Part shown: in pieces, positions 1-32,000 of the stretch | How positions within the stretch are numbered: position 1 is the stretch's first letter | Layout: each line of letters opens with the position of its first letter | NCBI GenBank assembly: GCA_020160975.1 | Contig: JAIUPJ010000001.1 | Span: 270,001-302,000 of the forward strand | DNA from: Candidatus Saccharimonadota bacterium | GTDB lineage: Bacteria > Patescibacteriota > Saccharimonadia > Saccharimonadales > Saccharimonadaceae | Reading direction: 5' to 3' | DNA: 32,000 nt | Position numbers and translations under genes: made by a program | Notes under the pieces: generated by a model | Database searches by the model: none | Told to the model about the DNA's origin: nothing | The model's input: the letters and a program-made list of their open reading frames with translations, nothing else

Positions 1-317
1 TCAAGCAGATTGAGCTGCTCCATTCCGAGCTGCGACTTGCTCGCATCCAGCGGCGCGACGGTATCAGACTTGAGAAACAGCTGTACTTGCCCACTCATAT
101 CGCGCAGCACAAGAAATGCCAACTTGCCGAACTTCCGGGTTGTCATGATACGTCCCGCCACCGTCACTGTCTGGTTCTCTAGGTCGTCAAAATTCCCGAC
201 TACATCCGCAATAGTTTGAGTGCGTGCTGTATCAGCGGGATAGGCGTTGACACCCAGCTTAGTCAATTCATCCAATTTTCGTAGGCGCTCGTCGCGCAGT
301 TCTTTCAGTGTTGCCAT
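1..317 (-). CDS. lysS: Lysyl-tRNA synthetase (class II), N-terminal part; the rest of the gene lies beyond the window start
   Basis: Absent from the ORF track because it runs off the window. The reverse complement from ATG 317..315 reads MATLKELRDERLRKLDELTKLGVNAYPADTARTQTIADVVGNFDDLENQTVTVAGRIMTTRKFGKLAFLVLRDMSGQVQLFLK... and stays open to position 1. This is the helical N-terminus plus OB-fold signature (GRIM..R.FGK..F..L.D..G..Q) typical of bacterial LysRS. Confidence 0.7.
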   Translation of the reverse strand, partial: MATLKELRDERLRKLDELTKLGVNAYPADTARTQTIADVVGNFDDLENQTVTVAGRIMTTRKFGKLAFLVLRDMSGQVQLFLKSDTVAPLDASKSQLGMEQLNLL

Positions 318-349
318 AATTGCTTTTATTATAGCAGAATACTAGAGGC

Positions 350-665
350 CGCACACGACATGCGGTATACTAGAATAGAACTAGACTCCCCGACAGAAAT
401 GAACATCATGCATGCATTTCGTACCGAACAAGTTGTCCTCCTTCCGCCCGGAACCGCGGGCTGTCCCCACGGACAGGTGGTCGGCCCGTCTCCCGATAGG
501 CCTGGTGAACTAACCGTCATGACAGGATCGGGCGATCCAATTATGATTGACGTGAGTCCCGAACAGCTCGAGGTATAAGCACCTCAGGCTCGCGGCAACA
601 CCTGTCGTTGCAGTATGGTCTAAGTTCACCTGCGCCCTCATCAGCCCGGTACTAGCCCTCCGCAA
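350..665 (-). ncRNA. Structured intergenic RNA candidate with partial RNase P RNA (type A)-like motifs; identity and strand unresolved
   Basis: A 400-nt non-coding gap in an otherwise tightly packed region. Nested long-range complementarities: 504-511 GGTGAACT with 623-630 AGTTCACC; 457-463 CGGGCTG with 642-648 CAGCCCG; 421-426 GTACCG with 647-652 CGGTAC. Local hairpins include 461-476. On the minus strand, ...CCGGGCUGAUGAGGGCGCAGGUG...UGCAACGACAGGUGUUGCCGCGAGCC...ACGGUUAGUUCACC... runs collinear with E. coli M1 RNA (CCGGGCUCCAUAGGGCAGGGUG...UGCAACAGAGAGCAAACCGCCGA...ACGGUAAACUCCACC). The universal GAGGAAAGUCC and ACAGAA motifs are not intact. Confidence 0.35.
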
Positions 666-670
666 CGAGG

Positions 671-699
671 AAAGCGCCCCGGGTTGGTGGGGCGCTTTT
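671..699. terminator. GC-rich hairpin between greA and the intergenic RNA region (bidirectional terminator candidate)
   Basis: AAAGCGCCCC (671-680) pairs with GGGGCGCTTT (689-698) around an 8-nt loop. It is followed by TTTTC on the + strand and lies 24 nt downstream of the greA stop on the minus strand, where the U-tract is poor. It could instead be a helix of the adjacent RNA. Confidence 0.4.
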
Positions 700-722
700 C
701 ATACCGTGACGAATGTTTGCTA

Positions 723-1178
723 TTAACTGATTGAAACAATCGTGTAGGTGGTATCGCCTTTTGGCGTAGTAATCGTAGCTTTGTCGCCAACAGCTTTGTC
801 GAGCAACGCAACACCAAGTGGCGATTCGTTGCTGATTTTGCCGCTAAGCGGATCCGCCTCAACAGGACCGACGATATGATACGTCACGGTCTTGCCGTTT
901 TTAACTTCCACAGTGCTGCCGAGCTGTACTTTGCTTGATTTCTTTGCCTTGATTTCCTCGGCGTTCATCAAAATGTCCTCGATTTCAGCGATGCGCGTCT
1001 CGACAAGCCCCTGCTCTTCGCGAGCGCTATCGTATTCGGCGTTCTCACTCAGATCTCCATAGTCACGAGCTTCTGCAATTTTGTCTGCAATATCGCCACG
1101 ACGACTTTTGAGTTCAGCTAACTCGGCCTCAAGTTCGGCGCGACCAACGGCAGTGATTTGGTATGCTTTTTTCATCAT
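723..1178 (-). CDS. greA: Transcription elongation factor GreA
   Basis: 151-aa ORF. N-terminal coiled coil (LSENAEYDSAREEQ...) and C-terminal globular domain are typical of GreA. SD AAAGAGG lies 7 nt upstream of the ATG. Confidence 0.9.
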   Translation of the reverse strand: MMKKAYQITAVGRAELEAELAELKSRRGDIADKIAEARDYGDLSENAEYDSAREEQGLVETRIAEIEDILMNAEEIKAKKSSKVQLGSTVEVKNGKTVTYHIVGPVEADPLSGKISNESPLGVALLDKAVGDKATITTPKGDTTYTIVSIS

Positions 1179-1262
1179 AATAGTACCTCTTTAATTCCGA
1201 GCCCTCTGGAAGGACCTAGCGTGTTCTGACTAGTGTTTCTTACCCCTCCAAGACTGCTCAAG

Positions 1263-2501
1263 TTAGCCCAGTTTAGCAAGTAATTCTTCTCTCGTCAAGA
1301 GCTCTGTTTCTCCAATCGCCCTTGGGGTGAACTCGAACGTATTCTCTTTGATTAGCCGGTCACTCACCGTCACACGATATGGGATGCCCAGCAGCTCAGC
1401 GTCCGCGAATTTTCTGCCTGGCCGCTCGTCACGGTCATCATACAGTACTTCGATACCCATGTCTTGCAGCTCGCGGTAGAGCGCATCTGCCTGCTCGGTC
1501 GATTCTTGCCCTATTTGCACTAGATACACCCGGTAGGGAGCGACGGCTTCTGGCCAGACTATCCCCTTGTCATCGGCAAATTTCTCAACAATCACGCCCA
1601 TAGCACGCGTAATACCAATGCCATACGACCCAAGGTAGACGGGTTTTTCAGTGCCATCTTTGTCAGTGAAATACAGCCCCATTTCCTCGCCTTTTTGTGA
1701 ACCAAAGTTAAAGATATTGCCCGCTTCAACTGATTTGACGCGTTCCATTTCGTCTTTACTTACACCCAGCTCTTTGACGGCGTCATCGAGCACTTCTTCG
1801 TTAACAGCAATATTTTTGCCGCGGTGCAGATAAACATAATCTTCACCAGCGTCGCAAATCGTCTGAAACTCGTGGCTAAACTTCGTAAACGCCCCACCGC
1901 TCGCAAAGGTGACATACGTATCGTCCCCGATACCAAGACGATCATACACATGCTTGTAGGCCTCGATGGTTTTGTCGTAGTAAGCCGCCAAATCCTCGGC
2001 CGACGCATGAAACGAATACATGTCTTTCATGACAAATTCGCGCCCACGCATCACGCCGCTCTTGGCGCGCAGCTCATTGCGCATCTTGGTTTGAAATTGA
2101 TACAAGCTGATTGGAAGATCTTTGTAACTCTGTACGTACTGTTGCATCATATCGACAATCGGCTCTTCGTGCGTCCAGCCAAACCCAACTTCCGTGCCGT
2201 CTTGCAGCGCAGACTTGAACCACACATCAACTTTTTCATCGCTCCAGCGGCCAGACTTTTCCCAGACCGCCTTGTTCTGCAGGCTAGTCATGATTAACTC
2301 CTGACTGTCGATCTTGTCCATTTCCTCGCGTACAATCTGCTTGATCTTGTCAAGCACACGAAGTCCGAGCGGCAAGTACGAATACGCCCCCGCCATTTCT
2401 TTGTAGACATAGCCTGCGCGGATCAGCAGTTGCGCATTCTTGGCGACTTCGTCAGCTGGCGCCTGTTTGGTTGTTTTGGTAAATAATTTTGATACTCGCA
2501 T
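1263..2501 (-). CDS. proS: Prolyl-tRNA synthetase, bacterial-type but lacking the INS editing insertion (about 412 aa)
   Basis: Class II aaRS motifs are present (RAGYV..., FQTKMRNELR, RGREFVMKDMYSF, GSYGIGITR). I place the start at ATG 2501 (MRVSKLF...), preceded by SD AAAGAG. The longer track ORF to 2618 would overlap the upstream gene. Confidence 0.88.
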   Translation of the reverse strand: MRVSKLFTKTTKQAPADEVAKNAQLLIRAGYVYKEMAGAYSYLPLGLRVLDKIKQIVREEMDKIDSQELIMTSLQNKAVWEKSGRWSDEKVDVWFKSALQDGTEVGFGWTHEEPIVDMMQQYVQSYKDLPISLYQFQTKMRNELRAKSGVMRGREFVMKDMYSFHASAEDLAAYYDKTIEAYKHVYDRLGIGDDTYVTFASGGAFTKFSHEFQTICDAGEDYVYLHRGKNIAVNEEVLDDAVKELGVSKDEMERVKSVEAGNIFNFGSQKGEEMGLYFTDKDGTEKPVYLGSYGIGITRAMGVIVEKFADDKGIVWPEAVAPYRVYLVQIGQESTEQADALYRELQDMGIEVLYDDRDERPGRKFADAELLGIPYRVTVSDRLIKENTFEFTPRAIGETELLTREELLAKLG

Positions 2502-2533
2502 AATACTCTTTACTATACAGATAGCCCGCCGAC

Positions 2534-3280
2534 TTAGCCAGTCATCGATTGAGATGCCACGAATACGAACCAAAATGCCACGGCGTTTTTTAGGATATGT
2601 AGCACTACGCCCGGCCAAATTGTCCCGGTTATATCACGCAGATAACATGCCACTACTGAGAGACAGAACACATCCAGACCAACATTCCACTGTCCATGCG
2701 CCACCCCAAACAACGCACTAACAATCAGAATTGCCGGCCATTTTGTCATATGATGATCGCGTAGCTCACCGTATAATACCCCGCGGAAAATAAATTCCTC
2801 GAACAGTGGCGTCAAGACCACCAATACAATGTATGCAGCAAGCAGTTCGCCGCCCACTAAATGGGTCGACAGACCGAGATTTTGCGTCTGCGTGACATCA
2901 ATACCAGGCACTTTTGACAATGCAAGTTGCGTAACAATCGTGAACAGCCCATACACTACCACTCCGGCCAGAGCGAGACCGATATCACCATAACGCAGTA
3001 CGCGTCCAATACCAAGTCGCTTCAGCGAAAGCGACATGCGTTTAGCAAACAGGAACGGTAACGCCAGTAAGAGCAGCGCCATGACGACATACATCACCAA
3101 CCGAAATATGAGATTTCCCATGGTAGTTTCCACTGACCACGCAATCCCCATGCCTCGAGCCGCCATGACGAGCAAGGTCGCGATAAGCGAAGCCAGCACA
3201 AAACTAGCGACGAAACTTGTCACCCACAGCGCCCATATCAACACGCGCCGCCAGGAGACCACCCCCACCAGCTTACGCAT
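2534..3280 (-). CDS. CPBP-family intramembrane glutamic endopeptidase (CAAX protease / Abi-like)
   Basis: Polytopic membrane protein carrying EEFIFRG, FGVAHG and HILKN motifs. Confidence 0.75.
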   Translation of the reverse strand: MRKLVGVVSWRRVLIWALWVTSFVASFVLASLIATLLVMAARGMGIAWSVETTMGNLIFRLVMYVVMALLLLALPFLFAKRMSLSLKRLGIGRVLRYGDIGLALAGVVVYGLFTIVTQLALSKVPGIDVTQTQNLGLSTHLVGGELLAAYIVLVVLTPLFEEFIFRGVLYGELRDHHMTKWPAILIVSALFGVAHGQWNVGLDVFCLSVVACYLRDITGTIWPGVVLHILKNAVAFWFVFVASQSMTG

Positions 3281-3281
3281 A

Positions 3282-4442
3282 CTAGCGCAGCTTTCCGATA
3301 TCGGCGATGGTAATCAACACTACCAACCCCATCAAAATCATAAAGCCAGCTCCATGTATCTTCTCCTCGAGTTCTTTCGTCAATGGCTTTTTCATGATCT
3401 TGAACACTGCCGTCACGAACCAGCGGCCGCCATCGAGTGCTGGAATCGGCAGGATATTCATAACCGCAAGTGTCAGTGAGATAATCGCCGCCAGCATCAG
3501 CACGTAGGTTGGGCCGGCTTTTTCGGCCGCTGGAAAAATCACGCCAAATATCCCCACCGGTCCTGCCACACTGTCACCAACAGATGCCAATTTTTTGTCG
3601 GCATCGGCTTTCTGCTGGCTGTTGCCAACGAGCTTCATAGACAGCCCCGATACGCCGTCCACTATCATCCCTCCGAGGCCCTGGAGCGTTGCCCATGACA
3701 ATTGAGCGGTTGTACATATGCCCACGATTGGTGCTGACCAGCTGGCGCGAATCAGCTCTTGCTGTGCTGGGCTTGCGCCCATATAACCCTTTTGGTCGTC
3801 GTTGTTGGCACGGAGCGCCACTGTTGTTTCATGCTCGACATTCCCGCGAGAATAAATAATACGAAGGGACTTACCTTTGTTCTCCGTGGCAATCGCCGAC
3901 AGGTCTTTAGCACTGGTGAGCGGCGCGCCGTTGACGCGCAAAATCTTATCACCCTGCTGCAAGCCGGCCTGCGCTGCTGGCATATTCTGGCTCACGCCAA
4001 CCAACTCGACTGGTTGGTTAACTGACACCGTGTCGCCAGGCACCGTAAATTGATTTGTAAGAATTCGCGGCATACCAATCGCTGCCAAAATCGACAATAG
4101 CAATGCTGCCGTCAACCAGTTCATGGCAACGCCGGCGAGCAAAATCTGCGTCTTCTGCCAAAATGTCGCGGCGCCATAGTCACCTTTCTTTCGTGCAGCG
4201 TCATGCTCACCTTGCAGCTTGACGAACCCTCCTAGTGGTAGCCAGTTGAGGCTAAACAATACGTTCTTGCCGAGGATACTCTCTGAAATCCTCTTGCCCC
4301 AAGCTTTTGGCGGGAATCCTACGCCGAACTCTTCAACGATCACTCCATACCGTTTTGCCACCAGCGCGTGTCCCAATTCGTGCAGGACTACAAGTATCAC
4401 CAGCACGATCACACCGATAATAATTCCCAAAATAAGATCCAT
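3282..4442 (-). CDS. rseP: RIP site-2 metalloprotease (M50 family, RseP-like) with PDZ domain
   Basis: HELGHALVAK (HExxH) in TM1, a central PDZ-like segment (GLQQGDKILRVNG) and a C-terminal NxxPxxxLDGG-like motif (NILPIPALDGG). Confidence 0.88.
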   Translation of the reverse strand: MDLILGIIIGVIVLVILVVLHELGHALVAKRYGVIVEEFGVGFPPKAWGKRISESILGKNVLFSLNWLPLGGFVKLQGEHDAARKKGDYGAATFWQKTQILLAGVAMNWLTAALLLSILAAIGMPRILTNQFTVPGDTVSVNQPVELVGVSQNMPAAQAGLQQGDKILRVNGAPLTSAKDLSAIATENKGKSLRIIYSRGNVEHETTVALRANNDDQKGYMGASPAQQELIRASWSAPIVGICTTAQLSWATLQGLGGMIVDGVSGLSMKLVGNSQQKADADKKLASVGDSVAGPVGIFGVIFPAAEKAGPTYVLMLAAIISLTLAVMNILPIPALDGGRWFVTAVFKIMKKPLTKELEEKIHGAGFMILMGLVVLITIADIGKLR

Positions 4443-5132
4443 CTACCCTCCAAATCGTCGCCCGCGGCGTTTATATTCCTCTAGTATAGCGACTACATCA
4501 GCCTTTGTCATGTCAGGCCACAGTTTTTCCATAAACAGGAGTTCGCTGTAGGCACTCCGCCACAGCATAAAGTTGCTAAGCCGTTGCTCACCGCTGGTAC
4601 GCACAATCAAATCACAGGGTGGAATATCTGGCGCATACAGTTGTGCCTCGATCAATTCTGGAGTAATTTCTTCAGGCAACACACCGGATTGAACAATTTT
4701 TTTGCACGCATCGGCTATCTCTTGCTGGCCGCCGTAATTCAAACAGAGCACCAGCGTGCCACCCGTATTCGCTGCCGTTTCACGCGTTGCAGTATCGATG
4801 GCATCGCAGACTCTCTGGCTCAGCTTCTCGCGCGTCCCAAGCACCACGATACGTATATTTTCTTTTTGAAATGTACCGAGCTTGTTCTTCAAGACACGAA
4901 CTAGCAGTGCCATAAGTTTTGAGGCTTCCGTCTCACTGCGCTTCCAGTTCTCAGTGCTAAATACATAGGCACTCGCATAGGGGACCCCTGCTCGCAACGT
5001 CTCTAACAACACCGTCTCGAGCGCTTTTTCACCGGCATAGTGCCCCTCCCATGGAGACAAGCCTCGTGCTTTCGCCCACCGACGATTCCCGTCGACGATA
5101 TACCCGATATGTCTGGGGAGCTCACTCATCAA
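4443..5132 (-). CDS. uppS: Isoprenyl transferase (undecaprenyl-diphosphate synthase)
   Basis: IVDGNRRWAK, FSTENWKR and RTSGEQRLSNFMLWRSAYSEL motifs. It abuts rseP and overlaps frr by 4 nt. Confidence 0.92.
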   Translation of the reverse strand: MMSELPRHIGYIVDGNRRWAKARGLSPWEGHYAGEKALETVLLETLRAGVPYASAYVFSTENWKRSETEASKLMALLVRVLKNKLGTFQKENIRIVVLGTREKLSQRVCDAIDTATRETAANTGGTLVLCLNYGGQQEIADACKKIVQSGVLPEEITPELIEAQLYAPDIPPCDLIVRTSGEQRLSNFMLWRSAYSELLFMEKLWPDMTKADVVAILEEYKRRGRRFGG

Positions 5133-5683
5133 ATTGTCAAAATATCCTTTTCTTTGGCCTTAAACGCGTCTTCAATTTTGCCTTGATGCTCACTCATCAA
5201 GCGATCGAACTCTTTTTCAACCATCTTCAGCTCGTCTTCAGAGAGCTCCTTTGCCTCTTTCTTTGCCTTGGCATCTTTGAGCCCATCTTGGCGGATATTG
5301 CGCATCGCGATACGCGCTTCTTCTACCTTTTCACTCGCCTGCTTGACCAGCTGCTTACGGCGCTCCTCGGTGAGAGCCGGGATCGGAATTCGCACCACGC
5401 GACCGTCATCGCTAGGGTTTAGCCCCAAACTTGGGTCATTACGAATCGCTGCGGCGATTTTTTGGATATTGCTTGGGTCAAATGGCGTAATCTGTAGCAG
5501 CTGTGCTTCTGGCGCAGTGATGTTCGCCACTTGGTTCAGAGGCGTCTCGACGCCATACGCTTCAACCTTGATTCCATCAAGCATGCTTGGGTGCGCCCGG
5601 CCAGTACGTATCTTGTTCAACTCACTTTCAAGATGCTCCAGCGCACCGGTCATTTTCAGTTCATATTCATCAGTATCAAACAT
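5129..5683 (-). CDS. frr: Ribosome recycling factor
   Basis: 184 aa with full-length RRF-like sequence (LEHL...IRTGRAHPSMLD...EERRKQLVK...). SD AAAGAGG is upstream. Confidence 0.93.
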   Translation of the reverse strand: MFDTDEYELKMTGALEHLESELNKIRTGRAHPSMLDGIKVEAYGVETPLNQVANITAPEAQLLQITPFDPSNIQKIAAAIRNDPSLGLNPSDDGRVVRIPIPALTEERRKQLVKQASEKVEEARIAMRNIRQDGLKDAKAKKEAKELSEDELKMVEKEFDRLMSEHQGKIEDAFKAKEKDILTI

Positions 5684-5746
5684 ATATCACCTCTTTCTTG
5701 TTATCTATTATACAGTTACTGTATCAAATTGCAGGTACAGAACCCC

Positions 5747-5790
5747 ACTACCTAAATAGTCTCGATGTGCATCGAGACTATTTAGGTAGT
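5747..5790. terminator. Perfect 21-bp inverted repeat (hairpin) between the lipoprotein gene and frr
   Basis: ACTACCTAAATAGTCTCGATG (5747-5767) is the exact reverse complement of 5770-5790. It lies 14 nt downstream of the minus-strand stop at 5804. No U-tract follows on either strand. Confidence 0.4.
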
Positions 5791-5803
5791 TTGAGAAGTG
5801 CGA

Positions 5804-6556
5804 CTAGAGATCGGCTATCTCGTCAACAGCCTGCTGAAGATTATCGGGTGTTTCATCCAAGATCATGTCGCCGGTGTGTTGTTGGTGAACAAAGAATCTC
5901 GAGACGATGCCACTGCCTTTCAGTGAGTCGACCAGCGCTTGTACTGATTGCAAGTTTGGTTCAGTGCTACTTGTCACCACCACCGTATCGTAGGATTCTG
6001 ATGATTGGTACAGTCCTTCCTCGGCGGAGATGTCTTTATCGTCCAGCAATTCACCGCTTTTTGTGATAATCGGGTAAAAATCCCTCGCGCTTATTGACGT
6101 TTCCCAAGTGCCGTCGACCGTTCTTTTGGTTGTTACGTATGCGTAGCTATAGTTACGCCTCATGTCACCATTTTCAAATGTCTCAGTGCCGGGTAGCGTA
6201 TCTAGAAACATCAGGTCATCGTTGTACATCGCGTTAACTGACAGCGTATTCTTCTCACTATCGTACGATTGGCTTGACTCACCGCCGAATTTCTCTAGAA
6301 GCGTACCGAGGTTCTCAAGCGCAATATCAGCAGCGATACGGCGCTGCTCGTCAGTGATAGTATCTGGTGAGCTTGCACCAAGCGCAGCCTCAGCGGGTGC
6401 TGTTACCGTTATGGTTGGTGCTGGAGCAGCCTCATCACCGACAGAACATCCAACAAGTGTCGATGCCGCGGCAGTAAGGCCTGCAGCGATTTCAGCTGCT
6501 CGGCGACGTGGGCTTTTGCCTTTTTCGGCTTTTGGTGCGTTATAATGTTTGATCAT
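5804..6556 (-). CDS. Hypothetical secreted lipoprotein
   Basis: The N-terminus MIKHYNAPKAEKGKSPRRRAAEIAAGLTAAASTLVGC contains a lipobox (LVGC). I recognise no catalytic motif. Confidence 0.6.
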   Translation of the reverse strand: MIKHYNAPKAEKGKSPRRRAAEIAAGLTAAASTLVGCSVGDEAAPAPTITVTAPAEAALGASSPDTITDEQRRIAADIALENLGTLLEKFGGESSQSYDSEKNTLSVNAMYNDDLMFLDTLPGTETFENGDMRRNYSYAYVTTKRTVDGTWETSISARDFYPIITKSGELLDDKDISAEEGLYQSSESYDTVVVTSSTEPNLQSVQALVDSLKGSGIVSRFFVHQQHTGDMILDETPDNLQQAVDEIADL

Positions 6557-6748
6557 TGTAGCGGAGATACTTTATAATTTAAAATACTTATGGCTATTTA
6601 TGTTTTAACTATACTCTCTCTTGATTTGTCAAGTTATTTTAAACATCTTCTTGCTCCCCTGTCAGTCCTATGACCTATCATCCTCTTGCAACTCTCCCAT
6701 GATCCAGGCTCTATTCTCCTTGGAGCCCATCTCCCCTATACTAAAGAC

Positions 6749-7822
6749 ATGCCCATCAAGGAGATTCGGGTGCGCGGTATGCGACCGTATGATTTATTTA
6801 GCGTGGTGCTCGATGAGCATATCACGCTTGTTCTTGGCAACAACGGCACTGGCAAAACCACACTCCTCGAAGCTCTCTTCTATATGGCGCAGGGCACCAG
6901 CTTTCGTGGCCGCGACCGCGACATGATTGCCCACGACAGCACCCGAACCGACCTATTGCAGATTGATGACGACGGGAGTGAGCGCCGCGCCTCACTCCAG
7001 CAATCCGCCGATGATAAAGTCAAAAAATCTTTCATCATCGATGGCAAAACCACCATGCGCATGCTCTCAAAGCACCGTCAGCCAGTTGTGCTTTTCGAGC
7101 CTGATGAACTACGGCTACTGAGCAGCTCACCCGAACGACGACGCAAGTTTTTTGACGGTATTCTGACCCGACTCTACCCCCAATATGCTACCGTTCTAGC
7201 TCGCTATCAGCGAGTGCTCATGCAGCGCAACGAGCTCCTCAAACAGCGCGAAATGTTAGATTCTGAGACCTGGGAGTCACAGTTATTTGTCTGGGACATT
7301 AAACTCGCCGAGCTCGCCACCACCATCACTACGATGCGACGCGAATTTATCGTCACCAGCAACACCCACATTGGGAGGCTATATTCGGTGCTCGCCGATG
7401 CCGAGCACCATGTCACCATTAGTTATGTGTCGTCAATTGGTGCCGACAATTATCGTCAATCGCTGATCAATCACCTCACTGCACAGCGCATTACCGACAG
7501 CTACCGCGGCTATACAAGCAGTGGCCCGCACCGCGATGACTTTTCCGTGCAGCTCGACGGTCATGCTGCTGGCGAGACCGCCAGTCGTGGTGAGATGCGC
7601 AGCATCATGCTTGCCTACAAGCTCCTCGAAATTGAACTTCAGCAAGAAGCCTACGGCAGTACCCCTCTCATCCTCATGGACGATGTCTTCTCGGAGCTCG
7701 ATGTCACTCGTGAGCAGCAACTCATGGCAGCACTGGCTGGCTACCAAACAGTAATCACCGCTACTGATCTACGTGATGAGTTAAAAATACATGCAAAAAT
7801 CGTTACCCTTCATCAGTCATAG
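6749..7822 (+). CDS. recF: DNA replication and repair protein RecF
   Basis: Walker A GNNGTGKTTLLEA, an SMC-like signature and Walker B (LILMDDVFSELD). I place the start at ATG 6749 (MPIKEIRV...). TATACT lies 7 nt upstream and there is no SD. Confidence 0.88.
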   Translation: MPIKEIRVRGMRPYDLFSVVLDEHITLVLGNNGTGKTTLLEALFYMAQGTSFRGRDRDMIAHDSTRTDLLQIDDDGSERRASLQQSADDKVKKSFIIDGKTTMRMLSKHRQPVVLFEPDELRLLSSSPERRRKFFDGILTRLYPQYATVLARYQRVLMQRNELLKQREMLDSETWESQLFVWDIKLAELATTITTMRREFIVTSNTHIGRLYSVLADAEHHVTISYVSSIGADNYRQSLINHLTAQRITDSYRGYTSSGPHRDDFSVQLDGHAAGETASRGEMRSIMLAYKLLEIELQQEAYGSTPLILMDDVFSELDVTREQQLMAALAGYQTVITATDLRDELKIHAKIVTLHQS

Positions 7823-7831
7823 TCGTACGCC

Positions 7832-8806
7832 CTACTGCTTGTCCGCCAAAACCCGAAACGCAAATCGTAAGGGCTTGTCGACAAAAAGCCGTCTGACTCC
7901 TCTGAGTGAATAAAACTCTCCGTCAGTTTGCACGTTCATTGGTCGGTGAGGATGCTTATGCTCAATACATGTCCGGTAAACGTCTGCACCTGGTATTCCA
8001 CCTTGGCTCACCATCTTCACCGCTGTTTGGGCAATCAGTGCGAGACGAGCAGTGTTGAGCTCGGCATAATGATACTTCTCTTCGCGGAAACAATACGCCT
8101 CTGGGCTCCACACGACCGAGGCCATCCGTGAGCCATTCAGCAAGACTACGTCTGTCGCTTCAGTTTGACCCAACGATGTTCCGTACGTAATCTCAAATCG
8201 TTCACCGAGAAAATTGCGATCGGGTCTGTGATTATTGTAGTATTTGACCATCTCGACTGCACTTCGCAAAAACATAGCTCGCTTGCCAACGATTCGCTTG
8301 CGAACCTCACCATCACTAAAATGCTCCGCCGCACCAGTCGTCAATTCACCGAGCGTAAGATATGATAACGCTAGCCAGTCGTGAACTGCCGTTCCAGCAC
8401 TGTCAATCGTACGAACATGCAGCGGGTGAAACTCTTTTTGCCCCATGTCATCATTGGCCATCGCCAGGACATTCCGCTTGGCTTTGCCAGATATCGATGC
8501 ACTATCAGAACGGTTACCATACGCCATGAATCCAACCTGAACTTCTGAGAGCAGCCCTGCTATTTGCAGCGCATTAACTGCCAGTGCCGCCATTCCGTCG
8601 CCTCCAGCTTCGAGCACTCGATCACCGGGCCGTACGCATGCAGTGAGTTGCTCGGCCAGTGCGTCAGCTTCTCCGCTCTGCGTTTCGACCGCAACATGAG
8701 CAATCCGCTCATGATCGAGCGGATGGAGTACGTCACGACGAATATCTTGGGCGCGACTGCTAGTTGGATTGCTCACCACCACGAGCTGTTCATAGCTACG
8801 AGGCAT
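7832..8806 (-). CDS. Diacylglycerol-kinase-catalytic-domain family lipid kinase (YegS/BmrU-like)
   Basis: The GGDG motif (EAGGDGMA) and overall DAGK_cat-like layout. Substrate unknown. Confidence 0.6.
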   Translation of the reverse strand: MPRSYEQLVVVSNPTSSRAQDIRRDVLHPLDHERIAHVAVETQSGEADALAEQLTACVRPGDRVLEAGGDGMAALAVNALQIAGLLSEVQVGFMAYGNRSDSASISGKAKRNVLAMANDDMGQKEFHPLHVRTIDSAGTAVHDWLALSYLTLGELTTGAAEHFSDGEVRKRIVGKRAMFLRSAVEMVKYYNNHRPDRNFLGERFEITYGTSLGQTEATDVVLLNGSRMASVVWSPEAYCFREEKYHYAELNTARLALIAQTAVKMVSQGGIPGADVYRTCIEHKHPHRPMNVQTDGEFYSLRGVRRLFVDKPLRFAFRVLADKQ

Positions 8807-8824
8807 TGTACGAACGACTGCTAT

Positions 8825-9421
8825 CTATTCTGTTACGCCGAGCTCAATACGTTTGAACTGCGCGACACGAATATTCTCGCCGCTCTTTGCGATCTGCTCT
8901 TTGATATGATCGCCGACAGACTTACTGTCATCGAGAATATATGCCTGCTCGCTCAATACTTGCTCGGCAAAATGCTTCTTGAGCTGGCCCTCGACGATTT
9001 GCTCCCGCATGCTTTCAGGCTTCTTCTTCAGGTCATCACTCTCAAGCAGCTCTTTCTTCTTGGCTTCCATAACGTCCCCCGGAATATCTTCCATGGTGCT
9101 ATAGACTGGACTCATCGCCGCAATCTGCATAGCGATCTGGTGCGCAAACTCCTTAAATTCGGGGAGGCGTGCCACAAAATCAGTCTCACAGTTTACCTCT
9201 ACAACTACACCAATACGGTTACCATGCACGTAGCTGTCAATTATGCCTTCGCGGGTCTCGCGATCACCTTTTTTCTCGGCCTTTGTCAGACCTTTTTTGC
9301 GCATGGCTTCGAGCGCTTTGTCGAAATTGCCATCGGCTTCGACTAGTGCTGCCTTAGCGTCGGTCAGGCCAACACCAGTCAGTTCTTTTAGTTTCTTGAT
9401 GTCATCGATTGAAATAGACAT
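8825..9421 (-). CDS. tsf: Translation elongation factor Ts (short form)
   Basis: N-terminal UBA-like IKKLKELTGVGLTDAKAAL. I place the start at ATG 9421 (MSISIDD...), preceded by SD GAAAGGA. Confidence 0.9.
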   Translation of the reverse strand: MSISIDDIKKLKELTGVGLTDAKAALVEADGNFDKALEAMRKKGLTKAEKKGDRETREGIIDSYVHGNRIGVVVEVNCETDFVARLPEFKEFAHQIAMQIAAMSPVYSTMEDIPGDVMEAKKKELLESDDLKKKPESMREQIVEGQLKKHFAEQVLSEQAYILDDSKSVGDHIKEQIAKSGENIRVAQFKRIELGVTE

Positions 9422-9434
9422 GTAAAATCCTTTC

Positions 9435-9490
9435 AAATTTATCAGGTTACAGGTTGCATTTTACAGAAATTTATCAGGTTACAGGTTGCA
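9435..9490 (-). repeat. Two perfect 24-nt direct repeats (period 32 nt) in the rpsB-tsf intergenic spacer
   Basis: AAATTTATCAGGTTACAGGTTGCA occurs at 9435-9458 and again at 9467-9490. Confidence 0.9.
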
Positions 9491-9553
9491 GATGTTTGCC
9501 TCCTGCTACCTGTAAAATCTCTGCCCTCCTGCCGCCTGCTACCTTTTTCTTAA

Positions 9554-10246
9554 TTACTCTTTACTCTTTCCTTCTCCCGCTGCAGCGACAAAATAGTCTA
9601 GCATAAGCTGGAGGCCTTTGATTGCATCGTCGTTACCTGGAATCGGATAGTCGACAAAATCAGGGTTTGCATTTGTATCCACAACACCCACGACTGGAAC
9701 GCCGAGATTCTTGGCTTCACGCACGGCGTTTGCGTCGACCAGCGTGTCGAGTACGACCACCACACCTGGCTTACCGTTGAGATCCTTGATGCCACTATAC
9801 TTGAGGTTCAATGCGTCGATTTCTTCCTGAAAACGCTGTACCTCAAGCTTGTTGTAGCGCTTTTCTAGGTCGCCGTTTGCCATACGCTTTTCGAGGTCTT
9901 TGAGCTTCTTGATCTGTGCGCTGGTGGTTGCGACATTCGTCAGCATACCGCCAACCCATCGTTCGGTGACGTATGGCTGGCCAGCTTTTTCGGCCGCAGC
10001 TTTCACAATGTCTTTAGCTTGTTTTTTGGTGCCGACAAATAGTACCGACTTGCCGCTAGCAGCAACTTTGGTGATGACCGGTAGCGCTTTGTCGAGTGCC
10101 TCAACAGTCTTTGCCAGATCGATGACATGCGCATCCTGACGTTTGCTATGAATGTATGGCGCCATCTTTGGGTGCCAACGACTTGTTTTGTGTCCGAAAT
10201 GAACACCGGCTTCATACAAAGCCTTGATATCGACTTCAACAGCCAT
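9554..10246 (-). CDS. rpsB: 30S ribosomal protein S2
   Basis: 230 aa. GVHFGHKTSRWHPKM... is typical of S2. SD GAAGGGAGAAGG is upstream. Confidence 0.95.
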   Translation of the reverse strand: MAVEVDIKALYEAGVHFGHKTSRWHPKMAPYIHSKRQDAHVIDLAKTVEALDKALPVITKVAASGKSVLFVGTKKQAKDIVKAAAEKAGQPYVTERWVGGMLTNVATTSAQIKKLKDLEKRMANGDLEKRYNKLEVQRFQEEIDALNLKYSGIKDLNGKPGVVVVLDTLVDANAVREAKNLGVPVVGVVDTNANPDFVDYPIPGNDDAIKGLQLMLDYFVAAAGEGKSKE

Positions 10247-10263
10247 GATATCCTTCTCCCTTC

Positions 10264-10298
10264 ATCTCGCATCCTATAGCAGGATATCCATGCGAGAT
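10264..10298 (-). promoter_or_regulatory. rpsB 5' leader hairpin immediately upstream of the SD
   Basis: ATCTCGCAT (10264-10272) pairs with ATGCGAGAT (10290-10298), with inner CCT/AGG pairing. It sits between the predicted promoter and the SD. S2 autoregulatory leaders are known in other bacteria. Confidence 0.35.
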
Positions 10299-10327
10299 TG
10301 TTTCGTTAAAAATTTGTTACAGAGGTG

Positions 10328-10356
10328 ATTATAGCAAGTTTCGAGACATATAACAA
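10328..10356 (-). promoter_or_regulatory. Sigma-70-type promoter for rpsB-tsf
   Basis: On the minus strand: TTGTTA (10356-10351), a 17-nt spacer, then TATAAT (10333-10328). Confidence 0.55.
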
Positions 10357-10369
10357 GAGGCCGTTAGGC

Positions 10370-11530
10370 CTATCGGTTGCCCTTGGCGCGGTTGTGAGGT
10401 TTGCAGAGCATCTCGCAGTTGACTATATCCGTGCCGCCGCCTTTACTCCAGGCGCTTACGTGGTCAGCGTCCATGTCTTTGAGCGCCCATACCTTAGATT
10501 TGTTGGCATCGTGCCCGATAGCACAGTACGAACAGTTGGATACTCCTTCTGTCTCGGCTTTTTTGGTTTGCGTCGTGTAGACGGACTTTTTCGTTGCTTC
10601 GTCAAATACGCGCACGTCAAGCAGTTTCGTGTCAGCTTCCCCGGCCAGTACGAACTCAAATATTCCCTTGCGGTTTTTTACGTACGGGTCGCCATACAGT
10701 TCTTGTACGCGCGCCCACAGCGTCGTCGGGTTGTACGACTGTGCATGATATGTTTCGTACAGCCTGCCCCACTCGAGGCCGCGCATTTCGCTTTCAGTGC
10801 CGGCAAATACCGTGTTCGCCCACTCTATCACCGTGTCAAAATACGTCTTTAGCTCGCGGATGTTATCGTCGTAGCGGTGCTGGCTCATGTAGTCTCCCGT
10901 GTTGCCGCGGCTCACCCAATCGAGCGCGACTGCTAGGAAATCTTGGCGGTTGGCACTTCCGCTCACGTACGTGCTCCATTTTTGGATATTGCTGTTTTGG
11001 CTGTTGCTGAACTCTTGTTTGGCGAGCGTCACGAACGGACCGCTATACACGGCATTCATTAATTCTTGTTGGTTGAGTGGCACGCCGGCGATATTGATAG
11101 TGCGAAACCAATCCTTTATCTCGCTCTCGGTACCGCTGCATTCGTAGATGAGCAAGCGGCTGTTCAGTATGAGCTCTTGCTTGTCACGTGCTATCCCGCT
11201 AAAATACTGCTCCATTCCGTCGATCTTGACGGCAAACTTGCCCGTAACGAACCGCCCGATGCTGGTGATGCGCTGCTGGCCATCCAACACTTCGTATGTG
11301 TCGTCGCCCGTACAGTTGAGATATATCAAACCTAGCGGATAACCGCGCAGCAAGCTCTCAATCACCGCCACGTCGCGCTTGCCGTCGGCGTAAATGTAAT
11401 TGCGCTGATATTCCGGCTGGATTGTCAGCTTGCCACCCAGTCCAAACAGCCCCTTGCCTTCGAGTTCGTTATACACGAAACCATCGACGATTTCGCGAAC
11501 GGTTGTGTTTGTCCAGAGATTAGTAATCAT
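10370..11530 (-). CDS. DUF262 (GmrSD N-terminal/ParB-like NTPase fold) domain protein fused to a C-terminal HNH endonuclease
   Basis: The N-terminal half carries [13 protein letters not shown] (the DGQQR hallmark of DUF262). The C-terminus is CSYCAIG...[33 protein letters not shown] (HNH beta-beta-alpha-metal finger). Its start overlaps the upstream stop (TAATG). Confidence 0.75.
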
Positions 11531-11832
11531 TACTTTTTACCGAATTTTTTGCCAAGCTTCATGATTGCCTCAAGTTTTTCGGGATCAAGATTACCCATCA
11601 AATCAATTGCCGCTCCCATAGTCTCAACCTTTTCTTTTGTGATTTCTTGGCTTTGCAGCTTTGATATTTCGTCACGAAGCATTTCGGCTAATTCAATCAG
11701 TTTTGCGTTCTTTTCAACAACTACGTCATATGCCGCTTTATCGTAAGTTTTGTTTTCCTTATATTTAGAATAACTACCTTTTGCCTCGGCAATAATTTTA
11801 TCTACCCCTAGACTTATACTAATTTCGCTCAT
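11530..11832 (-). CDS. Hypothetical 100-aa Lys/Glu-rich predicted coiled-coil protein (no recognisable family)
   Basis: The ORF is coupled on both sides: ATGA overlap with the methyltransferase stop and TAATG overlap with the nuclease start. No TM segment, HTH or catalytic motif is visible. Confidence 0.6.
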
Positions 11833-13013
11833 TTTTCCTCCCTCTTTTGTTTAATTAAAATTCTAGAATACACTTTCCTTCTTCCTACTACACCAACACC
11901 TTGTCCTGCTCCTTCTGCGCCAGGTACGTTGGGTATGAACTTTAGTGACTGCAGTATATCTTTCGGCATGTTTGCATACGAGTTTCCGCTTGCTTGCCAC
12001 AAAATTTCAAATTGATCAGGGTTATATTTGTCTAAAAAGCTAATTGGTACGCCCATTGCTCCATTATAATCACTAGGGATTGCATCGGTGAATGGTACTT
12101 CTATGGCATCGTAGTTGTCATATTTTTTGTACGCCGTGTCGCTTTTTTGTACCTTTTTGTTGAACTTCTGGTTGTCCGCCATCGTCATGAGACTGAGAGG
12201 CTGATGGCGGCGACCGTGGTCGATATTTGTAAACCAGTTCACATTGCGGAATTTTACCAGTCCTGTTTTTTCATCATAAACACCGCTCGCAAAATCACGA
12301 ACATTCGGCGTTGCAAAGTACGCGTTGCCTGCATTAAAGCCGTTGCCGAGCCACATCTTATTTTCTTTGATAAGCGGGAAAATTTCTTTGTAAGTAATAG
12401 CATTCATGTTGCCAATAATCGAAAATTTCTTGCCATGTTCTACGAGCTGAGAAACGTATTCACGGAACAGACTGAACGGCGGATTCGTTACCACGACGTC
12501 GGATTGTTTGAGCAACTCGATGCATTCTTGACTACGGAAATCACCATCACCTGCAAGCGGTGTCCACTCGTTGTTTTTATTTGCTTTTAGCTGCTCGGCG
12601 ATATCCGCTAGGCTAAATGAGCCGTCGTTGTTATAGTCGCTGACTTCGTTGATAATAAGTTTGTTCGCGGTAGGTTTCGGCCTACCTTTTTCGACAGTCT
12701 TGTCCTCGACGTCAGGAATTAGCGAAAGCTGGGTGTTGGCAATCGGGCTGGGCTTGTAGCTGGTCGTGATGAGCCGCTTTAGCCCCAAGCGATTAAAATT
12801 CAATACGAAATACCGAAAGAAATTACTCTCGAAAGGATCGTCGCAGTTGCAGTACACCACCTTGCCGCGGAACGTGTCCGGGTCATACTCTAGGTAGGCT
12901 TCCATTTCCTTTTGGATGTCTGGAAACTGAGTATAAAACTCGTCGTTTTTTGCTTTTTTCGCGCTTGTGAGATTGCTGTTTGCCATACGGACCTTATTAT
13001 ACACTTTTGACAT
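11829..13013 (-). CDS. N6-adenine DNA methyltransferase, EcoRI-methylase-family-like
   Basis: KNDEFYTQ near the N-terminus, CNCDDPFES, VVVTNPPFS (NPPF catalytic motif IV) and GVPISFLDKYNPDQFEI. An alternative start at ATG 12986 (MANSNL...) has TATAAT 9 nt upstream. Confidence 0.75.
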   Translation of the reverse strand: MSKVYNKVRMANSNLTSAKKAKNDEFYTQFPDIQKEMEAYLEYDPDTFRGKVVYCNCDDPFESNFFRYFVLNFNRLGLKRLITTSYKPSPIANTQLSLIPDVEDKTVEKGRPKPTANKLIINEVSDYNNDGSFSLADIAEQLKANKNNEWTPLAGDGDFRSQECIELLKQSDVVVTNPPFSLFREYVSQLVEHGKKFSIIGNMNAITYKEIFPLIKENKMWLGNGFNAGNAYFATPNVRDFASGVYDEKTGLVKFRNVNWFTNIDHGRRHQPLSLMTMADNQKFNKKVQKSDTAYKKYDNYDAIEVPFTDAIPSDYNGAMGVPISFLDKYNPDQFEILWQASGNSYANMPKDILQSLKFIPNVPGAEGAGQGVGVVGRRKVYSRILIKQKREEK

Positions 13014-13035
13014 TCCTAGGTTCCTCTGATAAACT
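13007..13035 (+). promoter_or_regulatory. Promoter for rpmE, giving a near-leaderless transcript
   Basis: TTGACA (13007-13012), a 17-nt spacer, TAAACT (13030-13035), then only 9 nt to ATG 13045 with no SD. The -35 lies inside the first codons of the divergent methyltransferase ORF. Confidence 0.55.
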
Positions 13036-13044
13036 ATTCAAGTT

Positions 13045-13362
13045 ATGAAAAGCAGTATTCACCCACAAAACTACCGCCTGGTCGTATTTAGCGACGAACT
13101 AGCAGGCTTTAGCTTTCTGACCAAATCGACCGCCTCGACAACCGAGACGATCAAATGGGAAGATGGCAACGAGTACCCTCTCGTAAAGGTACACATCTCA
13201 TCAAAATCTCACCCGTTCTTCACTGGTGAAGAGAAGATTATCGACACCGAAGGTCGTGTCGACCGCTTTGCAGCACGCATGAAAGCTGCTGAAGAGCGCA
13301 AGGCCGCCCTGGCCGCAAAGGCGAAGAAGGCCAACGCCAAAAAAGCCGCCAAGGCAGAATAA
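13045..13362 (+). CDS. rpmE: 50S ribosomal protein L31, type B (no CxxC zinc motif), with a Lys/Ala-rich C-terminal tail
   Basis: [15 protein letters not shown]...HPFFTG...GRVDRF is typical of L31. There are no Cys pairs. The tail is [26 protein letters not shown]. Confidence 0.9.
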
Positions 13363-13367
13363 ATCGC

Positions 13368-13396
13368 AAAAAACCGCTCGCACTCGTGAGCGGTTT
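13368..13396. terminator. Bidirectional intrinsic terminator between the convergent rpmE and the hypothetical gene
   Basis: AAAAACCGCTC...GAGCGGTTTTT: a GC stem flanked by an A-tract and a T-tract. Confidence 0.7.
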
Positions 13397-13416
13397 TTGG
13401 TTATCAACTAGCGCTA

Positions 13417-14028
13417 CTATTTTCGATTTACAGCGAGTTGGCACGTGCTATCCTCTAGCACCTTTGGCATAAGTCGCTGAAACTCTTTCACCTCTTCAGG
13501 AGTAGGAACATACAGCAACGGATTTGCCATCACAATAATACCAGGCTGGTCATCATCGACCTTTGGCGTCACTCGAAATCGTACTTTTCTACGACCAAGC
13601 TTATCTTCGTCGCCAATTGCCACCGCCTCTAGTTTTGGTTCTGCGCCCAACACGATCCAGTCTTTATAAAACAACGTCGTCTTGCCTGACGCCGTATCAG
13701 GCTCAGACATAACTGCAATAGCATGCGCCTTATCTACAAACATTTGTCCATCATGACCAATCCGAATCTCTGGCTCAAGGTGCGGGATATTATCAATCCA
13801 TTCTTCTTGTCGATACATTTTGAGCTCATGGAAGTGACTCCACAGCCGCTCAATCACATCGCGGTACTCATAACTTTCACCGTAGAGACGCTGACAAAAC
13901 TGCTGCGGTGTTTCATCAGGTGCCCGCTGTTCAACAGCTTGTCTAAGCCCACCATAAAACATGTCGGGGAGTCGACCGCTTGCAGGAGAATAAAGATCAA
14001 TTGTCGAACGCTGCGCTACCTCTGTCAT
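13417..14028 (-). CDS. Hypothetical protein (about 203 aa), no recognisable family
   Basis: A long ORF. I place the start at ATG 14028 (MTEVAQRS...) because the 34 codons upstream in the track ORF are merely the antisense of the prfA-like fragment. Confidence 0.5.
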   Translation of the reverse strand: MTEVAQRSTIDLYSPASGRLPDMFYGGLRQAVEQRAPDETPQQFCQRLYGESYEYRDVIERLWSHFHELKMYRQEEWIDNIPHLEPEIRIGHDGQMFVDKAHAIAVMSEPDTASGKTTLFYKDWIVLGAEPKLEAVAIGDEDKLGRRKVRFRVTPKVDDDQPGIIVMANPLLYVPTPEEVKEFQRLMPKVLEDSTCQLAVNRK

Positions 14029-14058
14029 GATAGATATTTTATAATAGAAAACACTGGT

Positions 14059-14154
14059 ATGCCAAAAATCAGTCTCAACCTTGCCGAACTCCAATCCGAG
14101 AAGCAATCGCTCGGCGATTTTTTGGCGCAAGCGGATGGTTACTTGCTATACTGA
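14059..14154 (+). pseudogene. Truncated, diverged duplicate of the prfA 5' end (31 codons then stop)
   Basis: It encodes [31 protein letters not shown], against [31 protein letters not shown]... for the true prfA at 15028. TATAAT (14040-14045) is upstream. Confidence 0.75.
14096..14130 (+). repeat. Direct repeat copy 1 (35 nt; 34/35 identical to 15065-15099)
   Basis: CCGAGAAGCAATCGCTCGGCGATTTTTTGGCGCAA. The last 27 nt are identical in both copies. Confidence 0.9.
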
Positions 14155-14181
14155 TCACAGTGATTTATAAGGAGATCCTGC

Positions 14182-14514
14182 ATGCAACCTAGCGCCCAGC
14201 CAGCACCTACTATCTATACGCCAGAGCAAGTCGAGGCAATCAGACGCAGTAACAAGAAAAAGCTAATTTGGGGACTTGTTTGTCTAATAGCGCCGACTGC
14301 GCTGTTGATCATTACTATCATTGGCTACGCTATAATTAACTTCGTCATTGGCTCATTTTCTTCATCCAATCAAGAAAGTGCCTTTGCTCAACCATCTACT
14401 GCGCATACCATTGGCAATGTCATTATATTTTTAATCGGTGCGATCTCGACCCTCACATGGCTTCCAGGTATTATTGGTGGCATCATTTTGCTTGCGACTC
14501 GCAAGAAGGTATAG
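14182..14514 (+). CDS. Hypothetical small membrane protein (110 aa, 2-3 predicted TM segments)
   Basis: A strong SD (AAGGAG) lies 7 nt upstream. Hydrophobic segments: LIWGLVCLIAPTALLIITIIGYAIINFVIG and IGNVIIFLIGAISTLTWLPGIIGGIILLA. Confidence 0.6.
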   Translation: MQPSAQPAPTIYTPEQVEAIRRSNKKKLIWGLVCLIAPTALLIITIIGYAIINFVIGSFSSSNQESAFAQPSTAHTIGNVIIFLIGAISTLTWLPGIIGGIILLATRKKV

Positions 14515-15009
14515 CTAAGGGCGAAATACTTTTCTTATCGAGCATACGCACCGTTATCTGGCGTTGCGACATCAAGTATTGTTATCTCTAGAGCTGCGAT
14601 ACCTTTCTTGGCGGGATACCGTCGAGATCGAATCATAGCAAGCACCCATTGCCTTATCGCTACAGTCGGATCGATACTTGGATTGATTACTCTTTTGTCT
14701 GCGAACCAACGGCACGCAACTCAAGATATCATAGGGCTTGCCCCCTACGCGCCAAAGCGATTCGGTCGCTTATCTATGGACTTGTCGGTGTTTTCCGCCT
14801 GCCACTCTTTTCAACGCTTCTCTTGAACTGTCAATTTGGACGTAGCGATGTCTCTGAAGCAATTTAGTTTAAAATCAGCTTGAGCCTACTGCAACTCTTG
14901 GCACTTCCTGTAGTAACCGGACTCATAGTGATTGGGCTCGTCTACTACAATAAAAAATCATCCGGTCTTTTGAACAACCCAAATTAGGCATATCTACCTC
15001 TGTTGAATG

Positions 15010-15018
15010 TGATATACT
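15010..15018 (+). promoter_or_regulatory. Extended -10 promoter element for prfA (near-leaderless)
   Basis: TGATATACT (TGn + TATACT) ends 9 nt before ATG 15028. There is no SD. Confidence 0.45.
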
Positions 15019-15027
15019 ACAAGTAGC

Positions 15028-16098
15028 ATGCCAAAGATAAGCCTGAATCTGGACGAGCTAAAAGCCGAGAAACAATCGCTCGGCGATTTTTTGGCGCAAC
15101 CCGATGCTTATAGCGACCCCGATTTTACGACTAAGAACAAGCGCTTCACCGAGCTCGACAATGTCATCGCCAAAGTCTCTGAGCGTGAACAGCTCGAGAA
15201 AAACCTCATGGAGGCAAAAGAACTCTCGAGTGGCAGTGATGAACTGGCTGAACTCGCCAAGATGGAAATTAGCGAAACTGAACAAAAACTTGCCGCGCTC
15301 GAAGACGAGCTATTCATCATGCTCACCCCCAAAGATCCCAATGATGAAAAAAATATTATCATGGAAATTCGTGCTGGCGCTGGTGGCGACGAAGCATCAC
15401 TATTTGGCGCCGAGCTCTACCGTATGTATCTCCGTTGGTGTGAAGCGAATAGTTACAAAACCGAATTGATGAGCGAAAGCCCGAACGACACTGGTGGCTA
15501 CAAAGAAGTTATTTTTGCTATCAAGGGCGACGCACCCTACGCTAAGCTCAAGTTTGAGTCGGGCGTGCATCGTGTCCAGCGCGTGCCAGTGACCGAGAGC
15601 CAAGGCCGCATCCACACCAGTACGGTGACTGTGGCGGTGCTTCCTGAAGCTCAGGAAACCGATGTGGAAATTCATGCGAATGATCTCCGTGTCGATGTCT
15701 ACCGCGCTGGCGGACATGGCGGGCAAAGCGTCAATACCACCGACTCCGCCGTACGCATTACCCACATCCCAACAGGTCTCGTCGTGCAAAACCAAGACGA
15801 GAAATCTCAGATCAAAAACAAAGAAAAGGCCATGAGTGTCCTCCGCTCACGACTTCTCCAACTGAAAATAGATGAGGAAAATGCCAAACTCACCGCCGAG
15901 CGCCGCAACCTGATCGGCTCTGGCGACCGCTCTGAAAAAATCCGCACCTACAACTTCCCCCAAGACCGCATCACCGACCACCGTATTGGCTATTCACGTT
16001 CTGGAATCCCGCAAGCCATGAACGGGGACATCGACGACCTCATCGATCACCTGCAGGCTGCCGAGCGCGAGCTCAAGGCGCAGGGATCAGAAAATTAA
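15028..16098 (+). CDS. prfA: Peptide chain release factor 1
   Basis: The GGQ motif ([19 protein letters not shown]) and the RF1-type PxT tripeptide (RVPVTES). Confidence 0.95.
15065..15099 (+). repeat. Direct repeat copy 2 (inside the functional prfA)
   Basis: CCGAGAAACAATCGCTCGGCGATTTTTTGGCGCAA, 969 bp downstream of copy 1. Confidence 0.9.
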
Positions 16099-16153
16099 CA
16101 CGTAGATCTATCTGTATACTTTTTGTCATGAAAATTATATAATCCGAAACAGA

Positions 16154-16990
16154 ATGATAAAAAAGTCAAGAGGCACTATTGTTGAGATATGGGTGCGAGA
16201 TGCTGCCGAAATGTTGGCGAGCGTCGGTATTTCTTCGGCACTGCTTGATGCTGAGATCATTTTGGCACACACATTGCGCAAGAGCCGAACATGGCTTCAC
16301 GCACATGGCGATGAGCAGCTGAGCCTTCGTGAAAGAGAGATTGCCAGTGCACGGCTTGATCTGCGGCTCGACCGGACACCGATCGCCTATATCATCGGCC
16401 ACAAAGAATTTTATGGACGGCTTTTCAAGGTTTCGCCAAGCGTGTTGGTTCCCCGCCCAGAATCTGAGACAATTATCGAGTTGCTCGATAACCTGTGTGA
16501 CGGGTCGACAAAGACGCTTGTTGATGTTGGTACCGGCAGCGGCTGCCTGGGAATCACTGCTAAGTTGGAGCATCCCGAGCTGAAAGTGACCCTCACTGAC
16601 ATCAGTCACCACGCACTCGGCATTGCCGAGAAAAACGCCGAAACACTAGGCGCTACTATCGCAATCGTCAAAAATGACCTCCTGGTGCCAAATCCGCAGC
16701 TGCCGCCGCAGATCGACATCATCCTAGCAAATCTCCCCTACGTTGACCATAACTGGGAGCGCTCACCCGAGACAAACTACGAGCCTGAACTTGCGCTATT
16801 TGCCGACAAAGGCGGCCGAGCACTTATCGAGCGACTCTTACAAGAAGCCCCGCTCTACCTAGTCACTGGCGGCATACTCCTACTCGAAGCCGACCCAGAA
16901 CAGCACCACGGCTTGATCGTCCATGCAACAACCCTCGGCTACACACATGTGGTGACCGAGGGCTACTGCGTTGTATTACGACTCGGCTAA
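16154..16990 (+). CDS. prmC: Release-factor glutamine N5-methyltransferase (PrmC/HemK)
   Basis: SAM-binding VDVGTGSGCLGI, an NPPY-type motif as ANLPYV, and position directly after prfA. TATAAT lies 10 nt upstream of the ATG. Confidence 0.85.
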   Translation: MIKKSRGTIVEIWVRDAAEMLASVGISSALLDAEIILAHTLRKSRTWLHAHGDEQLSLREREIASARLDLRLDRTPIAYIIGHKEFYGRLFKVSPSVLVPRPESETIIELLDNLCDGSTKTLVDVGTGSGCLGITAKLEHPELKVTLTDISHHALGIAEKNAETLGATIAIVKNDLLVPNPQLPPQIDIILANLPYVDHNWERSPETNYEPELALFADKGGRALIERLLQEAPLYLVTGGILLLEADPEQHHGLIVHATTLGYTHVVTEGYCVVLRLG

Positions 16991-17042
16991 GGGCTAGTAT
17001 TGATTATCGGTGCTACAGTACAGGCAGCACAAGTGTTGTATG

Positions 17043-17077
17043 GCATTTTGTATTTTGTATTTTGTATTTTGTATTTT
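17043..17077. repeat. Heptanucleotide microsatellite, (G/C)(T/C)ATTTT x5
   Basis: GCATTTT GTATTTT GTATTTT GTATTTT GTATTTT, between the convergent prmC and htrA. Confidence 0.9.
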
Positions 17078-17145
17078 TCAATTCTAGAATCTAATATCAA
17101 AAATCTATTCTGTATTTTTCTCAGAACTCAGAGCTTCTTCCCACC

Positions 17146-18306
17146 TTAATCGCTCGGATACGCCGCCAGCGTGACTTTTGCGGTTAGCTCGCGTCCATCA
17201 CGAACAATCACGAGCTCCACCGTATCGCCTGGTGCGTACTCACCGATCAAGCTCGACACGCCCCCTTGGCGACCAACAGTCAGGCCGTTGATTTTCGTGA
17301 TGATGTCCTTGTCTTTGACCCCCGCTTTGTCAGCTGGGCCCTCAGACACTACTCCTGTTGCACTATTCTCTCCGCCGACGACATAGGCACCTTCGGTAAC
17401 GGACAAGTTGTATTGCTTGGCAACTGCGGCCGTCAGCGGTACATAGCGTAGTCCAAGATAGGCGCGTTGCACACCCTTTCCTGCCAGCACTGATTTGAGT
17501 GTACCTTTGGTGGCATTGATCGGAATCGCAAAACCAATTCCTTGGGCGTTGGCGGCTACCGCTGTGTTCATGCCAATCACCTGTCCGCTAACGTTGAGGA
17601 GCGGACCACCTGAGTTACCAGGATTAATGGCAGCATCGGTCTGCAGCAGATCAGTCAGCGACTCAGTGCTACCACCACTGCCATCGCCTGCCGACACAGG
17701 GCGACCCTTGCCTGATATAATGCCGCTGGTGACGGTGTTTTGATATTGTCCAAGTGAGTTACCGATGGCAATCACCTCCTGACCAATTCGTACCGTTGAC
17801 GAATCACCGAGGGTGGCAGCGCGAAGATCACTGACGCCGTCGATCTTGAGAAACGCCACATCATTGAGCGGATCAGTGCCTACTACTTGTACATCCTCGT
17901 GGGTCGTGCCATCCGCCATCACTACCTGTACCTTGCTGGCAGAGCTAATCACGTGACGATTCGTGAGGATATAGCCATCCTTGCTAACAACGATACCCGT
18001 CCCCGCTGCCTGCTGTGTGGCGGCGCCAAAAATCGTCTGGGTCGTGACATCGGTCACGATCGAAACTACGCTCGGCGAAACCTTGTCGGCAACCGAAGCA
18101 ATGACATCTTCTTGGCTGGTTTTGACGAGATTGCCATCGTCGCTCAACGTCTGCCGAGTCGTCACCGCACTGCGATTGGTGTGACTATAGTTGTACGCAA
18201 GCAATGCACCAATACCAATCAGTGCCCCTATTCCAAGAATAATTAACAATAGTATTATCCGCCGTATCGTTCTAAATAACCCCGGTCGCTTTGGTTCTTT
18301 CATCAT
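17146..18306 (-). CDS. htrA: HtrA/DegP-family trypsin-like serine protease with N-terminal TM anchor and C-terminal PDZ
   Basis: Catalytic triad context TNRHV / DVAFLKI / GNSGGPLLN, followed by a PDZ-like C-terminus. I place the start at ATGATG 18306, after SD GAGAGGAGAGG. The track ORF to 18513 overlaps the upstream gene. Confidence 0.88.
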   Translation of the reverse strand: MMKEPKRPGLFRTIRRIILLLIILGIGALIGIGALLAYNYSHTNRSAVTTRQTLSDDGNLVKTSQEDVIASVADKVSPSVVSIVTDVTTQTIFGAATQQAAGTGIVVSKDGYILTNRHVISSASKVQVVMADGTTHEDVQVVGTDPLNDVAFLKIDGVSDLRAATLGDSSTVRIGQEVIAIGNSLGQYQNTVTSGIISGKGRPVSAGDGSGGSTESLTDLLQTDAAINPGNSGGPLLNVSGQVIGMNTAVAANAQGIGFAIPINATKGTLKSVLAGKGVQRAYLGLRYVPLTAAVAKQYNLSVTEGAYVVGGENSATGVVSEGPADKAGVKDKDIITKINGLTVGRQGGVSSLIGEYAPGDTVELVIVRDGRELTAKVTLAAYPSD

Positions 18307-18319
18307 CCTCTCCTCTCTA

Positions 18320-19099
18320 CTAAAGTGCGTTACTGCCATTGATGACAGCCAAGACATACACCATCGCCAGTATGCCCGCCGTGAGCACAAATGGTGCCAA
18401 GATGTCCTGGCGTCGTACAACTCCATGGCGATGATAACTCGCGTATGCGCGCTCGGCATCAAAGCAAAACAACACCATAAACAATGCAAGCTGCGATAGT
18501 TGGATCGTACCAAATCCCGGCAACGGATAGGCCATCATCCAGTGAAATCCGATCCAGCCCATTTCAGCAAATAGCGCTCCGCCTACGAGGCTATACATCA
18601 TCGTCAGTGGCTCTTCATAGCTTCCCAGCACGTGACGAATTGTCACATACCCAATCACCCACATGCCTGCCACGAACAACAGCGAGTCCCATGAGTACGA
18701 GATCATTGATAGTGCTGTCACCCCGAGAAAAACCGCGATACCCGCTTGTGCTGCCACAAAACTGCGCTTGGAACGCGGCTTGATGAGTAGTAGCCAGATG
18801 ATGTACAGCACCGTCAAGGCGATCTGCAGCCACAACGATCCATTTGCCCCATAGAGCAACACCACCATACTAACTCCCACGATGATGTCTACCATGTTGG
18901 CCACTAGATTGGCGAACCAAAATCGCGGACGAACCGCCAGCGCTCGCCATTTGCTCATCAGTACCACCACCACAGCCAGCCACGGCGACTGACCAACCAA
19001 TACAATAACCAGCAAGGCGACAGCGAGGCCAACATTCAGCGTAACGTACGCCGCCTCACTAAGTTTAGAGCGGCGTTTGTGAGCTTTGAGCAAATCCAT
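18320..19099 (-). CDS. Hypothetical polytopic membrane protein (about 7-8 TM)
   Basis: 259 aa and highly hydrophobic. It lies in an apparent operon between the LCP gene and htrA. I recognise no motif. Confidence 0.6.
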   Translation of the reverse strand: MDLLKAHKRRSKLSEAAYVTLNVGLAVALLVIVLVGQSPWLAVVVVLMSKWRALAVRPRFWFANLVANMVDIIVGVSMVVLLYGANGSLWLQIALTVLYIIWLLLIKPRSKRSFVAAQAGIAVFLGVTALSMISYSWDSLLFVAGMWVIGYVTIRHVLGSYEEPLTMMYSLVGGALFAEMGWIGFHWMMAYPLPGFGTIQLSQLALFMVLFCFDAERAYASYHRHGVVRRQDILAPFVLTAGILAMVYVLAVINGSNAL

Positions 19100-19121
19100 A
19101 GTTCAGTACCTATTGTACCAT

Positions 19122-20771
19122 CTACTCGTTGCTACTGTCAGCCTGTCCCACTACGACTACGAATTGTACGTCATCGGCCACGCCAAATTGCGCCAATCCA
19201 AGAGTTGGTTTGCCGTACAGCGCCGTTAGTTTGGCGCGCGTTGCTGGAGCGCTCGTCGCATCGCGCGCGTAGAGAGCGCGGCGCGGATAATTCCCAGCTG
19301 GCGCATTGTCAACGCCATCAATCGTGAAGCCCATACCAGCTAGTTTGTCACCAGCTATCTGCGCGGCGCCTACCACTCCACTGCCATTTAGCACAACAAT
19401 GCTCGCGTTTTCTTTGGTGGCAGCATCGGCATTGATCTGCTTGCGAATATAGCTCGCAATATCGGTATAGTCTGCGATTCCCGCCACTGGCCGCACGATA
19501 CTAATGCCGCTGATATTGCCCGTGGTCATCATCGGCTCTTTGTCGTCGACAAGATTGATCGAGGTGATCGATCCCGTCTGGACATTGTTCGCGAGTGTCA
19601 GGAGCGTGCTGACTTCGCTGGTCTCAAAATTCGTGTTGAGATTGTTCCCGAGAGCATCGATTAACCCCGTTATTTTTGCAGGATTTGTTAGCGTACCAGC
19701 GCTCAAGGCTTTTTCGCGAAGTGCTACCATGACTTTTTGCTGATTTTTTTCACGGTCAAAGTTGCCATTGGGCAAGCCATAGCCACCTTGGGCATTGCGG
19801 GCACGCATAAATGCCAACGCGTGCTCCCCGTCCATATGGGCGACCTCACCATTTTTATATTTGACGTAATAACACTTGTAGTTGCATTTCCAGTCAAAGT
19901 TCCGGTCGAGAATACCATTTGGATCAGATGATTCAATTTTGACATCGACTCCACCCACCGCATCGACTGCTTGACGCACCACTGTATAGTTGACGTGTAC
20001 CTGGTATTGAATATCAAGGCCGGTTACTTCGGCAACTTTTTTGCTCAGTGCTACCTCGCCCGCTCGCTGATCGTCACCATTGTCAGAATAACAGCCAAAT
20101 AGCTCATTAATTTTGCCCTCATATCCAGAGTTACACGCTGCCCCGTATTTGACCCACAGGTCACGCGGTATGCTCACCATGAACGCATCTTTTTTGTCCT
20201 GATTGACACTCAGTACCATGATTGAGTCAGTCAAAAATGCACCTGGGTGCTCGCCCCCTTCGTCATCTTCAGATGTGCCAAATATCAGAACGTTCGTGCG
20301 CCCATATGTATCAGCTTTGAGCTTTTTTGCCTGAATAATGTCAAAAATATCGCCATTGAACACAGAACTACCTGCCATGATCGTCCTGAGACCAATCCAT
20401 CCAGTGATGCCAATACCGATCAGCATGACGAGAAGAACTGCCATCCACAGTAATTTCTTGCGCTTGGCAAACAGTCGACCTCGTCGGTGGTTTTTTTGCG
20501 GAACTGGCGCATCGGTGTCGATACTTTTGAGCGAGTCATCGATGTCACTACGTCGCAAGCCGGAGTCATGACGTGTTAAGCCGTGGTCTGTCTGCAGCAC
20601 ACCGTGTGTTCCTTGGCTGGCATGCGACTCAGGTGCCGCGGTTGTTTCTCGTCGCTTCAATCCATAGGGCGAAGTATCGTTCTTTAGCTCCACCCCATCA
20701 CGAAATGACCCGCCAATGTTACTAGCCGAGCGCCTCGGAATAAAGCCGTCCATCGTTGGTTTTTTCGCCAT
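19122..20771 (-). CDS. LytR-CpsA-Psr (LCP) family cell-envelope phosphotransferase with N-terminal TM anchor and LytR_C-like tail
   Basis: TDSIMVLSVNQDKKDAFMVSIPRDLWV and GGYGLPNGNFDR are typical of the LCP catalytic domain. SD GAGGGAAG is upstream. Confidence 0.8.
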   Translation of the reverse strand: MAKKPTMDGFIPRRSASNIGGSFRDGVELKNDTSPYGLKRRETTAAPESHASQGTHGVLQTDHGLTRHDSGLRRSDIDDSLKSIDTDAPVPQKNHRRGRLFAKRKKLLWMAVLLVMLIGIGITGWIGLRTIMAGSSVFNGDIFDIIQAKKLKADTYGRTNVLIFGTSEDDEGGEHPGAFLTDSIMVLSVNQDKKDAFMVSIPRDLWVKYGAACNSGYEGKINELFGCYSDNGDDQRAGEVALSKKVAEVTGLDIQYQVHVNYTVVRQAVDAVGGVDVKIESSDPNGILDRNFDWKCNYKCYYVKYKNGEVAHMDGEHALAFMRARNAQGGYGLPNGNFDREKNQQKVMVALREKALSAGTLTNPAKITGLIDALGNNLNTNFETSEVSTLLTLANNVQTGSITSINLVDDKEPMMTTGNISGISIVRPVAGIADYTDIASYIRKQINADAATKENASIVVLNGSGVVGAAQIAGDKLAGMGFTIDGVDNAPAGNYPRRALYARDATSAPATRAKLTALYGKPTLGLAQFGVADDVQFVVVVGQADSSNE

Positions 20772-20868
20772 TACTTCCCTCTACTATAGCGGTTTTAAGG
20801 TTATTTTGAAATGCAAAATCCTCATGTTTTTATATGATTTTCACCTCTACTCCTGTATAGTAAGGGAA

Positions 20869-21480
20869 ATGGAAGCAAGTTTTCTCGATCGCCACCCTCG
20901 TGTCAAAGACGGGCTAAATTTTGCTGGCTTTATACTTATCGTGTTTGTCGGTACGATTCTCATCAACACCTTTGTATTTCGCAGTTTCTCAGTATCTGGC
21001 CACAGCATGGACAAGACTTTGAGTGACGGTGATCGTTTGATCGTGAATCGACTGCCGATTACTGCCGCTCAAATGAAGAACAAATCGTACATACCCGAAC
21101 GAGGCCAAATTATTGTCTTCAAAAATCCACGATTCGTAGCCGGAACTGTCGATGAATACATCGTCAAGCGCGTTATAGCCTTTCCAGGCGAACGCGTGAC
21201 CGTCAATGGCGGAATATTGACTGTCTATAACAGCCAATACCCCGACGGTCATGTCTACGACGATGACTATCGCAAAGGAAGCATCGGTCCGCAGTCACCA
21301 GTGAGCGGCGAAGGGCTTGATACAACTGTTCCTGACGGCACCCTATTCGTTAGTGGAGATAATCGCATTGACGGCCATTCATATGACTCCCGTAGTGGGC
21401 TTGGTACGATTCCCTACTTCGATGTCGTTGGCCCTGTCGCACTTCGCATCTGGCCAATACCTAGTTTTAGTGTCTTTTAG
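20869..21480 (+). CDS. lepB: Signal peptidase I
   Basis: SVSGHSMDKTL (catalytic Ser), YIVKRVIAFPGERV (catalytic Lys) and GDNRIDGHSYDSR. I place the start at ATG 20869 after AAGGG. Confidence 0.88.
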   Translation: MEASFLDRHPRVKDGLNFAGFILIVFVGTILINTFVFRSFSVSGHSMDKTLSDGDRLIVNRLPITAAQMKNKSYIPERGQIIVFKNPRFVAGTVDEYIVKRVIAFPGERVTVNGGILTVYNSQYPDGHVYDDDYRKGSIGPQSPVSGEGLDTTVPDGTLFVSGDNRIDGHSYDSRSGLGTIPYFDVVGPVALRIWPIPSFSVF

Positions 21481-22373
21481 CCAAGCAGTTTACTGAGACG
21501 ATCGAGCTCGGCGTTGTTTTTGTAGCGAATAACGATCTGCCCTGACCCACGTGCCGTGGATTTTAGTTGGACAGTCGTGCCAAATCGCTTACTCAAGTGG
21601 TCTATCGTTTGCTGGTACTTTGGGGCCAGAGCTGTTTCTGCTTTGTGACCAAGCGGATTTTTCAGGGCTCGTTTGAGTGCCGAAACATGCTGCTCGATGG
21701 CTCGCGCACTCCAATCTTCCTCGATGATACGGGGAAATAGCTTATCTATCAACTCTTCATCTAGGTTGATGAGGGGCCTGGCTTGTCCTTCACTCAATTT
21801 TCCCTCGGCTAGAGCCAGCCGAACAGCCTGCGGCAGTCGCAGAAGTCGAAGTGTGTTACTGATAGCCGCCACCGATTTGCCGCCGACACGTTGACCGATC
21901 TGATCAAGTGTCAGGTTAAACTGGTCGCGAAGTTTCAGATATGCCGTAGCAGTCTCGAGCGGGTTGAGATCGCGTCGTTGCAAGTTCTCGATGAGCGAGA
22001 CTTCGAGCTTGTGTTGGTCAGTCAGGGTGCGTACCAGCGCCGGGATCTTGTCCAGCCCAACAAGCTCGGCTGCCCGATAGCGTCGCTCTCCCGCTACAAT
22101 CATGTAGTTGCCCTTGTGAGGCGTCACGACGATTGGCTGCAACAGACCATGCTCACGAATTGATTCGGCCAGCTCGTGCAGTGACATTTCGTCAAAACTG
22201 CGTCGCGGCTGGTCGGGATCGGGCGAAATTTCGCTTAGTTTAATATGACGCAGGTCACTGACATGCTCGTCTTGCTCGGCAGTCGGATCAAATGATTCAT
22301 CTAAAATATCCGTAGGAATCAGCGAAGCAAAACCCCGCCCCAATGCTAATTTGGCTGATTTTTTAGCCGACAC
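21477..22373 (-). CDS. parB: Chromosome partitioning protein ParB/Spo0J
   Basis: LLQPIVV, GERRYRAA and an HTH region. It overlaps parA by 11 nt. Confidence 0.9.
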   Translation of the reverse strand: MSAKKSAKLALGRGFASLIPTDILDESFDPTAEQDEHVSDLRHIKLSEISPDPDQPRRSFDEMSLHELAESIREHGLLQPIVVTPHKGNYMIVAGERRYRAAELVGLDKIPALVRTLTDQHKLEVSLIENLQRRDLNPLETATAYLKLRDQFNLTLDQIGQRVGGKSVAAISNTLRLLRLPQAVRLALAEGKLSEGQARPLINLDEELIDKLFPRIIEEDWSARAIEQHVSALKRALKNPLGHKAETALAPKYQQTIDHLSKRFGTTVQLKSTARGSGQIVIRYKNNAELDRLSKLLG

Positions 22374-23127
22374 GCTCTATCACCTCCTTGGTTACTGCCT
22401 TGTACGCCCGTGCACCCTTGCTCCAGCGATCATAGGCGCCAATTGGCACGCCGTGGCTCGGCGCTTCAGCCAAGCGCACATTGCGCGGAATTGTCGTTTT
22501 AAATACTTTAGCTGGAAAATGCTTGGTAATCTCGGCAAGCACTTGTGTGCTCAGTGAGGTGCGGCTATCGACCATGGTTGGCAATACACCAATGAGGTCA
22601 AGCGTCGGGTTGAGGCTCTTGCGAACCAGTTTCATCGTCTCAAGTAGTTGGCCAAGGCCTTCGAGCGCATAGAATTCTGCCTGTACCGGCAAGAGCACGT
22701 AGCGCGCCGCAATCAGCCCATTGACGGTCAATAGGCTCAAGCTGGGCGGGCAGTCGACAATCACAAAATCATAGGAATCTTGTAATGGCTGCAGGGCTAG
22801 CTTGAGACGCCCAAATCGCTGCTCGGCTTGCGCCAGTTCTACCTCAGTATTTGCGAGCGTCGGCATAGTCGGCGCGAGCGACAAATTCTTGTGTTCGGTT
22901 GGCATAACAACATTGGCAAGCGGCATAGCACCCGTAATTACATCGGTCATCGTTGCTTGGAGATCATTTTTGTCTATCCCAAGCCCGCTCGTGGCATTTC
23001 CCTGAGGGTCAAAGTCGATCAGCAATGTGCGCTGCCCCATTTTTGCCAAATAATAGGCAATATTAATCGAGCTTGTCGTCTTGCCGACACCGCCTTTTTG
23101 ATTCGTCACTGCAATTACTGTTGCCAC
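22363..23127 (-). CDS. parA: Chromosome partitioning ATPase ParA/Soj
   Basis: The deviant Walker A is NQKGGVGKTT. I place the start at GTG 23127 (VATVIAVTNQKGG...) because the track start (TTG 23193) lies upstream of the predicted promoter. Confidence 0.85.
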   Translation of the reverse strand: MATVIAVTNQKGGVGKTTSSINIAYYLAKMGQRTLLIDFDPQGNATSGLGIDKNDLQATMTDVITGAMPLANVVMPTEHKNLSLAPTMPTLANTEVELAQAEQRFGRLKLALQPLQDSYDFVIVDCPPSLSLLTVNGLIAARYVLLPVQAEFYALEGLGQLLETMKLVRKSLNPTLDLIGVLPTMVDSRTSLSTQVLAEITKHFPAKVFKTTIPRNVRLAEAPSHGVPIGAYDRWSKGARAYKAVTKEVIERVG

Positions 23128-23160
23128 GTTCCTTTTTGTTCCCTCTCTTGTTCTTTCTAT

Positions 23161-23169
23161 AGTATACCA
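23161..23169 (-). promoter_or_regulatory. Extended -10 element upstream of parAB
   Basis: TGGTATACT on the minus strand, about 34 nt upstream of the GTG start. Confidence 0.4.
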
Positions 23170-23272
23170 TGAGCTTTTCACGACACACCACAAACAGTGA
23201 CATCACTCCTAAGCAAGCCGACTATCAATGATATAAAACGGCTTTGCCAGGAGTTTTTGGGAGAGATGATCA

Positions 23273-23302
23273 TAAAAAACGCCCCTTCCGGGGCGCTTTT
23301 TT
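23273..23302 (-). terminator. Intrinsic terminator after rplU
   Basis: On the minus strand: AAAAAAGCGCCCC-GGAA-GGGGCGTTTTTT, overlapping the rplU stop codon. Confidence 0.75.
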
Positions 23303-23606
23303 ATTTAATACTCGCGATTTCAATCTTTGAATATTTCTGGCGATGGCCAGTTTGGGTGTTGACGCGTTTTTTGCTCTTGTAGCGAATCACGCGGATTTTG
23401 TCGCCGGCGACACGCTCGTCGACAACCTTTGCTTTCACTTTCACACCTTTCACGAGTGGCGCACCGACCGTGGTCTTGTCGCCATCGATTACGAGAAGTG
23501 CGTCGAGATCGAGCTCTTTTGTGCCTTCAGGGAGGAGGTCCACCATGAGGGTCTCTTTTTCGCTGACAAGATACTGCTTGCCACCGACTTTCACGACTGC
23601 TTTCAT
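23301..23606 (-). CDS. rplU: 50S ribosomal protein L21
   Basis: MKAVVKVGGKQYLVSEKE...RVIRYKSKKR..GHRQ is typical of L21. No rpmA follows it. Confidence 0.93.
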   Translation of the reverse strand: MKAVVKVGGKQYLVSEKETLMVDLLPEGTKELDLDALLVIDGDKTTVGAPLVKGVKVKAKVVDERVAGDKIRVIRYKSKKRVNTQTGHRQKYSKIEIASIK

Positions 23607-23640
23607 AACTATTCCTTTAGAATTATTGATTCAGGTACTG

Positions 23641-23669
23641 ATTGTAACAGATAAGGGCTTGCTTTTCAA
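23641..23669 (-). promoter_or_regulatory. Sigma-70-type promoter for rplU
   Basis: On the minus strand: TTGAAA (23669-23664), a 17-nt spacer, TACAAT (23646-23641). The leader contains SD AAAGGAA. Confidence 0.55.
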
Positions 23670-24481
23670 GTGTCTCCGAGTACAACTCGGTTGGCATGCA
23701 GCCAGCCATCAGTATTGCCACCATCGAGGTACTGGCCAACTGCCGTATGGACGACAACTCGACCGCCCCTCTGAACGTAATCATTGATAGCGTCAATAAT
23801 GTAATATTCGCCGCCCTTGTCAGCTTCGACTATTTTGGCCATCTCTATGACCTCTTTGGTGAGCACATACTTGCTCGGGTTGATAAGGTTGCTCGGGGCA
23901 TCTTCGGGGGCCGGCTTTTCGACCATGCGCTCGTAGTAACCATCATCGCTTTTAACAATGACGCCGTAGCGACTCACGTCTTCGGTAGAAACCTCCACCG
24001 CCATGACTCCGCAGTCGCCTTCAGGTGTCGCTTCGATAAGCCGCTTCACTTCGCTCGAACCATCGGAGTTATAGATGAAATCATCACCCATGAGCACCAC
24101 TGCCGACTCGCCCTCATCGATAAAGTCAGCTGCAAGCGCCACAGGCACTGCTGTGCCGTACTTACCATAGCTTGGTTGCGTGATAAAATGCAGTTTCACC
24201 CCTGCGAGTGGCGCAACAAGCGGTAGCTTGTCAGCTTTGCCATTTCGTTTCAGGTAATCATTGAGCTTGATATTGCTCCGATAGTAGTTCTGTAGCTGAT
24301 CGCTATCCTCGCCCACCACAAATATCAGCTCGGTGATACCCGCCGCCAAACAATCTTGTACTACGTAGTCAACCAGCGGCCGGTCGCCGATCGGCAGCAT
24401 GCATTTCTCGATCGTTTTGGTAATCGGCAGTCGCCTGGTTCCCCAGCCTGCTACTGGAATGATTGCTTTTGTGATTGCCAT
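23666..24481 (-). CDS. galU: UTP-glucose-1-phosphate uridylyltransferase-like sugar nucleotidyltransferase
   Basis: N-terminal AIIPVAGWGTRRLPITKTIEKCMLPI (the GxGTRxLPxTK motif). I place the start at ATG 24481 (MAITKAI...). CATAAT lies 6 nt upstream and there is no SD. Confidence 0.8.
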   Translation of the reverse strand: MAITKAIIPVAGWGTRRLPITKTIEKCMLPIGDRPLVDYVVQDCLAAGITELIFVVGEDSDQLQNYYRSNIKLNDYLKRNGKADKLPLVAPLAGVKLHFITQPSYGKYGTAVPVALAADFIDEGESAVVLMGDDFIYNSDGSSEVKRLIEATPEGDCGVMAVEVSTEDVSRYGVIVKSDDGYYERMVEKPAPEDAPSNLINPSKYVLTKEVIEMAKIVEADKGGEYYIIDAINDYVQRGGRVVVHTAVGQYLDGGNTDGWLHANRVVLGDT

Positions 24482-24495
24482 AGAATTATTATGAA

Positions 24496-24738
24496 CTAAT
24501 CGTTCGCAAAGGTAAACCACTCTGGGTCTTTGGCGATATCTTGCTCCACACCCGTCCAAAATTGGTCAATACCCTGCACATCTGGCATGTCGACAAGTTC
24601 CCATGGCTTTTCAACCGATTGTTCAATATCCTGGATCAGCTCGTCTGGCTCAGACACCACAGGACTGAGCGCCATCGGCGACCGGAGCGACGCCATGTGC
24701 GGAAGGTGGAGGTGATGGGAGTGGTTGAGATGAAGCAT
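24496..24738 (-). CDS. Hypothetical small acidic protein with His-rich N-terminus (80 aa)
   Basis: The ORF is preceded by TTGACT-17 nt-TTATAT on the minus strand (about 24770-24798). I recognise no family. Confidence 0.4.
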   Translation of the reverse strand: MLHLNHSHHLHLPHMASLRSPMALSPVVSEPDELIQDIEQSVEKPWELVDMPDVQGIDQFWTGVEQDIAKDPEWFTFAND

Positions 24739-24909
24739 TTGTTTGTTTCTTTATGATACCTATCTATATAAGCATAAATGGTATGAAAAGTCAAGATGTA
24801 CTTTACATCAAGTCTTAGTCCACTCCTCTCGACGCACGGATTACTGTCACTTTACAGTGCAGAATGAAGGCACTGAGACATCACCCCTCTCTACCGTGCA
24901 CATTAGCCC

Positions 24910-25095
24910 CTATGGTTCTTGCGGAATAATAATCGCAAGCAGCAGATACGGCAAAACGCCCGGAAGACCACCAGGAAGCGCTAGCAACACAAACCCGATA
25001 CGGATAACCGTGGGGTCGATACCGAAGTATTTGCCGAGACCGCCGCAGACGCCAGCGATTTTCTTGTCGGATTTTGATCGATACAACTTCTTCAT
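24910..25095 (-). CDS. PspC-domain membrane protein (61 aa)
   Basis: MKKLYRSKSDKKIAGVCGGLGKYFGIDPTVIRIGFVLLAL is the PspC-domain signature. The start is ATG 25095. Confidence 0.8.
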   Translation of the reverse strand: MKKLYRSKSDKKIAGVCGGLGKYFGIDPTVIRIGFVLLALPGGLPGVLPYLLLAIIIPQEP

Positions 25096-25099
25096 AGCA

Positions 25100-25792
25100 C
25101 TAGTATACCGCGCTTTGGCACGACTCGACAAAAGCTCGATAGACATGAACACCGGTGAGGTCTGACTCAGGGTGCCACTGCATGCCGTAGTGTCCACGGA
25201 TTGTCATGGCCTCAACAATACCGTCGTCGGCTTTTGCGACAATCTCGGCACCCTCGGCAAGGCGTGCGACAGCCTGGTGATGCCGAGACGCCACCTGGCG
25301 CGATGAGCCCTCAGATATGCCGAGAAAATTCGCAACAAAATGCACCTCGTGCTCTGCACCAAAATGTTCGACCGTATCACCCACCTCGAGCGGGATATGT
25401 TGCATGAGATCGCCGCCGTAGTGGACATTGAGTCGCTGCATGCCATAACAAATACCTAGGATTGGCGTGCCTGCTGCGTCACAGGCCTCAATTAGCTCCG
25501 TCTCCCAGTCGAACCGCTCGGCCGGCTCTAACTTCACTACCTGCGCAATACGCTCTTGGCCGTAGCGGCTGGGGTCGACATCTGCCCCACCCGAAATAAT
25601 TACGCCGTCACAAAGCTCGATCACTTGCTGGACATCCATGTCTGGGCTAAGGATCACTGGCGTTGCGCCCACATTGCTGAGGGTGGCAAAATAATCGCGC
25701 CGCAAGAACAATCGCTTGACACCGTCTTGCCATGCGACACTCTCGCCGTCGTCAAAACTTGGCACTATGCCCAGAATTGGTTGTTTTGTCAT
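25100..25792 (-). CDS. Class-I glutamine amidotransferase-like hydrolase (peptidase C26 / gamma-glutamyl hydrolase family)
   Basis: The nucleophile elbow ILGICYGMQ and MQWHPE (catalytic His-Glu). SD GGGGAGGG is upstream. Confidence 0.78.
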   Translation of the reverse strand: MTKQPILGIVPSFDDGESVAWQDGVKRLFLRRDYFATLSNVGATPVILSPDMDVQQVIELCDGVIISGGADVDPSRYGQERIAQVVKLEPAERFDWETELIEACDAAGTPILGICYGMQRLNVHYGGDLMQHIPLEVGDTVEHFGAEHEVHFVANFLGISEGSSRQVASRHHQAVARLAEGAEIVAKADDGIVEAMTIRGHYGMQWHPESDLTGVHVYRAFVESCQSAVY

Positions 25793-25807
25793 GCACCCTC
25801 CCCAGTG

Positions 25808-28800
25808 TTATTGTTTTTCGAGTGTAATATAGAGTTCTGCGCCATCGATACACACAACCTCAACATCTCCAGTATCAACCGGTCCAAGGTTAGCTGCAAG
25901 CGTCTCGGCCATAATTGTGTCTTGGTGCTCTTCGATCGCTTTGTTCAATTCGGCATTCTCAGTGGTGAGCGAGAGCGAAATTCGATCGTCGACATTGAGT
26001 CCAGTACTCTTGCGTGTATTTTGGACATAGCGAATCACCTCGCGCATCATGCCCTCACGCTTCAGCTCTGGCGTAAGCGCTTCATCCAGTGCTACTTCCT
26101 TGCCCTTTTTCACTGCTTTGACATTCAGCTCATCGAGTAAAATCAGGGTGAAATCAAAGGCCTCACCAAGCTCTGGCACAGTCACACTTGCAAGTGGCTG
26201 ACGAACCTTCAGTCCCGATTTTGCACGCAAGCTTAATCCTTGATTTACATAATCACGTACTTTCTCCATATCGTTCATGACCAGCTCATTTACCTCGCCT
26301 GCTGCCGGCCAGTCCTTAAGGTGGATTGATTCGGTGTCACCTGTCATTTGGCGATACAGTTCCTCAGCGAGAAACGGCGTAAATGGCGCTAGTATGTATG
26401 CGAGACGAACTAAGACGTAATGAAGCGTCTTGTAGGCATCATTTTTGTCATCACCCTCATCTGACTTCCAGAAGCGACGGCGGCTGCGACGGACAAACCA
26501 GTTGCTGGCATCGTCGAGGAATGGCAGTATCGGTGTCATGGCGTCGGGAATATTGTAGGCATCCATGTTTTTCTCGACTTCAGCGCTTAGTTGATGGAGA
26601 CGTGACACAATCCAGATATCGAGTGGGTTTCTCAGTGTCTCGAGCGGGTCTCTTAGCTCTCCGTCAAACTCCCAGCCATCAACCTCTGCGTACATAGTGA
26701 AGAAATCATACATATTCCAGACCATCGATAGTTTGCGCGCGACGTCGCCGACTTCTTTATCCTGAAGCGCAAAGTCTTCACCATTGAGAAGCGGGCTCGA
26801 CAGAAGCAAGAACCTGAGTGAATCGGCCGAGAATTTGTCCATCAACTCGTTCGGATCGGTGAAGTTACCGAGCGACTTACTCATTTTGCGGCCGTCATTA
26901 CCAGCAACAACCCCAGTTGAAATCACATTACTAAACGCCTGCTCGCCAAACAGCGCCGTATTAATAGTGTGAACATAGTAGAACCACGCGCGCACCTGGC
27001 CAATGTACTCAACGATAAAATCACCCGGGTAATTTGCCTCAAACTTCTCTTTGTTTTCGAACGGATAATGAAACTGGGCAAACGGCATCGATCCCGACTC
27101 AAACCAACAGTCAAGCACCTTGTCGATACGCGTGAAATGCTCACCATCGATGTCAAAGGTGATGTCGTCAACCCACGGACGGTGGTAATCCTCGAGCTCC
27201 ACGCCACTGAGTTCTTTGAGTTCAGCGTAACTACCGATAACTTTCACTGTACCTCTGTCACCCTTCCAAACCGGCATCGCCGTTGCCCAAAAGCGGTCGC
27301 GACTGAGGTTCCAATCTGGTGCTTGCTCGATATTTTTTGCAAAGCGACCATGCTTTAGGTGTGCTGGGAACCAGTTGATGTTTTCATTTTGCTCAAGCAT
27401 TAGTGGCTTGGAACCCTGCACGTCAAAGAACCAGCTCGGGATAGCGCGGTACATGATGCGCTGTTTTGAACGCGGATTGAACGGATATTCGTGGCGGATG
27501 TATTCGGTTTTCCAGACCACGCCGGCTTTTTCTAGGCCCTTGGCGATGTTTTTGTTATTATCCCAAACTTCCAGTGGCTTGGTGCTATCCACCCATGGCA
27601 TGAGCGCAAATAGTTGCTCGGCAACTTCTGGGAAATAGTAGCCGTTATCATCGAGCACATGCACGCGTGGAATGTTATTTTCCTGCGCCAGCACAAAGTC
27701 TTCCTCGCCGTAGATCGGCGACAAGTGCACAATACCCGTACCGGCTTCAGCTCCGACGTAGTCTGCCGACCAAACTTTGTGCGCATTGTCACCTTGATCG
27801 GCAAAAAGCGGCTCGTAACTCAGACCAACCAAATCTTCACCTTTGATTTCACGCACTACTGTATAATCTAGAGGCTGCTTCTTTTCATCAACAAACACCT
27901 TGGCTACCAAATCCTTGGCTACAATCAACTTCTCGCCGCCAACCTCAACTTCTGCATAAATAAATTTTTTATTCACCGCCAGCGCAGTGTTGCCTGGCAG
28001 TGTCCATGGGGTCGTCGTCCATGCCAGTAAGGCGACGTTAGTCTTCCAGTCATCGCCCAGCCGCTGCTTCAGCAACTCATATCGCTTTTTCGTATCTTCA
28101 TCGCTCAAAACTCGTGCGCGCTCACGCACTTCATAATCGTTATAAGAAACATTTTGCGCACCAAACTGCTCGCGCGTCAGGTCTATAACCTTGCCATCAA
28201 TAACATTGAAATAATGTCCAACCTCATTAACTTTTATCTTAGCGATTTCACCACCCAGCAAATCATTGACAAGAAGCGATGTAATTGCACATTGACCAGC
28301 CGACTTATTATCTTCACTCCACGCTGCTGTAGACTCGTGATGCGCCGTGTCCTGCGCCCAAACAATCCGCAAAGCTGACTTCAGTAAACTAACCTGGTCA
28401 AGTCGAAACTTCACATACGCACTCGGGTCCGTCACTGTCTGGTAGGCGTCATTATCCATGGTGACTTCATTTTTGCTGACCGGCGTGGCAAATCGCGTGT
28501 CATACATCAACACTTTTTCGCCTTCGTAGATTTTGCCTTTGTCATAGAGCTCTTTGAACGCCCACCAGACGCTTTCCATAAAATCTTTGTCCATGGTCTT
28601 GTAGGCACCCTGAAAATCGACCCAACGACCGACGCGATTAACAACGTCCTCCCAGGTTGCGGCATTGGCTACCATCGATTCGCGCGCTTTGGTGATATAT
28701 TCTTCGAGCGTAATAGTCGGCAACTCATTGCCATCACGGTCGAGTGGCGCCTTGGCATCAGGAGTGGTTACGATTTGACGACGATCGGTGATATTCAGTT

Positions 28801-29095
28801 GTTTCTCGACAAAATTTTCCGCTGGCAAACCGTGTGTATCCCAGCCCCAGACGCGCTCAACACGCTTGCCTTTCATCGTCCAGTACCGTGGCACGGCGTC
28901 TTTGACAATACTTGAGAGGAGTGTCCCATGGTGCGGCACCCCAGTAATAAAGGGTGGGCCGTCGTAAAAAACGTAGCTGTTATCTTTTGGCCGGTTTTCG
29001 ACAGATTTTTCAAACGTCTTGTCTTGTTTCCACTTCTGCACCCAATCTTTTTCGTACTCAAGCGCTCGTCTGCGGGTGTTAGCTTTAAATTTCAC
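25808..29095 (-). CDS. ileS: Isoleucyl-tRNA synthetase, type 2 (eukaryote-like), with an extra insertion of about 120 aa at the CP1 entry
   Basis: HIGH region PPFITGVPHHGT, WTTTPWTLPGN (editing domain) and KMSKS (GRKMSKSLGN). The GTG start at 29095 overlaps the nudix stop (GTGA). Confidence 0.93.
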   Translation of the reverse strand: MKFKANTRRRALEYEKDWVQKWKQDKTFEKSVENRPKDNSYVFYDGPPFITGVPHHGTLLSSIVKDAVPRYWTMKGKRVERVWGWDTHGLPAENFVEKQLNITDRRQIVTTPDAKAPLDRDGNELPTITLEEYITKARESMVANAATWEDVVNRVGRWVDFQGAYKTMDKDFMESVWWAFKELYDKGKIYEGEKVLMYDTRFATPVSKNEVTMDNDAYQTVTDPSAYVKFRLDQVSLLKSALRIVWAQDTAHHESTAAWSEDNKSAGQCAITSLLVNDLLGGEIAKIKVNEVGHYFNVIDGKVIDLTREQFGAQNVSYNDYEVRERARVLSDEDTKKRYELLKQRLGDDWKTNVALLAWTTTPWTLPGNTALAVNKKFIYAEVEVGGEKLIVAKDLVAKVFVDEKKQPLDYTVVREIKGEDLVGLSYEPLFADQGDNAHKVWSADYVGAEAGTGIVHLSPIYGEEDFVLAQENNIPRVHVLDDNGYYFPEVAEQLFALMPWVDSTKPLEVWDNNKNIAKGLEKAGVVWKTEYIRHEYPFNPRSKQRIMYRAIPSWFFDVQGSKPLMLEQNENINWFPAHLKHGRFAKNIEQAPDWNLSRDRFWATAMPVWKGDRGTVKVIGSYAELKELSGVELEDYHRPWVDDITFDIDGEHFTRIDKVLDCWFESGSMPFAQFHYPFENKEKFEANYPGDFIVEYIGQVRAWFYYVHTINTALFGEQAFSNVISTGVVAGNDGRKMSKSLGNFTDPNELMDKFSADSLRFLLLSSPLLNGEDFALQDKEVGDVARKLSMVWNMYDFFTMYAEVDGWEFDGELRDPLETLRNPLDIWIVSRLHQLSAEVEKNMDAYNIPDAMTPILPFLDDASNWFVRRSRRRFWKSDEGDDKNDAYKTLHYVLVRLAYILAPFTPFLAEELYRQMTGDTESIHLKDWPAAGEVNELVMNDMEKVRDYVNQGLSLRAKSGLKVRQPLASVTVPELGEAFDFTLILLDELNVKAVKKGKEVALDEALTPELKREGMMREVIRYVQNTRKSTGLNVDDRISLSLTTENAELNKAIEEHQDTIMAETLAANLGPVDTGDVEVVCIDGAELYITLEKQ

Positions 29096-29544
29096 TTTCC
29101 AGCTCCTTTCACGGCCGTTCTGGCTAATTCATTTTTAATTCTCTCGATAAACTCACCTTCCAGCAGTTGCTCCCATGGCTTAAATAGCGGCTCAGGCAAG
29201 CTACTGAAGTCTACCCACATTTGCGCAGTGCACTTATCCGGCTCCGTGATATAAGGCTCTCCGCTATGCCATTCGCTCATCGTCCACCAAGTTACGTAGT
29301 GCTTGCCATCATCAGAAAAATAGTCATTCGTAACTGCAGCAAACTTCACATCTTTAATGTCCATACCGGTTTCTTCAAGCACTTCTCTTTTTGAAGTCTC
29401 TTCCGGCGTCTCTCCAAACTCTAGATGTCCACCTGGAACACTCCAGCTGCCTTCGCCATGAGAACCTTGCCGCTGCTGCATTAAGAATTTTCCTTCTCGG
29501 AAGACAAAAGTACCAACACCAACTCGCACTTCTTGCTTGTTCAT
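29092..29544 (-). CDS. NUDIX hydrolase
   Basis: A complete Nudix box, GGHLEFGETPEETSKREVLEETGM (GX5EX7REUXEEXGU). The start is ATG 29544, with SD GGAGGA 4 nt upstream. Confidence 0.85.
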   Translation of the reverse strand: MNKQEVRVGVGTFVFREGKFLMQQRQGSHGEGSWSVPGGHLEFGETPEETSKREVLEETGMDIKDVKFAAVTNDYFSDDGKHYVTWWTMSEWHSGEPYITEPDKCTAQMWVDFSSLPEPLFKPWEQLLEGEFIERIKNELARTAVKGAGK

Positions 29545-29738
29545 TGATTCCTCCAAAAAAAACTTTTCTTTGACACTGGAGCCCGAGTTATCGGGTGGTA
29601 CCATCCAGTTTCCAAGAAAAGCTTCTTAGCACTTAGTTTGCTCGCTTTGTCGCAGCGAATCGCGGCAGGGTCTAATTTCTTTTTGCAGATTTCTTCCCGC
29701 TGGCTTGTGGGTGATAACCACTCAAACGCCTTGCCGTC
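29545..29738 (-). promoter_or_regulatory. T-box riboswitch leader, Ile-specific (AUC specifier), predicted translational (SD-sequestering) type
   Basis: All elements are on the minus strand. T-box sequence CUGGA-UGGUACC-A-CCCGA-UAAC-UCGGG-C-UCCAG (29608-29576): a 7-nt UGGUACC bulge between two helices, i.e. the canonical antiterminator. The 3' arm CUCCA (29581-29577) is complementary to UGGAG of the SD (29555-29551). A short Stem I hairpin GUGG-UUAUCAC-CCAC (29721-29707) shows AUC followed by A in the loop. A Stem III-like hairpin is AAGAA-GCUU-UUCUU (29627-29614). The promoter is TGGAAA-17 nt-TATACT (29767-29739). Confidence 0.75.
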
Positions 29739-29746
29739 AGTATAGC

Positions 29747-29780
29747 AAAAAGGCAGAGTTTTTTCCACCCTGCCTTTTTT
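29747..29780 (-). terminator. Intrinsic terminator after doxX
   Basis: On the minus strand: AAAAAAGGCAG-13 nt-CTGCCTTTTT. Confidence 0.65.
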
Positions 29781-29805
29781 CAAAGATCTAAGCTCTAAGA
29801 TCTAC

Positions 29806-30312
29806 TTACCAAATCCACTCATTCTTCTTGGCATAGCTATTTTGTAACCATTGGTTGATTAGACTCCACTTGCGTGGCGCGAGTGCAATCACCCACAAAA
29901 GAACCGCGTAGATCAGGTGATCGTCGATGATTGGATTGTTCTCAAGTGGCACTTCGGCTGCCCACATCATAAGGAGGAGTGCCGTACCAGCAACTGCTGC
30001 TACGCGCAGGCCAATACCAAAGATCAATGCCATGCCAATACCCAGAAGACCGAGCATAAATAGCCAGTCTACCAGCGGATTGCCAACAAGGCCATGGAAG
30101 AAATCAACCATTGGGCTCTTTTCATTGACACCGAACTGCAAGAACCCTGTGGTCGGCGATACCCCATCGAGCCATGCTTTGCCTTTCGGCGTCGCAAAAC
30201 CGAGTCCCATTGTCTTGTCCAGAAATGCCCACAAGAAGACAAATCCGAGCATCACCCGCGCAATTGCAAGTGCATACCATGCCTTTTCGTAGTTTACTGA
30301 TTTCTTAACCAT
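29806..30312 (-). CDS. DoxX-family membrane protein
   Basis: 168 aa, 4 TM segments, and an N-terminal ALAIARVMLGFVFLWAFLDK pattern typical of DoxX/DoxD-like proteins. Confidence 0.65.
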   Translation of the reverse strand: MVKKSVNYEKAWYALAIARVMLGFVFLWAFLDKTMGLGFATPKGKAWLDGVSPTTGFLQFGVNEKSPMVDFFHGLVGNPLVDWLFMLGLLGIGMALIFGIGLRVAAVAGTALLLMMWAAEVPLENNPIIDDHLIYAVLLWVIALAPRKWSLINQWLQNSYAKKNEWIW

Positions 30313-30399
30313 TGTATCCCTTCCCTTTTTACATTAATGGATATGCTTATACTGTACGCCTAACTAGCGAAAAAGAAAAGTACCTCTCGCACTAGCCAA

Positions 30400-30451
30400 A
30401 AGCTCTGTATCATTTTTTGTAACGGCCGTCACAAAAAATGATACAGAGCTT
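30400..30451. terminator. 52-bp near-perfect palindrome (long hairpin) downstream of the VKOR gene
   Basis: AAGCTCTGTATCATTTTTTGTAACGG | CCGTCACAAAAAATGATACAGAGCTT, with one A/C mismatch. On the minus strand it is followed by TTTGG. Confidence 0.5.
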
Positions 30452-30498
30452 ATACATAATATCCGGTATTGGCGCGAATAGCTAGCTGATGAAACAGT

Positions 30499-31128
30499 TT
30501 AAAATAACGCGTTGCCGTATTTGAAGATGATCGCAGCGATTAAGACAGTGACGACACTAAATAGCAAGACTTTGTCATAGCTTTTATCAATATATCTTTG
30601 TAGCGATGATACAAGTTTTTTCGGTAAATAAAGATTGTTCTCTCGGATGTTATAGCGGGTAATCGCAAACCACACAAATGTCGTGGTGGCTGTCACGAGC
30701 AAACACCACGGGCACAGCGCACCGATGACAAAAAAGCTCGTACCAAACAACCAAAATGCAAAGACCAAACCGAGAGTATAGCAAATTTGCGCCACAAACA
30801 TAAAGGCGCGCGGGAATTTCACACCAGCCAGACCGGCAATCGCAACGGTGATTACAACAGGCTCAGCGATCAGACCCAGGAAGCTATTGGGAAACCCAAA
30901 CATATGTGCAGACGGGTGTATGCCGACCGTCGCGCAGTTGAGAATAATATTGATACTACAACTTAGAACGGCATTGGGATTTTTGGCGAGTTCGATCGCC
31001 TCAACAGACAGGACAAATGAAGCAATCAGGCTACCGATCGCCCCTACCAGCATACTGGCAAATATCCAACGATTGTCGCGCAGCTTCTTGTCTTCGTGGG
31101 TAAAGTATGCCCTAGCCTTGTGTAGCAT
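30499..31128 (-). CDS. Vitamin K epoxide reductase (VKOR) family membrane protein
   Basis: A loop Cys pair (LSCSINIILNC) and the active-site CPWC in a TM helix (GALCPWCLLV). Confidence 0.8.
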   Translation of the reverse strand: MLHKARAYFTHEDKKLRDNRWIFASMLVGAIGSLIASFVLSVEAIELAKNPNAVLSCSINIILNCATVGIHPSAHMFGFPNSFLGLIAEPVVITVAIAGLAGVKFPRAFMFVAQICYTLGLVFAFWLFGTSFFVIGALCPWCLLVTATTTFVWFAITRYNIRENNLYLPKKLVSSLQRYIDKSYDKVLLFSVVTVLIAAIIFKYGNALF

Positions 31129-31378
31129 AGTAGCTTACCTCACTTATCATTGGCAGCGTTGCTCCTCGCCAGATATTTTGCAGCTGGCCGTCAGCACTGA
31201 GTGCCACAATCGTCGGGTACTCGACAATGTCGTAGGCTCGACAAAATGTTTCACCTTCGGTTGATTCGGGGTCAAGTACCTCAAGCACTTTGCCTGTTTG
31301 ACGGGCCAAGTCCCTCAAGAACATCTCAACGGCTCTCGAGTACTCAGTACCGTCTTTTGTGACAACTACCACGCGCAT
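31112..31378 (-). CDS. Hypothetical 88-aa protein, possibly thioredoxin-fold but without CxxC
   Basis: The pattern VVVVTKDG....AVEMFLRDL....VLEVLD......RAYDIVEYPTIVAL resembles a glutaredoxin/thioredoxin-like beta-alpha-beta layout. The redox position reads TEYS. It overlaps the VKOR start by 17 nt. Confidence 0.45.
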   Translation of the reverse strand: MRVVVVTKDGTEYSRAVEMFLRDLARQTGKVLEVLDPESTEGETFCRAYDIVEYPTIVALSADGQLQNIWRGATLPMISEVSYYATQG

Positions 31379-31379
31379 C

Positions 31380-31841
31380 CTAAAGACTCCTCTTGCTTTC
31401 GTCGCGCTGCTTGAGAATCTTCACAAAATCATCAAGCGTCTCAAACTTATGAAACACGCTAGCGAACCGTACGTAGGCGACTTCGTTGCAGGCAGCTAAC
31501 TCGTCGAGTACTAGCTCACCAATCTGGTGCGAGACTACCTCGCTTTCGCCAAGCTCGTACAGGCGTTCTTCGACATTGTTGATAATATTTTCAATTTCGA
31601 CTTCGGATTTGAAAAATTTACCGACTGAACGGCGAATCGCTGTGGCAAGCTTTTCACGGTCAAACAGTTCTCGGGCGCCATCCTTTTTGATCACTGCAAG
31701 GTGTGGATGCTCGATACGTTCATAAGTGGTAAATCGATGTTTGCCATCCATTGTTTCGCGGCGACGACGAATTGCAATGCCATCCGCCGACTCGCGCGAC
31801 TCTAGGACGCGGCTGTCACCAATCTTGTAATTTTGTGCCAT
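31380..31841 (-). CDS. nrdR: NrdR-like transcriptional repressor (ATP-cone) lacking the zinc-ribbon cysteines
   Basis: SRVLESR...DGIAIRRRRE....RFTTYERIE...VIKKDGARELFDREKL...VAYVRFASVF..F is collinear with NrdR. The start ATG 31841 follows SD AGGAAGGGG. Confidence 0.8.
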   Translation of the reverse strand: MAQNYKIGDSRVLESRESADGIAIRRRRETMDGKHRFTTYERIEHPHLAVIKKDGARELFDREKLATAIRRSVGKFFKSEVEIENIINNVEERLYELGESEVVSHQIGELVLDELAACNEVAYVRFASVFHKFETLDDFVKILKQRDESKRSL

Positions 31842-31856
31842 GCGCGCCGCCCCTTC

Positions 31857-32000
31857 CTAAGATTCTTCTGAGTGTTTTTTCTTCCGGCGGCGGAGAAATG
31901 CCGGCGTGTCATCATCGTCGTCTTTCTCGGCATGATTCCAGATATCACCCGTAGTTTCGCTTGCAAAGTGCTCGGCGGCATCGGTATGATTCAGATCCAT
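31857..32000 (-). CDS. ftsZ: Cell division protein FtsZ, C-terminal tail only (the gene continues beyond the window end)
   Basis: The reverse complement reads ...EKDDDDDTPAFLRRRKKKHSEES*. D-(I/T)-P-A-F-L-R-R is the conserved FtsZ C-terminal peptide. The frame stays open to position 32000. Confidence 0.65.
   Translation of the reverse strand: MDLNHTDAAEHFASETTGDIWNHAEKDDDDDTPAFLRRRKKKHSEES

Follow-up and report, generated by a model that had tools for sequence, protein, structure and literature searches.

The spacer between rpmE and rpsB in Candidatus Saccharimonas (Patescibacteria) contains what is probably a horizontally acquired, mobile restriction-modification (R-M) cassette that combines methylation-blocked cleavage with a small guest gene. 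Its core, a modification (M) gene and a restriction (R) gene, is already catalogued as Type II and is an ordinary mobile module, while its accessory gene is uncharacterized. The rare and unusual part of the cassette is this 100-aa gene, which lies between M and R. The restriction-modification function proposed in the initial annotation is still the best reading of the locus, based upon the intact catalytic motifs, the linked methyltransferase (MTase), and the matches to PADLOC models.

Organization and composition of the cassette

The following features were identified in the window, i.e. the entire 32,000-nucleotide stretch of DNA that was analyzed.

11829-13013, minus strand: MTase (M gene), 394 aa, EcoRI-family N6-adenine DNA methyltransferase
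11530-11832, minus strand: small guest ORF, 100 aa, helical, from a rare unannotated family
10370-11530, minus strand: nuclease (R gene), 386 aa, DUF262 plus helical middle plus Cys4 HNH
10370-13024: approximate extent of the inserted DNA in the rpmE-rpsB spacer, from alignment to empty sites
10358-10371, minus strand: terminator-like GC-rich hairpin AGGCCTAACGGCCT, found by scan, which includes the final two bases of the nuclease stop and extends shortly past it
10328-10356, minus strand: rpsB promoter-like site, TTGTTA-17-TATAAT with TG, found by consensus scan
13007-13035, plus strand: rpmE promoter-like site, TTGACA-17-TAAACT, found by consensus scan only

The three minus-strand ORFs were all located where the initial annotation had placed them, and its description of a single translationally coupled operon with stop/start overlaps was borne out. 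The TGA of the MTase overlaps the ATG of the small ORF (ATGA) in ...GGGAGGAAAAATGAGC..., and the TAA of the small ORF shares 1 nt with the ATG of the nuclease (TAATG) in ...AAAAAGTAATGATT.... M and R belong to one operon, and nothing separates them except the small ORF of 303 bp, which overlaps M at one end and R at the other. The small ORF has its own strong GGAGG ribosome-binding site and none is found at the nuclease start, so the nuclease is probably translated by termination-reinitiation. At least 8 contigs (20 read), originating from several samples, carry the cassette with 100% conservation and intact ORFs.

Computed GC and GC3 values confirm the mosaic composition suspected earlier: 0.44 and 0.50 for the MTase, 0.36 and 0.34 for the small ORF, 0.53 and 0.67 for the nuclease, and 0.50 and 0.52 for rpsB, with a window GC of 0.50. 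The last 300 nt of the MTase gene have a GC3 of 0.27-0.36. A shared origin of this low-GC 3’ end and the small ORF in some other three-gene cassette was considered but is not supported, because the nearest MTase, including its variable C-terminal tail, is that of a two-gene Saccharibacteria cassette (L012).

Insertion into the rpmE-rpsB spacer

The cassette had been regarded as partly foreign DNA inserted between rpsB and rpmE, and as the sole non-housekeeping block at this position. The neighboring genes tsf, rpsB, rpmE, prfA, prmC, frr, and uppS are indeed all housekeeping genes. Twelve related Saccharibacteria have an empty rpmE-rpsB spacer of 141-275 bp, which proves the insertion, and the cassette was found in 0 of 80 relatives. 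When joined, the flanks from the window (31 + 123 bp) align over their full length with the shortest of the empty sites (141-158 bp). Because relatives have an empty spacer that aligns in this manner, the cassette is foreign at this locus. The borders exhibit no target-site duplication or flanking repeats, as the longest shared direct word is 6 nt.

By alignment to the empty sites, the insertion ends on its right side approximately at the hairpin AGGCCTAACGGCCT. The -35 and -10 elements of the rpsB site and its leader align with eight empty-site loci, indicating that they are host sequence conserved without the cassette. The 5’ end of the cassette had further been described as overlapping the rpmE promoter. 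It does overlap a promoter-like site, the -35 of which is formed by MTase codons 1-3 read on the opposite strand, but the promoter itself is a consensus match only.

Predicted M and R proteins

The MTase, DUF262, and HNH assignments of the initial annotation all scored above the curated Pfam cut-offs. The MTase matched PF13651 (EcoRI_methylase) with 436 bits (cut-off 26.4, E=1.2e-130) across profile positions 1-345 of 345, as well as PADLOC MTase_II over nearly its full length (E=1.7e-104). Its motifs include DEFYTQ (residues 24-29), CNCDDPF (55-61), and NPPF (177-180), the last of which is an intact version of the (D/N)PP(Y/F) catalytic motif of SAM-dependent amino-MTases. M10 at position 12986 could be the start instead, and most homologues align from approximately residue 10.

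The nuclease is divided into three regions.

Residues ~1-165: DUF262 (ParB/Srx-like NTPase)
Residues ~165-328: all-helical middle, probably the DNA-binding part
Residues ~330-386: Cys4 HNH

It matched PF03235 (GmrSD_N/DUF262) with 78.7 bits (cut-off 33.2, E=8.1e-22) and PF01844 (HNH) with 27.8 bits (cut-off 21.4, E=2.9e-6). DUF1524 (PF07510) gave no match at Pfam E≤0.1, where PF01844 HNH and a sub-threshold HNH_5 were the only nuclease-domain matches. The motifs DGQQR (83-87), CSYC (333-336), DADH (354-357), NCEMLC (371-376), and HNRAKGN (379-385) are present, and among 32 homologues DGQQR, C333/C336/C372/C376, D356-H357, N371, and H379-N380 are all invariant. This conservation and the PF01844 score indicate that the HNH active site is intact. 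The PADLOC REase_II model PDLC03418 matched the nuclease end to end (10-371 of 372, E=7.2e-86); it is a REBASE-derived Type II REase model whose source enzyme may be characterized or merely putative.

Querying the PDB by sequence with either protein, or with a profile of the nuclease, gave nothing significant (BrxU, E=0.32). With a structure model of the nuclease (pLDDT 67, pTM 0.41), the top Foldseek match in the PDB was BrxU, and ParB/Srx, Gme HNH (an HNH nickase), and SspE were also among the matches, none of them at E≤0.001. The matches to BrxU, ParB/Srx, and the HNH nickase are weak and not significant, though sensible and consistent with the proposed enzyme.

The M-R pair as a widespread mobile module

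The two-gene pair occurs in at least 436 species-representative genomes from many phyla. In 73 of 80 genome loci, the nuclease gene is preceded on its own strand by an EcoRI-family MTase; 6 of the 7 exceptions have <1.1 kb of sequence upstream. Most of these 73 loci have M directly next to R, usually with overlapping stop/start codons, and the usual form is a compact two-gene cassette. Such cassettes were found on plasmids of Moraxella, Enterococcus, and Rhodococcus (three phyla), including optrA/erm(A) plasmids of Enterococcus, and in Flavobacterium phage vB_FspS_laban6-1. Carriers available in culture include Thermoflexibacter ruber DSM 9560, Roseivirga spongicola UST030701-084, Lacihabitans sp. 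CCS-44, Moraxella osloensis NBRC 115781 (pSKB0120-6), and E. faecium BN83 (pBN83-1). As mobile R-M modules go, the M-R core is highly successful. The combination of an MTase with a DUF262-HNH nuclease had previously been viewed as a non-textbook and possibly new layout, which is not supported in view of this distribution and the REase_II and MTase_II matches.

No biochemical characterization of the pair was found in the DUF262/HNH/restriction literature, the Orlowski-Bujnicki classification, the literature on AATT enzymes, the PADLOC papers, or the Menshen and BREX surveys (REBASE was outside the scope of this search), and the pair is not included in a recent survey of DUF262/ParB-type defense systems. 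A search for its recognition site by palindrome depletion, using the cassette-free window and 1.16 Mb from 80 carrier loci, revealed general palindrome avoidance only; AATT, GAATTC, and CAATTG were not outliers. In the genetics of Saccharibacteria and the CPR, knowledge of this putative barrier and of its m6A motif would matter for transformation.

Type II R-M systems with HNH (beta-beta-alpha-Me) endonucleases include KpnI and Hpy99I. As in these systems, M and R are encoded by distinct neighboring genes, the m6A MTase belongs to the gamma class (EcoRI family), and the HNH contains a Cys4 zinc finger. The cassette also resembles them in its mobility on plasmids, phages, and chromosomal islands, and in its end-to-end match to the REase_II profile. 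It differs in that R has an N-terminal ParB/Srx-type DUF262 with an invariant DGQQR and may need NTP. It also differs in its pattern of conservation: identity is 70-82% for the nuclease vs. 44-76% for the MTase, the reverse of typical Type II pairs, in which the MTase is more conserved than the nuclease. Such a pattern could point to an arrangement in which labor is divided less conventionally.

The small ORF is a guest at the M-R junction

The 100-aa protein had been interpreted as an element coupling the nuclease to the MTase. This view did not hold up, as the small ORF is missing from the closest relative, a two-gene cassette with an 82% identical nuclease, and it is only one of many junction guests. 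Other guest genes occupy the M-R junction in 13-14 of the 73 loci, with RhuM, ORF6N, Bro-N, HEPN_AbiU2, AIPR, T5orf172, and DUF2130 among them. Thus, the small ORF is a guest gene at the former M-stop/R-start overlap and not a core component. Guests are familiar from other R-M operons: the Type I EcoPrrI locus carries PrrC, and RhuM, Fic, or Abi genes are found between hsdM/S and hsdR. As in those operons, an unrelated small gene is cotranscribed between modification and restriction genes, and the same small family is present in two Type I operons (L185 and L190). Unlike in the Type I cases, the guest here has entered a Type II-like operon of two genes and is a single 100-aa protein without its usual membrane partner.

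Searches of Pfam, PADLOC, NCBIfam, and PHROGs yielded no family match for the small protein and detected no HTH family in it. Beyond a SocA_Panacea match below the family cut-off (E=0.056), no known antitoxin family fits. Homologues form 6 clusters among 5.8 billion proteins, and the family as a whole comprises ~40 clusters among 1.84 billion representatives; its profile recovers P0121, which is 99% identical to the small protein, at E=2.7e-41. An AF2 model has four helices with a pLDDT of 56.

The distant relatives are always located 5’ of an overlapping gene encoding a ~210-226-aa membrane-anchored protein. They define a module whose first gene encodes a ~90-110-aa helical protein with a C-terminal LPxK(D/E)EVExMxxMLxLxxKLD, while the second gene overlaps the first and encodes a ~210-226-aa protein that has a TM helix at its N-terminus. 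In L185 and L190, this pair sits between hsdS and hsdR, just upstream of hsdR. Only sub-threshold coiled-coil noise was obtained for the membrane partner in Pfam, PADLOC, and NCBIfam, and likewise for the small protein in these databases and PHROGs. The small ORF draws attention to an unannotated module of two genes beside restriction subunits, which by context alone is a candidate for a new accessory or abortive-infection element. The window contains neither the ~215-aa membrane partner nor a remnant of it, and the nuclease occupies the place of the partner. No homology is detectable between the two kinds of downstream partner, and the small protein retains only a degenerate form of the C-terminal motif. 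The subfamily adjacent to nucleases has an N-terminal motif of its own, IAxAKGS..K..NKTY, which is invariant there and not as well conserved among the TM-paired members.

The M-small-R order exists at three chromosomal sites, this locus included. The small proteins of these sites share 44-64% identity with 21 invariant residues, and their reading frames are intact, which indicates that the small protein is under purifying selection. In the nuclease tree, the cassettes with a small ORF are scattered rather than monophyletic, implying that the small ORF is frequently gained or lost and that the gene may be dispensable.

Possible roles of the small protein

The likeliest role of the small protein, which we propose tentatively, is to tune or delay nuclease expression, possibly in combination with nuclease binding. 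Small controller (C) proteins such as C.PvuII and C.Esp1396I serve Type II R-M systems. Like their genes, the small ORF is directly upstream of R and overlaps it, and it could delay R in a new host. Unlike C proteins, it has no detected HTH of the Xre/HTH_3 type and its gene follows M, whereas C genes lead a C-R operon. A C-box was not identified at the cassette, and most cassettes of this M-R family have no small ORF.

It is possible, though unlikely, that the small protein acts as a safety catch similar to an antitoxin or inhibitor, binding the product of the downstream gene, the DUF262-HNH nuclease here and the membrane-anchored protein in other loci. It would keep this product inactive until triggered, for example by an infecting phage or when the operon is lost. 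The small gene is always the first of an overlapping pair, which is the usual antitoxin-toxin order, and its family is surrounded by defense loci. The nuclease-side IAxAKGS..K..NKTY motif, being weaker in TM-paired members, would be in keeping with adaptation to a new partner. In L020, a small ORF precedes the nuclease, and the upstream contig sequence (~1.1 kb) has no detected EcoRI-family MTase. A 150-aa ORF at L020 was also considered as a homologue of the membrane partner, but at 18% identity it was unconvincing. However, nucleases of 70-82% identity occur in two-gene cassettes that have no small protein, and a single binder for both downstream partners is not parsimonious given that they have no detectable homology. 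The low confidence of the small-protein model and the failure of any antitoxin family to match (SocA_Panacea included) likewise argue against such an inhibitor.

We also consider it rather doubtful that the small ORF is a neutral hitch-hiker, i.e. the remnant of a two-gene guest module that has lost its membrane partner and is retained for the ribosome-binding site it provides to the nuclease. Consistent with a hitch-hiker are the missing ~215-aa partner, the many unrelated guests accepted at the M-R junction, the scattering of small-ORF cassettes over the nuclease tree, and a small-ORF GC3 of 0.34 that is unlike both adjoining genes. The sequence constraint at three chromosomal M-small-R sites described above is difficult to reconcile with neutrality.

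Proposed mechanism and alternative readings of the nuclease

In the proposed restriction-modification mechanism, the EcoRI-family MTase would place an m6A mark upon host DNA and protect the host, and the nuclease would cleave DNA devoid of the cognate m6A mark. NTP binding at the invariant DGQQR probably licenses cleavage, as in GmrSD, BrxU, and SspE. Due to the M-then-R order and the stop/start overlap, R would never be made without M. The small gene would have inserted exactly at this former overlap, having come from a helical family whose members appear to be always translationally coupled to a downstream gene, usually that of the ~210-226-aa membrane-anchored protein. The initial annotation had suggested an NTP-gated nuclease, which is plausible because DGQQR is invariant; the same invariance raises doubt as to whether the nuclease is NTP independent. 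An NTP requirement would put the enzyme beyond the strict definition of Type II. One characterized member would tell whether a nuclease that is blocked by methylation, and not dependent upon it, can employ a ParB-type NTPase domain, and would also provide the recognition site.

A bolder reading, which we regard as improbable, is that the M-R pair represents a mechanistically distinct R-M class in which the ParB-type NTPase reads the m6A state of DNA and gates the HNH, following GmrSD/SspE logic in a self-protecting direction. The small family would then be a portable regulator of restriction subunits that couples to the downstream effector, be it an HsdR-proximal membrane protein or this nuclease, and restrains it, for example to allow safe establishment in a new host or to respond to an infection trigger.

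The initial annotation also described characterized DUF262 nucleases as modification-dependent and without a cognate MTase. As a statement that they never have a modification partner, this overlooks SspABCD-SspE, which pairs a DUF262-type nuclease with a host DNA-modification (phosphorothioation) module. DUF262 serves as a modification sensor in both GmrSD and SspE. The cassette is similar to SspABCD-SspE in that a DUF262-type nuclease is genetically paired with host DNA modification. It differs in relying upon m6A from a single MTase rather than phosphorothioation by SspABCD, and its nuclease is of another size and has another type of nuclease domain. The neighbors of the cassette (rpsB, tsf, rpmE, and prfA) include no ssp or dnd genes. 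By analogy, DUF262 could sense host m6A and, via its NTPase, activate HNH nicking or cleavage of unmarked DNA, such that methylation would be both an activator and a self label. The sensor role of DUF262 in those systems, the invariant DGQQR NTP-binding motif, the conservation of the nuclease above that of the MTase, and the presence of BrxU as the nearest solved fold with SspE among the matches are all compatible with activation by methylation. We nevertheless consider it highly unlikely, as no fold match reaches E≤0.001, the C-terminus is a classical PF01844 zinc-finger HNH with no DUF1524 detected, and the compact M-then-R build and the REBASE/PADLOC cataloguing fit ordinary methylation-blocked restriction.

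Finally, there is only a very slim chance that the nuclease is a Type IV, modification-dependent enzyme of the GmrSD family with an MTase neighbor by chance, as suggested by the Pfam GmrSD_N match and the McrA-like label that JGI assigns to some homologues, given the same-strand upstream MTase in 73 of 80 loci (usually with a stop/start overlap), the joint travel of the pair on plasmids and phage, and the missing DUF1524. Like GmrSD and BrxU (structure 7P9K), the nuclease does begin with a DUF262 domain that contains DGQQR, continues with a helical region, and ends in a His-Me finger. Unlike the stand-alone GmrSD and BrxU enzymes, it is nearly always linked to a cognate MTase, from which we infer that it is blocked by modification instead of dependent upon it. 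Its nuclease domain is a PF01844 HNH with a Cys4 zinc site in place of their DUF1524, and it is considerably shorter, at ~386 aa vs. ~580-600 aa.

Organization of the cassette

Reading of the minus strand recovered the three ORFs exactly where the initial annotation had placed them, including its stop/start overlaps at both junctions:

10370-11530, minus strand, nuclease (R), 386 aa
11530-11832, minus strand, small ORF, 100 aa
11829-13013, minus strand, methyltransferase (MTase, M), 394 aa
13007-13035, rpmE promoter-like site, consensus match only, with its -35 the reverse complement of MTase codons 1-3

At the MTase/small-ORF junction (GGGAGGAAAAATGAGC, minus strand), the MTase stop (TGA) overlaps the small-ORF start (ATG), which has a GGAGG ribosome-binding site 5 nt ahead of it. 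At the small-ORF/nuclease junction (AAAAAGTAATGATT, minus strand), the small-ORF TAA shares one base with the nuclease ATG. In the two-gene relative a GGAGG stands before the nuclease; in the window this GGAGG is ahead of the small ORF, and the window nuclease has no clear ribosome-binding site of its own. The proposed overlap of the cassette 5' end with the rpmE promoter was borne out only to the extent that a promoter-like site lies there as a consensus match; the hairpin and native rpsB promoter beyond the nuclease stop are likewise consensus matches only. The first MTase codons (ATGTCAA) also form, on the opposite strand, a TTGACA -35-like hexamer for rpmE. The MTase start is ambiguous (12986-13013), with most homologues aligning from about residue 10 of the window protein, and translation may in fact begin at M10 (ATG at 12986-12984, with AAGG ahead of it).

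The MTase, DUF262 and HNH assignments all exceeded Pfam curated cut-offs (EcoRI_methylase, E=1.2e-130, covering the entire profile; GmrSD_N/DUF262, 8e-22; HNH, 2.9e-6), and the sequence motifs quoted for the proteins are present. In the nuclease, DGQQR, the Cys4 site, D356-H357, N371 and H379 do not vary across 32 homologues. The suspected mosaic composition is evident in GC3: 0.34 for the small ORF, 0.27-0.36 for the final 300 nt of the MTase and 0.67 for the nuclease, versus about 0.52-0.59 in host genes, and the cassette neighbours are indeed housekeeping genes.

The M-R core is a widespread gene pair

The pairing of an MTase with a DUF262-HNH nuclease had been put forward as a possibly new layout. 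This was not supported, since the pair is widespread and is covered by the PADLOC MTase_II (E=2e-104) and REase_II models; the latter (PDLC03418) matches the nuclease over model positions 10-371 of 372 (E=7e-86), and the PADLOC-DB R-M models are attributed to REBASE. A nuclease homologue search returned at least 8000 matches, with ≥74% identity throughout among the matches listed, and at least 436 species-representative genomes contain relatives, among them Bacteroidota, Chloroflexota, Pseudomonadota, Verrucomicrobiota and many CPR lineages. Of 80 nuclease loci, 73 have a same-strand MTase of the EcoRI family upstream, and six of the remaining seven have <1.1 kb of upstream sequence. The compact two-gene form is carried by Moraxella, Enterococcus and Rhodococcus plasmids, is a moron adjoining tail genes in Flavobacterium phage vB_FspS_laban6-1, and is also the form of the closest relative, from a Saccharibacteria genome (nuclease 82% identical). 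In E. faecium plasmid pBN83-1 (NZ_CP142416.1, 46989-49343) erm(A) and optrA lie within a few kb of it, so that on large enterococcal plasmids an R-M module travels together with genes for resistance to linezolid and macrolides.

Across the 73 cassettes, the nuclease is better conserved relative to the window (70-82% identity) than the MTase (44-76%), the opposite of the usual Type II pattern. The C-terminal ~50 aa of the MTase are hypervariable (loci L021-L100 against window 10370-13013). One locus (L080, 7648-9982) has two EcoRI-family MTase genes in tandem upstream of the nuclease, and in two others (L049, 9447-10004; L082, 9507-9998) the MTase apparently occupies two ORFs, possibly from frameshift or pseudogenisation.

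M and R are linked almost without exception, in the order M then R and with overlapping codons; from this we infer that the nuclease would be harmful without the MTase, and therefore that it would be blocked by methylation rather than dependent on it. The cassette is probably a mobile R-M cassette, in which R is a DUF262-HNH fusion and EcoRI-family m6A methylation would protect against this R subunit, with the small ORF as an accessory guest. The observations of the initial annotation were confirmed, but its claim of novelty for the pairing was not; with three genes, the cassette is a rare version of a kind that is known and widespread. The nuclease may be NTP-dependent.

Relation to known DUF262 enzymes

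GmrSD, BrxU and SspE are defined by DUF1524, whereas Pfam detected no DUF1524 in the window nuclease. A PDB search found no solved structure related to it by sequence, and the top fold match of its moderate AF2 model (pLDDT 67) was BrxU, followed by ParB/Srx proteins (N-terminus), the Gme HNH nickase (C-terminus) and SspE, none of them significant. The middle of the nuclease (about residues 165-328) is all-helical and could be the counterpart of the 'ParBDB' DNA-binding domain that follows DUF262 in GmrSD, SspE, DndB and NsnA (PMC12065111). Among the alternative readings, SspE-like methylation sensing is improbable, and a Type IV nuclease very improbable.

The ParB-DUF262 survey (PMC12065111) lists GmrSD, PD-T4-2, Dazbog, SspABCD-SspE and Menshen without any mention of a methyltransferase, and neither a GmrSD phylogenomics paper (PMC4619093) nor a 2025 EcoSal review (PMC12707154) describes the pair. 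Since a PADLOC model exists and these three sources are silent, the pair is, as far as we searched, catalogued but uncharacterised in the searchable literature, REBASE lying beyond that search.

The rpmE-rpsB spacer is an insertion hotspot

Patescibacteria/Candidatus Saccharimonas assemblies, with contigs up to 973 kb, encode a protein 100% identical to the nuclease. Scanning metagenomes with RpsB yielded 80 related loci (L101-L180; RpsB identity 75-86%) in which rpmE and rpsB are divergent neighbours. Their spacer is empty (141-275 bp) at 12 loci and holds unrelated cargo of 0.6-4.5 kb at ~45; none of the 80 carries the window cassette there, and no R-M system was found among the cargo. At the position of window 10247-13044 this cargo encodes pilin-like and TerD-like proteins as well as large hypothetical ones. 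The spacer remnants in the window, 31 and 123 bp long, align to empty sites along their whole length; the conserved rpsB -35/-10 and leader fall within this alignment, which shows no target-site duplication at the cassette borders. The junction comparison thus upheld an insertion that is not universal. Because relatives have empty or differently occupied spacers and the flanks align full length, the cassette is a lineage-specific insertion into a hypervariable hotspot of related Saccharibacteria.

The small ORF is a guest at the M-R junction

DNA alignment with the two-gene relative places the ~300-bp small ORF exactly at the former M-stop/R-start overlap, with the nuclease 5' end collinear from its ATG onward. 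The M-R gap is filled with 0.6-3.6 kb in 13-14 of 73 loci, mostly in CPR genomes, and since the same junction hosts such varied inserts, the window small ORF is one among many guests. HMM searches identified RhuM, ORF6N, Bro-N, DUF2130, HEPN_AbiU2, T5orf172 and AIPR; a Fic-like gene, a C5-MTase with an ATPase, a duplicated MTase and IS200/RAYT-like ORFs were judged by eye.

Related loci with guests between M and R
L024, L027, L032, L035, L048, L050, L058, L062, L075, L078, L085, L091, L096

In L091, a 59-aa ORF (8529-8708) upstream of the guests repeats the nuclease N-terminus (EYQRNY), with the full nuclease at 10001, a pattern resembling a recombination scar left when guests were inserted.

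The small ORF matched no family in Pfam, PADLOC, NCBIfam or PHROGs. Its homologues form only six clusters among 5.8 billion proteins, and 40 clusters at 50% identity among 1.84 billion representatives; the closest share 44-64% identity and 21 invariant residues. These closest homologues occupy the M-small-R position too, at two further places in chromosomes (L014/15 and L016-19). Nucleases from cassettes with the small ORF do not form one clade, each being closer to a two-gene relative (69-82% identity) than to the others (64-72%), and for this reason the small ORF has been repeatedly gained or lost. A strong Shine-Dalgarno sequence precedes every small ORF, and the gene downstream begins at its stop, after a conserved ...GGnAAAAA.... 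Its most likely role, tentatively, would be to tune nuclease translation or activity. It is less likely to be a protein-level inhibitor or, about equally, a neutral hitch-hiker.

A small protein with a membrane partner

In 6/6 distant members of the small-protein family examined, an overlapping or abutting downstream gene encodes a ~210-226-aa protein with an N-terminal hydrophobic helix (TM) that matched no known family in PADLOC, Pfam or NCBIfam. In two cases the pair is embedded in a Type I operon, between hsdS and hsdR, in one of them directly abutting hsdR; in another case it lies beside ResIII/RE_endonuc and NERD genes. We consider it a candidate accessory or abortive-infection module.

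Two-gene modules (~90-130-aa helical protein and ~210-226-aa TM protein) in related loci
L181, 5001-5941
L183, 5001-5919
L185, 5001-6034
L187, 5001-5914
L190, 3965-4890
L193, 257-1218

In one further locus (L020, a short contig), another close relative of the window small ORF lies upstream of a 150-aa ORF and the nuclease, and proteins with HTH-SocA_Panacea and DpnI-like (m6A-dependent) nuclease domains are encoded downstream of the nuclease (2795-4387), an odd combination that puts an m6A-dependent enzyme beside a nuclease usually paired with an m6A MTase.
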